DNA of 64,000 nucleotides from an uncultured virus (IMG/VR IMGVR_UViG_3300042516_002158) (Duplodnaviria; Heunggongvirae; Uroviricota; Caudoviricetes), in the IMG/VR virus record IMGVR_UViG_3300042516_002158; one strand, given 5' to 3'. Of the stretch, positions 1 to 64,000 are shown one piece after another (the stretch's first letter is position 1; every line of letters begins with the position of its first letter). The notes beneath the pieces were generated by a model. It ran no database searches. It had not been told where the DNA came from and worked only from the letters and a program-made list of their open reading frames with translations. The position numbers and the translations under genes are program-made.

Positions 1-43
1 AATCATTACAAATGACTTGCTCTACCAGCTGAGCTACTCGGGC
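1..43 (-). tRNA. tRNA-Thr(UGU), 3' part truncated by window edge
   Basis: GCCCGAGTAGCTCAGCTGGTAGAGC D-arm; anticodon arm AGTCA-TTTGTAA-TGATT. Confidence 0.85.
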
Positions 44-48
44 TATTG

Positions 49-120
49 TACTCAGTACGGGATTCGAACCCGTATTACATCCGTGAAAGGGATGTGACCT
101 AACCCTTAGTCGAACTGAGC
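49..120 (-). tRNA. tRNA-Glu(UUC)
   Basis: Cloverleaf; anticodon arm CATCC-CTTTCAC-GGATG; T-loop TTCGAAT. Confidence 0.92.
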
Positions 121-123
121 GTT

Positions 124-234
124 TAAGGAAAGTAAAAGATGGGTGCGTGGACATTTACTTTTATGATTGGCATTACTTTGGATTTTACCCTCCTCACGCC
201 ATAGTTTCCTATTTAGTTTCCCAATCAACCTTAT
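124..234 (-). ncRNA. Candidate ~110-nt structured RNA with pseudoknot potential
   Basis: Closing TAAGG/CCTTA, TGATTGG/CCAATCA, ATAG-GAAA-CTAT, AAAGTAAA/TTTACTTT; own promoter at 239-270. Confidence 0.55.
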
Positions 235-238
235 AAAG

Positions 239-270
239 TAAATATACGATAAATAATTTACTTTACCAAA
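239..270 (-). promoter_or_regulatory. Bacteroidota primary-sigma-type promoter
   Basis: TTTG-N20-TATATTTA, close to TTTG/TAnnTTTG consensus. Confidence 0.65.
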
Positions 271-275
271 TATTG

Positions 276-350
276 TACCCGTAATAGGAGTCGAACCTAT
301 AATTGTATGGCTTCTAAGACCACTGCGTATGCCAATTCCGCCATACGGGT
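276..350 (-). tRNA. tRNA-Leu(UAG), short variable loop
   Basis: Anticodon arm GTGGT-CTTAGAA-GCCAT; acceptor ACCCGTA/TACGGGT. Confidence 0.85.
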
Positions 351-356
351 ATTTTG

Positions 357-428
357 GTTGAACGATGGGAATCGAACCCACACACAAAGTGCCACAAACT
401 TTCGCCCTACCATTAGGCTACGCTCAAC
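357..428 (-). tRNA. tRNA-His(GUG)
   Basis: AAAGT-TTGTGGC-ACTTT; encoded G-1 opposite C73. Confidence 0.9.
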
Positions 429-435
429 ATATAAG

Positions 436-506
436 AGGTGTGTATTGGAATCGAACCAATGTAAAAGGTTTTGCAGACCTTCACCTAGCCACTCGGACAA
501 CTCACC
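436..506 (-). tRNA. tRNA-Cys(GCA)
   Basis: AAGGT-CTGCAAA-ACCTT; U73. Confidence 0.9.
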
Positions 507-512
507 TTATTG

Positions 513-585
513 TAGTTTCAGTAGGATTCGAACCTACACTCTAACATTCGTAGTGTTATGTGATAATCCATTTCACTATGAAACT
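513..585 (-). tRNA. tRNA-Arg(ACG)
   Basis: TAACA-CTACGAA-TGTTA; T-loop TTCGAAT. Confidence 0.9.
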
Positions 586-590
586 ATTTG

Positions 591-661
591 CACCGGTTTA
601 CAGACTCGAACTGTAATCAAAGGTTTTGGAGACCTACATGCTACCATTGCACCAAACCGGA
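591..661 (-). tRNA. tRNA-Trp(CCA)
   Basis: TAGGT-CTCCAAA-ACCTT; G73. Confidence 0.88.
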
Positions 662-667
662 TGTGTG

Positions 668-740
668 TAGGAATAACAAGATTCGAACTTGTGACATCTA
701 ACGTATCAGATTAGCACTCTACCAGCTGAGTTATATTCCT
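668..740 (-). tRNA. tRNA-Ile(GAU)
   Basis: CTAAT-CTGATAC-GTTAG. Confidence 0.9.
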
Positions 741-745
741 ATATG

Positions 746-819
746 TTGGGAATGCAGGATTCGAACCTACGGCCTCTAGCTCCCAAAGCTAGCGCGATAC
801 CGGACTACGCTAATTCCCA
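746..819 (-). tRNA. tRNA-Pro(UGG)
   Basis: CTAGC-TTTGGGA-GCTAG. Confidence 0.92.
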
Positions 820-824
820 TTTTG

Positions 825-897
825 TTATCGGACCTGGACTCGAACCAAAACTAATAGAATCAAAATCTATTGTGCTGACCAATTACACCATCCGACA
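825..897 (-). tRNA. tRNA-Gln(UUG)
   Basis: ATAGA-TTTTGAT-TCTAT. Confidence 0.9.
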
Positions 898-909
898 ATT
901 TCCAATTTT

Positions 910-972
910 GTTATCACCATTTCCCGGTGTGCTAATACACTAAACTTCCAGGCGTGTTCCGGATTGGTAACC
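910..972 (-). ncRNA. Small GC-richer structured element inside tRNA array
   Basis: GTTACCA/TGGTGAT closing stem, TCCGG/CCGGG, GTGT-ATTAGC-ACAC hairpin. Confidence 0.4.
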
Positions 973-977
973 GTTTG

Positions 978-1050
978 AGCAGATGAGAGGAATCGAACCT
1001 CCGTCTCCTACTTGGAAGGAAGGAGTAATGAGCCATTATACGACATCTGC
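978..1050 (-). tRNA. tRNA-Gly(UCC)
   Basis: CCTTC-CTTCCAA-GTAGG; U73. Confidence 0.9.
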
Positions 1051-1068
1051 ATATCAAATAAACAATTG

Positions 1069-1140
1069 AGGGAAGGGAGAATTACGATATCTCGACCTGA
1101 TGATTAACAGTCATCTGCTCTGCCGCTGAGCTACCATCCC
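1069..1140 (-). tRNA. tRNA-Asn(GUU), atypical T-loop
   Basis: GATGA-CTGTTAA-TCATC; T-loop ATCGTAA. Confidence 0.8.
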
Positions 1141-1178
1141 AAAAACAAAAAACCCCAACTAATTAAAGTCAGGGTTTT
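1141..1178 (-). terminator. Intrinsic terminator (putative attenuator) immediately upstream of tRNA array
   Basis: AACCCTGACT-TTAATT-AGTTGGGGTT followed by TTTTGTTTTT. Confidence 0.8.
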
Positions 1179-1209
1179 CTAAAATTCTTAATATAAATCT
1201 AGCCTAACT

Positions 1210-1278
1210 TTACATATCTCTGCCACCCCAAATCTGATTCGGTGTGCTACAAAGTGTATGTAATGTTAATGCTTTCAT
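1210..1278 (-). CDS. Putative 22-aa leader peptide MKALTLHTLCSTPNQIWGGRDM
   Basis: ATG...TAA read by hand; ATAGTTATA motif 5 nt upstream; stop region complementary to terminator 5' arm. Confidence 0.7.
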   Translation of the reverse strand: MKALTLHTLCSTPNQIWGGRDM

Positions 1279-1304
1279 TTGTTATAACTATAATCGAATT
1301 AAAA

Positions 1305-1374
1305 AAGTAATCAATCTTCAAAATACGCCACGTCAAGTCATGCTCCGGTTAATACAAGCCTCGATAAATTACTT
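1305..1374 (-). ncRNA. Small structured element
   Basis: AAGTAAT(T)TATC ... GAT(TG)ATTACTT closing stem around a GC-richer core, followed by U-tract. Confidence 0.35.
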
Positions 1375-1376
1375 TG

Positions 1377-1417
1377 CTATCATTATTGGAATCGAACCAA
1401 CTCTAACCATTATGATA
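1377..1417 (-). ncRNA. tRNA-like minihelix (acceptor + T arm, no anticodon arm)
   Basis: TATCAT/ATGATA stem, GTTGG-TTCGATT-CCAAT T arm, TGGTTAGA D-loop-like linker, ends G-CAA like the neighbouring tRNAs. Confidence 0.65.
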
Positions 1418-1424
1418 AAATAAA

Positions 1425-2292
1425 ATAGGGATGAGAATACTCCATATTGAGAACCAGCTTTAGAAAGATTATTAGTTCCTTCCGTTTCCACCACCTTTTG
1501 AGTAGTACCAATTCAATGTGGGTTAATTGAGTCAACCAATCTTTGAGTTATAAACTACTCTCTTTTTACTACGCTTCTTTAAACCTATCAGCCTAATTAA
1601 TCCTTGCGGGATTAGAAGTTTTTCGAAAGAATCACAGACTTCTTGCGGAAGTATCGTGGCTAAGAACAACTCTTAACTATGTACACACCTTTCGTCTATA
1701 ACTGGCAAACACTTAAGCTTAATTTTTAATTGTAGTTTTTTATACCGAAATAAAAAATTGAGTTTTAGTTTTGTAGAATGATTCAAGTAGTGGTTTGCCA
1801 CCAGCTCCGTTATCTTTTGAACAACGAAATACTATACTACTCGATGCAATATCCCTACTGCGTTATTTTGAGTCATCTTCATTTATAATCGTTGGTACGA
1901 TTTATAAAAGGATAGTAACAGCACCACCTGTACACAGTCTTATCTTACTACCTTTCGTATAGTTTGATGTTAAGACCACTCTAATAATGAATACCGCAAT
2001 TATGTAGAGGGATTAAGTCTACACTTCTTACTGATATTCTATGGGTTATTCTTATTGGTGTTCCCACCTCAACTAAAGTATCTACAATACCCTAGTTACT
2101 CAAACTCTTCAATGGTAGTGTTACCCCCACTTACAAAGCCTAAATAATATCCCACTTGCATACTTAAGCTATTCTCCCTTACGGGGAAGGAGCCGCCGGC
2201 GTATCACTTAATACACCCACTTTATCCTACTTTCGTAGTTTATTTAACGACCATATGCGGCCGGTAGCTATTATGTAACACAAGGTTACTAT
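1425..2292 (-). ncRNA. Large (~870 nt) highly structured RNA, GOLLD-like (family assignment unconfirmed)
   Basis: No long ORF; many GNRA hairpins (CTAC-GAAA-GTAG, CCC-GTAA-GGG, several GCAA-capped stems); long-range CTGTGTACA/TGTACATAG; tRNA context; own promoter and boxA. Confidence 0.6.
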
Positions 2293-2305
2293 ATAGAATA
2301 TTTTT

Positions 2306-2373
2306 AATAATTTAAAGAACTTCTTTGTTGTTATATATATGTAAATATAAATTAAAACATTAAATTTACCAAA
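2306..2373 (-). promoter_or_regulatory. Bacteroidota-type promoter plus boxA-like element
   Basis: TTTG-N20-TATATTTA (2342-2373), then AAGTTCTTTAAA. Confidence 0.6.
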
Positions 2374-2396
2374 TATTTTTACAACTTTTTTCTCCC

Positions 2397-2442
2397 AAGA
2401 TTGAATACCGAGTATCTTTCATCACCTATAAGTTTCAATCTT
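2397..2442 (-). ncRNA. Small structured element directly after a promoter
   Basis: Perfect 9-bp AAGATTGAA/TTCAATCTT stem; promoter at 2449-2480. Confidence 0.35.
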
Positions 2443-2448
2443 ATATAG

Positions 2449-2480
2449 TAAAGATACATTAAGTTTTTCAATCTACCAAA
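2449..2480 (-). promoter_or_regulatory. Bacteroidota-type promoter
   Basis: TTTG-N20-TATCTTTA. Confidence 0.6.
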
Positions 2481-2499
2481 TTTCTTTGGGGATTTTTTT

Positions 2500-2582
2500 G
2501 TTAAGGTGTCCGGCTTTATGCCTTTCCTTAATGGTCTGGCTCCACTCAATCGGTTTTATTATTTGATGGCTTCAACCCTAAC
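2500..2582 (-). ncRNA. Small structured element 3' of tRNA-Met
   Basis: GTTAGGGT/ACCTTAAC closing stem; GGC-ATAAA-GCC hairpin. Confidence 0.4.
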
Positions 2583-2587
2583 ATTTG

Positions 2588-2659
2588 TTGCGGTGAGCGG
2601 ATTCGAACCACTGACCCCTAGGTTATGAGCCTAGTGAGCTACCTCTGCTCTACACCGCG
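2588..2659 (-). tRNA. tRNA-Met(CAU), initiator-like
   Basis: CTAGG-CTCATAA-CCTAG; C1:A72 mismatch (CGCGGTG/CACCGCA). Confidence 0.88.
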
Positions 2660-2665
2660 ATATTG

Positions 2666-3031
2666 TGGAGATGACGAGACTCGAACTCGTGTCTTACAAA
2701 GAACTAATAATACCAGCATATCACACGTTTAGATAAAGTTTAATCTTATTCACTTTCCAAAATAATTGAGGTCGGATGGTTAGTCCAACTTTCCACCAAC
2801 CGATTTAAAGTTTCGGTAAACTTAGTTTCACATTCTATTTAAAGTCCCATGATGTGTACGGGATTGGTTATGCTGCTACAGCGTAATCCATACCTACGAA
2901 GGCCATAAGGTCATCGTAAGTCATAGTTGACATTTCGTCAGTTATTGTTTTGTGCAGATTTAAGGAGAACTAGCACTTCTCTCCACGTGTGGTACTACCA
3001 TTTACATTGCAATCAATTCCATAGCATCCCC
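2666..3031 (-). ncRNA. ssrA: tmRNA
   Basis: GGGGATG/CATCTCC-A acceptor with G3:U; T arm ACGAG-TTCGAGT-CTCGT; tag frame after AATAACT ends YAVAA-stop. Confidence 0.92.
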
Positions 3032-3087
3032 AATATTTCAATGAACTCTCTTTAACAAAGATACAACAATTATCTTAATTTACCAAA
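3031..3087 (-). promoter_or_regulatory. Bacteroidota-type promoter plus boxA-like element for the tmRNA unit
   Basis: Perfect TTTG-N20-TATCTTTG (3056-3087); AGTTCATTGAAATATTG just before tmRNA. Confidence 0.75.
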
Positions 3088-3137
3088 TATTTAAGGTATT
3101 TTTTTATAACTTGTTGATTATCAACCTTTTATAAATA

Positions 3138-4262
3138 TTAATATCTTTTAAACCCAATTGTAGGTCTATCTTCCTCTGATTTGTCTTGCTGATTATCTAT
3201 GTTATAAATCTCAGCTAATGTCAATCCTTCGGTTGTTTCAGTTTGTTTATTCAATTTCTTTAGTAAAGTTTGTGTATCTTCTAAACTTAACTTACCAAAT
3301 TTATGTTCTGCAATCAATCTACCCTTTCTTAATAATGCACTATCAATCTTTTCTTTATCCATATTAAAAGTAGCAATTACATGTATGTTTAAAATATCAC
3401 CTAAAATACCATCACTTAAGTTCAATAGATTAGAAACTCCAACTGAACTACCACTATTATTTCTATCTCCGATTACTTTCTCAGCATCTTCAATAATCAA
3501 AACACAATCTTTGTTCTCCATTAAGAAAGGAACAAAATCTGGATTAACAATACTCTCTGCCATAATTGGTGGTAAGAATAAAACTTTCTTTCCCAATTCA
3601 TGTGCTAAGTATTTCAAATAAGTTGTCTTTCCTGTTCCTGGCAATCCGTGTAACAATACTAATTTAGCTTTGTTATCGTTTTTACCTTGAATAGTTTCAA
3701 CAATATTTGTATGCATCTTACTAAAATCAGTTCCGTAATTTAAATCTAAATCAATTATTGGTTTACCCAAATCAAATGCTTCAGTTTCAAACCCATATGA
3801 TGTTGATTTTAATAAATGAATTTGTCCTTTCATATCTTTCTTTGTAAAAGTTGATAGTTCAGGTAATCGTTTGAACACATCATCAATAGGTGATGTAGTA
3901 GTAATCCATCCCTTTAAAGGTGCTGATTTTAACTTTGATATTTTTTCTTCATCTGGTTCTTCACCAGGATAATCATCATCTGCTCTATTTGAAAAACCAA
4001 TTACCGCTACGTGTTCACCTATTTGTAATTCAAACATTTCAGTAACAGAAAATGTATCAGGTTCATAGTAATGTCTTTTTTCATAAATAGATTTTGCTCC
4101 ATTATTTTTTAAATATTCAATTACTTTCGTATCGAACACAACACCACTACCATAGTAAACACAATTAACTGAATGTCCTGTCTTTTCTGATAGGTATTTC
4201 TCAACTGGAAATTCTCCACCATGTGCTGGACTATATAATCTGTAATTCTCTTTTGGTAACAT
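3138..4262 (-). CDS. AAA+ ATPase
   Basis: Walker A GLPGTGKT, Walker B IIEDAE, SRH DSALLRKGRL. Confidence 0.9.
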   Translation of the reverse strand: MLPKENYRLYSPAHGGEFPVEKYLSEKTGHSVNCVYYGSGVVFDTKVIEYLKNNGAKSIYEKRHYYEPDTFSVTEMFELQIGEHVAVIGFSNRADDDYPGEEPDEEKISKLKSAPLKGWITTTSPIDDVFKRLPELSTFTKKDMKGQIHLLKSTSYGFETEAFDLGKPIIDLDLNYGTDFSKMHTNIVETIQGKNDNKAKLVLLHGLPGTGKTTYLKYLAHELGKKVLFLPPIMAESIVNPDFVPFLMENKDCVLIIEDAEKVIGDRNNSGSSVGVSNLLNLSDGILGDILNIHVIATFNMDKEKIDSALLRKGRLIAEHKFGKLSLEDTQTLLKKLNKQTETTEGLTLAEIYNIDNQQDKSEEDRPTIGFKRY

Positions 4263-4265
4263 TTT

Positions 4266-5024
4266 TTAAATTTTATTTTTTAATAATTCTGCTATTGCTC
4301 TGTGTCCTTTTGGTGATGGATGTCCTCTTTCTTCAAACATATCTACATCATTGAACTCTTTTAAATACGTTGTTAAGTTTATATCCTTAAATGATTGTGG
4401 AATATGTTTATATAAATCTAATAAACCAAAATAATCTTCAATATCATCAAACTGATTAGATACTTTATCAGCATTTATATTTTTGTTTACATCTGCTATC
4501 TCAGCAATATTATATTCAAAGAATGCATTTATACAAAGATACGGAATATTATTTGATTTAAGAAAACTTGTTAGGGATATTATTTGTTGAAATATTCTAA
4601 CGAAAGAAGGTGCTAAATGTGAATGATTTATAACATATTTATTATCATTTTGTTTATTTGCATCAGTTCTACCCCATTTATCTTTATCTGACCACAAATG
4701 TTCTCTAATAAAAACCTCACCATCAAAATAATCAAATCTAGTCGGTGCAGTAAATGAAAGTAAAACAAACATTTCATCTACTTTAACATAACCTAATTCT
4801 TCATTGTATATTGGTTCACCATTTAAGAATTTACAAACATCTCTCATAGTATTTCTAAAAATTCTATCATTAGATATACCACTACTAGCTACATTAAAAT
4901 CTACCAAATCTTTTTCTTTGGCTATTAATGTAGAGAATCTATTAGTTCTGTCCTTTAATTCTGAACCCCAACTAACTGAATCTCCGTTTGTGTATAATAC
5001 TTTTAGTTTTTTCGCCATACCCAC
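4266..5024 (-). CDS. SGNH/GDSL-like hydrolase or acyltransferase
   Basis: GDS block I, SN block, C-terminal GHPSPKGH. Confidence 0.65.
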   Translation of the reverse strand: MGMAKKLKVLYTNGDSVSWGSELKDRTNRFSTLIAKEKDLVDFNVASSGISNDRIFRNTMRDVCKFLNGEPIYNEELGYVKVDEMFVLLSFTAPTRFDYFDGEVFIREHLWSDKDKWGRTDANKQNDNKYVINHSHLAPSFVRIFQQIISLTSFLKSNNIPYLCINAFFEYNIAEIADVNKNINADKVSNQFDDIEDYFGLLDLYKHIPQSFKDINLTTYLKEFNDVDMFEERGHPSPKGHRAIAELLKNKI

Positions 5025-6235
5025 ATTGGTTCACAAAATGTTTTATCAGCTGCTTCTCTTGCTTTTTCTAATGCTTCTTCGGTGTATCTATCCTCATCAC
5101 CCTCTATTATTGCTCCTGCACCTGCAGAACCAGGTCTTTTTGCCATTTCCATACCCATACATCCTAAGTATTCTGCCCCCTCTTGTTTCTCCAAGAATTC
5201 GTTCATAGGAGTAGTGATTGCTCTATACCCTTTATCCGTTCCTTTTGAACTTGCATAAACATCTGCAATATTTACAATCAATGTTCCACCCTTTTTAAGA
5301 GTTTTCCAAATCTTTCCCAATGCTCTGTGTAAAAATAATTCATTCCACTCATCAATTGTTTTATATCTAATCCAACTTTGAGTATCATCATATGAATATC
5401 GTTCTACACTAAAGTAAGGTGGACTTGTAAATGCAATATCAAAGTATTCATCATATCCTTCGTAATCAAAATCTTCCGCAGGACTCTCCACAAAAGTAGA
5501 TTGTTTTTCAATTTCAAAAAATCCATTATTCTTTTCGTAGAAGTCTGCCTGTTGTCTATAAATTGGATGGTTTTCTTTACGAGGATCTATACCAACATAA
5601 TGTTTACCATATTCACTTGCATAGAAACCACATAATCTATCACCCCATCCTGCTGCAAAATCTAATACGGTCTCTGCTTTGAAATAATCGTATAATGCTT
5701 TTGCTACATTTGGTTTGAACTGAGAACAAATATATTTACGAAGTGATAATGCTACTCTTAAACTTCCTCTATTTACTTCATCAAACTTTAAAGTATACAT
5801 TGCACCCATTAAGGTATACATAAACTCATAGGTTCTCCAAGTTCTATCAGGACCTGGTGATACCGTTCCATCTACACCCCATCTATTAGCTTGTTGGAAA
5901 TAATTTGATGCTTGGTTTCCAGTATTAACTCGTCTAAAATATAATTGCTTATCTTCAAATCCTAATCCGAATTTACTATCACCCGCTTTACGGATAAACC
6001 ACTCATCATCTCTAAGTAATTCATTCCATCTAGTTGCTTTCAATGCTAGATATTCTTTTCTTGCATCTTCTTCACTAATTTCTTGATATGGAAGTGGGTA
6101 GTCCATAGCTATTTTAGCTAAGGACTCACACACATCTTCTTTACTATAAGTTTCTTTGATATGATTCCATTGTTCTGCGTTAATATACAGATATGGAGAC
6201 ATATTCTTAAATTGATCAAAATAATCTAAATACAT
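5003..6235 (-). CDS. DNA amino-methyltransferase (N6-A/N4-C)
   Basis: Motif I LDFAAGWG, motif IV FTSPPY. Confidence 0.8.
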   Translation of the reverse strand: MYLDYFDQFKNMSPYLYINAEQWNHIKETYSKEDVCESLAKIAMDYPLPYQEISEEDARKEYLALKATRWNELLRDDEWFIRKAGDSKFGLGFEDKQLYFRRVNTGNQASNYFQQANRWGVDGTVSPGPDRTWRTYEFMYTLMGAMYTLKFDEVNRGSLRVALSLRKYICSQFKPNVAKALYDYFKAETVLDFAAGWGDRLCGFYASEYGKHYVGIDPRKENHPIYRQQADFYEKNNGFFEIEKQSTFVESPAEDFDYEGYDEYFDIAFTSPPYFSVERYSYDDTQSWIRYKTIDEWNELFLHRALGKIWKTLKKGGTLIVNIADVYASSKGTDKGYRAITTPMNEFLEKQEGAEYLGCMGMEMAKRPGSAGAGAIIEGDEDRYTEEALEKAREAADKTFCEPMWVWRKN

Positions 6236-6272
6236 ATAACTCTAATTTACGAAACTTATTTGATAAATCCAA

Positions 6273-6545
6273 CTATTTTAAGGATTCATTTATAGCATTT
6301 ACATATGCTATCTTAGAACTTAACCCAGTAAAACGTTCTACTACTTCACCATCTTTTTCAATGATGATTGTTGGAACTGATGTTACTGCATATTTTTGAG
6401 TTTCTTCGTTATATACATCTACATCATATTCTTCAAATACTACATTTGAATTACCAACATAACTTTCTTTAATTTGCCCCATAACCGGTGCTAATGCTCT
6501 ACACGGTCCACACCATGTTGCACTAAATTTCTTCACTACTACCAT
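6273..6545 (-). CDS. trxA: Thioredoxin
   Basis: WCGPC; cis-Pro VPT. Confidence 0.92.
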   Translation of the reverse strand: MVVVKKFSATWCGPCRALAPVMGQIKESYVGNSNVVFEEYDVDVYNEETQKYAVTSVPTIIIEKDGEVVERFTGLSSKIAYVNAINESLK

Positions 6546-6729
6546 TTTCTTTTGTTTTTATTTGTTTATTTCCTTTTATACCAACTGGAATATATGGACA
6601 ATGGCGGCACCCACTCCCACAGCAATCACCTCGTTGAAGGTGATACTCAGGAGTGAACACCACTTTACCATTTTCCAAATAATATAATTCCTTATCATCT
6701 TTATTTAACTTCACAAGCACCTCCTGCAC
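6523..6729 (-). CDS. Small Cys-rich protein (DUF5522-like); start uncertain
   Basis: RGDCCGSGCRHCPY. Confidence 0.7.
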   Translation of the reverse strand: MQEVLVKLNKDDKELYYLENGKVVFTPEYHLQRGDCCGSGCRHCPYIPVGIKGNKQIKTKENGSSEEI

Positions 6730-8557
6730 ATGCTACTTCACCACTTAAATCTGTGTTATCTTCTAACTCAATCACTTGTGATAAATCTACATCATGCAGA
6801 ACTTTCATTAATTCTTCATACTTTTCTTTTGTACAATCTTCAAATGGTGCTTGAATGTAAGTTCCACCATCGTAAGGTAATACTGAAAGTCCGTTGTAAT
6901 ATTCTTTATTTTCCCACATCCACTCACCAACTGCAATCCACTCATGTTCTCTAATAGAAACCGTTGCAGATACATTGTGTGAATTGTTTCCGTTTCTGTG
7001 ACCTGGTTTAATCCACTCACTATGAACTCTTTTAACTCTCTCTAATAATTGAATTGGAGATTCAGTTCTAAAGATTGCATCCGATGGTGCTTTTTGTGGA
7101 ATACCAATTACCGCAGTATCATGTGGTCTAAAGTATTCATCTTCTACTAATTCAGGATGATTTAATAATAAATAATTGTAGATTGATTCGTTCTTACCTA
7201 CTCTTACTCTACGAATATAGTAATCATTATGCCAAGCGTGAATACCACTACTTGTACCTAATGTTAATGAGGTTGTTCCTGCTGGTTTAACCGTTGTAGT
7301 TCTTGCTGAATGATTGATACCTAAGATATCTGCTACTCTTTTATTTTCCTCTTTTACAACTTTTGCCGCTTCTTTCATATTCATTTTCAAAACTGCACCA
7401 CTTCCGATACCTGTCATAGATACACCAATAAGTGCATCTTTTTCAGTTGTTCTTTGCCAGATTGGACGAAGATAGTGGAAATCAGTATAACCTGCTTGTA
7501 ATGTTCCGATGAATGATGCTGCTTTTACTCTTGCATTTAAATCATCCTGGTCAATTACATCACTTACATTCACTTCACATAAGTTACAAAATTGGAAAGG
7601 TCTTAATGCAATTTCACAACATGGGTTAGTTCCCCAATCTTTGTCGTTTGATAAGTAGATACCAGGCTCACCTGCTCCACTTGCTTCAATTCTTTTCCAT
7701 AAGTCCATAAAATACGATTTGTCAATTTTATGTCTCATTAATACTGCTGAGTTATTTGCTCTACCTCTTTGTGGATTTGTTTCCCACCATGCACCACTCT
7801 TACAACTAATCATTTGTTCGTCATTTGCAGAGAACAAAGAAATCAATGCTGCTCTACGGATACCACCTGCCAATACTGCATCTGCAATATGGCACACAAT
7901 ATCATGAACTTCAATTGGTTTTAATTTATCACCATCTTTCTTTGAATCTAAGATACCTTCAATCTTAATCAAACATTCTTTTAGGGGTTGAGGTCCTGGT
8001 GCTTTACCACCACTTGTAATTAAACGAGCACCTTTAGCTCTAATATCTCTAAAATCAAATACTGGCTTTGAACCACCAAAGAAATATGATTTTACTAATA
8101 CTGAAATTGAATCCGCCCATCCTTCGATAGAATCTCCAATAAGAAATCTACGAGTTTTGTCTGCATTTGGTTTTCTAATTTCAGGCAATGCATCTACATG
8201 ATGTTTTTGTACTGAATATCCTACACCTGTTCCACCTAAAAGTAGGAACATAATTTCTGAAAATACTCTCCAATCATCAATCGGTGCAAATGCACAATTG
8301 TAGATTCTATTTGGTGACATTTCAATTGGTTTACCGGCGAACTGCATTGAACGCATTGATGGTAAAACTTTCTTGTCATAAACGAATTTATACGTTTCTC
8401 TAATTTCTTGCTCTAAATTTGGATACGTTTTAATATGCATATTCATATTTCTAGTAACCAATTCGTCCCATGTTTCTCTCCTTTTTAATTCCGGTTGATA
8501 TTTTGCGTATTTCATATACACCGTAATGTCCGAAAGGATTCTTTGTGAAATGTCCAT
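6701..8557 (-). CDS. nrdJ: Class II (adenosylcobalamin-dependent) ribonucleotide reductase
   Basis: TNPCCEI, VKPAGT, C-terminal CAGGAC; no adjacent beta subunit. Confidence 0.88.
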   Translation of the reverse strand: MDISQRILSDITVYMKYAKYQPELKRRETWDELVTRNMNMHIKTYPNLEQEIRETYKFVYDKKVLPSMRSMQFAGKPIEMSPNRIYNCAFAPIDDWRVFSEIMFLLLGGTGVGYSVQKHHVDALPEIRKPNADKTRRFLIGDSIEGWADSISVLVKSYFFGGSKPVFDFRDIRAKGARLITSGGKAPGPQPLKECLIKIEGILDSKKDGDKLKPIEVHDIVCHIADAVLAGGIRRAALISLFSANDEQMISCKSGAWWETNPQRGRANNSAVLMRHKIDKSYFMDLWKRIEASGAGEPGIYLSNDKDWGTNPCCEIALRPFQFCNLCEVNVSDVIDQDDLNARVKAASFIGTLQAGYTDFHYLRPIWQRTTEKDALIGVSMTGIGSGAVLKMNMKEAAKVVKEENKRVADILGINHSARTTTVKPAGTTSLTLGTSSGIHAWHNDYYIRRVRVGKNESIYNYLLLNHPELVEDEYFRPHDTAVIGIPQKAPSDAIFRTESPIQLLERVKRVHSEWIKPGHRNGNNSHNVSATVSIREHEWIAVGEWMWENKEYYNGLSVLPYDGGTYIQAPFEDCTKEKYEELMKVLHDVDLSQVIELEDNTDLSGEVACAGGACEVK

Positions 8558-8713
8558 TTTTTTGTAATTTTTTGTAAGATTAATAAATAAAACTTTTTTC
8601 GATAAAAGTGTGAAAAGTAATTATAACTATCGGTATATTCATATATAGATACCAATTTTGGATAAAAAAAACCTACTTTTTTTCATATTTTTTTTCACAT
8701 TGTTTTATACTTA

Positions 8714-10072
8714 TTAACCCATATTTTCAATATATTTTTTATGCAAAAGTTTCTTTTCTAAGTTACTTCCATTATTAGATTCCTTTTGGGCCATCACACC
8801 ATCCGATGATTGTGGTTCAAATACATCTATCAATCCAACCATAGTATCCATTTTCGCAGGGAATGTTAATCCATCTGCTCCAAAACGATTTTTCATAACG
8901 TGAAACCTTGCTGTGTTACTTAATTTATCTTTTGCTTTTCTACTTACACTCATAATGAAATCTGCTGTCATTACTTTTGCATAAGAATCGGCAATTGAAT
9001 CAGCTTGAATAACTTCGAAATCAATTGCTGAACGATTTGTTTGTGATGCTGTCCAAATTGGAACACCTAACTCACCACTCAATCCTCTAATTTCTTCATA
9101 CACACCACCTAATTCTGCGTATGTACTATCTCTTTTGTTTACCGGCTTTAATAAATCCGCATAATCTATGATAATTAAATCTGGTTTAAATCCAAATCCT
9201 TTGTACTTATCTAAATGTGCTTTGATTGTTTTAGTACTTGCTCCTCTCGGTGGATAATATTTCACCATTAGATTTGCTTTGTGGTTTTTAAGTTTAGCTA
9301 CAACTTCTTCCTTTCTATCTCTTAATTCGTTAGATGGAATACCAGTCATAATAGTGTCGTATCTTGTTCCCGCATAGATTTCGGATAGCTCTAAAGTATA
9401 ATGCATCACATTGTAACCTGCTCTTACCGCATCGGCTGCAATTTTGCACAATACCCAAGTCTTACCCACACCACTCGGTGCTACAATTACTCCCAATTCA
9501 CCTGGTCCTAAACCTCCATCCATTAATTCATTGATAGGTTTCCATCCAGTTGGTACTGAACTTCTCTTTGTAACTTCCATTCTCATTGCAATATCCTTAT
9601 AGTAATCATGTCCTAAATTGTTTTCCATTCCCGCCCTTAATGCGTTCTGAACTACAACTCCTATCTCATCCCAACTTTTTTCGGATTTGATTAGGTCTAC
9701 TGATTGAAATATTGCGGCTTTTAGTTTCTGAAACTTTGAGAATTTAATGAATTCTTGTTTTACAAACTCCATATCCTCTGCACCGAATACATCATAGATT
9801 TGTTTGATTCTATCTACGATTTGTTTCTTTTGTGATTCGGAACTTAGAGATGATAACTTTACTTTGAATACATCAAGAGTAGGTGCAGCGAATTGTTTAC
9901 TTTGGTAATCCAAAATAGATTCAATAATCCACTTATCCTGTTCACTCTCAAAATAATCCTTACTAGTAATTTCTGAAACTTGGTTAAGAAATGGTAGGTC
10001 GGATAATAATGCAGCTATGACTTTAGATTGGTACGATTGTCCAAATTTTTCTAATGTGTCTACTGCTTGCAT
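8714..10072 (-). CDS. Replicative DnaB/gp41-like helicase
   Basis: APSGVGKT, IIIDYAD, TASQTNR, KNRFG. Confidence 0.92.
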   Translation of the reverse strand: MQAVDTLEKFGQSYQSKVIAALLSDLPFLNQVSEITSKDYFESEQDKWIIESILDYQSKQFAAPTLDVFKVKLSSLSSESQKKQIVDRIKQIYDVFGAEDMEFVKQEFIKFSKFQKLKAAIFQSVDLIKSEKSWDEIGVVVQNALRAGMENNLGHDYYKDIAMRMEVTKRSSVPTGWKPINELMDGGLGPGELGVIVAPSGVGKTWVLCKIAADAVRAGYNVMHYTLELSEIYAGTRYDTIMTGIPSNELRDRKEEVVAKLKNHKANLMVKYYPPRGASTKTIKAHLDKYKGFGFKPDLIIIDYADLLKPVNKRDSTYAELGGVYEEIRGLSGELGVPIWTASQTNRSAIDFEVIQADSIADSYAKVMTADFIMSVSRKAKDKLSNTARFHVMKNRFGADGLTFPAKMDTMVGLIDVFEPQSSDGVMAQKESNNGSNLEKKLLHKKYIENMG

Positions 10073-10224
10073 TATTTACTTTCTTTTTCTTCTTTTTTAG
10101 ATGGTCTTACTTCTGCTTTCCATTCACTCTTAGGAATGAATTTCCATTCACTTGTTGCGTTGTAAGCTTCTTTGTTTGATACTCTGATAATTTTACCAGT
10201 CTTTGTACTTTTTAAACATTTCAT
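10072..10224 (-). CDS. Small basic hypothetical protein (50 aa), not in ORF track
   Basis: MKCLKSTKTGKIIRVSNKEAYNATSEWKFIPKSEWKAEVR...; TAATG overlap with helicase start. Confidence 0.7.
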   Translation of the reverse strand: MKCLKSTKTGKIIRVSNKEAYNATSEWKFIPKSEWKAEVRPSKKEEKESK

Positions 10225-10250
10225 AGGTTTGTTTCCTCCATGTATTTTTT

Positions 10251-11279
10251 TTATTTATGTAATTTGGCGAATGTACTTTGAATCCAACTATTAACATCAC
10301 CGAATGAATTAATAGTTCGCATTCCCATTGCCTTTTTAATGAATCCTAATTTATCCAATTTTGCTGAATTATCCAAATATTTTTGGTTAATTGTTAATTT
10401 CTTATTAGAAGGTATATCTGGATCGGATAATTGCATTAGTTTAAAATTTCTTTCTACTAATTTTTTACCATCTAATATTTTGTCATAGATTTTGTTTTCA
10501 CTTCTGCGTTCTTCACATAGTTCAAACATTTTATCTATCGTAAGTTCTGTTTCCTCAACCACCTCTGGAAATCTCTTAACAATAGTCTTAAGCCCACACC
10601 CAGAAATACCATCAATGTTATCGGACTTATCACCATCAAGAGTACGATAAACCATAAAATTTGAGGGATGAACACCATACTCATCCAAAACCAATTTCGT
10701 ATCGTAAACTTTCTTTTTTGTTGGGGAATAAACTGTGACTCTTTCATTTACTAATTGTAGGAAATCTTTATCGGCACTCATAATAACTGCCAATTCATCC
10801 TCTTTTAAAAGTTGTGATGCAATATAGCCCATAACATCATCTGCTTCAATGTTATCGTATAACATTATTTCCACCGGTAGGTACTCTAGCAGTTCGATTA
10901 AACCAATCATTTGTCGTTTCATAGATACACCCTCTTCTTCTTTATTCATCAAATCTGAGTATGCTCTATTCACTCTAAAACGATTGTTACCTCTATTCTC
11001 TTTGTAACCACTAAATAAATCCTTTCTACTTTTAGAACCACCTTTACCATCAAATACAATAATACAACGAGTTGCATTTTGTTCTCTAATAGCAAACCCA
11101 ATTCCTTTTAAGAATCCAACGATACCACCAATGTGGTCTCCGTTATCATCCATAGTAGGATTTACTGTCCAACTTCTTATAAAGGTATTAAGACCATCAA
11201 CAATTAATACCTTTTCTTTTCCTAATTGCTGATGGTCTTTCTCTACCTCGTTTAGTAACTTTTTGTATGTTTCGTTCAT
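10251..11279 (-). CDS. 5'-3' exonuclease / RNase H (PolI N-terminal, FEN-like)
   Basis: LIVDG, FDG, EADD, SADKDFLQL, GDKSDNI. Confidence 0.92.
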   Translation of the reverse strand: MNETYKKLLNEVEKDHQQLGKEKVLIVDGLNTFIRSWTVNPTMDDNGDHIGGIVGFLKGIGFAIREQNATRCIIVFDGKGGSKSRKDLFSGYKENRGNNRFRVNRAYSDLMNKEEEGVSMKRQMIGLIELLEYLPVEIMLYDNIEADDVMGYIASQLLKEDELAVIMSADKDFLQLVNERVTVYSPTKKKVYDTKLVLDEYGVHPSNFMVYRTLDGDKSDNIDGISGCGLKTIVKRFPEVVEETELTIDKMFELCEERRSENKIYDKILDGKKLVERNFKLMQLSDPDIPSNKKLTINQKYLDNSAKLDKLGFIKKAMGMRTINSFGDVNSWIQSTFAKLHK

Positions 11280-11285
11280 AAACCT

Positions 11286-12407
11286 TTATTCTGTTTCGAT
11301 ATCTGGTTCTGGTATTTCACCACCACTATCATATGTAATTTCATCCGGATCAATTCCTTCCTTCTTATATTGTAAGATTGTTGATTCACAAATCTTTCTA
11401 TAAATTTGGTCTCTTAATTCATCTCTAACTCCCATCATCTGAATAAAATCTTTTGATTGGAATTTAATAACTTCACCAGTATCAGTGTCAATGTATTCGT
11501 ACCATGCCCCACCTTGCTTAACTAATTTGTTATCTTTCATCACCTTTAACCATCCACCGAAATTATCAATACCTCTATCAAAGAATATATCAAAATCTGC
11601 TGAACGTAATGGTGGTCCTAATCTATTCTTAATAACCTGTGCTCTTACTTTGATACCAATGATTCTCTCACCTGCTTTAATCTGTCCCATATTCTTTAAA
11701 CGAATACGAACCGAAGCGTGGAATGCTAATGCTTTACCACCTGATGTAGTCCAAGGATCTCCGAACATAACACCTAACTTTTGTCGTAACTGATTAGTAA
11801 AGATAACTGATATTTTTTGTCTACCAATTACATTAGTAATCTTTCTCATTGCTTTTGAAATGATAATAGCTTTGTCAGTTGCGTAACCATCTTTATCATA
11901 ATCCGCATCCATCTCCTTTTTAGTTGATGCTGCGGCTACTGAATCGACTACGATTGTAACTAATCTATCTTTATCACCCTTACGAACTTTCTCTATGATT
12001 GTATCAATTGTTTCAAAAATATCTTCAACTGTGTCTACTGAAACGTATAACAATTTAGAAACATCTACTCCAATTGCATCAAAGAATTCTCTACTTACTG
12101 CGGTTTCGGTATCAATCAATACTGCTACCCCACCTTGCTTTTGAGTTTCAGCTAATAAGTGAGCTGATAAAAGTGATTTACCACTTTGTTCTAATCCGGT
12201 AATTTCCGTGATTCTTCCTACGGGTAAACCCCCATAAGGTCTATTAGAAATAGCAACATCTAACATTGCTGTTCCGGTGGAAACCCAACCTGGTACATTG
12301 GTTGGGGCTCCATCAGAATCATCATCCAAAAAGAAGGCAACCTTTTGGTCTTTCCACTTTTTGTTTAAACTGTCGGCTATTTCTTGTGCTAAGTCAATTT
12401 TAGCCAT
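11286..12407 (-). CDS. recA: RecA/UvsX recombinase
   Basis: GLEQSGKS, IDTE, VVDSVAA, TNQLR, GGKALAF. Confidence 0.93.
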   Translation of the reverse strand: MAKIDLAQEIADSLNKKWKDQKVAFFLDDDSDGAPTNVPGWVSTGTAMLDVAISNRPYGGLPVGRITEITGLEQSGKSLLSAHLLAETQKQGGVAVLIDTETAVSREFFDAIGVDVSKLLYVSVDTVEDIFETIDTIIEKVRKGDKDRLVTIVVDSVAAASTKKEMDADYDKDGYATDKAIIISKAMRKITNVIGRQKISVIFTNQLRQKLGVMFGDPWTTSGGKALAFHASVRIRLKNMGQIKAGERIIGIKVRAQVIKNRLGPPLRSADFDIFFDRGIDNFGGWLKVMKDNKLVKQGGAWYEYIDTDTGEVIKFQSKDFIQMMGVRDELRDQIYRKICESTILQYKKEGIDPDEITYDSGGEIPEPDIETE

Positions 12408-12412
12408 AATAA

Positions 12413-13270
12413 TTATGAATTAAATAAATCATCAAATGCTGCTGCCACATCTACTTTAGGTGCTGGTGCAGGTGTTTCTTCATCCCAAGGTAAATCGTTA
12501 ATGATACCGGTACCACCAATTTCAGGTGCCGCATCTTTACTTACCAATTGTTCTTCAACTTTCTTTGGTTGAGGAGCTAATGTTTGTTGAGATACTGAAG
12601 GAGTTGGGTTTTCATCTTCAACTACTGCAGTTGGATTTAACCAATTTTCTAACACAGTCTTTAATTCTGCATAAGATAATTCCGAATAGATATCTGTAAT
12701 ATCAGTTTGTTCATCTAATAATTTAGATGCGATTGCAGAATTATCATGTAATAAAGATACATTTGGTTTTACTCTGATTCGAGTTTCAGGATATGTTTTA
12801 CCTGCTTCTTCTACAATTTCAATAACAATATCTCTACCATTTGTTTCATCAGTAATATCACCGTAATCAGGATCAGCTACGATAGCTAAAATTTCTTGAT
12901 ACACAGTCTTACCAAATCCCCAAAATTTAACACCCTCATTTTCTTGACCTCTTACGATAATCGGTGCGAATGTTCTTAACTTTGGTTCCATTTTCTTACC
13001 CGCTTTCCAATTCTCAGTATCACCTAATTTCTTAAGTTTCTCTGCGAACTCTAAAATTGGGTCAGGTCTTCCAAAAGAAGCTGGACTCAAATAAGTTTTG
13101 TTGTTAATGTTGTAGTGAAATAACAATTCAATGAAAGGATTTTCTTTATTGAATTTGTAAGGTACGATACGAACTTGGTATTTACCAGGTTTGGTTTTCC
13201 ACAATGAGTCCGTTTTCTTCGAAGTGTTTTGCAACGAATTAAGACGTTGCTTGATTGCATTAATGTTCAT
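12413..13270 (-). CDS. Single-stranded DNA-binding protein (gp32-like)
   Basis: Position next to recA; aromatic OB core; acidic tail AAAFDDLFNS. Confidence 0.8.
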   Translation of the reverse strand: MNINAIKQRLNSLQNTSKKTDSLWKTKPGKYQVRIVPYKFNKENPFIELLFHYNINNKTYLSPASFGRPDPILEFAEKLKKLGDTENWKAGKKMEPKLRTFAPIIVRGQENEGVKFWGFGKTVYQEILAIVADPDYGDITDETNGRDIVIEIVEEAGKTYPETRIRVKPNVSLLHDNSAIASKLLDEQTDITDIYSELSYAELKTVLENWLNPTAVVEDENPTPSVSQQTLAPQPKKVEEQLVSKDAAPEIGGTGIINDLPWDEETPAPAPKVDVAAAFDDLFNS

Positions 13271-13340
13271 GCTGTTTTTGTTTTAAGTTTTAAAAATTGT
13301 TTGTTTTAAGTTTTAAGATTATCGCGATTTAATCTCACGT
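13271..13340 (-). promoter_or_regulatory. Candidate SSB translational autoregulation leader
   Basis: GAGATTA/TAATCTT hairpin followed by TTAAAACTTAAAACAAA twice up to the ATG. Confidence 0.45.
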
Positions 13341-13371
13341 ATAAATATCGATTTTCTTAATTCCTATACAA

Positions 13372-13403
13372 TAAAGATACGATAATTATTTGAAACTACC
13401 AAA
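13372..13403 (-). promoter_or_regulatory. Bacteroidota-type promoter
   Basis: TTTG-N20-TATCTTTA. Confidence 0.6.
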
Positions 13404-13405
13404 TA

Positions 13406-13654
13406 TTATAGGGAATTATATATGCCAATGACTCCAACGATTAGCCAAAAGATATTGAGTAAAATATAAGGTCTATTATCTCTTTCCCATGCACAATAAG
13501 TTAATATTAGTGCATCAATACTATTCCATACCCACATCCAAAAGAATGGAGTATCCTTTCCCATTATAGATAACATACCAAATGCCATTATTCGCATAAC
13601 AACACCTATTCCTTCTAATAATTCTAATAATTTTTCTGATTTAATTAGTTTCAT
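13406..13654 (-). CDS. Small membrane protein
   Basis: Three hydrophobic segments. Confidence 0.65.
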   Translation of the reverse strand: MKLIKSEKLLELLEGIGVVMRIMAFGMLSIMGKDTPFFWMWVWNSIDALILTYCAWERDNRPYILLNIFWLIVGVIGIYNSL

Positions 13655-13949
13655 TTTGTAAATTTTTTATCTTTCTTTCTAAATAAAATACCGCTTTCTT
13701 CAAATCCTCTAGTTCTTTTTGAGGGTCTTTTTTACCTGCTCTTGCTATATATTTTGCTACATTAAATAGGTATGCATCCTTGTCTAATCCCCATGCTTCA
13801 CATACTTTAATTACTTCGTATGGATTGTCTACTCCTCCGTAATGTTTAGGGCCATTGACCATCTCCGTTTCTTTACGAATTGGTATTGTGTATTCGGGTG
13901 TTCCTGAAAATGAGTATTCTTCTTTACTAATTTTTGGTTTTGCTGGCAT
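13641..13949 (-). CDS. DUF3310 family (T7 gp1.7-like) protein
   Basis: VNGPKHY...NVAKYIARAGKK...EDLKKAVFYL. Confidence 0.8.
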   Translation of the reverse strand: MPAKPKISKEEYSFSGTPEYTIPIRKETEMVNGPKHYGGVDNPYEVIKVCEAWGLDKDAYLFNVAKYIARAGKKDPQKELEDLKKAVFYLERKIKNLQNETN

Positions 13950-13980
13950 ATAACTTATTTTTTTAATCTGTATTTATAGA

Positions 13981-14601
13981 TTATATTAATGTTTTTTTAA
14001 AATTTTCTATTGGTGTTAGCCTAAACCAATTAACCAATGAGTATCTAGTTCCTGATATTACCGGTTTTACTCTATGTGTTAAGTGTGAATAAAAAATAAA
14101 TAGATTACCCAATCCCTTTTCTAATGTTATTTCATTATCATCTTTATCTTTTATTTGTAATTCACCTCCTGTATATTCTTCATTTAATTGTATAACCATT
14201 GAACAATATCTTTCTTGATAGATTCCCTCTGCAGAATCTTCGTGCCAATTATAATATCCGTCTGTTGTGTATTCTGTAAATTGAAATTGATTATTCGTAA
14301 AATCAATATTATAACCTTTTACATTTACTTCTTTTTTAAAAATATTAATTAATTTTTCATTTAAATTTGGAAAATCTAAACTATAATCATAGAAAAATAT
14401 ATTTGATTTTCTACTTTTTAGATTCAAACCATTGTCCCCACCTACCAATGCTGGTTTCAATTCTTTGGTTAATGAAAATTGTAACAAATCTTCACATTCT
14501 TTTTTTGATAGAAAATTTGGTATAGTAGTATAGTTTATCATTATAATAATGTTTTTATTTTTTAAGTCCGTACTTAATCCATTTATACCAAACTCTTTCA
14601 T
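13981..14601 (-). CDS. 2OG-Fe(II) oxygenase; true start probably internal (~14540)
   Basis: YNWHED, YTGGEL, HRVKPV, RYSLV. Confidence 0.85.
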   Translation of the reverse strand: MKEFGINGLSTDLKNKNIIIMINYTTIPNFLSKKECEDLLQFSLTKELKPALVGGDNGLNLKSRKSNIFFYDYSLDFPNLNEKLINIFKKEVNVKGYNIDFTNNQFQFTEYTTDGYYNWHEDSAEGIYQERYCSMVIQLNEEYTGGELQIKDKDDNEITLEKGLGNLFIFYSHLTHRVKPVISGTRYSLVNWFRLTPIENFKKTLI

Positions 14602-14761
14602 GTAGATAATACTGAATTGGTTTGTAAATCAATTCTGCTACACCAAATGCGGCACCTACTTTTATTGAACCACTTATCCACCACATTAATAAGAATCCAA
14701 CTAAGGTACTTACAATTCGATATGAGATGGTTTTGGCAATATGTCTCTTAATCAACGGCAT
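14555..14761 (-). CDS. DUF2061-like membrane protein
   Basis: KTISYR...YYLHERVW. Confidence 0.75.
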   Translation of the reverse strand: MPLIKRHIAKTISYRIVSTLVGFLLMWWISGSIKVGAAFGVAELIYKPIQYYLHERVWYKWIKYGLKK

Positions 14762-15125
14762 ATTCTATAACATCTCCGTTGGAATCCATATAACCTTTTC
14801 TAATTTTAGTTCCACTAATCAATTCAACATCTGCAGGTGGTGGATGATTAATAACCTCATACCCTACACCTCTACCATAGTTTACTGATTCAATATCAGG
14901 AATAATACTTACTAAAATTTTATCTATATTTTCTTGAAAAAATGGTTCTTCCATTAAATCCATCATAACTTTGTAAGCTGATTTAGGATTACTTTCATCT
15001 TCTGGTACATCTCTAATTGCTACCCAAACATCCTTTCCTTTGTCTAATTGTTGACGAATTAACCATTCGTGTCCTGCGTGCCAAGTTTGCCATCTTCCGA
15101 TGAACATTGCGTATTTTCTTTTCAT
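14748..15125 (-). CDS. HxGH nucleotidyltransferase (cytidylyltransferase-like)
   Basis: FIGRWQTWHAGH; ISGTKIR. Confidence 0.8.
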   Translation of the reverse strand: MKRKYAMFIGRWQTWHAGHEWLIRQQLDKGKDVWVAIRDVPEDESNPKSAYKVMMDLMEEPFFQENIDKILVSIIPDIESVNYGRGVGYEVINHPPPADVELISGTKIRKGYMDSNGDVIEYAVD

Positions 15126-15146
15126 AACTCTAATTTACAATTTATT

Positions 15147-15593
15147 TTAATATAAACCTAATTTTTCTTTGATTTTCTCATAAGTTTCAAACGGTCTTTC
15201 ATCCGTAGTGTCTACATCAATGAAATTTTCTAAAGGTGGTTCGTAGTTTTCTACGTGAAAATGAGTTCTACCTCTATCATCCGAACAATGAACATATAAC
15301 TCTTTTAAATCCTTTCCTAATGTTTCTTTGAATGCTTCTCTTTGATCCCTATAAGGAGATACTAATGAAACTATAACATTATATTTCTTTTTATGTAGAA
15401 ATAATGCTAGATTCTGTGCTAGCTCTATGTTACGTCTTCTACCTGCTTCACTATAATCTTTGTTTTCAAATATTTCTCGTATATCATCACCATCAATTAC
15501 TTCAATTCTACTATTTAAACTACTAATACTTCTTAACCAACCTGCTAATACTGTCTTACCACTACCAGGTTGTCCGGTTAACCATATAATCAT
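15147..15593 (-). CDS. cysC: Adenylylsulfate kinase
   Basis: WLTGQPGSGKT, DGDDIR, SPY, YEPP. Confidence 0.85.
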   Translation of the reverse strand: MIIWLTGQPGSGKTVLAGWLRSISSLNSRIEVIDGDDIREIFENKDYSEAGRRRNIELAQNLALFLHKKKYNVIVSLVSPYRDQREAFKETLGKDLKELYVHCSDDRGRTHFHVENYEPPLENFIDVDTTDERPFETYEKIKEKLGLY

Positions 15594-15598
15594 ATTAT

Positions 15599-16096
15599 TT
15601 ATTTTTCAGTTTTCCAACCACCACCCTTAGCTTTGTAATTTTTTGCAGCCCATCCGTTTGCGTATGCTGAAGGATAAACATCAAACTTTCTTTTAGCTGC
15701 TGCTTTAGATGCTGCCCATTTTGCGGGGTCAGTTGGTACATTTTTTTCTAAGAATAAATTTATCTTTTCTTCCAATCCTTCACTAGCACCTGTTTTTACA
15801 AATGTAGGTTTTTGTCCTTTTTTTTGTTCACCACCTTTTTTTGCATCTCCTGCATCGGATTGTGCTGCTCTCTTTCTTTTTACAAATGATGCTATTCCAT
15901 CCTTACCTAATTTAGCCGCTTTCTCTTTTGATAAACAAGCTGCGTATGCATCACCCTCTTTACTATCACCACACTTACCAACTTTTTCACCTTTAGTATT
16001 GTATCTATCCCAACCACCACCGGTAGTTGAACCTTCTGGTCCTTTACCAAACCATTTACGAAGGTCTTCGGATAATAAATTTTTTAATCTAATCAT
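15599..16096 (-). CDS. Basic hypothetical protein, possible internal head protein
   Basis: N-terminal MIRLKNLLSE; YPSAYANGW motif. Confidence 0.6.
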   Translation of the reverse strand: MIRLKNLLSEDLRKWFGKGPEGSTTGGGWDRYNTKGEKVGKCGDSKEGDAYAACLSKEKAAKLGKDGIASFVKRKRAAQSDAGDAKKGGEQKKGQKPTFVKTGASEGLEEKINLFLEKNVPTDPAKWAASKAAAKRKFDVYPSAYANGWAAKNYKAKGGGWKTEK

Positions 16097-16421
16097 TTTT
16101 ATTATTCTTATCTCTAATTAATAATTCACCTAATACTTCTAAACGACCTACTTCTCTTTGAAATTCCATTTGTTCCATATCTAATGATATTTTACCAAAT
16201 GTTTCCCAATATTCTTTAATAGCTGATTCTTTATTGAATTTACCTTCAACTGCGTTTTTGTAGTAAGGTGCTTTAACTTTAAAATGTTCATAAGTTAATA
16301 AGGATAAACCACCCTTTTCTTCTGCAGTTGATGCAATCTTAGATGCACCCTTACCTCTAGTGGTTGCAAAACTTTCAAATGTTTCTTTTACTTCTTTTAA
16401 TAAACTTTTTAACTTAATCAT
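16089..16421 (-). CDS. Hypothetical protein, possible internal head protein
   Basis: N-terminal MIKLKSLLKE. Confidence 0.6.
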   Translation of the reverse strand: MIKLKSLLKEVKETFESFATTRGKGASKIASTAEEKGGLSLLTYEHFKVKAPYYKNAVEGKFNKESAIKEYWETFGKISLDMEQMEFQREVGRLEVLGELLIRDKNNKND

Positions 16422-16422
16422 A

Positions 16423-16821
16423 TTATTTATTTAAATCTATTACATCAAATACTCTAGTATAAATTTTCTTTACACCTTCTGTATTTGTAACTAAAATACA
16501 ATTTCTATAATGTTCCCAATCTACTTCAAATTTGTTATCTAATTGCCCACCCGTAGCTTCCATAATAACATTGTTCAATGCATTGATTGTATACAATGTA
16601 TTACTTTGTTTTTTTCTATGAACCAAAATAGTTTTCATTTCTAAGTTTGGTTGTTCATTTTCTACTACTACATTATAAGTTACAAACAATTCATTTGGAA
16701 TGTTTTTGTTTTGTAAAATATAAATGTAATTATATGCCAAAGTATAATTACTTTTTATTATTTCTATATGTTTATCTACATCGGTTTTTGTACTAAATGT
16801 ACATAATAACTGTGTTTTCAT
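16423..16821 (-). CDS. Hypothetical protein
   Basis: 132-aa ORF, tight gene packing. Confidence 0.7.
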   Translation of the reverse strand: MKTQLLCTFSTKTDVDKHIEIIKSNYTLAYNYIYILQNKNIPNELFVTYNVVVENEQPNLEMKTILVHRKKQSNTLYTINALNNVIMEATGGQLDNKFEVDWEHYRNCILVTNTEGVKKIYTRVFDVIDLNK

Positions 16822-16837
16822 TTTTTTGTTTCCTTAA

Positions 16838-19060
16838 TTATGTATCGTATTGTTTACACAATTCAACGAATTTTTTTGATAAACTCATTTCCAATTTCCA
16901 TGTACCACCATATCCTTTACCATCGGAACGAGATTTTATTTCTGCAATTTCAATAGGTTTTGAGTTTTTACCTTTACCTATAAAACTAATATGTGGTGGT
17001 GGTGGTGTATCTAATACTTTTAATCCACTTTGGAATTCTTCAGCTGATTTAATGTTAAATACTCTCTGTAATACATATTGATCTATGTTTGTACCCGGTG
17101 TTTTTCCTTTTTTGAAATCACCTAATAACATATTTTCCTCACCTTCTAATAAAGATTTTACAGGAAATGCATCCCTAATACTTCTTAATAATGCGGTTTT
17201 AGTTTCATTTGTAGATAATAGATATTCTGATGCTGCCTTTGAGTGTGCGTATGTATTTTTATATATTTTATCTCTTACTGTCGATAGTGAATTTGCTTTA
17301 CCAGTAGAACTTCCTAAATTTAATAAAATCATAGATGCTTTTTGTTTTCCTCTAGATGTATTATCACCTATGATTTGTCCAATGCTATCTAATCCATTAA
17401 TTGAATCTTTATTTTTATAAAGTTTATTAATAGTATCTACGATTTCAGCTCTTAATCCACCTTTATCATTTTGCCCCATTTCTTCAATAATAGATAAAGC
17501 TCTTTCTTGTTTTTGTTTTGGAGTTAATTTAGCCCATGCATTTAACAATAATTTACTTTGTTTAACTACATCTTTATTTTCCCAAGCGGTTGAATGTAAC
17601 TTTTCTTGTACTGAATATGCATATTCTGCATTTGCATTTTTTGGAATTTCAGCTTTTACTCTTTCCTCTAATCCTGTTATATATTTTTGAAGTTGTTCTT
17701 TTCTAGCATACTCCGGAGTTTTTCCTTTCTTAACCTCACCCATTCCTTCTAATTCCTTTGTTGCTGATTCGTATTGATCCTTCTCTTTATTACTTACTTT
17801 CTTTGATGCCAATACTGCAATTGAACGGATTCTATTTGTAGTTCCGTTTAATAAGTTTACAACCTCATCTTTCTTTAATGAAGGTTCTATCCACTTAGTT
17901 TGTTTGGTTTTATTATCCATTACCAACATATTAACATCAGTAGAAAATCCTTTGTTTTGCCTATATCCTTCAACACCAATTGCCGCTGCCTCATCTGCTA
18001 CATCCCAAAACGTATTTAAAATTGTATATCCATTTGGAAAATCTCTTTTTAATTTTCTTTCATTTGCAATACAATGTGCTTCACCTGCTGTAACCCAACT
18101 AGCATCTAATATGCCGGCCTTTCCATTTTGTTCTGCTCTAGCTTTTAATAATCTAAAGAACATTGCTCTTTTACTAGCATCTTGAATACTCAATCCTATC
18201 ATCCCCACAATCTCACCACAAGTTGATTCTAATGTTCCTGCTCCTGCTTTATCGGTAAGAGTTGTAATTGTAATATTCTCTTTACCATACTGCATCATTC
18301 TTTCTAAAACCTTTAAATACTTTTTAGGGAATTTTGGTTTACCATCAAATATAGTTTGTGTATCTTTTGTTGAAAATAATGGCTTTGAATTTATTTTTTT
18401 AGCTTTGTTTGCTTTTGCTCTTGCTTCACTTGTCTTATCATCTAAACCAATTGTCATTGATTTATCGGTATTGAAACTATCCTTTTTTCTAATAGAATCA
18501 TTTACCTTTTTAACCTTCTTACCACTAGTAGGTGCACCTTGTTGTACTTGTGGTGCAGTTTGTTGTGGGAGTTTAGTTTTTAATTTATCAGTTGGTTTAG
18601 TAGTTGGTTTAGTTGTAGCCTTTGGTTGTGCTACTACTTTCTTTTGTTGTGCTGCAACTTTTTGTTGTTGTGCTGCCTTTCCTATTTTAACTGGTGGATT
18701 TACTGCTACTAATTTACCATTTTGGTTTCTGTGTGTAATTAAATCTTTACCTTTAGGTCCATATGCTTTACCACCTTTACCTTCTAATCCTTTTTTATGT
18801 GCATCTACTCTAACTTTATCTTTTGGATTAACTGCTTTGTTTTTTATAGGTGCTTCTAATGTAAATTTCTTTGGTGCTAATGATATAGCTTCCATTAATT
18901 CTGCATCATCTAGTATTGTTACACCAAATTGTTCTAATATTGTTTTTAAATGTAACAATTGTTCCTCATTTTGGAAATCAGGAATTGGATATGTAACACA
19001 AAATTCCAATAAAACATCATCAATAATTTCGTTAAGATTTTCTAAACTAAAGTTCATCAT
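16838..19060 (-). CDS. Large Lys-rich hypothetical protein
   Basis: 740-aa ORF; acidic N-terminus, K/Q/T/P-rich linker. Confidence 0.75.
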   Translation of the reverse strand: MMNFSLENLNEIIDDVLLEFCVTYPIPDFQNEEQLLHLKTILEQFGVTILDDAELMEAISLAPKKFTLEAPIKNKAVNPKDKVRVDAHKKGLEGKGGKAYGPKGKDLITHRNQNGKLVAVNPPVKIGKAAQQQKVAAQQKKVVAQPKATTKPTTKPTDKLKTKLPQQTAPQVQQGAPTSGKKVKKVNDSIRKKDSFNTDKSMTIGLDDKTSEARAKANKAKKINSKPLFSTKDTQTIFDGKPKFPKKYLKVLERMMQYGKENITITTLTDKAGAGTLESTCGEIVGMIGLSIQDASKRAMFFRLLKARAEQNGKAGILDASWVTAGEAHCIANERKLKRDFPNGYTILNTFWDVADEAAAIGVEGYRQNKGFSTDVNMLVMDNKTKQTKWIEPSLKKDEVVNLLNGTTNRIRSIAVLASKKVSNKEKDQYESATKELEGMGEVKKGKTPEYARKEQLQKYITGLEERVKAEIPKNANAEYAYSVQEKLHSTAWENKDVVKQSKLLLNAWAKLTPKQKQERALSIIEEMGQNDKGGLRAEIVDTINKLYKNKDSINGLDSIGQIIGDNTSRGKQKASMILLNLGSSTGKANSLSTVRDKIYKNTYAHSKAASEYLLSTNETKTALLRSIRDAFPVKSLLEGEENMLLGDFKKGKTPGTNIDQYVLQRVFNIKSAEEFQSGLKVLDTPPPPHISFIGKGKNSKPIEIAEIKSRSDGKGYGGTWKLEMSLSKKFVELCKQYDT

Positions 19061-20393
19061 AATTTTTGCCAGTTGTTGTTTTTACTTCATACCTACCATG
19101 TCCACCTCTTAATAATGGGATGATATCACTATATAAATATTGTTTTTCTAGTGGATGCACATCAAAAACAAATGCATCGTAAGTATATAATATCAATTTT
19201 GTTAATTTTCCTTTCAATATGTCCTTAATATCTAAAATTTTCTGTATATTTCGTTCAGTTTCGTATGATTGAATGTAATAATTTAAAACTTTTGCAGGAG
19301 TTATAGGTTCAAATCTATCTTCATTAAACTGAATGTGGTATAAGTGTGTAAACATGCATTTATTTTTAGTAACCGTATCATATAATAAATCAGTAAGATG
19401 TTGTATCTCTTTAAAATATGGAATATGTAATAATTCACTTCTAATTCCACCATACAGGTTTTGGAATATTAAAGTTTTTACTTCACTTCTGTCATCAATA
19501 CCCATTTGTTTACCAATCCATGTATAGAAATCTAATCCACAACCATAAAAATCACTAATCCATTTCATTTGTTTTATATCTACCTTTGAATTAAGTTTGG
19601 TTTGATAGATAATATCCATTAATAATCTAGGGTGATATGCTTCAAAATCACAACTAATTAATTCTCCACCCTCAAATCTACTAACAAATGCTTTTCTTAC
19701 ACCAGTATCTTTTTTTAGTGCTGCATAGTTTACACCCCCATGTCGGTTCGATGGTCGGAGTGTAGATGTCATTAGGTTATATTCAGTATAAATTATGTTA
19801 TCCTTCGTTAAATGAACTGGATTTAGTGTTAAACGATATTCTTCATCTACTTTCAAACCACTATGTTCAATATAATTAAATGCTTCAGTTGCATCGATTA
19901 TAAATTTATCGGTGTTTGATGTAGTTGTAGTTGAACATTTTTTAACATATTGTCCTATTAGTTCCAATTGTTTCATCATTGGAATACTATCGTTCAAATA
20001 TGATTCATTTTTAAACTTTGATTTGTAAAATTGATTGAGTTGAGTATCACCTAATTCAATATCATGATAACCATACCCAACAAATCTACCTAAATCCATA
20101 TCAAATGCATTTTTAAAAGGTAATAGATGTTGAACTGATTTAAGATTGAATACTAATTGTCTATGTTTTGTATCTAATAATTGTGATAGTGCTTCTACTT
20201 TAATTCCTAACCCATCACCATTGTTTACATTTATGACATATTCATTATTTTCTGAAAGGATATAAATAAATGATATACGATTATTCATTGAATGTTTTTC
20301 ATCATCTGATAATCTAACATATATTTTATTGCTACCTTTTCTATACTCTCGTAAGAAATCTTCAAAATCAAATTTATCCTCTACAAATCTCAT
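19047..20393 (-). CDS. Short family A DNA polymerase-like protein
   Basis: Motif A SCDFEAYHPR, motif B KTLIFQNLYG, NYYIQS, motif C LYTYDAFVFD. Confidence 0.75.
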   Translation of the reverse strand: MRFVEDKFDFEDFLREYRKGSNKIYVRLSDDEKHSMNNRISFIYILSENNEYVINVNNGDGLGIKVEALSQLLDTKHRQLVFNLKSVQHLLPFKNAFDMDLGRFVGYGYHDIELGDTQLNQFYKSKFKNESYLNDSIPMMKQLELIGQYVKKCSTTTTSNTDKFIIDATEAFNYIEHSGLKVDEEYRLTLNPVHLTKDNIIYTEYNLMTSTLRPSNRHGGVNYAALKKDTGVRKAFVSRFEGGELISCDFEAYHPRLLMDIIYQTKLNSKVDIKQMKWISDFYGCGLDFYTWIGKQMGIDDRSEVKTLIFQNLYGGIRSELLHIPYFKEIQHLTDLLYDTVTKNKCMFTHLYHIQFNEDRFEPITPAKVLNYYIQSYETERNIQKILDIKDILKGKLTKLILYTYDAFVFDVHPLEKQYLYSDIIPLLRGGHGRYEVKTTTGKNYDEL

Positions 20394-20397
20394 GTAA

Positions 20398-20428
20398 CAA
20401 ATATAATCTATTTTCGTTACAAATCAAA
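20398..20428 (-). promoter_or_regulatory. Bacteroidota-type promoter, near-leaderless for the PolA-like gene
   Basis: TTTG-N19-TATATTTG ending 4 nt before the ATG. Confidence 0.6.
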
Positions 20429-20429
20429 A

Positions 20430-20457
20430 TAAAAAAGGGAGTATTTAAACTCCCTTT
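20430..20457 (-). terminator. Intrinsic terminator
   Basis: AAAGGGAGT-loop-ACTCCCTTT plus U-tract. Confidence 0.75.
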
Positions 20458-20460
20458 ATA

Positions 20461-21270
20461 TTAAAATCCACCGAAATTCTTTTCATCTGATTCTGTCCAA
20501 TGTTTTACTTTTAATGCGTGCAAATCAATTGGTTCTCTTTTCATATGCCCACCTTTATTAAAGATTGCTCCTTTTTTAAGATAACCACCTAATAAGTTTC
20601 TACGGAATCTATTTGAGTTATTTGCTTCAGAACCATGTACACAATGTGAGTGTAACAATACTACTTGTCCTTTTCTTAAATAACCTTCTACCTTTCTAAA
20701 ATCATGTCCTTCAGGCATTACACAAGGTTTACCTCTTTCGTTTCTCCAAAATGTAGGATTTGTTTTTGTTCTATCTTCATCTACTTCAATTGGTAAAGTT
20801 TGTAATCTATGTGAACCTTCGTAGTTCCATACTGCACCATTTTCAGGGTCGTGATTATCTAACGCCAATGCAGTGTTGATAATTTCATTGTGTCCACATC
20901 CTGTATAAAATGCGTTTTGATGTTGGTCTCTACCTAATTGTCCTGGTGGTTTAAAGTAACACCAAGTTTGCATTCCTTGTACTTCACCTTCCATTAAAAA
21001 TTCACATGCTTCCAAAATCTTTGGATGACAAAACATTTTTTCTAATTTAGGTGATAGTTTATGTGGATATGCAAATGGATCCCACTCACCCCACTCTTTG
21101 CCATCTTCGGTAGTTGTACCAATTCTTTCTTGTCTTAATCTTTCTAATTCAGCGTTTACTTCATCAACCTCTTCTTCGGTTAATAATTCTAATACGGTGA
21201 ATCCTCTGTATCTCCAATCGAATGTAATTTGTTGTACTTCTAAATCGGTTAGATGTTTGAAATTGCTCAT
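20461..21270 (-). CDS. PhyH-family 2OG-Fe(II) dioxygenase
   Basis: YFKPPG, HQN (HxD variant), ENGA..GSH, HGS..N..R. Confidence 0.8.
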   Translation of the reverse strand: MSNFKHLTDLEVQQITFDWRYRGFTVLELLTEEEVDEVNAELERLRQERIGTTTEDGKEWGEWDPFAYPHKLSPKLEKMFCHPKILEACEFLMEGEVQGMQTWCYFKPPGQLGRDQHQNAFYTGCGHNEIINTALALDNHDPENGAVWNYEGSHRLQTLPIEVDEDRTKTNPTFWRNERGKPCVMPEGHDFRKVEGYLRKGQVVLLHSHCVHGSEANNSNRFRRNLLGGYLKKGAIFNKGGHMKREPIDLHALKVKHWTESDEKNFGGF

Positions 21271-21339
21271 ATAACTTTGTTTATTTATTATAAATATATG
21301 TTATTATTTTTTACTTTCCAAATAATAGTATGACTTTTA

Positions 21340-21696
21340 TCACCCTTTCCAAAACTTAGTATAGTTTTTTATATGAGTATCTAAATTAGAAAGTGTTTGT
21401 TTTCCAAATGCAATTGAACGTTGATTTAATTTACTTACTTCATCAATTTGTCCTGTTATTTTCCATTTAATTTTGGTTCCAAAGTATAATTGATTATTTT
21501 GAAAATCTTTAAAAGTATCTGCACTTACTTCATATATTAAACCATTGTCCTGATTTCTTTTTCTTATAAAATAACGATAAATAAATTCGTTTTTATAATC
21601 CTGTTCATTTGGAGTTGGTTGAAATGCACTAAAATTATCTGTAAATATTACATTAGTATTTAGTTGTAAGTAATTTTTTATTATTGACTCTTCCAT
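21340..21696 (-). CDS. Hypothetical protein (baseplate region)
   Basis: 118-aa ORF coupled to upstream gene. Confidence 0.65.
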   Translation of the reverse strand: MEESIIKNYLQLNTNVIFTDNFSAFQPTPNEQDYKNEFIYRYFIRKRNQDNGLIYEVSADTFKDFQNNQLYFGTKIKWKITGQIDEVSKLNQRSIAFGKQTLSNLDTHIKNYTKFWKG

Positions 21697-21698
21697 AA

Positions 21699-23861
21699 TT
21701 ATTTATTTCTAGCCTCATCTCTTTTTTTGTTATCTCTAACTCTAAATTTTAATTCTACATCAGTAGTCCATCTTGTATCATCTACCTCATGTTCTACATT
21801 TGTTACTTGCCAATATCCCATATCACTATCTAACCAAGGAACCGGAGTTGGATTTAATTCTAATGCTTGTCCTATTGTTATTCCTGATAATCCTAATATT
21901 GTCATTGTTACTGATATTGGAACTAATGCATCTTTTCTTTTATAATTCTCTCCGAAATATACGGTTTTTACACAACTAACATCTGTAAATACTGCGAAAT
22001 ATGGCTGTCCAGCTTTTCCATATTTTTTACTTGCACATAATTTAACTCTATTTGCACCTGGTAGTTTCAAATATATTGCTGCCTCTGTAACTAATTTTCT
22101 TGTAGATTCTATTGGACTTGTTATTGGCCTTAGATTGGGATTTGCACGTTTAAATCCCTCCCATATTTCTTTAAAATTAGGATTACTAGATTTTGGATCT
22201 GTTGTAGTTGTTGGTTGTGTTGTGCCACCTGCTTCCGTAGCTGTTGTTACTGATGTTTGTTGCCTATCAGCACTACTATCCGTTAAAGTTGCTTGTACTG
22301 TATTATTATTAATTCTTACTGAATTTAAAATAGGATCTGGACTTTTGGTTTCAAACATATATTTTGCCATTTCCCTATTTCTACTTGTTGTAGTTGTATT
22401 TGCATTTACACCACCCATCATCATTATAGTTGCTAATTCTTTTGGTAAATCTGCATTAGCTCTAAATTCAATTAATCTACTTGTATCTCTAAATAATTCT
22501 AAACTTGGAATAGATACTTTGTCGTTGTTTGTATCTCGTTCTAATGTTAAATCTACTATACTATAAATGTGTTGTCCTGTTTTTTCTTTAAAACTTTCTC
22601 TAACTACTAATTCATATATTCCCGCACCTGCAATATTTAACTCTGATACTATTTTTTCTAAATATTCATGTACCGTATTTGAACCCTTTGCAATTTCTTT
22701 TAAAAATTGGGTTTTTAAATATATGTTTTTAATATATCCAGCTTTAAATGGTTGGAAAAAATTATTCGATATAGTAATAGATTGGTCACTTGGAAATATA
22801 TCACCAACATTATCTCTTTGAAAATTAAATGGACCTAATGGTTGTGTATTTTTTAAATCCCATTCAATTACTCTTGCTCCCTCATAATCTACTGAATCTT
22901 TAAAACCCATTGTTGTTTTATTGGGAAATATAACATTATCGGTAACACTTATCATATTTGGATGACAATTTGCAATACTTTCTTCTATATCTACATTTAC
23001 TAAAACACCATATGCATCACCAGTAGTTTGCCTAAATTTATTAACGATTGAGTTTATTGCATATCCCATTTGAATATAGCTATCATCCGTTTGACCAAAT
23101 GTAGTCAAGTTACTTTCTCTATCTTCTTTTAAATTAATTACATAATTACGAATTTCTTTATCTTTAGATTCTATCAATCTTCCTTCTATATCCAATGCCT
23201 GAAGCACTTCTACCATTCCCTTTTCTTCGGTTTTTGCTTCTACACTTGATGTTTTTCCTTGTTTATGTATTTCTAAATATGCTACTAATTCTGATGGAGA
23301 TGATATTTCAAATTCAACATTTACACTTGCATCGGAATTTATTACCATATTAAAATTAGTAAGGATACCTGCTAAAAAATCTACATTATTTTTAAATTCA
23401 TTTGTATATTCAATATATCCATTTATGTTATTTACAATTTTTTCTGCTATTGCTCTACTTTGTGGCCCATCTCCACTAAAATTTTGATTTTTATTAAGCC
23501 ATCCCCAAGTTACTAATTGTGTGTTTCCTACTCTAAAATGATTCTTATGTTCTAATAAATCCTGAGTAGATGCAAATTTAACAGTTACCTTTGCTTTTCT
23601 AAGTGAACCTAAACTACCGGCTGCAGTTACACTTAAACCTGTTATAACGGGTGGAAATCTCTGAAGCTTCTTATTTGCACCATAAACTGCTTCATCTAAC
23701 TTATATGTTAAATAACTATTGTATGAAATTTGATTATCACCATCAATAAAATTAGTAAATTGAATAAATGGTTTTTCACCAGCTGCTTCAATTTTTGATG
23801 TGTTTTGAATTTGATCAACTATCGATTGTTTGATACCTGTAATATATGGAAATCTAGACAT
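21699..23861 (-). CDS. Probable baseplate hub protein
   Basis: Position after TMP; C-terminal GYWQVTNVEHEV..W.T pattern of gp27/VgrG-like hubs. Confidence 0.5.
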   Translation of the reverse strand: MSRFPYITGIKQSIVDQIQNTSKIEAAGEKPFIQFTNFIDGDNQISYNSYLTYKLDEAVYGANKKLQRFPPVITGLSVTAAGSLGSLRKAKVTVKFASTQDLLEHKNHFRVGNTQLVTWGWLNKNQNFSGDGPQSRAIAEKIVNNINGYIEYTNEFKNNVDFLAGILTNFNMVINSDASVNVEFEISSPSELVAYLEIHKQGKTSSVEAKTEEKGMVEVLQALDIEGRLIESKDKEIRNYVINLKEDRESNLTTFGQTDDSYIQMGYAINSIVNKFRQTTGDAYGVLVNVDIEESIANCHPNMISVTDNVIFPNKTTMGFKDSVDYEGARVIEWDLKNTQPLGPFNFQRDNVGDIFPSDQSITISNNFFQPFKAGYIKNIYLKTQFLKEIAKGSNTVHEYLEKIVSELNIAGAGIYELVVRESFKEKTGQHIYSIVDLTLERDTNNDKVSIPSLELFRDTSRLIEFRANADLPKELATIMMMGGVNANTTTTSRNREMAKYMFETKSPDPILNSVRINNNTVQATLTDSSADRQQTSVTTATEAGGTTQPTTTTDPKSSNPNFKEIWEGFKRANPNLRPITSPIESTRKLVTEAAIYLKLPGANRVKLCASKKYGKAGQPYFAVFTDVSCVKTVYFGENYKRKDALVPISVTMTILGLSGITIGQALELNPTPVPWLDSDMGYWQVTNVEHEVDDTRWTTDVELKFRVRDNKKRDEARNK

Positions 23862-23876
23862 AACTTTATTTTTTTA

Positions 23877-24158
23877 TTATCCTAAATATTGTGTTATTTC
23901 ACTTGCTCTCATTGGAATTCTAAGTTGAGTTCCTGGATTAAGTTTTAAATCAATATCAGTTAAATTATTAGCCATTGCAATTACCCACCATAGATTTGAG
24001 TCATTATAATATGATAATGCTAATAAATCTAATCTATCTTCCGCTGTTGTATAAATTAAAATATCACCATCACTCGGTGGAATATATGGTAACGCTTGGG
24101 GTACATATACATTACCTTTGCCTTTTTTGTTTTCTATTTCTAACTTATCGTATCTCAT
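23877..24158 (-). CDS. LysM-like baseplate wedge protein (gp53/tail X-like)
   Basis: DRLDLLA..YY..SNLWWVIAMAN...GTQLRIP. Confidence 0.8.
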   Translation of the reverse strand: MRYDKLEIENKKGKGNVYVPQALPYIPPSDGDILIYTTAEDRLDLLALSYYNDSNLWWVIAMANNLTDIDLKLNPGTQLRIPMRASEITQYLG

Positions 24159-24174
24159 ATCTTATCTTTAATTA

Positions 24175-26382
24175 TTAATCAACACTTCTTGCTCTAGTCC
24201 AAGCCTGCATTGAATCTGGTTCTACTCTCGTAGTTCCACCTAAAGTAGTTGGTTGAACATTTGGTGCACTTGGTATTCCTCGAGTTCTAAATATTGGTGA
24301 TGTATCAGTTGAACGTAATTGTGAACTATCTAATTGATCATCTGTTTGTGTTTTTTCAAATTGAGGTGGTGCACCAATAACAACTGGTTGCGCTGTTTCT
24401 GGTTTTGTTTGGATTTCGTATGCTTTTAAATCTTTTTGTTGAACCGGATAATGTGGGAAAACATCCTTATTCTTTACTACCTTATATGCAATATTTATAT
24501 CAAATATAAATGGTTTTTGTAAACCATTTGTGATTTCCCAAGGTGATTCATCTAATACATTCATTTCACATTGTGTTAAAAATCCATAATCTTCATTTAT
24601 TAAATCACCAATTTGTAATTTAATAATGTTACCAAATACACCTAAATTCTTTCGTGAAATTGGAAGTGTATATCCTTTTATTATATTTGCCTTTGTCCAT
24701 ATATTTTTTAAATCACTTTCGGATTCTGCATATAATCTTATTCTAAAACTAATTTCTCTTTCCCAATTATCGTATCCATAAAAATGGAATCCACTACCAA
24801 CTCCTTTTATAGAGCTCCAATTTGGTGTAGTTGCATCTGTTAAACCCGTTAGTGTTCCGATTAATAATACACCACCTATTTTAAATTTAATTCTATCAGT
24901 TGCTTTATCATTTTTAGAACCACCAAATTTTGATGTATCTAAAACATCTCTTTTTTGTTGTAAATATGGATTATATTTTTTATCAAATGTATTTGATTGT
25001 GCTTGGAATGAACCTGAAACAAAATAATAATCCTGGTCTAAGATTTTATTAAGATTATTACCATTAACCTGATCACTATATTTAGCTTCTTTACTATTCC
25101 ATCTAACTGGTTTAATCCAATATTTAGAATAATCTACACTACCACTACCACCAATTGGCCAATAACTCAACCAATTACTTAAATTATTTGTTTCTAAATT
25201 AATTTGTCCACCTAATTCTAAACTACTTACATTTTGTGTTCCAAATCGTAATAAACCAGTATCAGGAATTATATTATCCCAAATAGGATTAGCATCTTCA
25301 TATTGTTTAATAGTATCATATCTTGTCCATTCTTCTGGTGTAAATTCACCTGTTTGTGGATTTGTTTTTGATGCTTCGAATATTCTTAATACATCTTTAC
25401 TATAAGTACCTATTCTTTCGTATGGATCTACTGTACCTCCGAATTTATTCTTACGTCCTCTCCAATGTAATGCTGAATAATATGCACTAGCATCATACAT
25501 CAAAAAAGTATCTGTATCTTTATTTACATCTAAATTTTTATTAAAATGATCTGAATATAACGTATTTAAACTAGCTAATTCATCTTTTCTTTTCTCGCTA
25601 TCTACTGCCTCTATTACTATTGTACTAGTTACACCTAATTCTTTTCCAAATTTAAAAGGAAATTGTCGATTTCTTCTTTGTTGTGATTGATTAAATGCAA
25701 CTAATTCACCGTCATTAGGACTAGAATTTAATACAAATGTAGATGGAAAAAATGGCTCAGGTGGTGGTGGTCTTTTTGATGGGTCCTTTCTCCTTTTTTT
25801 CCTCGTTAATAAAGATTTAGCACCTGCAATAGCTGCTCCAATTATCATTGTTTTAGCTGCTGCTACTGCATTATCTTTTATTTGTTGTGGTGTTCTATTT
25901 CCTTGTAAAAACGAACCTAATTTAGATTTTTTATTTTTTACACCACCATTATAATATTTACCACCAGCATAATCACTACTAATTAATTTAGAATACAAAC
26001 TAAATTTAAGTTCAGTTGCTTCTCCTTCTAAAAAATCATCAGGATATTTTGGATTAAAATCTGCTAAAAAATTACCAACACCTGCTCCAATAGGTCCTAA
26101 TAAACCACCCACTGCACCGGCCGCTTTTTTAATTAATACTTTATCTGCATGCGGGTCTCTTTGTAATAAAATTCGTTTTGCATCTAATCCATAAATTTTT
26201 GGAACATTCTTTATAAAATTTATAGTTTGAGCTGCATTTTTTTCCTCTCTTGTATAAATTTCATCTCCAGCATATTTTTTTATAACATCACCAAATACTG
26301 AAGGAATGACAGGTTTAGGTTTTACAATTTCCGGTGTACTAGCGTTTCTTTCTCCTAATAATTCTAATAAAGATTTTCCCAT
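24175..26382 (-). CDS. Probable baseplate / tube-initiator protein
   Basis: Directly after TMP; C-terminal tube-like domain (YDNWEREISF...SPWEI). Confidence 0.5.
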   Translation of the reverse strand: MGKSLLELLGERNASTPEIVKPKPVIPSVFGDVIKKYAGDEIYTREEKNAAQTINFIKNVPKIYGLDAKRILLQRDPHADKVLIKKAAGAVGGLLGPIGAGVGNFLADFNPKYPDDFLEGEATELKFSLYSKLISSDYAGGKYYNGGVKNKKSKLGSFLQGNRTPQQIKDNAVAAAKTMIIGAAIAGAKSLLTRKKRRKDPSKRPPPPEPFFPSTFVLNSSPNDGELVAFNQSQQRRNRQFPFKFGKELGVTSTIVIEAVDSEKRKDELASLNTLYSDHFNKNLDVNKDTDTFLMYDASAYYSALHWRGRKNKFGGTVDPYERIGTYSKDVLRIFEASKTNPQTGEFTPEEWTRYDTIKQYEDANPIWDNIIPDTGLLRFGTQNVSSLELGGQINLETNNLSNWLSYWPIGGSGSVDYSKYWIKPVRWNSKEAKYSDQVNGNNLNKILDQDYYFVSGSFQAQSNTFDKKYNPYLQQKRDVLDTSKFGGSKNDKATDRIKFKIGGVLLIGTLTGLTDATTPNWSSIKGVGSGFHFYGYDNWEREISFRIRLYAESESDLKNIWTKANIIKGYTLPISRKNLGVFGNIIKLQIGDLINEDYGFLTQCEMNVLDESPWEITNGLQKPFIFDINIAYKVVKNKDVFPHYPVQQKDLKAYEIQTKPETAQPVVIGAPPQFEKTQTDDQLDSSQLRSTDTSPIFRTRGIPSAPNVQPTTLGGTTRVEPDSMQAWTRARSVD

Positions 26383-26383
26383 G

Positions 26384-28999
26384 TTACATTACCTGTCTTC
26401 TATTGTTGATTGCCAATGCTGTATTTACTTTTTTACCATCCATATTCACTGCTACTTTTCCACTATTTAAATCTGCTCTTAATGCTTTTATTTCTGCTAA
26501 TAGTTCTGAGTTATTATTACCACCACCATTTTCACTACCGAATATTGCCGTTGCTGCACCTGCTGCTAATCCTACTGCTGCTAATACAGGAAGTGCCAAT
26601 GTTCCACTTACCGATAACGCTGCTAATGATATACTCAATGCCGTTATTGCCGCTGCTAATCCAAATATAGGTAATATCATAGAAACTAAAGGTGCTAAAT
26701 TAGTTGCTAACATAGGTAATGCCGCTGATAATATAGATACTCCTTCACTAAATAATTTTATACCACCACCTACCATATAAATTGCCGCACCAAATCCTAA
26801 TATTCCTAATGTAGCGATACCTAAACCTGCCGCTAATATTGGGTTTGCAAATATAGCGGATAATCCTACCATTGCTGCTCCTACAATTATTAATGCACCT
26901 GCCATTTTTAATAATGAAGAAGGTTCTACTAAATTAAATTGTTGTAATGCTGCTCCTAAAACATATAATGCTCCAGCCATTATTAATATTGCAGCTGCAC
27001 CTTTTAATAATCCAGTAGTATTTATTCCACCTAATGAATTTGTTGTACCTACTGCTTTGCCAGCTGTTGGTGTTGGAATTGGTTTTGAGGGTGGTGTAAT
27101 ATTATCTGCTACGGATGTAATTGCTGCCTTTTTTGCTCTTTCTTTGGCTGCTGTTTTAATTACTTTACCTTGTGGTGAATCTGCTCTATACATATCACCT
27201 GCCTTACTCATTACCATTTCAGGACCCATCAATCCCATTTTCATTGCAGCTGCTTTTCCTAACTGAACTATAAATGAACCCATTGCCTTTACACCATTCC
27301 ATATTCCCATAACCATATTTTTTAAAATATTATTTGGGCCCATAAGTGCCATATTTAATTGACCTGCAAACATTACAAATGCTGCCAAACCATTAAATAT
27401 TTTTCCACCTAATGAGTTACCTAATGCCTGTAATGTTTCTTCTATTCTACTATATATTTGTGCACCCACACCATTCATTCCATTTAAATCCTTTTGTTGT
27501 GATGCCATTTTTTGAAGTTCATTTACTGATACACCCAATGCATCTGCAACAGCTTGCCTTCTGATTGGGTCTAAACTCATAAATTCATCTATACCACCTG
27601 CCGCATTTAAAGCTTCTTTCATTGAACCTGCTATATCACCTTCATATGCCAATTGTCTAGCTTTTTGTAGGTTAAATTCTCTACCTAACAATACACTAGC
27701 TTCCATTTCTTTATCAACTGATGTTTGATAATCTAATAAATGATTTGCAATAGTTGATGCTGTTTTAAGGTTTACACCCAATTTACCTGCTGCTACCGCT
27801 GCTGTTCCAATATTTTTACCACTTTCATTTGTAAATTTTGCAACAAATTCACTACTATTAGCAATATCCTCAAATGCTCTAGTTGGCATTATACCATTAC
27901 TTAGTGCTAATTGTTTTGTAAATGCTAATGTATTTTTACCAACCTCATCACTATTTCCACTCACTTTACCAAATGCAGTTGCTATATATGCCGCCTGATC
28001 TCCGGTTAATTTATAGTTTGCTGCTAAAGTTGCTGCATCTAAATTTAATCCAAATGTTGTAGCTCTCGTATCACCTAATGCTGCCTGTAATTCTAATACT
28101 GCATCTTTTGAAGTTTCACCAAATATTTTACTAAATGTAAGTGCCTGAAGTTTTAACCCTATCATTTGAGTAACACCTACTCCAATTTCTTTTCCTAATT
28201 CTCCAAATTCATCTACGATTTTACCAATACCATATAATAAAGCAGCGGCTGCTACTCTACCATTACTTAACATTAATTCAATAGTTGTTGTTATTTTTTT
28301 GAATGCCTTATTTGTACCATCTAAATCATCAACTAATGTTCCATATAATTCTTTAAATTCTTTTGATTGTGCTGCAAATTTACCTGCCTCAACTCTCATA
28401 TTATTTAAAAAACCAGTAGCTTCATCAAATTTATTGGCCATCTCAGTTGTTAACATACCGGCATATGCAAGTTGTTCTTTTTCTTTTTCTATTGCTTTTA
28501 TACTATTATCAATTTCAAAATTCTTTTTAATAATTGCATCGGTATCTTCTTTACTCAATAATGCCATATCTGAAATTAATGATACACCTGTTTGTAATGA
28601 TTTGGATGCATTATTAAATGCATCTTGTCCAAACTGATGATTAATATCTTTTGCATATTCTGAAAATTTGTTTACAAACGATGTTGATGTTTTTAATTTT
28701 TTTGAAAAATCATCATATATTTTAGGCATTTCCTTTATTTTAGCAGATAAACTTTCAATTGATTCCAATCGTTGTTCTTCTAAAACATTTGTACTTTTTA
28801 CAATGCCTCTATTTGCAATTAAATCTTTTCGTAATGCAGCTAATTTTTTTTGTTTTTCTTCAATTATTTCTTTTTGGACAGTATCTTCTTTAGTTAGATT
28901 TTTTTCTAATTTGTAAATATCTTCTAACAGATTTTTAATTCTTTTTACCGCATCTTCGTTTGGTAAAAATCCAGATGTATTAGAGGTGCTTTTTGCCAT
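26384..28999 (-). CDS. Tape measure protein
   Basis: 871 aa, Ala/Gly/Leu-rich helical, hydrophobic C-terminal segments, VAVNMDGKKV end. Confidence 0.85.
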   Translation of the reverse strand: MAKSTSNTSGFLPNEDAVKRIKNLLEDIYKLEKNLTKEDTVQKEIIEEKQKKLAALRKDLIANRGIVKSTNVLEEQRLESIESLSAKIKEMPKIYDDFSKKLKTSTSFVNKFSEYAKDINHQFGQDAFNNASKSLQTGVSLISDMALLSKEDTDAIIKKNFEIDNSIKAIEKEKEQLAYAGMLTTEMANKFDEATGFLNNMRVEAGKFAAQSKEFKELYGTLVDDLDGTNKAFKKITTTIELMLSNGRVAAAALLYGIGKIVDEFGELGKEIGVGVTQMIGLKLQALTFSKIFGETSKDAVLELQAALGDTRATTFGLNLDAATLAANYKLTGDQAAYIATAFGKVSGNSDEVGKNTLAFTKQLALSNGIMPTRAFEDIANSSEFVAKFTNESGKNIGTAAVAAGKLGVNLKTASTIANHLLDYQTSVDKEMEASVLLGREFNLQKARQLAYEGDIAGSMKEALNAAGGIDEFMSLDPIRRQAVADALGVSVNELQKMASQQKDLNGMNGVGAQIYSRIEETLQALGNSLGGKIFNGLAAFVMFAGQLNMALMGPNNILKNMVMGIWNGVKAMGSFIVQLGKAAAMKMGLMGPEMVMSKAGDMYRADSPQGKVIKTAAKERAKKAAITSVADNITPPSKPIPTPTAGKAVGTTNSLGGINTTGLLKGAAAILIMAGALYVLGAALQQFNLVEPSSLLKMAGALIIVGAAMVGLSAIFANPILAAGLGIATLGILGFGAAIYMVGGGIKLFSEGVSILSAALPMLATNLAPLVSMILPIFGLAAAITALSISLAALSVSGTLALPVLAAVGLAAGAATAIFGSENGGGNNNSELLAEIKALRADLNSGKVAVNMDGKKVNTALAINNRRQVM

Positions 29000-29003
29000 T
29001 TAG

Positions 29004-29219
29004 TTATAATAAATGATATTTTCTTAATTTTTTATTAAGTTCCTCAGTTTCATTTGCTACCTTTTTCATACTAGCAAGTACTTCAGGATGAACATCTGCT
29101 TTTTTAACCTTAGATAAAAATGCATCAGTTGCACCTTTTTGTAAAGATTTGAAAAAATTATCAACTAATGAAGTTAAAATTCCTTCATTTAGTTTTTCGT
29201 ATTGTTTAGCCATATACAT
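29004..29219 (-). CDS. Hypothetical protein
   Basis: Short helical ORF; ATATTTATA motif upstream. Confidence 0.6.
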   Translation of the reverse strand: MYMAKQYEKLNEGILTSLVDNFFKSLQKGATDAFLSKVKKADVHPEVLASMKKVANETEELNKKLRKYHLL

Positions 29220-29259
29220 GATTTTATATAAATATCATATAAAACAAAAAGTTAGGAGT

Positions 29260-29467
29260 TTATCGTCTCCTAACTTTACTATTTGCTTTATTAATTTCTT
29301 CGTTTTCTTTTTTCTTTATCTCATATAATTGATTTGCGTACATCCTTCTAATATGAATCGGTAAACACCAAACATCAGAGAACGTAAATCCTCCACCACC
29401 TTGAAATACCAAAAAGAAAATTTCATCGTATAATTGTTTCTTATAATCAGTTGGAAGGGTAAAAAAA
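29260..29467 (-). CDS. gp51-like tail/baseplate assembly segment, probably reached by frameshift
   Basis: Overlaps end of the upstream ORF in +1 frame at a T7 run; YDEIFFL...DVWCLPIHIRRMY. Confidence 0.55.
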
Positions 29468-30268
29468 GTCGATTCCAAAAGGAATATCAAGTGCCTCCGT
29501 TTCACCCGTTATGTCTGATGTGAATTCAAATTTCATATCTAAATCCGGTGATATCTCTTTAATGTAACTTCTGAATGCTTTTACATCTTTTGCTAAGAAT
29601 TGGTTTGATACCCATCCGTTTACATATCCTCTATCAGAATTATCATTAACAGAAACAATCATATATTTCAATCTTGTTGTAACTTCTGATGATACTGCCT
29701 TTCCTTTCGTTAATCTTTCTAATGCTTTGATTTCATTATTAATATCTTTTTCATCTTTGTGAGTAAGTAACTTAAACACAATTTTAGTTCCTGATGGTAA
29801 TTCAAATGAATATCTATTTTCAGGACTTAGTAATGAAAAATCAATATCTTTAGTTTGAACAGCTGTTAAATCAATTGTAACTTTTTGTCTTTCACCACTA
29901 AAAGGATCTGTAATTTCAACATCATATCCAGGACCATATCCTAAAACTCTAGCAGCTAAGTATATTGCGTTTTTATCACCAACAACTAAATCATCCGAAT
30001 TTACACCTTGTTGAACTACAATTGATTCTAATAACTTATCTAATACAATCCCTTTATTAATAAGGTTTCTATCAGCTAAAATATCCTCTTCTTTTGCAGT
30101 TAAATATTTAATTTCAACTTTACCACTACTTAATGGGTTTGATTGTGGATATACCTTACCTTCTGATGGTAGAGATATTACCTGTGTTGGGAAATCAAAT
30201 CCTTTGTGTTGAATTTGTGGTGGTGTAGTTGGTGTTCCACCTCTTTGTATTTGTATGTTTTCTTCCAT
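29447..30268 (-). CDS. T4 gp26-like baseplate hub / tail assembly chaperone
   Basis: ISLPSEG, LTAKEEDIL, GD...AAR..GYG, ends PFGIDFFYP. Confidence 0.75.
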   Translation of the reverse strand: MEENIQIQRGGTPTTPPQIQHKGFDFPTQVISLPSEGKVYPQSNPLSSGKVEIKYLTAKEEDILADRNLINKGIVLDKLLESIVVQQGVNSDDLVVGDKNAIYLAARVLGYGPGYDVEITDPFSGERQKVTIDLTAVQTKDIDFSLLSPENRYSFELPSGTKIVFKLLTHKDEKDINNEIKALERLTKGKAVSSEVTTRLKYMIVSVNDNSDRGYVNGWVSNQFLAKDVKAFRSYIKEISPDLDMKFEFTSDITGETEALDIPFGIDFFYPSN

Positions 30269-30302
30269 AATAACTTCTTTGTTTTATATAACTATTTATT
30301 TT

Positions 30303-30704
30303 TTATTTTTTTGGTTTTAAATCATCATCTGTTTGTGTAGTTGTATAACTCCACGTACTACCACTAGGATACCCATAGGCAGTTGATGTTGTTCCAAATC
30401 CAAATGGTGGATTAGCTATTGTTATAGAACCACTCCCAGGTGTTGTTGTAATTGTTGTACCATTAGTATCTCCACAATAAATTTCATACGGTCTATATGG
30501 ATTTGTTGGAGCTGGTGTAATATGTGGTAATGTTTGTATTGGTGCAGTATTTGGAACTCCAAATGGAAATGATGATAATGTACTATCATCCTTTACTTCT
30601 GCTAATTTTTCTTTTAATAAATCCCATTGCTTTGGAGTGATATTAAATTCATGCACTCCTTCTGTAAATCCTTTTAACCAAATAACGAATTCTTTTGATG
30701 TCAT
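30303..30704 (-). CDS. Hypothetical protein with low-complexity Thr/Pro tail
   Basis: 133-aa ORF. Confidence 0.6.
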   Translation of the reverse strand: MTSKEFVIWLKGFTEGVHEFNITPKQWDLLKEKLAEVKDDSTLSSFPFGVPNTAPIQTLPHITPAPTNPYRPYEIYCGDTNGTTITTTPGSGSITIANPPFGFGTTSTAYGYPSGSTWSYTTTQTDDDLKPKK

Positions 30705-30740
30705 AACTTATATATTTGTATATATAAATATAATGAAAAT

Positions 30741-30772
30741 AAAAAAGGGAAACAAATAATGTCTCCCTTTTC
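30741..30772 (-). terminator. Intrinsic terminator after tube gene
   Basis: AAAAGGGAGAC/GTTTCCCTTTTTT hairpin. Confidence 0.7.
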
Positions 30773-30792
30773 TTTTTATATCTTTCTTTAGA

Positions 30793-31281
30793 TTAGAATT
30801 CTAAGATTGCGTAATCGTAAGTAATTGTTAATGTAATTTCTACCGGATCACTCGTATTCCAGTTAAAATCACCAAACTCTGCATTACTAATAAACGCACC
30901 TACTAATTTCCATTGTTCAACTTTATCACCCACAGGTCCTAAAGCGTAGAAATCAATATTCTTTTTATAGAAATCTGCGTATCCATCTCTACCAGTAATA
31001 GATTCATGTGATGTTCTAATCCACTCCATTACTGATTGTGCACCACTCGGTACAATTGGATCGTACATAGTGATTGTAATGTCAGTCCAATTAGATTTAC
31101 CCTTAATTTTTCTCTTTAAGTTGATATGATCTAATTCTACTACTTCACTTTCAATCTTTGGTCTGTTTGCCGATTTTACCATGAAAGATGGAATACCATC
31201 GATTTCCATAATAAAACGGTTTTGTAACTTAGGTTCAAAGTTTGTATAGAATATCTTATCAAATGATAATACGTCAGCCAT
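30793..31281 (-). CDS. Tail tube protein (gp19-like)
   Basis: Follows sheath; WTDITIT.YD, QWKLVGAF, LTITYDYA. Confidence 0.88.
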   Translation of the reverse strand: MADVLSFDKIFYTNFEPKLQNRFIMEIDGIPSFMVKSANRPKIESEVVELDHINLKRKIKGKSNWTDITITMYDPIVPSGAQSVMEWIRTSHESITGRDGYADFYKKNIDFYALGPVGDKVEQWKLVGAFISNAEFGDFNWNTSDPVEITLTITYDYAILEF

Positions 31282-31324
31282 TGTTTATTTCTCCTTTACT
31301 TATTATAAGTATATCTTTTTTTAA

Positions 31325-33580
31325 TTATGCGTTAAAACTTGCCCCAGTTGGTAAAACATTGAAATCAATTTGAATGAATTCTGCAGTTTTAGTTGGTTGT
31401 AAGAAGATAGCACCTTTTAATATGTTTCTATCAATTACATCTGGAGTGTTGTTTGTATCATCCATTACAACTCTGAAAGCGTATAAACCTTGTCTTTGTT
31501 GAATAGATTCTAAATAAGGGTTAACTGTGTTTAAGAAGCTATTTCTTGTATCAGTAGTATTTTGTTCAAATATTAAGAAACGAGATGTAGATGCGATAAA
31601 CTTCTTAACTGTGATTAACAATCTTCTTACGTTGATTCTATCTAATGCAGATGGTCTACTCTGTAAAGTTTTTTGTCCGAATGCACTAATACCTTGTCCA
31701 GGAAATTGTGCGATTGGATTTACTTTTGCTTCGTATAATTCATCTCTTTCAGCGTGTGTTAATCTATTTAATACAGCTGCTGCACCAATTACACCACCTC
31801 TATTCAAACCAGCTGGTGCGAACCACTCTGCTGCTGTTGCATCATTTGCTGCATAAACTCTAGGTAATAAAACTGAAGGTGGAACTGTAATTAATCTACC
31901 AGTATTAGTATCGATTGTTTTTAACCAAGGATAGTAAACTGCTGCATAGTTAGTATCTAATGATTCTGCAACTGCTGTTACATCACCAATTGATGCTTCT
32001 TGTCCTGCAGGATCCATAATATAAAAAGTATCTGCTCTATTTTCACAAATATCCATTGCGTATTGTGTTATCGCTGAGTGATTGTTATGATTAACACCCG
32101 GTAATACTAATAAGTTAATATCATACTCATCTGTGTTTGATAATGCATCTAAACATTTTTTGTATGCTATTGAACCACTTGCTGCAGAAGTTGATAAGTT
32201 AAATCCTTGAACATTTGTTGAACTAATATCTGCACCTTTATAAATTGGTGTTGCTGCACTCATACCATCAAATCCACCTTGAAATGCTACCGTAAATGTT
32301 CTATAAGAAATTTGAGCTGCACTTGCTAAAGATGTTAATGATAAACCAACTTGTGAATCTAAACCGAATGCAACATTTGCACCAGTCAAAGCACTTTCAG
32401 GTAATGGTTTTAAATAAATACTATTATCAGTATTTCCTTCTAAATCAATACCACTTGCATATACTGAAGAACTCAATGAAGCTGTTGTATAAGTAACTGC
32501 TGGAATTCTATTAGAAATTGTACTTGTTGTTGCAATTGGTAATGTATAAGCATCATGTCCGAATGGAACTGCTACAATTGGAGCTGCTCCATCAACTTCT
32601 ACTCTTACATATTTAGATTTATTTGCCCAATCACCTAATTGTGTTACCTTTCCATCAGATGCAATTGTTGTATAACTATCACCGATTACTCTACCAATAA
32701 AATTAGTTGATGATGGATCTAAATTTACATTATTAAATTGCTCTAAAATTGTTTTTCTTTTATCTGTATCGTTAAAATCTCTTACAACTACGGTGAATGT
32801 TCCGAAATCAGAACCATTGATATCACCAGCTGCTTTAACATTACTAATTGTAATTTTAAATCTTGTATTTTCTACATTACCATCAGCTAAAGTATGAAAC
32901 TTAACTAAATTAAATCTACTATCACCAATCAATTGAGATTGAATCCATGGTGTAGAAGCGTAAGTTGCATCATTTGTAAAGTCTTGATTTGCAATTACTG
33001 ATGCTGTTACAGTTGTATTTGCATCAAATGTAATACCATGATTCTTAAATAAACCATATACATATGCTTTTTTAGAACCGAATGGTGATGTTCCGAATAC
33101 ATCTTCTATATCCATATTATCCGCTGGATCAACTGATGCACTATATTGTCCGATAATTGAACCTGAAATGAAGAAATCACCACTAGTATTTGTTGTTAAT
33201 ACTGTTCCGGTAAATCCTGCATTAGAAGCACTACTTGCATTAAATACAATACCAATTGATGCAGATACTGCACCACTTGTTGCTGTTAATATAATAGGAG
33301 CTGTTTCAGTATAACCACCGATACCTGCTACTCTACAAATAGTTACTAAACCAGTCTCTCTTAAATAGTTTTGAGCGGTTAATTCTGTGTAATATGTACC
33401 ATCAGCTGCACCAAAGATGTCTTCTAACTCTGAAGGTGATGTGATGATTGTTGGTTTAAACGCTGGTCCTTGTTTGAAAGGTCCTACGATTGCTCCACCA
33501 ATAGCTCCAACTCCTTGTGCTATGAATGATAAATCGTTTTCTCTTGTAAACACACCAGGTGATACTAATTTTTCAGCCAT
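31325..33580 (-). CDS. Tail sheath protein (gp18-like)
   Basis: SPGVFTRE start, WFAPAG..RG, GQKT, DRINVRRL, NNTPDVID. Confidence 0.95.
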   Translation of the reverse strand: MAEKLVSPGVFTRENDLSFIAQGVGAIGGAIVGPFKQGPAFKPTIITSPSELEDIFGAADGTYYTELTAQNYLRETGLVTICRVAGIGGYTETAPIILTATSGAVSASIGIVFNASSASNAGFTGTVLTTNTSGDFFISGSIIGQYSASVDPADNMDIEDVFGTSPFGSKKAYVYGLFKNHGITFDANTTVTASVIANQDFTNDATYASTPWIQSQLIGDSRFNLVKFHTLADGNVENTRFKITISNVKAAGDINGSDFGTFTVVVRDFNDTDKRKTILEQFNNVNLDPSSTNFIGRVIGDSYTTIASDGKVTQLGDWANKSKYVRVEVDGAAPIVAVPFGHDAYTLPIATTSTISNRIPAVTYTTASLSSSVYASGIDLEGNTDNSIYLKPLPESALTGANVAFGLDSQVGLSLTSLASAAQISYRTFTVAFQGGFDGMSAATPIYKGADISSTNVQGFNLSTSAASGSIAYKKCLDALSNTDEYDINLLVLPGVNHNNHSAITQYAMDICENRADTFYIMDPAGQEASIGDVTAVAESLDTNYAAVYYPWLKTIDTNTGRLITVPPSVLLPRVYAANDATAAEWFAPAGLNRGGVIGAAAVLNRLTHAERDELYEAKVNPIAQFPGQGISAFGQKTLQSRPSALDRINVRRLLITVKKFIASTSRFLIFEQNTTDTRNSFLNTVNPYLESIQQRQGLYAFRVVMDDTNNTPDVIDRNILKGAIFLQPTKTAEFIQIDFNVLPTGASFNA

Positions 33581-33655
33581 TTTATTGTTTCTCCTTATAA
33601 ATTATGTTATAATATTCTAATATAAATATACAAACATTGTTGTAAAAATATATTA

Positions 33656-33904
33656 TTATTGTTCTTTAGGTGTAAATTCTCCAGTTGTTGTGTCTAGATT
33701 ACCATCACCGTATTCTTTTTGTAAATCAGCGAAAAATAGTTGTTCTTCTGAATTTAGTTTTTCTAATTCAACATACATACTTTCTTCTTCTAATTTTAAC
33801 TCTTTTTGTCTGATTTGATTTTGTCCTATAATAAACACTAGCTCATTATATTTCCCTCTCAATTCGTTCATTTTTTGTAACTGCTCATCTTTAATTTTTG
33901 CCAT
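33656..33904 (-). CDS. Small coiled-coil protein
   Basis: 82 aa; coiled coil ending YGDGNLDTTTGEF. Confidence 0.65.
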   Translation of the reverse strand: MAKIKDEQLQKMNELRGKYNELVFIIGQNQIRQKELKLEEESMYVELEKLNSEEQLFFADLQKEYGDGNLDTTTGEFTPKEQ

Positions 33905-33958
33905 AATCTTTATTTATTTGTTCTATATATAAATATATATTTTTTTACTCAAACGATA

Positions 33959-35644
33959 TTATAATCCGTATCTACCTTTTAAGTTATTCCAAATTACTCC
34001 AATTTCAGTTGCACTCAATGCTCTTTGATAGAAGAAGAATGAACCTAATTCACCAGTGTTACCATTCATTAATTCTATATCACCCGTTGAAGTGTTAGCG
34101 TGAGTAGCTTTAGCATCTGATGCCGTATATATCTCTACATTATTATTATATATTTTAGTTGTACCTGCTCCTGTTGTTACTGCATACATTCTCCAACCAC
34201 TAGTAGTTTGTGATCCTACATTTATAATTATATTTGCAGTTGTATGCCAGAAGGCTACTAAACCACCCTCGGTTGCGGTACCAAATAAAAAGTCTGGATC
34301 TCTTCTAAAAAAAGTACCAGCACTATTTTTTACAAATGCAATAATAGTATATCCATTTGCAGTTGTTGAGTTAAACAATGTATGATTAGTACCGGTTGGG
34401 TTTCCAGGTTGTTTAACACCTAATTTATTAGCTGCAAATGTTAATGATTTTGGAGTTGATGTATTAAATACAGGTGCTACCTTTGCGGGATTTGAATTAC
34501 CACCAAGTAGGTTAAAACCAGTTGTATTTCCACTTAAATCATTTAAATCTCTTTGACCTGATACGTTGTATGAATTTGCGAATTGTGGATCTAAATAACA
34601 TGTTAAATTTTGCCATGGGATTGGTGCACTTGCTGCTCCTTTATTATGTGAAACAAATCCGTTTGCTAAGAAAGTATGTGCTACATCTACGGTAATTGTT
34701 GCAATTTCTAAATTTCTATTATGGAATTCAACATTTATAACATCGATTTCTTCAATTAATCCAGTTAGATTATTATATTTAATTAATTTATCACCTTCTG
34801 CTACATCCTCTGCTCTTGTAAATTGGTATGTATTTGTAATTGCATCCCAAGCATAGAAAGGATGAGCGTGTGTTGTTTTAATTGCACCATCATTAATTGA
34901 TACATATTGATCAATAAATGAGAAATAGATATTACTAACTTGTGCATCTACTACTTCACCAGCACTAGCTGATGTATGATACCACCAATACCATTCACCC
35001 AAATCGTTTTCAGGTAACCATGATGGCATTCCTTCTGGTACAAATGTTTTAATACTATCACCAACATATAAATCACCAGCTTCAACTGATGTTCCATCTG
35101 CTAATAAAATTTGAGTATCAGTTGCAACACATAAAATATCGGAGTTAATAGAGTTATAACTATCTACTCTATATATCTGTTTTTCTGCTCTATTTTCAAA
35201 CCCATAGTTTCCAGTTGAACCTGAGTTGTAACCATCTTCAAAATATACACTTAATCGGTTTCCATTAGCACTACCTGTGTAAGATGGTGAATTTGCCAAA
35301 TTCAATGCATTAATAGCAGTTGTTTGACCACGTGTACCAACCTCAAAATCATATTGTGTCATATTAAAATCTAGCAAAAACTGATAGTTATTACCTTGTG
35401 TTCTAACTCTATTGTTAAATGCTAAACCTGCTCCTGTAAATGCAAATGTTACATTTTCGGATGTGTTTTCTACAATATATGTAAATGGTAGTGTTGCCGT
35501 TACACCATCTATTGAGAATGAACTCATAGATACCGGCGTACCCGCCATTCCATTTGCCGCGTTTAATGATGATGATTGTGAAGTTCTACCGGTTCCACTC
35601 CACGATCTGTATAAGTTACTTAAACTTAAATTTGATTTTGGCAT
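33959..35644 (-). CDS. Virion protein with internal Hint domain and C-terminal LamG-like domain
   Basis: CVATDTQILLADG ... TTHAHPF ... HTFLANGFVSHN-K; then YLDP...DLSGN...YQRALSATEI. Confidence 0.8.
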   Translation of the reverse strand: MPKSNLSLSNLYRSWSGTGRTSQSSSLNAANGMAGTPVSMSSFSIDGVTATLPFTYIVENTSENVTFAFTGAGLAFNNRVRTQGNNYQFLLDFNMTQYDFEVGTRGQTTAINALNLANSPSYTGSANGNRLSVYFEDGYNSGSTGNYGFENRAEKQIYRVDSYNSINSDILCVATDTQILLADGTSVEAGDLYVGDSIKTFVPEGMPSWLPENDLGEWYWWYHTSASAGEVVDAQVSNIYFSFIDQYVSINDGAIKTTHAHPFYAWDAITNTYQFTRAEDVAEGDKLIKYNNLTGLIEEIDVINVEFHNRNLEIATITVDVAHTFLANGFVSHNKGAASAPIPWQNLTCYLDPQFANSYNVSGQRDLNDLSGNTTGFNLLGGNSNPAKVAPVFNTSTPKSLTFAANKLGVKQPGNPTGTNHTLFNSTTANGYTIIAFVKNSAGTFFRRDPDFLFGTATEGGLVAFWHTTANIIINVGSQTTSGWRMYAVTTGAGTTKIYNNNVEIYTASDAKATHANTSTGDIELMNGNTGELGSFFFYQRALSATEIGVIWNNLKGRYGL

Positions 35645-35665
35645 ATTATTTCCTTTTTATTTTCT

Positions 35666-36670
35666 TTAACTATTATAAATATCTAATAAACTATTAACCC
35701 ATTTATCTTTATTTGAATACTCTAACATTTTTTCTTTTAATTTATTGAACCAATGTTTTTTATATTCGTAATCACTATTTTTAATCCACTGCACCGTTCC
35801 TTCAAACTCTGTTTTACTTTCTGCTCTAAATGGATAACTAAAATCTTTTAACCAATCTTTACTCAATATAGGTAGTTTTCCATAATCAACCGCTTGAAAT
35901 ATTGAATATCCAAATGGTTCATAATTAAAACAACTATGTGAAATCCCCCATTCTAAACGATAAAACCAATCTAATTTACTATAATCAAACATATATCGTT
36001 TAGCTCTTTTGAAATTCACCCCATATCCCTTCTCCCATATATTATTTAAAACTTTTAATGTTGTAAATAAATAACAATCTATGTTTTCTAAATACCACAC
36101 TCTCTTTCTTGTTTCCGTTCTAGATGCAAAACCTACCTTTGTACTATCATTTAATTCTAAATTATGTTGAAAATCATAATAATTTGGAATATCTATGAAC
36201 TCATATTTTGCGTGAGTAGGAGTTTGAAATAATCCAATCCATATTCTCTTTTTAGCTTTTTCTATAATATTCAGTTCCCATTCCGGATCTGTACCATAGT
36301 GTTGCATACCAGGTGCATCTGAAAATAAGCCAGCTTTGAGAGACATATCTATTGAATTATGCATTACATAACTCTCTATCTTGTCCAAATTGTTTAGGAT
36401 TGCTGAGTTAGGGTAATAGTGTCCGTGTAGTATGTGTATTCGCCGAGCACTATTTATAAGTTCATCGAACTTATCTTTATCATCCACTTGCCAATAAATT
36501 TCAAGGGGGAACTTGTCCCCCTCAAAATCATCTGGTCTTTTTCTATGTATAAGTAGGATAGGTTTTACTTTTAAATGAGGAACAACATATTCTACAAAAT
36601 TGTTCACCCAAACATCACTACCAGCACCTACTTTATTTCCGAAACCTGTTGTATAATATACATCATACAT
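35666..36670 (-). CDS. GT-B fold glycosyltransferase
   Basis: GAGSDVWV N-terminus, GFASR..TRK, EPFGYSIFQAVDYGKLPI. Confidence 0.7.
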   Translation of the reverse strand: MYDVYYTTGFGNKVGAGSDVWVNNFVEYVVPHLKVKPILLIHRKRPDDFEGDKFPLEIYWQVDDKDKFDELINSARRIHILHGHYYPNSAILNNLDKIESYVMHNSIDMSLKAGLFSDAPGMQHYGTDPEWELNIIEKAKKRIWIGLFQTPTHAKYEFIDIPNYYDFQHNLELNDSTKVGFASRTETRKRVWYLENIDCYLFTTLKVLNNIWEKGYGVNFKRAKRYMFDYSKLDWFYRLEWGISHSCFNYEPFGYSIFQAVDYGKLPILSKDWLKDFSYPFRAESKTEFEGTVQWIKNSDYEYKKHWFNKLKEKMLEYSNKDKWVNSLLDIYNS

Positions 36671-36672
36671 TC

Positions 36673-38379
36673 TTATAAGCTATTATTCTTCTTTAATTTT
36701 TCGATTTCTAAAGTTAAAGAATGTATTTGTGTTTGTTGTTCTTTGATTGCTTCTACCAATAAACCTATTGTTTTAGAATAATCTAATGCTAAGAAACCAT
36801 CTCCTCTTTCTTTCACCACTTCTGGTAAAACTTCTTGTACTTCTTGTGCAATTAAACCAGTCTTAGGTGTTTCTTTAGTTGCTGTATCAACATCATCATT
36901 CCATTCCCAAGTTACACCATTTAATTTAGTTACTTTTGCTAATGCATCTGTAATATTTACAATGTTGTTCTTATGTCTTTTATCTGAAGTTGAATATGCT
37001 ACTACATCACCAGTTGCTGTGATAGAACCACTTACGATTTGATTAGCTGTAAATGTATTTGCTCCTGCTAATTTAGCATAAGATGTAAATGCACTTGCAG
37101 ATAATGCTGTTTGAGAAGCTAAACTTGCACTAAATGAAGTTGCTGCACTTGCACTATATGCTGAAGCACTTGCAAAAGCACCAGCTGCAGAATTTAAGTT
37201 GGTTACAATTCTACTATCTACTGATGTTGAATATGTTGTTACATTACCAATTCCGGTTAAGGTTGAAACACTTAATGAACCAGATATAGTTGTAGATGCA
37301 TTGATATCCAATGTTCTGCTACTATTTGTCATATCACCATACATAAATGGTTGATCACCCACTTCACCATTTGAAACATAAAATTTATAACTTTCATTCG
37401 TATATGAAGAAGGTCCTGCATTTGCACCCAAATATAAGTTATTCGTTGCGATACCGGTTAGATAACTACCTGCACCGTATCCAATTGCTGTATTTTTAAT
37501 AAATCTATCCGTTTCATCACTTTTACCTTTTAATGCATTACCACCAATTGCTGTTGTATAAAATCCACTATTTACATAACCTCCTACACCATCACCTACG
37601 AATGTATTTGATACAGGTTGTCCATTCACACCACCTGGGTCTGCTAAAGTAAATGCTGCACTTTTACCGATTGTGATATTTCCTACACCATTTACCATTG
37701 AATAACCTGCTTGGTCACCCATTGCAATATTATTACCACCGGTTGTTAAATTATATAATGTACCTCTACCAATACCAGTATTAAATTCACCAGTTGTTAA
37801 ATCAGGCATTACATCAATACCTAAAACAGTATTATTATCAGGAGTATCTCCTCTTCTACCAATTTCGAATTTACCTATATTAACATAAGAACCACTACCA
37901 ATTATTATATTTGCCTGAGAGTATAAACCATTAGGGAAAGTTTGAGAACCATCTGCATTTGTTGTAATAGATGATAATATTGCACCGGCTGCAACAACAT
38001 TAATTGAACCAGTTGAAATATAAAGGTCTCTCCAAATTTTAGTTTGAGAACCCAAATCAAATACGTTATCCACAGATGGAATAAGTGATGAACTTAATGA
38101 TGCAACTACATTAACTGTATCGGATGTATTATCACCGATTGTTAATTGTCCACCTAAAGTTAAATTACCCGCAATATTTGCGTTACCTGTGATATCTAAT
38201 CCAGAACCTGAAATAGCTCCGAATGTTCCAGTACTTCCTGTACCAGTTGATGATAAAACGATATCACCTGTTGCTCCACCAATTACTAATGTTCCCAATG
38301 TAGTGTTTACATATGGTTCACCGAATGCTAACGAACCTGATTGTTGTGCGGTCGTACCACGTCTAAATTTAAGTCCCAT
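36673..38379 (-). CDS. Tail fibre with beta-roll repeats and C-terminal S74 intramolecular chaperone
   Basis: NTxIG repeats; STSDKRHKNNI...GLIAQEVQEVLPEVV. Confidence 0.85.
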   Translation of the reverse strand: MGLKFRRGTTAQQSGSLAFGEPYVNTTLGTLVIGGATGDIVLSSTGTGSTGTFGAISGSGLDITGNANIAGNLTLGGQLTIGDNTSDTVNVVASLSSSLIPSVDNVFDLGSQTKIWRDLYISTGSINVVAAGAILSSITTNADGSQTFPNGLYSQANIIIGSGSYVNIGKFEIGRRGDTPDNNTVLGIDVMPDLTTGEFNTGIGRGTLYNLTTGGNNIAMGDQAGYSMVNGVGNITIGKSAAFTLADPGGVNGQPVSNTFVGDGVGGYVNSGFYTTAIGGNALKGKSDETDRFIKNTAIGYGAGSYLTGIATNNLYLGANAGPSSYTNESYKFYVSNGEVGDQPFMYGDMTNSSRTLDINASTTISGSLSVSTLTGIGNVTTYSTSVDSRIVTNLNSAAGAFASASAYSASAATSFSASLASQTALSASAFTSYAKLAGANTFTANQIVSGSITATGDVVAYSTSDKRHKNNIVNITDALAKVTKLNGVTWEWNDDVDTATKETPKTGLIAQEVQEVLPEVVKERGDGFLALDYSKTIGLLVEAIKEQQTQIHSLTLEIEKLKKNNSL

Positions 38380-38436
38380 TTGAGTTTACTCTTTTTTTTA
38401 GTTTGTTATTAGTCTATAAATATATAAATCTTAATA

Positions 38437-41241
38437 CTAAACTATCTTATTTTCTAAATCTTTTATTCGTTTTTCTTGTTCTTTTGCAACTTCAATTAAT
38501 AAACCTATAATCTTATCATAATCAACACCTAAATAACCAGTAGATGATTCTTTTACTAACTCAGGCAATACTTTTTCAACATCTTGAGCTATCACACCAT
38601 AATCATGTTTACCTGCTTTAAATATAGATTTATCATTCCAATCAAATTCGACACCTCTTAATTGTTGTACTTTGTGGATTGGATTAGAAATTAATTGAAT
38701 GTTATCTTTTAATCTTTCATCCGATGTTGAGTATGCTACTACATCTCCGGTTACATTTAACGAACCACTTATGATTTGGTTTTGTGTAAATGTATTTGCT
38801 ACCGCTAATTTAGCATAAGTTGTTACTGCACTTGCAGAGTATGCCGAAGCACTTGCTAAAGCACCTGCTGCTGAATTTGCATTTGTAATTGCTACCGTTG
38901 CCGCACTTGCACTATACGAAGATGCACTTTGGAATGCTCCCCATGCACTTGCGGAGTTTATAGAAATATTAGTAGATTGTGTTGCATCTGTTTGATATAT
39001 AGATGCACTTAATGTATTTACATCAGTACCAATATTACCAAATCTACTATTTAATGATGCACTAAATGCAAATAAACTACCACTTAACTCACTAAACGAA
39101 GTTGAACCAGTTTGATTTAATGAACCTGTTATAGTCAGTATATCACTTTGTTGATCTCCAATTTGGTTTGAACCACTACTAAATATTACAGATGAACTTT
39201 GTATGATTGTATGTAATTCAGTTGCGTATATAGTTCCACTAACAAATAAATTTCCACTTGCTGTAATATCATTTGTTACATTTAATGAACCACTAATAAT
39301 TTGGTTTGCTTTAAATGTATTTGAACCGGTTGTTGCATATGTTGTATCGTTAAATTCCAATGAATCTAATCTACTATCTACTGATGTTGATAATGATGTT
39401 ACTACTGAAGCTGATACATAATTTGTGATTAAAGAAGTTATCTGTAATTGTTGGTTTGTATCAGTTGTTGCTATACTTGAACTTAAATCAATTCTTGCTG
39501 CATTACTTTCACTAATAGATGTTGCAAATGAACTACTATACGAAGATGCACTTTGGAATGCTCCCCATGCACTTGCGGAGTTTATAGAAATATTAGTAGA
39601 TTGTGTTGCATCTGTTTGATATATAGATGCACTTAATTCTGTTACATTAGCTACACTTATACTAATTCTACTATTAAATGATGAAGATATATCTCTTACA
39701 TCTATACCATCCACTGCACCACTTATAGAACCAGTTATATATTGTGTAAATGTATTATATCCTGTAAATGTATTATTTGTTGAAGTGTTTGCTCCCGCTG
39801 CAATACTTAGATTGGAAACGGATGTACTTATATTTAAAATTGAAGTTTGTAATGCTCCACTAGTTGCACTTAAAGATGAACTAAACGAAGAACTATACGA
39901 AGATGCACTTTGAAATGCTCCCCATGCACTTTCACTTACTATTAATATTGAACTTTGTAAACTTGCACTATACGAAGATGCACTTTGGAATGCTCCCCAT
40001 GCACTTTGAGAATTTATTAATATACTTTGAGTTGCATTATTAATTGTGGTATAAAAACTGCTACTATATAAATTTGTTATAGCATTACTTGCACTAATCC
40101 TACTATCTACTGATTGCGAGTATGTTGCTAAACTACCACTTAATTCTGTAAAGTTAGTTGAACCAGTTACTTCTAATGAACCTGTAATACTTACTTTATC
40201 ACTTTGTTGATCACCGAAAGTTTGAGAACCACTACTGAATATTACTGAGGAACTTTGGTATATTGTATGAATTTCAAATGCGGTAATTGTTCCTGTAATA
40301 TCTACATTACCACTTATAATTTGAGAACCATTAAATGTATTTGAACCAGTTGTTGCAAATATAGCTACCGCACTTGCACTATATGCTGAAGCACTTTGGA
40401 ATGCTCCCCATGCTGATGCAGAGTTTACGGTAATATTTATATCTTGATTATAATCTCTTGTATAAATTGATTCACTTACTAAACTTAATGAAGTAGATAC
40501 ACTTTGTGATAATGTTGCTATTGTTCCACTAATAGAAGAACTTACTGAACTTAAGGATGAACTAAATGAACTACTATAAGAACTTGCACTTTGGAATGCT
40601 CCCCATGCTGATGCACTATTCGAAGCAATATTATCAATATTAGTGTTTATAGTTGTATAGAAACTTGCACTATATGCACTTGCACTTTGGAATGCTCCCC
40701 ATGCACTTTGAGAATTTATTAATACACTTTCTGTTGTATTATTAATTGTGGTATAAAAACTACTACTATATGAAGATGCACTTTGGAATGCTCCCCATGC
40801 ACTTTGAGAATTTATAATTATCCTATTATCTACGGATGTACTATATGTTGTTATATTACCAATACCATTAATCGAACCACTTAGAGTGCCCGTTAATTGT
40901 GTAAATGAACCAGATGTTGCATAAACATTTCTATATACTTTAGATGTAGAACCCAAATCGTATATATTAGTTGCATCAGGTATAATTGAAGAACTTAAAT
41001 CTGCATTAAAAATAACACTATCATTTGTATTATCACCAATTGTAATAGTACCACCTAATGTAATATCTCCACTTACGTTAAAACTACCACTATTAATTCC
41101 ACCGATTTTTGCTAATTGTACATTAGTACCAATATCAGTACCTAATGCTAATGATTGAGATTCAATATCATAATATAATTCACCACTTTCTAATGAACCG
41201 GTAAGTGATTCTCCTCTCCTAATTTGAAATAATGATGCCAT
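38437..41241 (-). CDS. Ser-rich tail fibre with internal repeats and S74 chaperone
   Basis: 8x SAWGAFQSAS; STSDERLKDNI...GVIAQDVEKVLPELV. Confidence 0.85.
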   Translation of the reverse strand: MASLFQIRRGESLTGSLESGELYYDIESQSLALGTDIGTNVQLAKIGGINSGSFNVSGDITLGGTITIGDNTNDSVIFNADLSSSIIPDATNIYDLGSTSKVYRNVYATSGSFTQLTGTLSGSINGIGNITTYSTSVDNRIIINSQSAWGAFQSASSYSSSFYTTINNTTESVLINSQSAWGAFQSASAYSASFYTTINTNIDNIASNSASAWGAFQSASSYSSSFSSSLSSVSSSISGTIATLSQSVSTSLSLVSESIYTRDYNQDINITVNSASAWGAFQSASAYSASAVAIFATTGSNTFNGSQIISGNVDITGTITAFEIHTIYQSSSVIFSSGSQTFGDQQSDKVSITGSLEVTGSTNFTELSGSLATYSQSVDSRISASNAITNLYSSSFYTTINNATQSILINSQSAWGAFQSASSYSASLQSSILIVSESAWGAFQSASSYSSSFSSSLSATSGALQTSILNISTSVSNLSIAAGANTSTNNTFTGYNTFTQYITGSISGAVDGIDVRDISSSFNSRISISVANVTELSASIYQTDATQSTNISINSASAWGAFQSASSYSSSFATSISESNAARIDLSSSIATTDTNQQLQITSLITNYVSASVVTSLSTSVDSRLDSLEFNDTTYATTGSNTFKANQIISGSLNVTNDITASGNLFVSGTIYATELHTIIQSSSVIFSSGSNQIGDQQSDILTITGSLNQTGSTSFSELSGSLFAFSASLNSRFGNIGTDVNTLSASIYQTDATQSTNISINSASAWGAFQSASSYSASAATVAITNANSAAGALASASAYSASAVTTYAKLAVANTFTQNQIISGSLNVTGDVVAYSTSDERLKDNIQLISNPIHKVQQLRGVEFDWNDKSIFKAGKHDYGVIAQDVEKVLPELVKESSTGYLGVDYDKIIGLLIEVAKEQEKRIKDLENKIV
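38912..40802. repeat. Intragenic coding repeats (8 copies of ~23-nt core; ~100-nt duplication 38912-39012 / 39535-39636)
   Basis: gcacttt(g/a)gaatgctccccatgc-type core recurring in frame. Confidence 0.85.
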
Positions 41242-41290
41242 TTAATCTTATATGTTTTTTATAAATATCTTAAATTAATATTTTGTTTAA

Positions 41291-42952
41291 TTATCTAATA
41301 TAAACTTCTACTCTTGCACTTCTATTTATACCAGTCGTATCTTGACAACACCCAATCATATCTCCACCTGAATAGTTTCCGTATCTACTATCCATACCAA
41401 TTCCACCACTTACATCGTCCGAACCTCTGTATGGGCCAATAGCCAAAGTGGCTGGAGATGTATATAATCCTTCTCCATTCTCATTCCAACCAAACCCCCA
41501 TCTAACTTTTGCATCGGTTACACCAAAATATGTTGGGTTATTTCTAAAATTAAATCCGTAAAATCTAATATCCACCTGGCTTGAAAATATACCACTAGCC
41601 CAACCAGTAAAAGTTTTTGCATCTCTTAAAAAATATCCACCATAAGTACCACCATCTCCACTTTCGTATGTTCCTGCATTAGTAAAAAAATCTACTAAAT
41701 TTGTTCGTGTACTAGCTCTACCACCATTAAAACCTTTTTCCATCCATGTCCAAGTTCCTGTTCCAGCAATACTACCTCCGCTTGTTGCAATATCAGGCCA
41801 TCTAGCCATTAAATCCGTACCTTCGAAATAATTGAATGCATCATATTTAGCATCACCATCATCTTGATTTAAGTTATTTTGATTTAATACATTTTGTGTA
41901 GTCCAATAACTTGCCCCATAATTAAAAGTAGTTCCTCTTGTGGCTTTCATTACCATCATCCACCCTCCACCATCAAATGCACTATCCATTATACAAAATG
42001 TTTTTCTAGGGCCGATGCTGGGTAAATTTATATAATATACACCATTTGGTGCATTTGAATTTAAGGTTTTTATTGTTTGCGCCGAATCTGCTGGATTAAA
42101 TGCTGAACCCAATGGAGCATCTACTCCGTATCTACCTCTTTGTTCATTAAATATAGTTCCAATTTCTTCATCACTTAATGCTCTATTATATATCATTACA
42201 CCACCTATATACCCAATAAGTAGTTCACCATCATTTCCTTCACCAAATCTTAATGTTTCGGTATTTGTAGTTGAACTAACTGCTCCCGTTACATATGCAC
42301 ATCGTATTGTATCAATGAATGTTGCTTTTGACGAACCATCACTTCTAATAACAACTTGTTGCCATTTACTCCCTACTATTGAATTTGTTGGTGTATCTAT
42401 CGCGCCTAATGAATAGTTTGTTTCATAATGAATATATCCAAATGCACTTCTTAATGTTGCAGCATATTGTTGTGAGTTTCCTTTACTTATTAATCCATGC
42501 CAAGTTGTTCCTCCCAATGATGGATTTACCCAAATTAAAACAGTATATTGTTGTGTACTTGTAAAATCTAATGAACTATGATGTGCAACATTTGCTCTTG
42601 CAGTTCCATCGAAATATAAAGAACCTCCTCCGGTTGTGTTAAATGTTACGCCGGAACCAGGTAGAGTTAAATTATTTGAATTTCCTGATAAATCAGTTAG
42701 TGTACTACCATTACCACTATAACATTGAGGGTCACCTGCATCTATATAACAAACTAAACCAGATGTACTATAATTTTCTTTTCTTTTTTGTGCACTCATC
42801 CATTTAGTTCCATCATATACTTCAACCTCAGTACGACTTGAATTATATCTCATCATTCCAGTTGTTGGTGATGGTCTTTGTGTTCCTGTTCCGGATGGTA
42901 ATCCCAAATATCCCGTAGAACTTGTTATTGTTGTATTTTTTAAACTTGCCAT
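41291..42952 (-). CDS. Fibre/adhesin with LamG-like and fibrinogen-like domains
   Basis: GLVCYIDAG...YNRALS; NGVYYI...FCIMD..GGGWM. Confidence 0.75.
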   Translation of the reverse strand: MASLKNTTITSSTGYLGLPSGTGTQRPSPTTGMMRYNSSRTEVEVYDGTKWMSAQKRKENYSTSGLVCYIDAGDPQCYSGNGSTLTDLSGNSNNLTLPGSGVTFNTTGGGSLYFDGTARANVAHHSSLDFTSTQQYTVLIWVNPSLGGTTWHGLISKGNSQQYAATLRSAFGYIHYETNYSLGAIDTPTNSIVGSKWQQVVIRSDGSSKATFIDTIRCAYVTGAVSSTTNTETLRFGEGNDGELLIGYIGGVMIYNRALSDEEIGTIFNEQRGRYGVDAPLGSAFNPADSAQTIKTLNSNAPNGVYYINLPSIGPRKTFCIMDSAFDGGGWMMVMKATRGTTFNYGASYWTTQNVLNQNNLNQDDGDAKYDAFNYFEGTDLMARWPDIATSGGSIAGTGTWTWMEKGFNGGRASTRTNLVDFFTNAGTYESGDGGTYGGYFLRDAKTFTGWASGIFSSQVDIRFYGFNFRNNPTYFGVTDAKVRWGFGWNENGEGLYTSPATLAIGPYRGSDDVSGGIGMDSRYGNYSGGDMIGCCQDTTGINRSARVEVYIR

Positions 42953-42953
42953 A

Positions 42954-43667
42954 TTATCTTATCCATAATTGAACGTGTGAAAGATACATTGCCTCATCCG
43001 CTTGAGCTTGGTCTGCTCCCAATACATGTCTTGCAGTAAATGAAGTTGATGTGTGGTCATAATAACCACTATCAAAAACATAATATCCATGTATAGTTGG
43101 GTTACCAGTAGCAGTTGTCCACGGTGTATGTGTATATGTTTTTGACCCACTCCATGTTGCAGTTGCACCGGATTGTAAAACAGATATTGATGGAACTGCA
43201 TTCCATGTTTTTGTAAATCTTAAAAATTCAGTTTCAGTTCCAGTAGAATTCATTAAAAATAAATTATTAGTTTCAGTATCTACGGAATCTACTAAATGCC
43301 AAAATACTACATAACGAACTTGTGTATGTGTTGGAATCGAACCCAATGTTAATGTATATGTTGCCGGGCCTGTTGTCCAACCGTGTGCTGTAATGTGTCC
43401 CAATCCACCGAAATTTAACATTGAATAGGTTGTACTATTATTCCAATTTCCGGTATATAAATTTGCATCTCTGCCTTCATAATAATGTAAATAACCTTCC
43501 GTTCTAGCATATGGATTTAACCAACTACTGATATAAACTTCGGGTCTACCTAATGTACTATTATATCTTAGATATCCATTTGATGCGGATGGTCTTTCAC
43601 CAGTAGTACCGGTTGGTAATCCGATAAACCCAGTATCATTGATTGTTAAATTTTTTAAGCTTGCCAT
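42954..43667 (-). CDS. Fibre-associated protein
   Basis: Shares the LPxGTTxxRP...GxxRYN N-terminal module with neighbours. Confidence 0.7.
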   Translation of the reverse strand: MASLKNLTINDTGFIGLPTGTTGERPSASNGYLRYNSTLGRPEVYISSWLNPYARTEGYLHYYEGRDANLYTGNWNNSTTYSMLNFGGLGHITAHGWTTGPATYTLTLGSIPTHTQVRYVVFWHLVDSVDTETNNLFLMNSTGTETEFLRFTKTWNAVPSISVLQSGATATWSGSKTYTHTPWTTATGNPTIHGYYVFDSGYYDHTSTSFTARHVLGADQAQADEAMYLSHVQLWIR

Positions 43668-44530
43668 TATAGTCCGAATCTATATTTTTGTGCGTTATAA
43701 TTTTGTAAAACTTGTGCCCCACTTAATCCTATACTATACATTCTTGCAATTGCAATTTGTCCTTGAAAATTATGAAGAGCATCGGTCAATCCACTACCAT
43801 ATGTTCCAACTACATATGTTGCTGCGGCAATTGTTCCGGTTTGTGCTGATGACCAAACTTGACTACCATTTACATAAGCTCTACTTGTTGAACCATCCCA
43901 CGTACCTACAATATGAGACCAAACATTATTAGGAATATTACCATCTGCACTATATGGTCTACTACTATTAGTGGTATTTGCCCAATGTAGTGAGTGTGTA
44001 CTACCACCATCTGCAGAATTAAATAAACCCAAATACATTGTGTTTGTTGCTGAAATTACTCCACCTCGTACCGTACCAGTACTTACCGTTCTTGTTGGCT
44101 TTATCCATGCCTCACATGTTATTTGTGATGTTGGTAATGTATTTAATGTAGAAATTCTAACATAATCGTTAGTTCCATCAAATGAAACAGCTCCACCCGA
44201 ACTCTCTGTTGGTGAATGGGTTGGTCCGTTTACAAATATTCCATGTGCACATTGTGAACTAATATCATACCATATATTACCACCTCGATAACTTGTTGGT
44301 TTACTACTATCTAAATGAAGTAATAAATTTGAAGTTACAATAGCATTTTCTGAAATTTTACCAGTTGTATAGTCTAACCAATAACTACCATTATAATATT
44401 CTATAATACCCAATGTAGTATTGAATCTAATATATCCTGTAGCTGGTGATGCCGGTCTTTGGGTTGTTGTTCCCGATGGTAATGTTATATGACCAGTATC
44501 GTTTATAGTAAGATTTGTAAGATTTGCCAT
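43667..44530 (-). CDS. LamG-like fibre/adhesin
   Basis: LLLHLDS, FDGTNDY, WSHIVGTWDG, YVNG. Confidence 0.8.
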   Translation of the reverse strand: MANLTNLTINDTGHITLPSGTTTQRPASPATGYIRFNTTLGIIEYYNGSYWLDYTTGKISENAIVTSNLLLHLDSSKPTSYRGGNIWYDISSQCAHGIFVNGPTHSPTESSGGAVSFDGTNDYVRISTLNTLPTSQITCEAWIKPTRTVSTGTVRGGVISATNTMYLGLFNSADGGSTHSLHWANTTNSSRPYSADGNIPNNVWSHIVGTWDGSTSRAYVNGSQVWSSAQTGTIAAATYVVGTYGSGLTDALHNFQGQIAIARMYSIGLSGAQVLQNYNAQKYRFGL

Positions 44531-47298
44531 TATCTATTTGCTTTTAAATCTTCAATTTCTTTTTTTAAATCTTTTATTGCCTCGATTAAAACTGCGGTAA
44601 TTCTACTATATGAAACTGAATCTATTTCACCTTCTTCACTTTTTAAAACTACTTCAGGTAAAACTTCATAAATTTCTTCTGCAATCACACCGACTTCTTT
44701 AACACCATTATCTTTTTTATTATAAGTAACACCCCTCATTTGAAGAACTTTATCTAAACCATATTTAATAGTTTCAACATTTTCTTTATATCGTAATGAA
44801 GAAGTTTCTGTAAAAGTACCAGATATAGTGGCGTTGCCATTACTTGCTAATAAAAATTTAGTAGAATTAGCTGCACCATTTGTTATGTAAAACTCACCGT
44901 CTGTTGCAACTACTAATGTGTTAGAGGCCGCATAGGTTGTTCCTCCTCTCGTTGCACCATTTAAATAAATTGTAGCTCCTCCACCTCCACTAGATACACT
45001 ACCATAAGAATTACTTGCTCCTAATGTTAAAAATCCCGTAGTACCACTATTAATTGAAATTGTTCCAGTAAATGTATTAGAACCGGTTGTTGCAAACGTA
45101 GTTGATTTAAATTCTTCACTTCTTAATCTACTATCTACTGATGTACTTAATGAACTTACACTTGCTGAGTTTATTGTAATATTATAGTTAGATGCACTTA
45201 TTGATGTTTCTACCGATGAACTATATGTTGTTACATTACCAAATCCAGTAATTGTAGAAGCACTTAAAGCACCGGTTACATCTAAACCATTTGTAATAGT
45301 TACTTTAGTACCATCATCACTAATATTTGAATCAACTAAATGTTCTTTACCTGTTCCTTTTGGTAATCTATTATTTGTAAGATATGTTTCGTTTCCTAAA
45401 TTATCATATGTTTCAGGACCCATTAAAGCAACGGAAGATGTTACAACACTACTATCTCCTCTATGAATAAATAACATTTCATCTTGTACTGAATCATACA
45501 AAAATGAACCAGAACCACCCACCGAACCACTATCACCTATTACCAAACCAGCATATCTAATTGCCGGAGTTGCTGTGTTTAAATTTACAATGTTAGTACC
45601 GATTGATACTGCCGATGCTGTAATATTTTGTAGAGATGAACTACCTTGTACTATTAAATTTGAACTTACGAAAAGTGAACCTGTAATAGTTTGTGTTCCT
45701 ATAAATGTATTGCTACCAGTTGTTGCATATGTTCCACTATTACTTTCAAAATTTACTACTCTACTATTAACGGATGAACTAAATGTTGAATATCCAGTTG
45801 TTTGTGTTAAATCAATTTGTGAAGAACCACTTACTAATGGAGTTGTTGTTGATACAATAGAACCGGTGATACCAATGTTATTACCAAATTGAATTGCATT
45901 GCCATCAGAAGATGTTATTTTATTACCATTTTGTATTTGTAGTGTTCCTCTTACATCAATTAAACCAGTTGTTGGATCAAATAATAAGTTACCACCACCT
46001 GATGATTTTAATTGAATATCACCATCTGCAGATTGTAAAATAATACTATCACTTCCTGCTTCTAAAATCTTAATTGATTGTCCTACATCAGTTGTAATTT
46101 GTAACTCATTTCCAGTTGAACCCAATACCTTTGTTCCATCTATATAAAGTGAACCAGATGAAACGTATATATCTCTCCATTGATACGTTGCACTACCTAA
46201 ATCGTATGTATTATCCGTTGCAGGTATAATTGAACCACTCATTGTTTGAGTTCCTACAAACGTATTAGAACCCGTTACAGCATATCCTAAATTAGAAATT
46301 TGCGTTGAAGAACTAATAATGTTATTTGGTTTATTTTCAATGTTATCCCACGTTGTTTGTGTGATACTACCACTTAACACATATCTACTATCATATGAAC
46401 TTGTCAATTGTGCCGAACTACTTACTACTCCATTTGGTAAAGTTGCGTTAATACCTTCTGCACCAACCGTTGCTACTAATTGATTTCCTACAATAAACTT
46501 AATACCTTCGGTTGTAGGAACAATTTGAGAACTTCCAGTTGTATTTGCTAAAAATCCTTTATAACCAACCGGTGAACCTACTTCTTGTTCCCATTGAAAA
46601 TCTATTAAATATTTAGATGATGTTACGTTAAATTCACTTATAGATGCTGAACTATTTGAATCATAATCCCAACCATCTCTCGGTATATCATCACTTACTA
46701 CACCTCTTAATCCACTACCATCACCTTGAAAAGAACCACTAAAACTTCCACTATTATTTCCTTGACTTAAATCTGCCCCATTCAAATAAAATGAACCAGT
46801 TACGTTTACTGAACCTGTGAATTGGTGTATATCATCGGATGTATTACCAAATTTAGAACTACCACTTTCAAATATAACCGATGATGAAATTATGTTAATA
46901 TTGAATTGAGTTGCATTAATCGCACCCATTACTGTTAAACTACCGGTGATTGCCGCACTTCCACTTAATTGAAAATTGTTGTGTGTAATGTTTAAAGTAT
47001 CGTTAATTGATAAACCACTACCACTTAATGAACCACTTGCATCGATATCACCATCTGTAATTACATCTCTAACTACATATAAATCTCTTTGTATTGTAAT
47101 ATCATCACTAACGAATAATGAACCAGATGTAATTGAATCCGTTGTTACTATTGTTTCTACTGACTCTACTGAGCCGGATTTCTTAAAATATAATTTACCA
47201 TCAAAGGTATTAATTGCTACTTCACCTAAGTTAATTGAACCCGTATCAGGAACCCTACCAGGAACGGCTGAGCGTTTTAGTATAATGTTTTGAGCCAT
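44530..47298 (-). CDS. Tail fibre with S74 chaperone
   Basis: IILKRS..PG.VP N-terminus; ETSSLRYKENV...GVIAEE. Confidence 0.85.
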   Translation of the reverse strand: MAQNIILKRSAVPGRVPDTGSINLGEVAINTFDGKLYFKKSGSVESVETIVTTDSITSGSLFVSDDITIQRDLYVVRDVITDGDIDASGSLSGSGLSINDTLNITHNNFQLSGSAAITGSLTVMGAINATQFNINIISSSVIFESGSSKFGNTSDDIHQFTGSVNVTGSFYLNGADLSQGNNSGSFSGSFQGDGSGLRGVVSDDIPRDGWDYDSNSSASISEFNVTSSKYLIDFQWEQEVGSPVGYKGFLANTTGSSQIVPTTEGIKFIVGNQLVATVGAEGINATLPNGVVSSSAQLTSSYDSRYVLSGSITQTTWDNIENKPNNIISSSTQISNLGYAVTGSNTFVGTQTMSGSIIPATDNTYDLGSATYQWRDIYVSSGSLYIDGTKVLGSTGNELQITTDVGQSIKILEAGSDSIILQSADGDIQLKSSGGGNLLFDPTTGLIDVRGTLQIQNGNKITSSDGNAIQFGNNIGITGSIVSTTTPLVSGSSQIDLTQTTGYSTFSSSVNSRVVNFESNSGTYATTGSNTFIGTQTITGSLFVSSNLIVQGSSSLQNITASAVSIGTNIVNLNTATPAIRYAGLVIGDSGSVGGSGSFLYDSVQDEMLFIHRGDSSVVTSSVALMGPETYDNLGNETYLTNNRLPKGTGKEHLVDSNISDDGTKVTITNGLDVTGALSASTITGFGNVTTYSSSVETSISASNYNITINSASVSSLSTSVDSRLRSEEFKSTTFATTGSNTFTGTISINSGTTGFLTLGASNSYGSVSSGGGGATIYLNGATRGGTTYAASNTLVVATDGEFYITNGAANSTKFLLASNGNATISGTFTETSSLRYKENVETIKYGLDKVLQMRGVTYNKKDNGVKEVGVIAEEIYEVLPEVVLKSEEGEIDSVSYSRITAVLIEAIKDLKKEIEDLKANR

Positions 47299-47402
47299 AT
47301 GTATGGAAACGTTTTATGTGTTATCTAACAACGAAAAAAGGTACTATATAGTACCTTTATAAATATGTTAAATTAAAATAAAACGAAATAATATAAATAT
47401 TA

Positions 47403-47432
47403 AAATCCCCCACTTTTAAGGTGAGGGAATTT
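47403..47432 (-). terminator. Intrinsic terminator
   Basis: TCCCTCAC/GTGGGGGA hairpin plus TTTT. Confidence 0.65.
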
Positions 47433-47455
47433 ATATATTTTATTTTATAATTTTA

Positions 47456-48061
47456 TTATGCCCAAACACCTGCATCAGGACCTGCTGCAAATTGAGTATA
47501 AATTGAAGAACTGAATGATAATACATCACCGATACCATATACACTACCACTAAACCCATCTTCTGCTGTGATAGTTGCAATAGTTAAATCATTGTATCTG
47601 AAATCAATTGCATCTGCATCAGTTGCTACTTTGTAAAGAGAACCACTACCTTGAATAAATCCAATTGTTCCTGCAAATGGGTCAGAGTTGAAATCAAAAT
47701 CATCCGGTCTCATTGATGCGGTTACACCTGTTAAGTTGCTACCATCACCACTAAATGAACCTGTAAATGCACCACTTACTGGACCTGCAAAGTATGTGTT
47801 ACCATCAAAGTTTGCATCACCATTGATTTCTAATTGTCCAAACGAACCTGTTCCTAAGATATTAATTGAACCAGTTACTTCCGCACCGGTTACAACAAGT
47901 TGTTCAATCGTTACTGTCCCAGCATTATCTTTTTTAAGAAATACTCTACCATCTGTGGTGTTTACACCCAATTCACCAAGTTGTAATTGGTCGGTTGTAG
48001 GTACTTTTGCCGCTAAATTTGAACGTCTTAAGAGTACTGATTGTGTTACTGCTGTTGCCAT
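47456..48061 (-). CDS. Fibre-associated protein (start re-called at MATAV)
   Basis: VLLRRS..AKVP...GELGVN N-terminus paralogous to 44530-47298; upstream extension overlaps a terminator. Confidence 0.75.
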   Translation of the reverse strand: MATAVTQSVLLRRSNLAAKVPTTDQLQLGELGVNTTDGRVFLKKDNAGTVTIEQLVVTGAEVTGSINILGTGSFGQLEINGDANFDGNTYFAGPVSGAFTGSFSGDGSNLTGVTASMRPDDFDFNSDPFAGTIGFIQGSGSLYKVATDADAIDFRYNDLTIATITAEDGFSGSVYGIGDVLSFSSSIYTQFAAGPDAGVWA

Positions 48062-48090
48062 ATATTTGTTTTCCCTTTTACTTTTCTTTT

Positions 48091-48118
48091 TAAAATCCCC
48101 CATATTTCAGGGGGATTA
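48091..48118 (-). terminator. Intrinsic terminator
   Basis: AATCCCCC/GGGGGATT hairpin plus TTTT. Confidence 0.65.
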
Positions 48119-48129
48119 ATTATTTTTTA

Positions 48130-51100
48130 TTAGAATGAACCACCATCTATTGTTGTTTCTAATACTGTTATTCTATAATTACTTGCACTTACTGATGTTG
48201 CAAATGAACTACTATTGTTAGTAATATCAGTACTTTGAGTTGCATCAGTTAAGTATATTGAAGCACTTAATGCTGTCAAACTTGCTGCACTTGCACTAAA
48301 TGAAGTTGCTACTGAAGAACTAAAGTCACCAGTTACACTCGCTACGCTTGCACTTAAAGAACTTATACTTGCATTTGATGCAGATAATGAAGTTGCAAAT
48401 GAAGAACTATTATCAACGATAGTAAAATTACTAGCACTTGTTGAAGTTGCAAATGCTCCACTTACTTCACTTAAACTTGCACTTACTGAAGATATATATG
48501 CATTACTTGCAGAGAATGAAGTTGCTACTGAAGAACTAAAGTCACCGGTCACACTTGCTACACTTGCACTTAAACTTGCAATACTTGCGTTACTTGCAGA
48601 GAATGAAGTAGAAATTGCAGTGTCAAATGAACTAAATCCTGTTGTAGAACTTAAAGTAATTTGTGATGAACTACTTACTACACTATCACCTACTGCTAAT
48701 AATACTTTTGCTTCACTACCACTCTTACCCGCTATCCAGTAATCATTAGTTGTATCCCATAATAATGAACCACTAATTGTTGAAGGTGCAGTTGGATCTT
48801 TTACGATTAATCCAGCAAATGCTCCCGCTGTTCCATTTAATGAAAGAATATTATCACCTAAATCAATTGTAGTTGAATTAACAACTGATTGTGTACCTAT
48901 TACTCTTAAATCACCTAAAATTGTTACTGAAGAACCTGTTAATTCAAACGCTGCATCAAATGCTGATTGAGATGCTTCTAAAACTACAATTCTATCAGTT
49001 TGATTACTATCAGTTAAGTAAATACTTGCACTTAAATTTGATACAGAAAATGCACTTGCACTAAATGAAGTAGCTACTGAAGAACTAAAGTCACCAGTCA
49101 CACTTGCTACGCTTGCAGATAATGAAGTAATTGCTGCATTACTTGCAGAAGTAGAAGTTGCGAATGCACCACTTACTGAATTTAAATCAGAAGCTGCACT
49201 TGCAGAGAATGAAGTATATTCAGCTTTAGATGCACTAAATGAAGTTGCTACTGAAGAACTAAAGTCACCAGTTACACTTGCTACACTTGCACTCAATTGT
49301 GAAACGGTATATGCACTTGCACTAAATCTACTATCTACTGATTGAGAAAATGCTCCAATGTTTCCTACACCACTTATGTTAGATGCACTAAATTCGTTAG
49401 TTACTGTTGTTATACTAGCAGAAACTACTAATACGTTATTATTTATACCATCAGGTGATACTGAGAAATTTGCATTGTGAATATGAACACCACTACCAGT
49501 CGCTGTTAATCTTAATTCGTTTTCAGCTATGATATTAACGTTATTATCTATATTTCCTAATTCAATTTTACCTTGGTTTCCAGATATATGATTTGTTACT
49601 AAATCTTGACCAAATTGAATATATACTGAGCCACTTACGGTTACATCACCCAATATACCTTGTGAACCAGTGAATGAATTTGAACCAGTTGTTGCAAATG
49701 TTGTAGATTTAAATTCTTCTGCATCTAATCTACTATCTACTGATGTTGATAATGCTAATTGTGATGCGTTACTTGCTGATATTGCCGTTGCTGCACTTGC
49801 ACTAAATGATGTATATTCTGCATCACTAGCCGATATTGCGGTTGCAAATGAAGATGAATCTGAATAATAAGATTGTGTGAATGCTAAATAAGAAGCTGAA
49901 ATAGTTTCTAAATTTGCTACTCTTGTACCAATTTCACCACCACCACCTAATGAAGCTTCTAAAGTATCTAATCTACTATCAACTGATGTAGATAATGCTA
50001 ATTCTCTTGCATCACTTGCACTAATTGAAGTAGCAAATGCACCACTTACTGAATTTAAATCAGAAGCAGCACTTGCAGAGAATGAAGTATATTCAAATTT
50101 ACTTGCACTTAAAGAAGTTGCAACTGCACCACTTACAGAGTTTAATTCTGAAGCTGCACTAGCACTAAATAATGTGTATTCTGCTTTAGATGCTGAAGTT
50201 GATGTTGCAAATGCACCACTTACAGAGTTTAAATCTGAAGCTGCACTTGCTGAATTTACCGTTGCTGTGAAAGCACTTGCACTAAATGAAGTTGCTGCAC
50301 TTGCACTAAATGATGTGTATTCTGCTTTAGATGAACTAATTCTAGTATCAAATGAAGAAGAATCACTATAATATGATTGTGTGAAAGATAAATAAGAAGA
50401 AGAAATAGTTTCTAAATTTGCTACTCTAGTTCCTATTGAACCACCACCACCTAAAGATGTTTCTAATGTTGCAACTCTACTATCTACTGATTGAGAATAT
50501 AAAGTTACATTACCTATACCTGCTATTGTTGAAGAACTAATCTCACCACTTACATCTAAATCACCACTTACGATAATTGTAGATGCACTTTGTTCCATTA
50601 TAGAATCACCAATATGATCTTCTCCAACCGCAACCATAATTTTTCCAGCGGTTAAAGTTGCTTCATCACCTAACGAACCGGTGTTTTTAGGACCTGCTAT
50701 TAATATTGCTGAATTGTATCCTTCTCCACCCGCATTAGGATGTTCGTAAATCCATCTATTATTTAATGAATCCCACCATAATGAACCACTTGCACCAGCT
50801 CCACTACCACTATCTTGTACACTTACACCACCAAATCTAACTGCTGGAGTTGCTGTGTTTAAAATTACGGTGTTTGTACCAATTGATACTGCACTAGCTG
50901 TAATATTTTGTAGTGAAGAAGAACCTTGTACTACTAAATCATTTGTAATATACATTGATCCAGTAATAACTTGAGTTCCAAAGAATGTATTTGAACCAGT
51001 TGTTGCGTAAGTTGCATTTACTGCAGCTTGTGAAGAACTGAAAGAATTAAATTGTGTTGCTGCACTCGCACTAAATGATGTGTATTCTGCTTTAGAAGCT

Positions 51101-51864
51101 GAATCAGTTGTTGCTAATGAAGAACTTAAATTTGAAATTGTACTTGCTACTGAAGAACTTAATTCAGTTTGTGATGCTGCACTTGCACTAAATGAAGTAG
51201 CTACTGAAGAACTAAAGTCACCAGTCACACTTGCTACACTTGCACTTAAACTTGCAATACTTGCGTTACTTGCAGAAGTAGATGTTGCAAAAGCACCACT
51301 AATATTAGATACACTTGAACTTAAATTTGTGATTGATGTTTGTGTTTCACCAATAGATGATGTCAAACTACCACTTAATGAATTTAAATCACTTGCTACA
51401 CTTGCACTTAATTGAGAAACCGTAAATGCACTTGCACTAAATGAAGTTGCTACACTACTACTAAAATCACCAGTTACACTTGCTATACTTGCATTACTTG
51501 CACTAAAAGAAGTCGCAACTGATGCACTAAATGTACTAATGTTACCTGTTAAATCAGGAGTTGTATTACCATCGGCACCTAATAAGAATAATGTGTTACT
51601 ACTACTTGCATAGAAAGGAACACCATCCATTAAATTACCATAAGATGAAGCTGAGAATATAGGAGCTACTGCACCTTGTAATACTCTGTTTGCAGCTACT
51701 ACTGAACCACTCTCTACTGCTGCAAATACTAAGCCTTGTCCGTTAGTTACATCTGTTAATTTACTTGAACCGGTAGCTATTAATATCTCACCTTTCTGAA
51801 GTGAGCCGGTTGCTGAAGATAGTCTGTCTAAACTACCACGTCTATTTTTAATGATTTGTGCCAT
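48130..51864 (-). CDS. Very Ser/Ala-rich long fibre protein
   Basis: Repeats SASVASVTGDFSSSVATSFSAS; ends IDGGSF. Confidence 0.8.
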   Translation of the reverse strand: MAQIIKNRRGSLDRLSSATGSLQKGEILIATGSSKLTDVTNGQGLVFAAVESGSVVAANRVLQGAVAPIFSASSYGNLMDGVPFYASSSNTLFLLGADGNTTPDLTGNISTFSASVATSFSASNASIASVTGDFSSSVATSFSASAFTVSQLSASVASDLNSLSGSLTSSIGETQTSITNLSSSVSNISGAFATSTSASNASIASLSASVASVTGDFSSSVATSFSASAASQTELSSSVASTISNLSSSLATTDSASKAEYTSFSASAATQFNSFSSSQAAVNATYATTGSNTFFGTQVITGSMYITNDLVVQGSSSLQNITASAVSIGTNTVILNTATPAVRFGGVSVQDSGSGAGASGSLWWDSLNNRWIYEHPNAGGEGYNSAILIAGPKNTGSLGDEATLTAGKIMVAVGEDHIGDSIMEQSASTIIVSGDLDVSGEISSSTIAGIGNVTLYSQSVDSRVATLETSLGGGGSIGTRVANLETISSSYLSFTQSYYSDSSSFDTRISSSKAEYTSFSASAATSFSASAFTATVNSASAASDLNSVSGAFATSTSASKAEYTLFSASAASELNSVSGAVATSLSASKFEYTSFSASAASDLNSVSGAFATSISASDARELALSTSVDSRLDTLEASLGGGGEIGTRVANLETISASYLAFTQSYYSDSSSFATAISASDAEYTSFSASAATAISASNASQLALSTSVDSRLDAEEFKSTTFATTGSNSFTGSQGILGDVTVSGSVYIQFGQDLVTNHISGNQGKIELGNIDNNVNIIAENELRLTATGSGVHIHNANFSVSPDGINNNVLVVSASITTVTNEFSASNISGVGNIGAFSQSVDSRFSASAYTVSQLSASVASVTGDFSSSVATSFSASKAEYTSFSASAASDLNSVSGAFATSTSASNAAITSLSASVASVTGDFSSSVATSFSASAFSVSNLSASIYLTDSNQTDRIVVLEASQSAFDAAFELTGSSVTILGDLRVIGTQSVVNSTTIDLGDNILSLNGTAGAFAGLIVKDPTAPSTISGSLLWDTTNDYWIAGKSGSEAKVLLAVGDSVVSSSSQITLSSTTGFSSFDTAISTSFSASNASIASLSASVASVTGDFSSSVATSFSASNAYISSVSASLSEVSGAFATSTSASNFTIVDNSSSFATSLSASNASISSLSASVASVTGDFSSSVATSFSASAASLTALSASIYLTDATQSTDITNNSSSFATSVSASNYRITVLETTIDGGSF

Positions 51865-51963
51865 AATTTATATTGGGGTTACTCCTTTACTGATAATAAA
51901 TAGTAAAATTTACTATTAATCATAAAGTTTTTTGAATATTTTTTTGTTTTTTTTGAATTAATT

Positions 51964-52353
51964 CTACCACTCTCCACCATCCGCTACTGATGACGTTACA
52001 AACACCTCATAATCGGTTGCAAATTCAGTATCTACCGTTGTTGCCATTGAAGAACCTGATGTGAAGTTTGCGTTAAATATATCAATAACTTGTTGTGAAG
52101 ATGATATTACACCGGCTGGTAAGTTTGAAGTTACTGCACCGATTTGTAATTGTGTCCAACCATTTGGATTTCCTACATTTGCCGTATCTGTTAATACCCA
52201 CATTGTAGAATCATCTTGTTGGAAAACAATTAATCCCTTATATACATTTGCTAAAGATAAGCCATAACGGGCCGATTGATTAGCTAATGCAAATCTTGCA
52301 TCAACAGGCTCACTATTCGTTATGTTAAAACCACCAGGTAATATAATTGCCAT
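51964..52353 (-). CDS. Fibre-associated structural protein
   Basis: PVDAR; ends FATDYEV...DGGEW. Confidence 0.7.
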   Translation of the reverse strand: MAIILPGGFNITNSEPVDARFALANQSARYGLSLANVYKGLIVFQQDDSTMWVLTDTANVGNPNGWTQLQIGAVTSNLPAGVISSSQQVIDIFNANFTSGSSMATTVDTEFATDYEVFVTSSVADGGEW

Positions 52354-52368
52354 TTCTTATCTTTCTAT

Positions 52369-54366
52369 TTATGTTAAAATATATGTTATACTACTTCCTG
52401 CACCACCTGCATTCAAAAGAGTTGTTCTATAAACTTTATATTGACCAACCGTTGTTAGTGTAAATTGTCCCAATACTGCAAACCCACTTGTCGTAATACC
52501 CGTTAGATTTGGTCTTGCCGAATCAAATACTATATAAAGATACTTATCACCTGTCCAACTAATTGTTAGAGTTTGTCCACTTGCAGTTGTTGTTCCTTTT
52601 ACAATCGTTCCTATTGTTCCACCTATTGTAGTATCCCATGCACCAATGTTTTCTAATTCAGTTGCAGTAAATGAGTCTGCTGCACTCGCTCCGTGTCTTA
52701 AACTTCTAATCTTTGTATATGTAGTAGTTGCAGTTGATGTTGTTGTTAAATCAGGACTATTATCACCCGTTGGAGATGCATAGTTTGCAGTTGCAGTTAT
52801 ACTAATAGAAGTAGAACCTGTTGCAGAACCCGTTATATAATAAGGTGATGGTACATTTGATGTCACACTTGTCAAATTCCAACTATTAGAAGGATTTGCA
52901 GATGATGATGTGAATGTAATACTACCAGTTGCACCTTGTTCAATTTGATTTGATGTTGAACCTAATTGTACTACTACGGAACGTTCAGTTGTTGGTGCTG
53001 CTGGATTAGTTTTAGAAAGTGTACCAGTTGTTGTAGTTGATGTTTTATACAATGTTCCATCTAATGGTGAACTTGCTGTATATTGTAATTGATAAGTATG
53101 TGAACCACTCGTTGTTGTATTATATGATAATGATGTTCCACTACCAACTTCCGTTAATAATGTAGAACCCTCATATAAAGATGCACTTATTAATGTATAT
53201 CCTTGATTATTCCAAGTACCATTAACCGTATAGTTATCGGTTACTTTATTAAATCTATCAGTTACAAATCCAGTTAAAGATGCTGCTACTGAAGATGGTT
53301 GTGTTGGTGTTCCAAAAATAAATTTAAGAACTCCATTTGTAAATGTTACTGCTGTATTATTATCAAAATCCGCAACCTCAATTCCTGTTAATTGCTCAAT
53401 ACTATTAGTTACATAATTAATAAAACCACTACTTTGAGATAATGCTGCTAATGATGTTGCTATTGAAGAACTTATAAATGATTGTGATGCTGATATAGAT
53501 TGACTAATTACACTAACTGCTATATCTGTTGCAAATGTATCATCTAATGAAGAACTAAATTCTTCCAATGCATCTAATCTACTATCTACCGAAGTACTAA
53601 ATGTTGTATTTAAATAAGATGATGTAGCTTCGGTCAAATCCAATCTACTATCTACTGATGTACTTAAATTTGTAATTGTTGTTGCAAATGATGAACTTAA
53701 ATTTTCAAATCCACTTGCTAACGAAGAACTAATAGATGCACTTAAATATGATTCCGATGCTGATATTGCTTGGCTTACGGCTGATACTGCTATATCAGTT
53801 GCAAATGTTGCATCCAATGAAGCACTAAATGCTTCTAATGCTGCCGTACTTGCACTAAATGAAGTTGCTACTGAACTACTTAATATATTTATTGTTCCAC
53901 TAACCGATGCACTTAATGCTGCTAATGCCGCTGCACTTGCACTAAACGAAGTTGCTACACTACTACTAAAATCTCCAGTTACACTTGTTATACTTGCGTT
54001 ACTTGCACTAAATGCCAACGCTACCGATGCACTAAAATTAGAAATGTTACCTTCTAAATTTATTACTTCGTTACCACTACTATTTAATAATACTAATGAG
54101 TTTGAACCACTTGCATAAAATGGAATACCATCTATTATACCAATATATTGTGATGCCGTTAATTGTGGTGCAACATCACCTTTCATTACTCTATTAACCG
54201 CTTGTATAGAACCACTTTCAACGGTTACAAATGTAATAGAAGAACCATTATTTGCTGAGATATTCGATGAACCTGATGCAAATATAACCTCACCTTTTTG
54301 TAAAGAACCAGTTATAGTAGATAGTCTTTCTAAACTACCACGCTTTAATTTTAATATTTGACTCAT
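52369..54366 (-). CDS. Ser/Thr-rich fibre protein
   Basis: N-terminus paralogous to 48130-51864; Thr-rich beta C-terminus. Confidence 0.75.
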   Translation of the reverse strand: MSQILKLKRGSLERLSTITGSLQKGEVIFASGSSNISANNGSSITFVTVESGSIQAVNRVMKGDVAPQLTASQYIGIIDGIPFYASGSNSLVLLNSSGNEVINLEGNISNFSASVALAFSASNASITSVTGDFSSSVATSFSASAAALAALSASVSGTINILSSSVATSFSASTAALEAFSASLDATFATDIAVSAVSQAISASESYLSASISSSLASGFENLSSSFATTITNLSTSVDSRLDLTEATSSYLNTTFSTSVDSRLDALEEFSSSLDDTFATDIAVSVISQSISASQSFISSSIATSLAALSQSSGFINYVTNSIEQLTGIEVADFDNNTAVTFTNGVLKFIFGTPTQPSSVAASLTGFVTDRFNKVTDNYTVNGTWNNQGYTLISASLYEGSTLLTEVGSGTSLSYNTTTSGSHTYQLQYTASSPLDGTLYKTSTTTTGTLSKTNPAAPTTERSVVVQLGSTSNQIEQGATGSITFTSSSANPSNSWNLTSVTSNVPSPYYITGSATGSTSISITATANYASPTGDNSPDLTTTSTATTTYTKIRSLRHGASAADSFTATELENIGAWDTTIGGTIGTIVKGTTTASGQTLTISWTGDKYLYIVFDSARPNLTGITTSGFAVLGQFTLTTVGQYKVYRTTLLNAGGAGSSITYILT

Positions 54367-54406
54367 CTATGTATCTATGTTATTATTAAGGTATTATATA
54401 TAAGTA

Positions 54407-54859
54407 TTAAAATTCCCCTTGATCAATTATTTGAGAAGAAGTAATATAAACTTCGTAATCTGTTGCGTATATATCGTTTAATGAAGAACTAAATTGATTA
54501 AATGTTGTTGAACTTGCACTAAATGATTGAGATACTGATTGTGTATATGAATTGAATGAACCGGTAGTTACATATGTTTGAGAAAGTATTCCAATTGTTT
54601 GTGCTAATGATGCACTTACTACATGTCTTTCTAAATCACTACTCATTGAAGTATCTAATTGAACTACAAATGCATCATATCCACTTGCATCATTTAGATT
54701 AACCTGTATAGATGATGATACTACACCTTCTGGTAAAGTTCCTGCTACATTATCTTGTATTATATCAATTACCGATTGTGAAAAATCAGCACCAACTCCC
54801 GCTGCTAATTCCAACGATGAACCACTCTCTATTTGTTTTAATCTTATTAAACTTGCCAT
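54407..54859 (-). CDS. Fibre-associated structural protein
   Basis: Ends YATDYEV...DQGEF. Confidence 0.7.
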   Translation of the reverse strand: MASLIRLKQIESGSSLELAAGVGADFSQSVIDIIQDNVAGTLPEGVVSSSIQVNLNDASGYDAFVVQLDTSMSSDLERHVVSASLAQTIGILSQTYVTTGSFNSYTQSVSQSFSASSTTFNQFSSSLNDIYATDYEVYITSSQIIDQGEF

Positions 54860-54908
54860 TATTTATAAATATCTTAATATAATCTTTCTATTGAAATCAT
54901 TTTATTGT

Positions 54909-56390
54909 TTATTCACCTACCCATCTTGCTTGAAACCAAGACCTTCCTTCGTATTGCGATCTTGAATTAGCCGCTCCACCAACATTTACAACGTTTATGA
55001 AATCAGTTGAACCATTTAGATACACAATTTTTGTTACCTGTTGAGACACCGCACCAAAAGCACCAGCAGTAACAACAATTCCATTATTTTTCTTAATTGC
55101 CATAGCCGCTTCACTATTTCTATATACATCATAGGCTGCAGTAATTTCCCAATAACCAGCCTTCTGCGGAGTAAATGTATAAGTTGAAGTATTAAACCAA
55201 CTACTTGATACATTAACCGTATTATTCACAACACTATATCTACAAGGGTCTTCAATAAATGAATCCGGTAAGGTATAAGTAACATTTGCGTATGCTTCAA
55301 GTAAATAAAGAGTTGGTGTTGTGGAAATACTACTACTTAATGCGTATCTTGTATCAAATGAGGATGTTAATTGAGATGAACCACTAACTAATCCATCCGG
55401 TAATTGTGTCGAACTACTATAAATCCCACTACCATTTAATACTTGTGCCGAAGAACTTATTGCTCCGTTTAATGAAGTTAAGTAAGATGATGTTGCGTTT
55501 TCTAAACCATCTATTCTACTATCAAATGATGCACTTGCACTATAATAACTTTGTGTAAATGAATTAAAAGATTCGGTTGTTACTAAATTACCAACTCTCA
55601 GTATATTAGCTCCATTAGGTGCACTTAAAGTACCATCTAATCCAAAAACCCAAGGACCTGCACTACTAACCTCAGTTGATGTTTCAATTTGAAATTCTCT
55701 ACCCGCCACAGGTTTAATACCAACCATACCAGTTCCTCTGTCTGAATTAAAGGTAATGTTTGGTATTCTAGTCTTACCATTTGAATCAAAACTCCAAGAA
55801 TATCCATTATTTTTAATATCCAATCCACCACTAATATATGTAGAACCACTAATTGTTTGATTTCCTATAAAAGTATTTGAAGCCGTTGTTGCTAATGTAC
55901 TAAAATCAATTGTTCCAACACTACCACTAATAACACTAAATGATTGTGATATTGAATTGAAAGATTGTGTTAAACTATTGAATGAAGTTATAGTAGTGTA
56001 TGAACCTGTTACAAATCCTAAATCTGAAATTTGCGTTGATGAACTTACAATATTGTTTGGTTTATTTGCAATATTATCCCAAGTTGTTTGTGTTATTGAA
56101 CCACTCAAAACATATCTATTATCTGCTGAACTACTAAAACTTTCTAATCCATCTAATCTACTATCTACCGAAGTTGATAATGCATTAAAAGATGCTGTTG
56201 TAGCTAATGTATTAATTGTATCACTTACTGCGTTAACAACTAAATCAGATGCAAATGTTGTATCTAATGAAGAAGTTAATCTATTGATAGGAATTTTAAA
56301 AGTAGTATTATCATATACACCTGCTACATACGTTGTATCTAATGTTGCTATATCTAACTCAGGTAATTCTGAAATTTTAATTCTTGCCAT
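54909..56390 (-). CDS. Fibre protein with C1q-like C-terminal domain
   Basis: IKISELP start; YTFTPQKAGYWEI...IVYLNG. Confidence 0.7.
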   Translation of the reverse strand: MARIKISELPELDIATLDTTYVAGVYDNTTFKIPINRLTSSLDTTFASDLVVNAVSDTINTLATTASFNALSTSVDSRLDGLESFSSSADNRYVLSGSITQTTWDNIANKPNNIVSSSTQISDLGFVTGSYTTITSFNSLTQSFNSISQSFSVISGSVGTIDFSTLATTASNTFIGNQTISGSTYISGGLDIKNNGYSWSFDSNGKTRIPNITFNSDRGTGMVGIKPVAGREFQIETSTEVSSAGPWVFGLDGTLSAPNGANILRVGNLVTTESFNSFTQSYYSASASFDSRIDGLENATSSYLTSLNGAISSSAQVLNGSGIYSSSTQLPDGLVSGSSQLTSSFDTRYALSSSISTTPTLYLLEAYANVTYTLPDSFIEDPCRYSVVNNTVNVSSSWFNTSTYTFTPQKAGYWEITAAYDVYRNSEAAMAIKKNNGIVVTAGAFGAVSQQVTKIVYLNGSTDFINVVNVGGAANSRSQYEGRSWFQARWVGE

Positions 56391-56391
56391 T

Positions 56392-57036
56392 TTAGTTTAT
56401 TATATCCTTTCCGTTTTCTGTTATTAACCAATCTTCTTCACCATCTCCATCTACATCACCTGCTCCCAATAATATTGGATCAAATTTTGAAACTATTTCA
56501 AAATTATTTTCATCAAAATTATCATCTACTGCTTCACTTTTTTGAATAGTAATTATGATATTTTCACCTAAATTAACACTATATGTATCTACATCTACTT
56601 TCAATCCGTTACAATAAATATCAAAATCTTTTGCAGTTGGTGTTTCTATACCACTTAATATTTTATAAGATGTTATTGTTAAAATATATTGATTATTAGG
56701 AATATCATCTTTTAATAAATTAGGATGTATTCCTAATTCATTATTTGCGAAGTTCATCATTTGTATTCTAAAATCATTTACTTTACCAATATCTCTTTTT
56801 TGAACATTTACAATTGGTTTAGATTTTGTTTTAGATGTAATTTTTGGTGTTTCTGGTTTAGTATTAAATCTTACTAAATTAGTATGAAATGTTAAATCAG
56901 TTTGTCTTTCAATACTACGTTGTTCTAATGTTCCAGAAATAGGTGTGCTACCACTTATATCAGACAGTACTTTTTCTCTAACGTAATTTATTAGTTTTTG
57001 GTTTTTAAGAACTGATATATTAGGTCTTTGTTTCAT
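56392..57036 (-). CDS. Hypothetical structural protein
   Basis: Ends WLITENGKDII. Confidence 0.65.
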   Translation of the reverse strand: MKQRPNISVLKNQKLINYVREKVLSDISGSTPISGTLEQRSIERQTDLTFHTNLVRFNTKPETPKITSKTKSKPIVNVQKRDIGKVNDFRIQMMNFANNELGIHPNLLKDDIPNNQYILTITSYKILSGIETPTAKDFDIYCNGLKVDVDTYSVNLGENIIITIQKSEAVDDNFDENNFEIVSKFDPILLGAGDVDGDGEEDWLITENGKDIIN

Positions 57037-57395
57037 TATTTACTAAAAGTTCCTGTTACTTGTAAATCATCGTTTTCATCAATATATGGAACAATTATTG
57101 TGCGTGCTTCATCGGCATATAAAATTGGAAAATTTTCTCTAGGTAATGTAAATCTTACTGAATTGCCATAATTACTAACACTATAATCGTAACTACCAAT
57201 GTTTTGTTGGTTTATATCTAACTGAATACTGGATGTTCTTGCTTTCACAACTTTCTTCATATTTTTATCGATGATATCTTTTGGTAATTTATATCCCTTA
57301 AGTTCATAAATATAATCCGTTGCAGTAGTTTCTACATATTCTAGTTTTGCATTTCTTACTGAAACGTATGGTAATATATGTTGTAATATTCCCAT
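57036..57395 (-). CDS. Hypothetical structural protein
   Basis: Translationally coupled on both sides. Confidence 0.65.
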   Translation of the reverse strand: MGILQHILPYVSVRNAKLEYVETTATDYIYELKGYKLPKDIIDKNMKKVVKARTSSIQLDINQQNIGSYDYSVSNYGNSVRFTLPRENFPILYADEARTIIVPYIDENDDLQVTGTFSK

Positions 57396-58474
57396 TATAA
57401 TAATTGAAATTTACCTGCAATATGAACTTCATCATCATTATCTAATGGTGTAGTTGGATTCATATTATTATTAAATGTTATCGTTATTGTGGTTGCAGTA
57501 TATGTTAGTGCATAATAATTTTTAGAATATTTAACACCATTTACATATACTTTAATAGTATCTTGTACTAATAATTCTAATTCCGCCGGTGGTTGTATCA
57601 CTTTTACATTACTAAATGTAACCACATACCCAATTGGATTAGATTCTACTTTTGTATTATTAATTTCTAAATAATCATACAATATTCTATTTGCATTATA
57701 ATCATTCGTAGATATAGTGCTACTTGCACCACCACTCACATCCGTTTCTAAAGTTGTAATAACAGCTCTTGTTGAAATAGATTTTTTGATTGTACTCTCA
57801 TTATCAAATCTTTCAGGAAGTAAATATGCTTTAACCAACATTGTAAAAGTTGTTCTAATCAATCTTTCATTTGTATCAGTTAATTCTTGAGTTGGTTCAA
57901 ACGAATCTATAATTACTTTAAATTTAAACTTATTTTTATCTCCCCAATATTCATCACCGGCCCATTTGAATGCTTCTACCACCGTATTCATATGTTCAGT
58001 ATAGTTCGTCCATACCATTACTTCATAACTAATATCTACATAATCTGGCATTGTTATATCATACAATTCTTTTCTAGGTTTAAAGTTGTTTAAAATAGAA
58101 AATTTATCATACCTATTTTTTGCACTATATGTTCTGTATGTAGGGTAACTCAATAAACGATTTGGCATTTCCATTGCATCGTTTCTTTCTAAAGTTGTTC
58201 TTTTATACATTATTAAAGGTAATTGTAATTTACCTCTTTTATCTCTATACACACCATCAACTTGTGCAGATTTCCATCTTTCTGCATTACCATACATAAT
58301 AGGAATTTTTATCTCACTACCATCTAATGTAAGTTTTGGAACAACCACATCATTCATATACTCAAATATAGCAGTATCAATATCATAAAGTTTAATTCCT
58401 TTATGTAAGGTTTCACCCTGTCTTGGTAACTGCTCCGCTCTATTTAGTGGTTTTCTAAGTGGATTTTCTGCCAT
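57395..58474 (-). CDS. Tail terminator / sheath stabilizer (gp15-like)
   Basis: IPIMYG..ERW, LPLI, PDYVDISYEV; order after neck genes. Confidence 0.65.
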   Translation of the reverse strand: MAENPLRKPLNRAEQLPRQGETLHKGIKLYDIDTAIFEYMNDVVVPKLTLDGSEIKIPIMYGNAERWKSAQVDGVYRDKRGKLQLPLIMYKRTTLERNDAMEMPNRLLSYPTYRTYSAKNRYDKFSILNNFKPRKELYDITMPDYVDISYEVMVWTNYTEHMNTVVEAFKWAGDEYWGDKNKFKFKVIIDSFEPTQELTDTNERLIRTTFTMLVKAYLLPERFDNESTIKKSISTRAVITTLETDVSGGASSTISTNDYNANRILYDYLEINNTKVESNPIGYVVTFSNVKVIQPPAELELLVQDTIKVYVNGVKYSKNYYALTYTATTITITFNNNMNPTTPLDNDDEVHIAGKFQLL

Positions 58475-58932
58475 TATATATTCCTAGGTTCTATGTTTAA
58501 TTGTGATTTTCTCATTAAGAAAGTATTACAAGTTATACCAAAATTATTTGATGCTTGTCCACCTACTAATTGAGATGCATTTGTATTTGTAATTTCATAA
58601 TAGCCATCTACGAATTGTATAACATCTCCAATTTCAGGCATTATATCTTTTACAATACAGGTATCTTGGTTAAATCTAAATGTTACTTCTTGAACTGTAT
58701 CTTGTCCTAAACCACTTTCATAATCTACATTTTCATCATTATATTCAACCATAGCAAATATTGAAACACCATCATAATAAGATTTATCTAATGATTCTCC
58801 ATATAAATTAACTTTACTATTTTGTGCTATAAGTTTAAATACAAACACTTGAGTTTGCACAACTGCATCTACCAATTCTCTACTGATATTTTGGAAAAAA
58901 TTATAATCTCTCGGTGCTACAAATCTTGGCAT
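58474..58932 (-). CDS. Neck / head-closure protein (gp14-like)
   Basis: NLYGES, PEIGDVI; gene order. Confidence 0.65.
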   Translation of the reverse strand: MPRFVAPRDYNFFQNISRELVDAVVQTQVFVFKLIAQNSKVNLYGESLDKSYYDGVSIFAMVEYNDENVDYESGLGQDTVQEVTFRFNQDTCIVKDIMPEIGDVIQFVDGYYEITNTNASQLVGGQASNNFGITCNTFLMRKSQLNIEPRNI

Positions 58933-58937
58933 CTATC

Positions 58938-60203
58938 TTATCCTATATAAAATGGTAACGGAATATTTTTCAACATCTTTTGTACTTGCTCAGCTTCTTG
59001 TGCTTTATACTCCATTTGTTTAGGTCTACTTAATTCCTCTAAATCCTGTCTTAATTGTTCGTATAATCTATCTTTATCGTTTTGTGCTTCTGCTCTCAAC
59101 GATGCACCATCTAATGATACTTCACCATCAGGTATAGGAATAGTTGCATATTTCTCTCTAATACCACCTAATAATTCTTTTGATAATGCTAATGTATATT
59201 TCCATATCCATTGTTTACCAACTGAATTGATAGAGGTATAAGTCATACTATCATATTTTATATTAGCGTAATCACTAATAATAGAACCATTTACACCACT
59301 CTTATTTACAATTGATGATGCTGTTCTTTCATCCGATAACACATATTCAAACCAAACCAAATCTGGATTATAAGTAGATGTTCCAGGAATTGGGAATATT
59401 TCTAATATGTTATTGTTAATATTAAAACTATATGTACTTCTACGAACCTGGTCATTAAATTCAATTGCAGATATTCTTAATAAATCTTCATAAACTGGCA
59501 TTAATACGAATTGTGCCGCCGGAGAAAATGAACTAAATCCAAACTCATCTAATAAGTTCAATGTACCTTTTGCCGAAACTGCATAAGGGTCAAAGAATCT
59601 GCTAATGGCCGGAACTCCTTCGTAGAAAACTTTTGTGATAATAATATCTTGACCATAGTGTGAACCACTTTCTAATGAACCTGATGGTACGGTTGCTAAT
59701 TTTGCACCACCATTACTTTCAATATAACTTTGTGATGTTGGACTCAATGCACCCAAATCATACCTTTGAACTCCACCAATCAATCTCAATGAACCTTTAT
59801 GAACCGTTGCACCTCTATTTCCACCTACATTCGCTTCTATACCATATGAGTTAGCTATCGTAATAACTTGGTTTGTATTTGCACCTTCAACATAATTACC
59901 TGTATGATTAGTATTTTCATTTTGTTGCTGACCTAACATATTGTATAGGTTGTTACGAATATTAAATGCATTTACTTGTGCTGAATACTCTGAAATAGAT
60001 TCTTCAAAACATGCATAAATATTATCAGGTAATAACTCTACATTTTGTACAGGATACCCTAATCTTTTAGCTACCCAATCACCTACTTTATCGGCGTGTT
60101 GTCTGAATAAACTTTCACTATCATATAAACCAAATGGTGTTGATCCTGTTTCAAAGGATGAACTACCCGGCCAATTAATTGATGTTACTAAATCTGCTGC
60201 CAT
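58938..60203 (-). CDS. Neck protein (gp13-like head-tail adaptor)
   Basis: RLGYPVQNVEL, WIWKYTLALSKELLG..R.KY, LDG. Confidence 0.8.
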   Translation of the reverse strand: MAADLVTSINWPGSSSFETGSTPFGLYDSESLFRQHADKVGDWVAKRLGYPVQNVELLPDNIYACFEESISEYSAQVNAFNIRNNLYNMLGQQQNENTNHTGNYVEGANTNQVITIANSYGIEANVGGNRGATVHKGSLRLIGGVQRYDLGALSPTSQSYIESNGGAKLATVPSGSLESGSHYGQDIIITKVFYEGVPAISRFFDPYAVSAKGTLNLLDEFGFSSFSPAAQFVLMPVYEDLLRISAIEFNDQVRRSTYSFNINNNILEIFPIPGTSTYNPDLVWFEYVLSDERTASSIVNKSGVNGSIISDYANIKYDSMTYTSINSVGKQWIWKYTLALSKELLGGIREKYATIPIPDGEVSLDGASLRAEAQNDKDRLYEQLRQDLEELSRPKQMEYKAQEAEQVQKMLKNIPLPFYIG

Positions 60204-60232
60204 TATAATCCTTTTGTATAAATATCAATATG

Positions 60233-61285
60233 TTAAGTTATAAAAAACTTTTTGTATTTTTCATCCCTAATTCTTACTTTTAATTCGTTACTAATACTAT
60301 CTTCTTGTCTATATTTATAACTATCTATAAAATAATCTGTATTTACATTAAATATTTTATGTAAGATATTATTTAATTTTTGATTTTGTTCTATTGAATT
60401 AACTTCATTTAAAATTCCCCATTGAACATATAAGTTTCTAAAATATTCAGCATACCATTTGTAATTACCATATGTATTTAAATGGGAATCATAATGAGAC
60501 ATGTAATATTTTTGATTATCATGTGTTCTATCTGCTACAAATTCTGTCATTCCACCATATTTTCCACTTTGAATTATGTATTCTTCTTTAATTCCAAATA
60601 TTGTTTTAAGAATTTGTTTTACACCAACACAATTATGTTTTATTACATCTACTCTTTCTTTGTATTGAAAATAAGTAAAATAATTTCTATCAATTAATTC
60701 AAATCTTTCTTTTAAATTATACTCAATTAATTCATTTTCATAAAAAATTGCCCATCCAAAAAACATATTAAAATGTTCAATACCATTATCTTTGTTCCAT
60801 TGAATGATATTTTCTAAATTTGAAATGTGTGATTCTAATACATCTTTATATAAATTTACAGTTGGATTTAAGTTATCTATATAATCCCATTCTGCACCTT
60901 CTATGTTTGATACATTCAATTCAATTTCATATACCGGATTAGTAGCTCTTGCCAAGCCACTCAATTGTAATGTTCCGTATATATTTTTTGGATTAACCCC
61001 TTTTTTCAATAATTCGTTAACTTTTTGTTTATATCTATGAAATATTACATGATTACCAGCAGAACCTTTTGCTACATTATAAAAAGCAAATTTTACACCA
61101 CTTTCCCATAATTCATTTATTAAAAAATATTGATATTTTAATGAATAATCAGGAAGACACAATTCTTTATAATCAGTTAATTTATCACTTAATCCTAAAT
61201 AAGTATGTTTACTATCCGTTGTAATGTATGGCATATGTGAATCCGTAAATGAATCCCCAGCTGTTATAATATATATTTTATCCAT
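60233..61285 (-). CDS. SGNH-like hypothetical protein
   Basis: AGDSFT, NVAKGSAGN, DSHLN. Confidence 0.55.
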   Translation of the reverse strand: MDKIYIITAGDSFTDSHMPYITTDSKHTYLGLSDKLTDYKELCLPDYSLKYQYFLINELWESGVKFAFYNVAKGSAGNHVIFHRYKQKVNELLKKGVNPKNIYGTLQLSGLARATNPVYEIELNVSNIEGAEWDYIDNLNPTVNLYKDVLESHISNLENIIQWNKDNGIEHFNMFFGWAIFYENELIEYNLKERFELIDRNYFTYFQYKERVDVIKHNCVGVKQILKTIFGIKEEYIIQSGKYGGMTEFVADRTHDNQKYYMSHYDSHLNTYGNYKWYAEYFRNLYVQWGILNEVNSIEQNQKLNNILHKIFNVNTDYFIDSYKYRQEDSISNELKVRIRDEKYKKFFIT

Positions 61286-61312
61286 AGTAACTTTTAGATA
61301 AATATGTAATAT

Positions 61313-61342
61313 AAAAAAAGAGTAGATAAAACTACTCTTTTT
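61313..61342 (-). terminator. Intrinsic (possibly bidirectional) terminator
   Basis: AAAAAGAGTAG/CTACTCTTTTT. Confidence 0.75.
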
Positions 61343-61345
61343 AAT

Positions 61346-62242
61346 TTATATAAGATGATTTTGTGTTCGTTGTATAAAGTAAATGACATTTGCAATATCA
61401 ACCGTTGCACCATTTGCTTTAATTTTCCATTGATTACCATTTGCTACAAAATCCGTATCTGCATAAAATTGAAATACTTCGTGATAATCGTGCCATTCAT
61501 CATTTCCTTTTCCAAAAAATAAATCCTTACCAACTCTACGATATGGGGTCAATCCGGTACTATCTAATTGAATTCTCATCCAACCCGCGTTTGCATTAGC
61601 AGTCTTTGCTTTAAATGTAACAGTCATAACATATACATCACCTTCTTTTTCCGGATAAATTCTTTGTGAACCCGTATTGTAAAATTGAATATCGGAATGT
61701 AAATGAGTTGTTACCGAATATCCTCCATTATTTGGAATAGTTACTTCACCACCTGCAACGGTGACACTTCTAAAAGATGATGTTGTATATTGCGTATCAT
61801 CGTATCTTGCCCAACTTAATTGTCCTAATACAACGGGATGAGTATTTACATGTAATGAACCGGTTATTTGAACTGAACCTGTAAATGTATGTGTATCATC
61901 CAATGAATCACCAAATTTAGTAGAACCACTTTGATATAAAATTGATGATGAAATTATATTGTTAACATAAATATCACCATTAATATTAAGATTTCCATCT
62001 ACACTTAATCCATTATAAAATTCGGAATATTCTGATGCAAATACTCCACCCATTACTATTTGATTGCCATTAAATATGTTGGCACCATCGGTAGCTAATC
62101 CACCACTATCAATTGTATCTATTAATGTATTGATATGGGTATATCCTAATGCGTAATTATCTGCATCTGTTACTATTATTTTTGTATTTGTAGAAGCGGT
62201 TATAAATGGTAAATCCGGAAATACTCTTTTTACTCTTGACAT
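61346..62242 (-). CDS. Virion fibre/decoration-like protein
   Basis: Shares SGSTKFGD..DD.H.FTGS module with 44530-47298. Confidence 0.65.
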   Translation of the reverse strand: MSRVKRVFPDLPFITASTNTKIIVTDADNYALGYTHINTLIDTIDSGGLATDGANIFNGNQIVMGGVFASEYSEFYNGLSVDGNLNINGDIYVNNIISSSILYQSGSTKFGDSLDDTHTFTGSVQITGSLHVNTHPVVLGQLSWARYDDTQYTTSSFRSVTVAGGEVTIPNNGGYSVTTHLHSDIQFYNTGSQRIYPEKEGDVYVMTVTFKAKTANANAGWMRIQLDSTGLTPYRRVGKDLFFGKGNDEWHDYHEVFQFYADTDFVANGNQWKIKANGATVDIANVIYFIQRTQNHLI

Positions 62243-62282
62243 TTTAAATTCTATTTAATATAAATATAAAAGTTTTAGACAT

Positions 62283-62310
62283 AAAAAAGGAGGTATTTCT
62301 ACCCCCTTTC
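62283..62310 (-). terminator. Intrinsic terminator after major capsid gene
   Basis: AAAGGGGGTA/TACCTCCTTTTTT. Confidence 0.75.
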
Positions 62311-62336
62311 TTATTTATTTTCCACTCTTACAGAGA

Positions 62337-63989
62337 TTACAATAAGTTTAAGTCACCGATTACAATCTTACCGAAGAATTCAGGTCTTACTAACTTCTTA
62401 GCGTAACGAGTCATAACACCTCTTCTTGGAGTGAAGTTATCTGGATCGTATACTAAAGGAGTTAAAATCAATGGTACATATGGAGCGTAAACAGCACCAG
62501 TCTCTAAGAAGTTGTTACCTTTGTAACCTAACAACATTACGTTCTCAGTCATGTAAGGGTTCTTGTAAACTGTGTATCTATTTGCGATTGAACCAACTTG
62601 AGTTACACCTGCTGCGAATGATTTAGCATCTTTATCAGCTGATACTGTGAACGCTGGGATTGATTCTAAAATAGTACATACGTCAGGAGAAGCAACGATA
62701 AAGTTAGCACCACCTCTCATAGTTAATTGATGAATTTTGTTTGAAACTTTGTTCAACTTAGTACCTAAAGTTTGGAACCAAGTGTTTCTTGTGTATGCAG
62801 AAGCTGCAGCTACATCAGAATCGATTTCAAAGTTTGAACCATTCCACTCATTACCAACCTTTAAAGACCAGTATTCAGTAGTTAATGCGTTAGCTTTTAA
62901 CATATCTAAGATTTCTAAGTCGATTTCTAAAGAAATGTACTCAGATAACATAGAAGTTAATTCAGCTTCAGCATCAATTGAATGGTAAGCGTTCAAGTCT
63001 TGTGCCAACTCTGGAGTCCACACAGCTTTTAACTTACGAGTTTTAGCAACGATTGCTTCACTCTTCAATTCTAAATCGATTTGAGGAATAGCTAAATCTG
63101 TACCACCTGCAGTATCACCACCTGTGATTGGATCTCTATCTTCGAAATCACCTCTAGAAATAGAAGTTGGTTGCTTAGAATAAACTACACCAATTGTAGA
63201 TGCTGTTGAACCAGAAGAAATTGCGTTACCAGCTACGATGAATGATACAGTACCGTTTGAAGAGTATGTAGTCAATGCAGGATAGTAGTTACTGAATGTT
63301 GAAACTGTACCGTTTGTAGTTGAACCAGATACATAGAAACTTCTAACTGCGTTTACATCAGCTGATAATGCAGCTACTGAAGCAGAAGTTAAAGTCAATT
63401 TGTAAATAGTACCAGCTGCAACAGATGCAGATAAATCACCATCAAAGTTTACATCAGCTAAAGAAGTTACTTTTGCAGTAGTTACTGAAGCTAAGATTGC
63501 ATCTTGTTGGTTAACTGAATATCCGAATCTACCAGCACCGTATAAACCACCTTCTGCAGCATCAGTTGAACCTAATTTTCCGTTACCAGTACCACCGTAA
63601 AGTGATTTAGTATTGAAAGATGGGTTACCTGCTTGTGCAGAACCGTATTTGAAATCCATGTAGAAAATCAAACCTGAAGGTAAGTTCATTGGTTGTACAG
63701 AAACGAATTCTTTTGCAGCGATTTCACCGAAGATTCTTCTTACTAATGGTAAAGCTACACCAGACCATTCTTCAGAACCTGCTGAAGTACCAGTTTGAGT
63801 TGCCTCGTCAAGCAATTGCTTAGCTTGGTTTTCCAACAATACAGCCATAGCGTGTTGTTGAGGTTTTTCACCTATTCCTTCTAAAAGACCAGTTTTTTCC
63901 CATTTGTTTTTTAAACCTCTAGTTTGCTCAAGCATAACTGAAGTTGGGTTCTTGCCTTCCATAAGTTTTGTTAAATCAAAATTTGCCAT
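62337..63989 (-). CDS. Major capsid protein (T4 gp23-like)
   Basis: LLENQ, VQPM..PSG, AKTRKLKA.WT.ELAQDL...H.IDAEAEL, YAPYVPL, TRY. Confidence 0.96.
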   Translation of the reverse strand: MANFDLTKLMEGKNPTSVMLEQTRGLKNKWEKTGLLEGIGEKPQQHAMAVLLENQAKQLLDEATQTGTSAGSEEWSGVALPLVRRIFGEIAAKEFVSVQPMNLPSGLIFYMDFKYGSAQAGNPSFNTKSLYGGTGNGKLGSTDAAEGGLYGAGRFGYSVNQQDAILASVTTAKVTSLADVNFDGDLSASVAAGTIYKLTLTSASVAALSADVNAVRSFYVSGSTTNGTVSTFSNYYPALTTYSSNGTVSFIVAGNAISSGSTASTIGVVYSKQPTSISRGDFEDRDPITGGDTAGGTDLAIPQIDLELKSEAIVAKTRKLKAVWTPELAQDLNAYHSIDAEAELTSMLSEYISLEIDLEILDMLKANALTTEYWSLKVGNEWNGSNFEIDSDVAAASAYTRNTWFQTLGTKLNKVSNKIHQLTMRGGANFIVASPDVCTILESIPAFTVSADKDAKSFAAGVTQVGSIANRYTVYKNPYMTENVMLLGYKGNNFLETGAVYAPYVPLILTPLVYDPDNFTPRRGVMTRYAKKLVRPEFFGKIVIGDLNLL

Positions 63990-64000
63990 TTTGTTTTTTC

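What the first reader, a model, noticed from the sequence alone, without database searches (positions are those of the whole stretch)
1141..1291. Leader-peptide attenuator gating the phage tRNA array: a putative sensor of tRNA shortage
Seen: motif ATAGTTATA (1283-1291), then ATG of a 22-codon ORF MKALTLHTLCSTPNQIWGGRDM (1278-1210), then an intrinsic terminator (1178-1141) abutting the first tRNA. The 10 nt starting at the stop codon (UAAAGUUAGG, 1212-1203) can pair over 10 bp (one G-U) with the terminator 5' arm and loop (CCUGACUUUA, 1173-1164), giving a mutually exclusive antiterminator. The 10 tRNAs between the terminator and the next promoter (270) carry N, G, Q, P, I, W, R, C, H and L. All 10 amino acids, including rare W, C and H, occur in the leader, which has 16 different residues in 22. 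Glu is absent from the leader, and tRNA-Glu lies after the separate promoter at 239-270. Established: this is trp/his-type attenuation logic, where a ribosome at the stop masks the antiterminator and a ribosome stalled upstream frees it. Inference: instead of tandem codons for one amino acid, this leader samples many tRNAs, so the phage would make its own tRNAs only when host tRNAs are depleted (starvation or anticodon-nuclease defence). I am not aware of such a system described for phage tRNA arrays. Caveats: Gly (GGT/GGC) and Arg (AGA) leader codons do not match the phage anticodons, and stalls in the last few codons might still cover the antiterminator.
Basis: partly seen in the sequence, partly recalled or inferred. 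Interest (0 to 1): 0.93.

Follow-up and report, generated by a model that had tools for sequence, protein, structure and literature searches.

The report
Leader-peptide attenuator before phage tRNA genes
A tiny translated gene wired to a stop/go RNA switch sits between a giant GOLLD RNA gene and the tRNA genes of this freshwater phage and its relatives, and it probably lets the phage make its own tRNAs when ribosomes are reading slowly.

Summary
The window alone is weak evidence: the 10-bp stop-codon/terminator complementarity is matched by 12 of 300 shuffles.

Relatives make the case. Two scans of viral contigs gave 59 related loci and 29 distinct leader peptides of 22-53 codons. Each starts at the same ATG, ends in an intrinsic terminator and is followed by tRNA or tRNA-like sequence. 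Nine different lengths between two RNA landmarks all keep the reading frame, so the ORF is under coding selection.

Four segments pair alternatively:
- R1:R2
- R2:R3, the antiterminator
- R3:R4, the terminator

All three helices covary, and the antiterminator is as well supported as the terminator.

I read this as a ribosome-dependent transcription attenuator gating the tRNA array (confidence about 0.6). That the signal is tRNA shortage remains inference. Support for the leader mirroring its array is weak and confounded.

A GOLLD RNA gene lies directly upstream, and the window's 22-codon leader is the shortest member of the family.

Four literature searches found no such control described for tRNA genes. 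Earlier notes of this scan describe similar elements on other DNA, including this same family.

The parts
1285..1314 (-). Promoter-like site TTGATT-16-TATAGT, with the AT-rich box TATAGTTA (1292-1285) ending 6 nt before the ATG
   Evidence: Consensus scan. A TATA(T/A)(T/A)T(A/T)-like box 4-9 nt upstream of the ATG recurs in most of the 29 leader variants. Function as a promoter is inferred, not shown.
1210..1278 (-). Leader ORF of 22 codons (MKALTLHTLCSTPNQIWGGRDM) plus stop TAA. It is the shortest member of a 22-53 codon family.
   Evidence: The reading frame is kept across 9 length classes.
1265..1273 (-). R1: the 5' strand of the leader hairpin base (AGCAUUAAC, codons 2-5). It pairs with R2 as the anti-antiterminator.
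   Evidence: MFE fold. R1:R2 is 96.6% paired over 7 columns in 29 sequences, with 14 double-change cells, reached by 0 of 1000 shuffles.
1213..1264 (-). Interior of the leader hairpin: UUACAUA pairs with UAUGUAA, and there is an apical CCGAAU/AUUUGG hairpin. It carries the His, Pro and Trp-Gly codons.
   Evidence: The apical stem differs in sequence between relatives but still pairs (read from the alignment; not counted formally).
1203..1212 (-). R2: UAAAGUUAGG, starting at the stop codon. It pairs either with R1 or with R3 (as the antiterminator).
   Evidence: R2:R3 on alignment A3 is 94.8% paired, with 17 double-change cells, reached by 0 of 500 shuffles.
1164..1173 (-). R3: CCUGACUUUA, made of the terminator 5' arm and part of the loop. 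It is the partner of R2 in the antiterminator.
1141..1181 (-). Intrinsic terminator: stem 1180-1167 with 1160-1147 (R3:R4), loop UUAAUU, U tract to 1141.
   Evidence: -16.0 kcal/mol. It is 98.9% paired in relatives, with 9 double-change cells, reached by 1 of 500 shuffles.
275..1140 (-). tRNA array gated by the terminator: Asn, Gly, Gln, Pro, Ile, Trp, Arg, Cys, His, Leu. It continues with Glu at 120-48 and a cut tRNA at 43-1.
   Evidence: In close relatives 18-19 tRNAs follow the terminator.
1428..1844 (-). GOLLD RNA, conserved 3' region (context; directly upstream of the leader).
   Evidence: Rfam RF02032, 276.8 bits, E 6e-79. GOLLD lies upstream of the leader in 15 of 16 related loci scanned.
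1378..1417 (-). tRNA-like acceptor/T-arm minihelix just after GOLLD (context).
   Evidence: Read from the sequence. A full tRNA-Gly occupies this place in L026 and L027.

Best explanation
This is a ribosome-dependent (leader-peptide) transcription attenuator that decides whether RNA polymerase runs on into the phage tRNA array.

Layout. A short ORF is transcribed, probably from the AT-rich box just upstream or by run-on from GOLLD. Its RNA holds four segments. R1 (codons 2-5) pairs with R2. R2 can instead pair with R3. R3 otherwise pairs with R4 to form the terminator, which abuts the first tRNA.

Proposed working. If the lead ribosome has reached the end of the ORF when R3 and R4 emerge, it covers R2. 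In the window's form the stop codon lies inside R2. In most longer forms R2 ends 12-15 nt before the stop. The terminator then forms and transcription stops. If the ribosome is delayed anywhere earlier in the ORF, R2 is free and R1 is held open. R2:R3 then forms and the tRNA genes are transcribed.

Consequence. The phage would raise its tRNA output when decoding is slow, for example when charged tRNA is short or host tRNA is damaged, and lower it again once decoding recovers.

Shown: the anatomy, its conservation, the preserved reading frame and the covariation of all three helices.

Inferred: translation itself, the direction of the switch and the physiological signal.
For: Family and placement:
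- Two independent scans of viral contigs found the family. One was anchored on the peptide's N-terminus and found 30 of 46 loci. The other was anchored on R2/R3/R4 and found the ORF in 29 of 29 loci. Together they give 29 distinct peptides.
- A tRNA follows the terminator in every evaluable case. In the first set the first tRNA lies 62-75 nt after the stop; the exceptions are L049 (158 nt) and two loci cut by contig ends. Rfam calls a tRNA right after L049's terminator. In the second set ARAGORN calls a tRNA within 40 nt in 26 of 29 loci.

Coding constraint:
- The distance from the Trp codon to R2 takes 9 lengths in 25 long forms (20 to 83 nt), all in the same frame class.
- The other two frames carry 129 and 117 stops over the same 1184 codons.

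Alternative pairing:
- In all 22 distinct leaders the homologous R2 is the best partner of the terminator 5' arm. For 4 of them my helix parser failed and this was seen only in the later table.
- R2:R3 is 94.8% paired with 17 double-change cells, reached by 0 of 500 shuffles.
- R3:R4 is 98.9% paired with 9 double-change cells, reached by 1 of 500 shuffles.
- R1:R2 is 96.6% paired with 14 double-change cells, reached by 0 of 1000 shuffles.
- At one column R2:R3 is G-C in 15 sequences and A-U in 14, never a wobble or mismatch. The terminator tolerates U-G at that column in 11.
- On a tree built without these columns, R2 and R3 changed together in 3 of 3 independent pairs. R4 changed with them in 0-1 of 3.

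Geometry:
- R2 overlaps the stop in the 4 short forms. It ends 15 nt before the stop in 14 of 25 long forms and 12 nt before it in 2. The distance from stop to R3 is 26-36 nt.

Constrained folds of transcripts cut just before R4:
- With a ribosome at A-site codons 4-13, the antiterminator forms in 28-29 of 29.
- With a ribosome at the stop, the full antiterminator survives in 7 of 29 using a footprint reaching 18 nt upstream. It survives in 18 of 29 using 15 nt.
- The window's form behaves exactly as the classical model predicts.

Other:
- Phage genes here mostly lack Shine-Dalgarno motifs (5 of 31 have one), so the leader's bare ATG is normal for this phage.
Against: - There is no direct evidence of translation, termination or read-through. 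The metatranscriptome data were contigs only and gave no cover over the leader.
- In the long forms equilibrium folding gives the antiterminator even with no ribosome (25 of 29). A ribosome at the stop fails to remove it in 7-18 of 29, depending on the footprint assumed. So the switch there rests on kinetics or steric effects that I could not model.
- With R4 present, the terminator is the MFE structure in most modelled ribosome states. This is expected for attenuators, but it means the thermodynamics do not discriminate.
- There are no tandem regulatory codons.
- Covariation traces to few independent events, about 3 at the best column, with sign test p = 0.25. The rows are related, and 14 of the 29 distinct sequences came only from a pattern that fixed most R2/R3/R4 letters.
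- The peptide's conserved residues coincide with RNA stems. An RNA-only switch in which the frame is kept open for another reason is therefore not excluded.
Confidence: 0.6

Rival explanations
1. An RNA switch that is not read by ribosomes. The R1:R2, R2:R3 and R3:R4 alternatives would be set by a phage or host protein, by a tRNA, or by the neighbouring GOLLD RNA or its partners. The ORF would be translated for another reason, or not at all.
For: Nearly all conserved peptide positions lie in RNA stems. The element is linked to GOLLD in 15 of 16 loci scanned. In the long forms the antiterminator is the equilibrium state without any ribosome (25 of 29). R2 and R4 share the motif GUUAG(G/A)GG, which could be a binding site.
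Against: Frame preservation across 9 length classes reaching as far as R2 is hard to explain without translation. The stop codon keeps a narrow distance from R2. No Rfam family, T-box included, matches the region.
Confidence: 0.15
2. An ordinary small protein gene with its own promoter and terminator. The peptide acts in trans and the complementarity of R2 to the terminator is incidental.
For: The ORF is conserved and open, with a recurring C-terminus (LEDTDVG or LNDVDLG) in several long forms.
Against: Length ranges from 22 to 53 residues, and the window clade lacks the whole C-terminal half. The non-stem residues are hypervariable. R2 tracks R3 more faithfully than R4 does. The R2 codon flips between Glu and Gly as R3 changes. 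There is no room for a promoter between the terminator and the first tRNA. The peptide matches no Pfam or PHROG family (best E-values 0.047 and 0.012).
Confidence: 0.1
3. A constitutive, leaky terminator that simply insulates the very strongly expressed GOLLD unit from the tRNA array. There would be no regulated switch.
For: GOLLD-derived contigs are very deep in four metatranscriptome studies. The terminator is strong, -14 to -24 kcal/mol.
Against: This does not explain the conserved ORF, the R1:R2 and R2:R3 covariation, or the fixed geometry between stop codon and R2.
Confidence: 0.1

Closest known systems
Leader-peptide transcription attenuators of enterobacterial amino-acid operons (trpL, hisL, leuL, thrL, pheL; the multivalent ilv and thr leaders). 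Named from my own knowledge.
   Same: A short translated ORF. Four segments with 1:2, 2:3 and 3:4 alternatives. An intrinsic terminator directly before the regulated genes. A stop codon placed at or near segment 2.
   Different: It controls tRNA genes of a phage, not biosynthetic enzymes. There is no run of codons for one amino acid. In most members segment 2 lies inside the ORF, 12-30 nt before the stop, rather than after it. The leader is 22-53 codons long and highly structured throughout.
E. coli pyrBI leader, which senses the coupling between RNA polymerase and the ribosome (from my own knowledge).
   Same: The outcome depends on how closely the lead ribosome follows the polymerase along a leader ORF of about 44 codons, not on one amino acid. 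This is the closest analogue for a translation-speed timer.
   Different: In pyrBI the ribosome physically blocks the terminator hairpin, and close coupling gives read-through. Here the ORF ends 26-36 nt before R3, an antiterminator helix exists, and the inferred sign is the opposite.
pheST leader (pheM) and T-box riboswitches, which control aminoacyl-tRNA synthetase genes according to tRNA charging (from my own knowledge).
   Same: A component of the decoding machinery is regulated by a read-out of decoding capacity through a terminator/antiterminator choice.
   Different: The pheM leader uses Phe codon runs. T-boxes bind tRNA directly and need no ORF. No T-box match was found here. Neither regulates tRNA genes.
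GOLLD RNA next to tRNA islands in phages. Kretsch et al., bioRxiv 10.1101/2024.12.08.627333; I read passages only.
   Same: GOLLD lies downstream of a tRNA-Met and next to a tRNA island, as that paper describes for GOLLD env-38.
   Different: The passages I read mention no leader ORF or attenuator between GOLLD and the tRNAs. The finding lies outside the Rfam GOLLD model.

Membership tests
Ribosome-mediated leader-peptide transcription attenuator (trp/his type) | A short ORF upstream of the regulated genes that is translated | tested here: inconclusive
   The ORF is conserved in 59 of 59 family loci, and the frame is kept across 9 length classes. Translation itself was not observable, because the RNA data were contigs with no cover here.
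Ribosome-mediated leader-peptide transcription attenuator (trp/his type) | An intrinsic terminator between the leader and the regulated genes | tested here: met
   Hairpin plus U tract at 1181-1141. It is kept in all 29 distinct variants at -14 to -24 kcal/mol and is 98.9% paired.
Ribosome-mediated leader-peptide transcription attenuator (trp/his type) | An antiterminator helix (2:3) mutually exclusive with the terminator | tested here: met
   9-11 contiguous pairs in the variants. 94.8% paired, 17 double-change cells, reached by 0 of 500 shuffles.
Ribosome-mediated leader-peptide transcription attenuator (trp/his type) | An anti-antiterminator (1:2) whose 5' strand lies in the ORF, so that a ribosome can open it | tested here: met
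   R1 is codons 2-5. 96.6% paired, 14 double-change cells, reached by 0 of 1000 shuffles.
Ribosome-mediated leader-peptide transcription attenuator (trp/his type) | A stop codon placed so that a terminating ribosome masks segment 2 | tested here: inconclusive
   Met in the window and the 3 other 22-codon forms, where the stop lies inside R2. In long forms R2 ends 12-15 nt before the stop in 16 of 25 and 18-30 nt before it in 9 of 25. Whether R2 is masked depends on the footprint assumed.
Ribosome-mediated leader-peptide transcription attenuator (trp/his type) | Tandem or clustered codons for the amino acid that is sensed | tested here: not met
   None of the 29 peptides has a codon run. Only single His and Trp codons are invariant, and both lie in RNA stems.
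Ribosome-mediated leader-peptide transcription attenuator (trp/his type) | Read-through responds to the supply of charged tRNA | not testable with these tools
   This needs infection or reporter experiments.
T-box riboswitch | A match to the T-box covariance model (specifier loop, T-box sequence) | tested here: not met
   No T-box match in window 1-6000 at E up to 1.
GOLLD RNA (RF02032), for the upstream neighbour only | A match to the Rfam model above its gathering score | tested here: met
   276.8 bits against a cut-off of 150 at 1844-1428. The leader and terminator (1278-1141) lie outside the match.

The most novel reading that the evidence does not exclude
Phage tRNA arrays are under feedback control by decoding speed. 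The leader ORF acts as a timer that races the ribosome against RNA polymerase. Any slow codon, whether from starvation, codon mismatch with the host or host tRNA-cleaving defence, opens the gate to the tRNA genes. This would be the first attenuator known to control tRNA genes. It is physically coupled to GOLLD, an abundant cage-forming phage RNA of unknown function that is reported to pull down ribosomes. GOLLD, the leader and the tRNA array could therefore be one translation-management module.
Probability: 0.35. Interest if true: 0.88.

Novelty: new variant of a known kind. Interest (0 to 1): 0.8.

Why it matters
Why phages carry tRNA genes, and when they express them, is an open question. 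The usual answers are codon compensation, replacement of degraded host tRNA and escape from anticodon nucleases.

A conserved switch that ties transcription of the tRNA array to how fast a test ORF is decoded would give a concrete regulatory logic that can be tested. It would extend classical attenuation from amino-acid operons to tRNA genes. It would also supply a defined reporter: a leader, terminator and tRNA cassette of about 130-225 nt.

The element also gives the enigmatic GOLLD RNA a fixed neighbour with a translation-linked role, which may help in finding what GOLLD does.

Four full-text searches found no description of a leader-peptide attenuator before tRNA genes. The searched library lacks most subscription journals, so this does not prove that none is in print.

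Tried and rejected
- **Own genome.** It is not held. The nearest record, G001, is identical over window 1000-2000 and adds nothing.
- **Annotated phage collection.** Blastn gave only three short hits: two GOLLD pieces in huge uncultured phages and one tRNA-Asn.
- **Metatranscriptomes.** Twenty RNA runs hold 21-29% of the words of window 900-2600. Laying contigs from four studies showed deep cover of 1392-2354, which is GOLLD. There was none at 1178-1284 and little at 1285-1391. These are contigs, not reads, so the missing cover says nothing about the leader. No DNA run was laid.
- **Full-transcript constrained folds.** The terminator is the MFE structure in most modelled ribosome states, so equilibrium folding with R4 present cannot test the switch.
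- **Peptide family searches.** Nothing passed a threshold. The best hits were PHROG E 0.012 and Pfam DUF732 E 0.047, which is below its cut-off.
- **Does the leader mirror its array?**
  - The first 4-11 tRNAs behind 24 of the 29 leaders carry amino acids found in the leader in 139 of 142 cases. Other amino acids are found in 305 of 338 cases.
  - A leader matches its own array better than permuted leaders do (0.982 against 0.914, reached by 0 of 5000 permutations).
  - For the first 13 or first 22 codons there is no signal (3132 and 3494 of 5000 permutations reach the observed value).
  - The test is confounded by relatedness, leader length and partial sampling of the arrays.
  - In the window clade the leader holds 14 of the 15 amino acids of the full array of relative L009, and 2 of the 5 others. 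By my own hypergeometric arithmetic p is about 0.03, and the test was chosen after seeing the data.
- **Rows dropped.** Sixteen of the 46 loci were set aside because their peptides matched only the search pattern. I did not check them for terminators or tRNAs.
- **Parser failure.** My helix parser failed on 4 of 22 leaders. These were resolved.
- **His as the sensed codon.** The CAT codon is invariant and is placed so that a stalled ribosome would cover R1. I did not adopt this reading. It is a single codon, it lies in an RNA stem, and the first scan's pattern required it. The second scan did not require it and still found it in 29 of 29 loci.
- **The 79-nt spacer at 898-976.** It is not significantly structured (z = -0.73).

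Full report
**What is in the window**

All features lie on the minus strand. Upstream to downstream, the layout is:
- an AAA-ATPase-like gene at 4262-3138
- a phage tmRNA at 3031-2665
- tRNA-Met at 2659-2587
- about 740 nt of unassigned sequence
- an Rfam GOLLD match at 1844-1428 (276.8 bits)
- a 287-nt gap
- a tRNA array starting at 1140

According to passages of Kretsch et al. (bioRxiv 10.1101/2024.12.08.627333), the Rfam-type conserved part of GOLLD is its 3' region. GOLLD genes lie near tRNA islands, and one studied example lies downstream of a tRNA-Met. So the 740 nt are probably the GOLLD 5' region, and the finding lies just beyond GOLLD's 3' end.

The window belongs to a large myovirus. 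It encodes a tail sheath, T4-like fibres, a UvsX-like recombinase, ribonucleotide reductase and a major head protein. Related complete records are 195-237 kb. Only 5 of 31 long genes have a Shine-Dalgarno-like motif.

**Checking the observation**

In the window alone the complementarity is marginal: -12.0 kcal/mol, reached by 12 of 300 shuffles. The leader plus terminator folds with z = -5.63.

The ORF is itself a long hairpin. Its base pairs codons 2-5 (R1, 1273-1265) with the stop-codon segment (R2, 1212-1203). This is the "1:2" element that a classical attenuator needs.

**Relatives**

A search with the neighbouring ATPase gave 23 syntenic loci. GOLLD was found in 14 of them; the rest ended too early. 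Aligning the gap between GOLLD and the first tRNA from 7 loci showed the same ATG followed by longer ORFs in diverged relatives.

Two further scans followed.
- A pattern built on the peptide's N-terminus gave 46 loci, of which 30 belong to the family.
- A pattern built on R2, R3 and R4, which leaves the N-terminus free, gave 29 loci. All 29 have the ORF.

Together there are 29 distinct peptides of 22-53 residues. A tRNA, mostly tRNA-Asn, follows the terminator within a few to about 35 nt wherever the contig allows. GOLLD lies upstream in 15 of 16 loci scanned. In some, 1-2 tRNAs sit between GOLLD and the leader.

**Is the ORF real?**

The distance from the invariant TGG to R2, a landmark defined by RNA pairing rather than by the frame, takes nine values in 25 long forms. 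All nine fall in the same frame class. The other two frames carry about one stop per 9-10 codons.

The amino-acid sequence, by contrast, is conserved mainly where the RNA is paired: the Leu-His-Thr, Pro and Trp-x-Gly codons and the Met/Cys-Phe codons. The R2 codon flips between Glu and Gly as R3 changes. This is the pattern expected of a leader peptide that has to be translated but whose product matters little.

**Alternative pairing**

Anchored tables show 9-11 contiguous R2:R3 pairs in the variants.

| Helix | Cells paired | Double-change cells | Shuffles reaching this |
|---|---|---|---|
| R2:R3 (antiterminator), alignment A3 | 94.8% | 17 | 0 of 500 |
| R3:R4 (terminator), alignment A3 | 98.9% | 9 | 1 of 500 |
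| R1:R2 (my own count, 7 columns) | 96.6% | 14 | 0 of 1000 |

Sliding the partner strand by one column or more drops pairing to 69% or less in all three helices.

At the most informative column R2:R3 is G-C in 15 sequences and A-U in 14, with no wobble. R1 follows, with C-G in 11 and U-A in 14. The terminator's own 3' arm lags behind, with U-G in 11.

On a tree built without these columns, R2 and R3 changed together in 3 of 3 independent contrasts, while R4 changed in 0-1 of them. Three events cannot reach significance (p = 0.25). The rows are also related, which the shuffle controls do not correct for.

**Geometry and folding models**

R2 overlaps the stop codon in the four 22-codon forms, including the window. 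It ends 15 nt before the stop in 14 of 25 long forms and 12 nt before it in 2. R3 starts 26-36 nt after the stop.

Transcripts were cut just before R4, the moment at which the choice is made.
- The window's form gives R1:R2 with no ribosome. It gives R2:R3 with a ribosome at any A-site codon from 2 to 20, and a masked R2 with a ribosome at the stop.
- Across all 29 variants, early ribosome positions give the antiterminator in 28-29.
- A ribosome at the stop leaves the full antiterminator in 7 of 29 with a footprint reaching 18 nt upstream of the A site. With a 15-nt footprint it leaves it in 18 of 29.
- In the long forms the antiterminator also forms with no ribosome (25 of 29). There the only modelled state that favours termination is a ribosome at the end of the ORF.

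This suggests a timer. Termination requires that the lead ribosome has finished the ORF by the time the polymerase reaches R3 and R4. Any delay gives read-through. This step is inference.

**What is sensed**

There are no codon runs. Close relatives carry 18-19 tRNAs behind the terminator. The window-type leader contains 14 of the 15 amino acids of one such array (L009). A general read-out of decoding speed fits the anatomy better than a sensor for one amino acid.

**Comparison with what is known, and novelty**

The element works like the trp/his class of attenuators and, as a timer, somewhat like pyrBI. It fails the class's criterion of clustered regulatory codons, and it regulates tRNA genes. 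I therefore file it as a new variant of a known kind.

Four full-text searches returned no description of such control for tRNA genes or next to GOLLD. Earlier notes of this scan report similar leader-plus-terminator elements before phage tRNA arrays on other DNA. Two of them share words with long-form members of this family. These are unchecked AI notes and I do not count them as evidence.

**Verdict**

| Question | Result |
|---|---|
| Observation | Confirmed |
| Confidence that it is a ribosome-dependent attenuator gating the tRNA array | About 0.6 |
| Probability that it senses slow decoding or tRNA shortage | About 0.35 |

Noticed in passing
window 1428-1844 (-), probably extending to about 2354: A full GOLLD RNA gene lies downstream of tmRNA and tRNA-Met. 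Contigs from four metatranscriptome studies cover 1392-2354 at summed depths of tens to thousands.
   Followed up: partly
window 1378-1417 (-): A tRNA-like minihelix (acceptor stem plus a T arm with a UUCGAUU loop, then GCA) lies directly after GOLLD. In L026 and L027 a complete tRNA-Gly sits at this position. It may mark the GOLLD 3' processing site.
   Followed up: no
window 1290-1377 (-): A conserved segment (GAGGCT.GTATTAACCGGAGCATGACTTGACGTGGCGTATTTTGAAG...) lies between the minihelix and the leader. It is kept in L005, L028, L031, L036, L060 and L064 but absent from the L016/L030 group, where the leader starts about 55-65 nt after GOLLD.
   Followed up: no
window 2665-3031 (-): A phage-encoded tmRNA with tag peptide DEMSTMTYDDLMAFVGMDYAVAA. 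It is conserved next to the ATPase gene in relatives.
   Followed up: no
window 898-976 (-); L005 about 7182-7248: A 79-nt spacer inside the array, between tRNA-Gly and tRNA-Gln. It recurs at a different array position in L005 and is absent in L014. Its fold is no better than shuffles (z = -0.73). It may be a small mobile insert.
   Followed up: partly
window 121-274 (-): A 154-nt gap between tRNA-Leu and tRNA-Glu holds a promoter-like TTGGTA-17-TATATT at 269-241. A similar gap is kept in relatives. It has no leader-like ORF and no terminator.
   Followed up: partly
loci L075-L103 and L029-L074: tRNA-Asn(GTT) is the first tRNA behind the terminator in 24 of 29 loci of the second scan and in most of the first. 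The reason is unknown.
   Followed up: no
L027 (record G003), between GOLLD and the leader: About 1 kb is inserted here. It holds a tRNA-Gly, an odd tRNA with an unassignable anticodon and the start of a protein gene, so GOLLD and the leader are not always adjacent.
   Followed up: no
upstream of the ATG in 29 leader variants: An AT-rich box ends 4-9 nt before the ATG. It reads TATAAATA in L030 and TATATTTA or TATATATT in others. From memory it resembles the T4 late-promoter box, and it would make the leader mRNA leaderless or nearly so.
   Followed up: no
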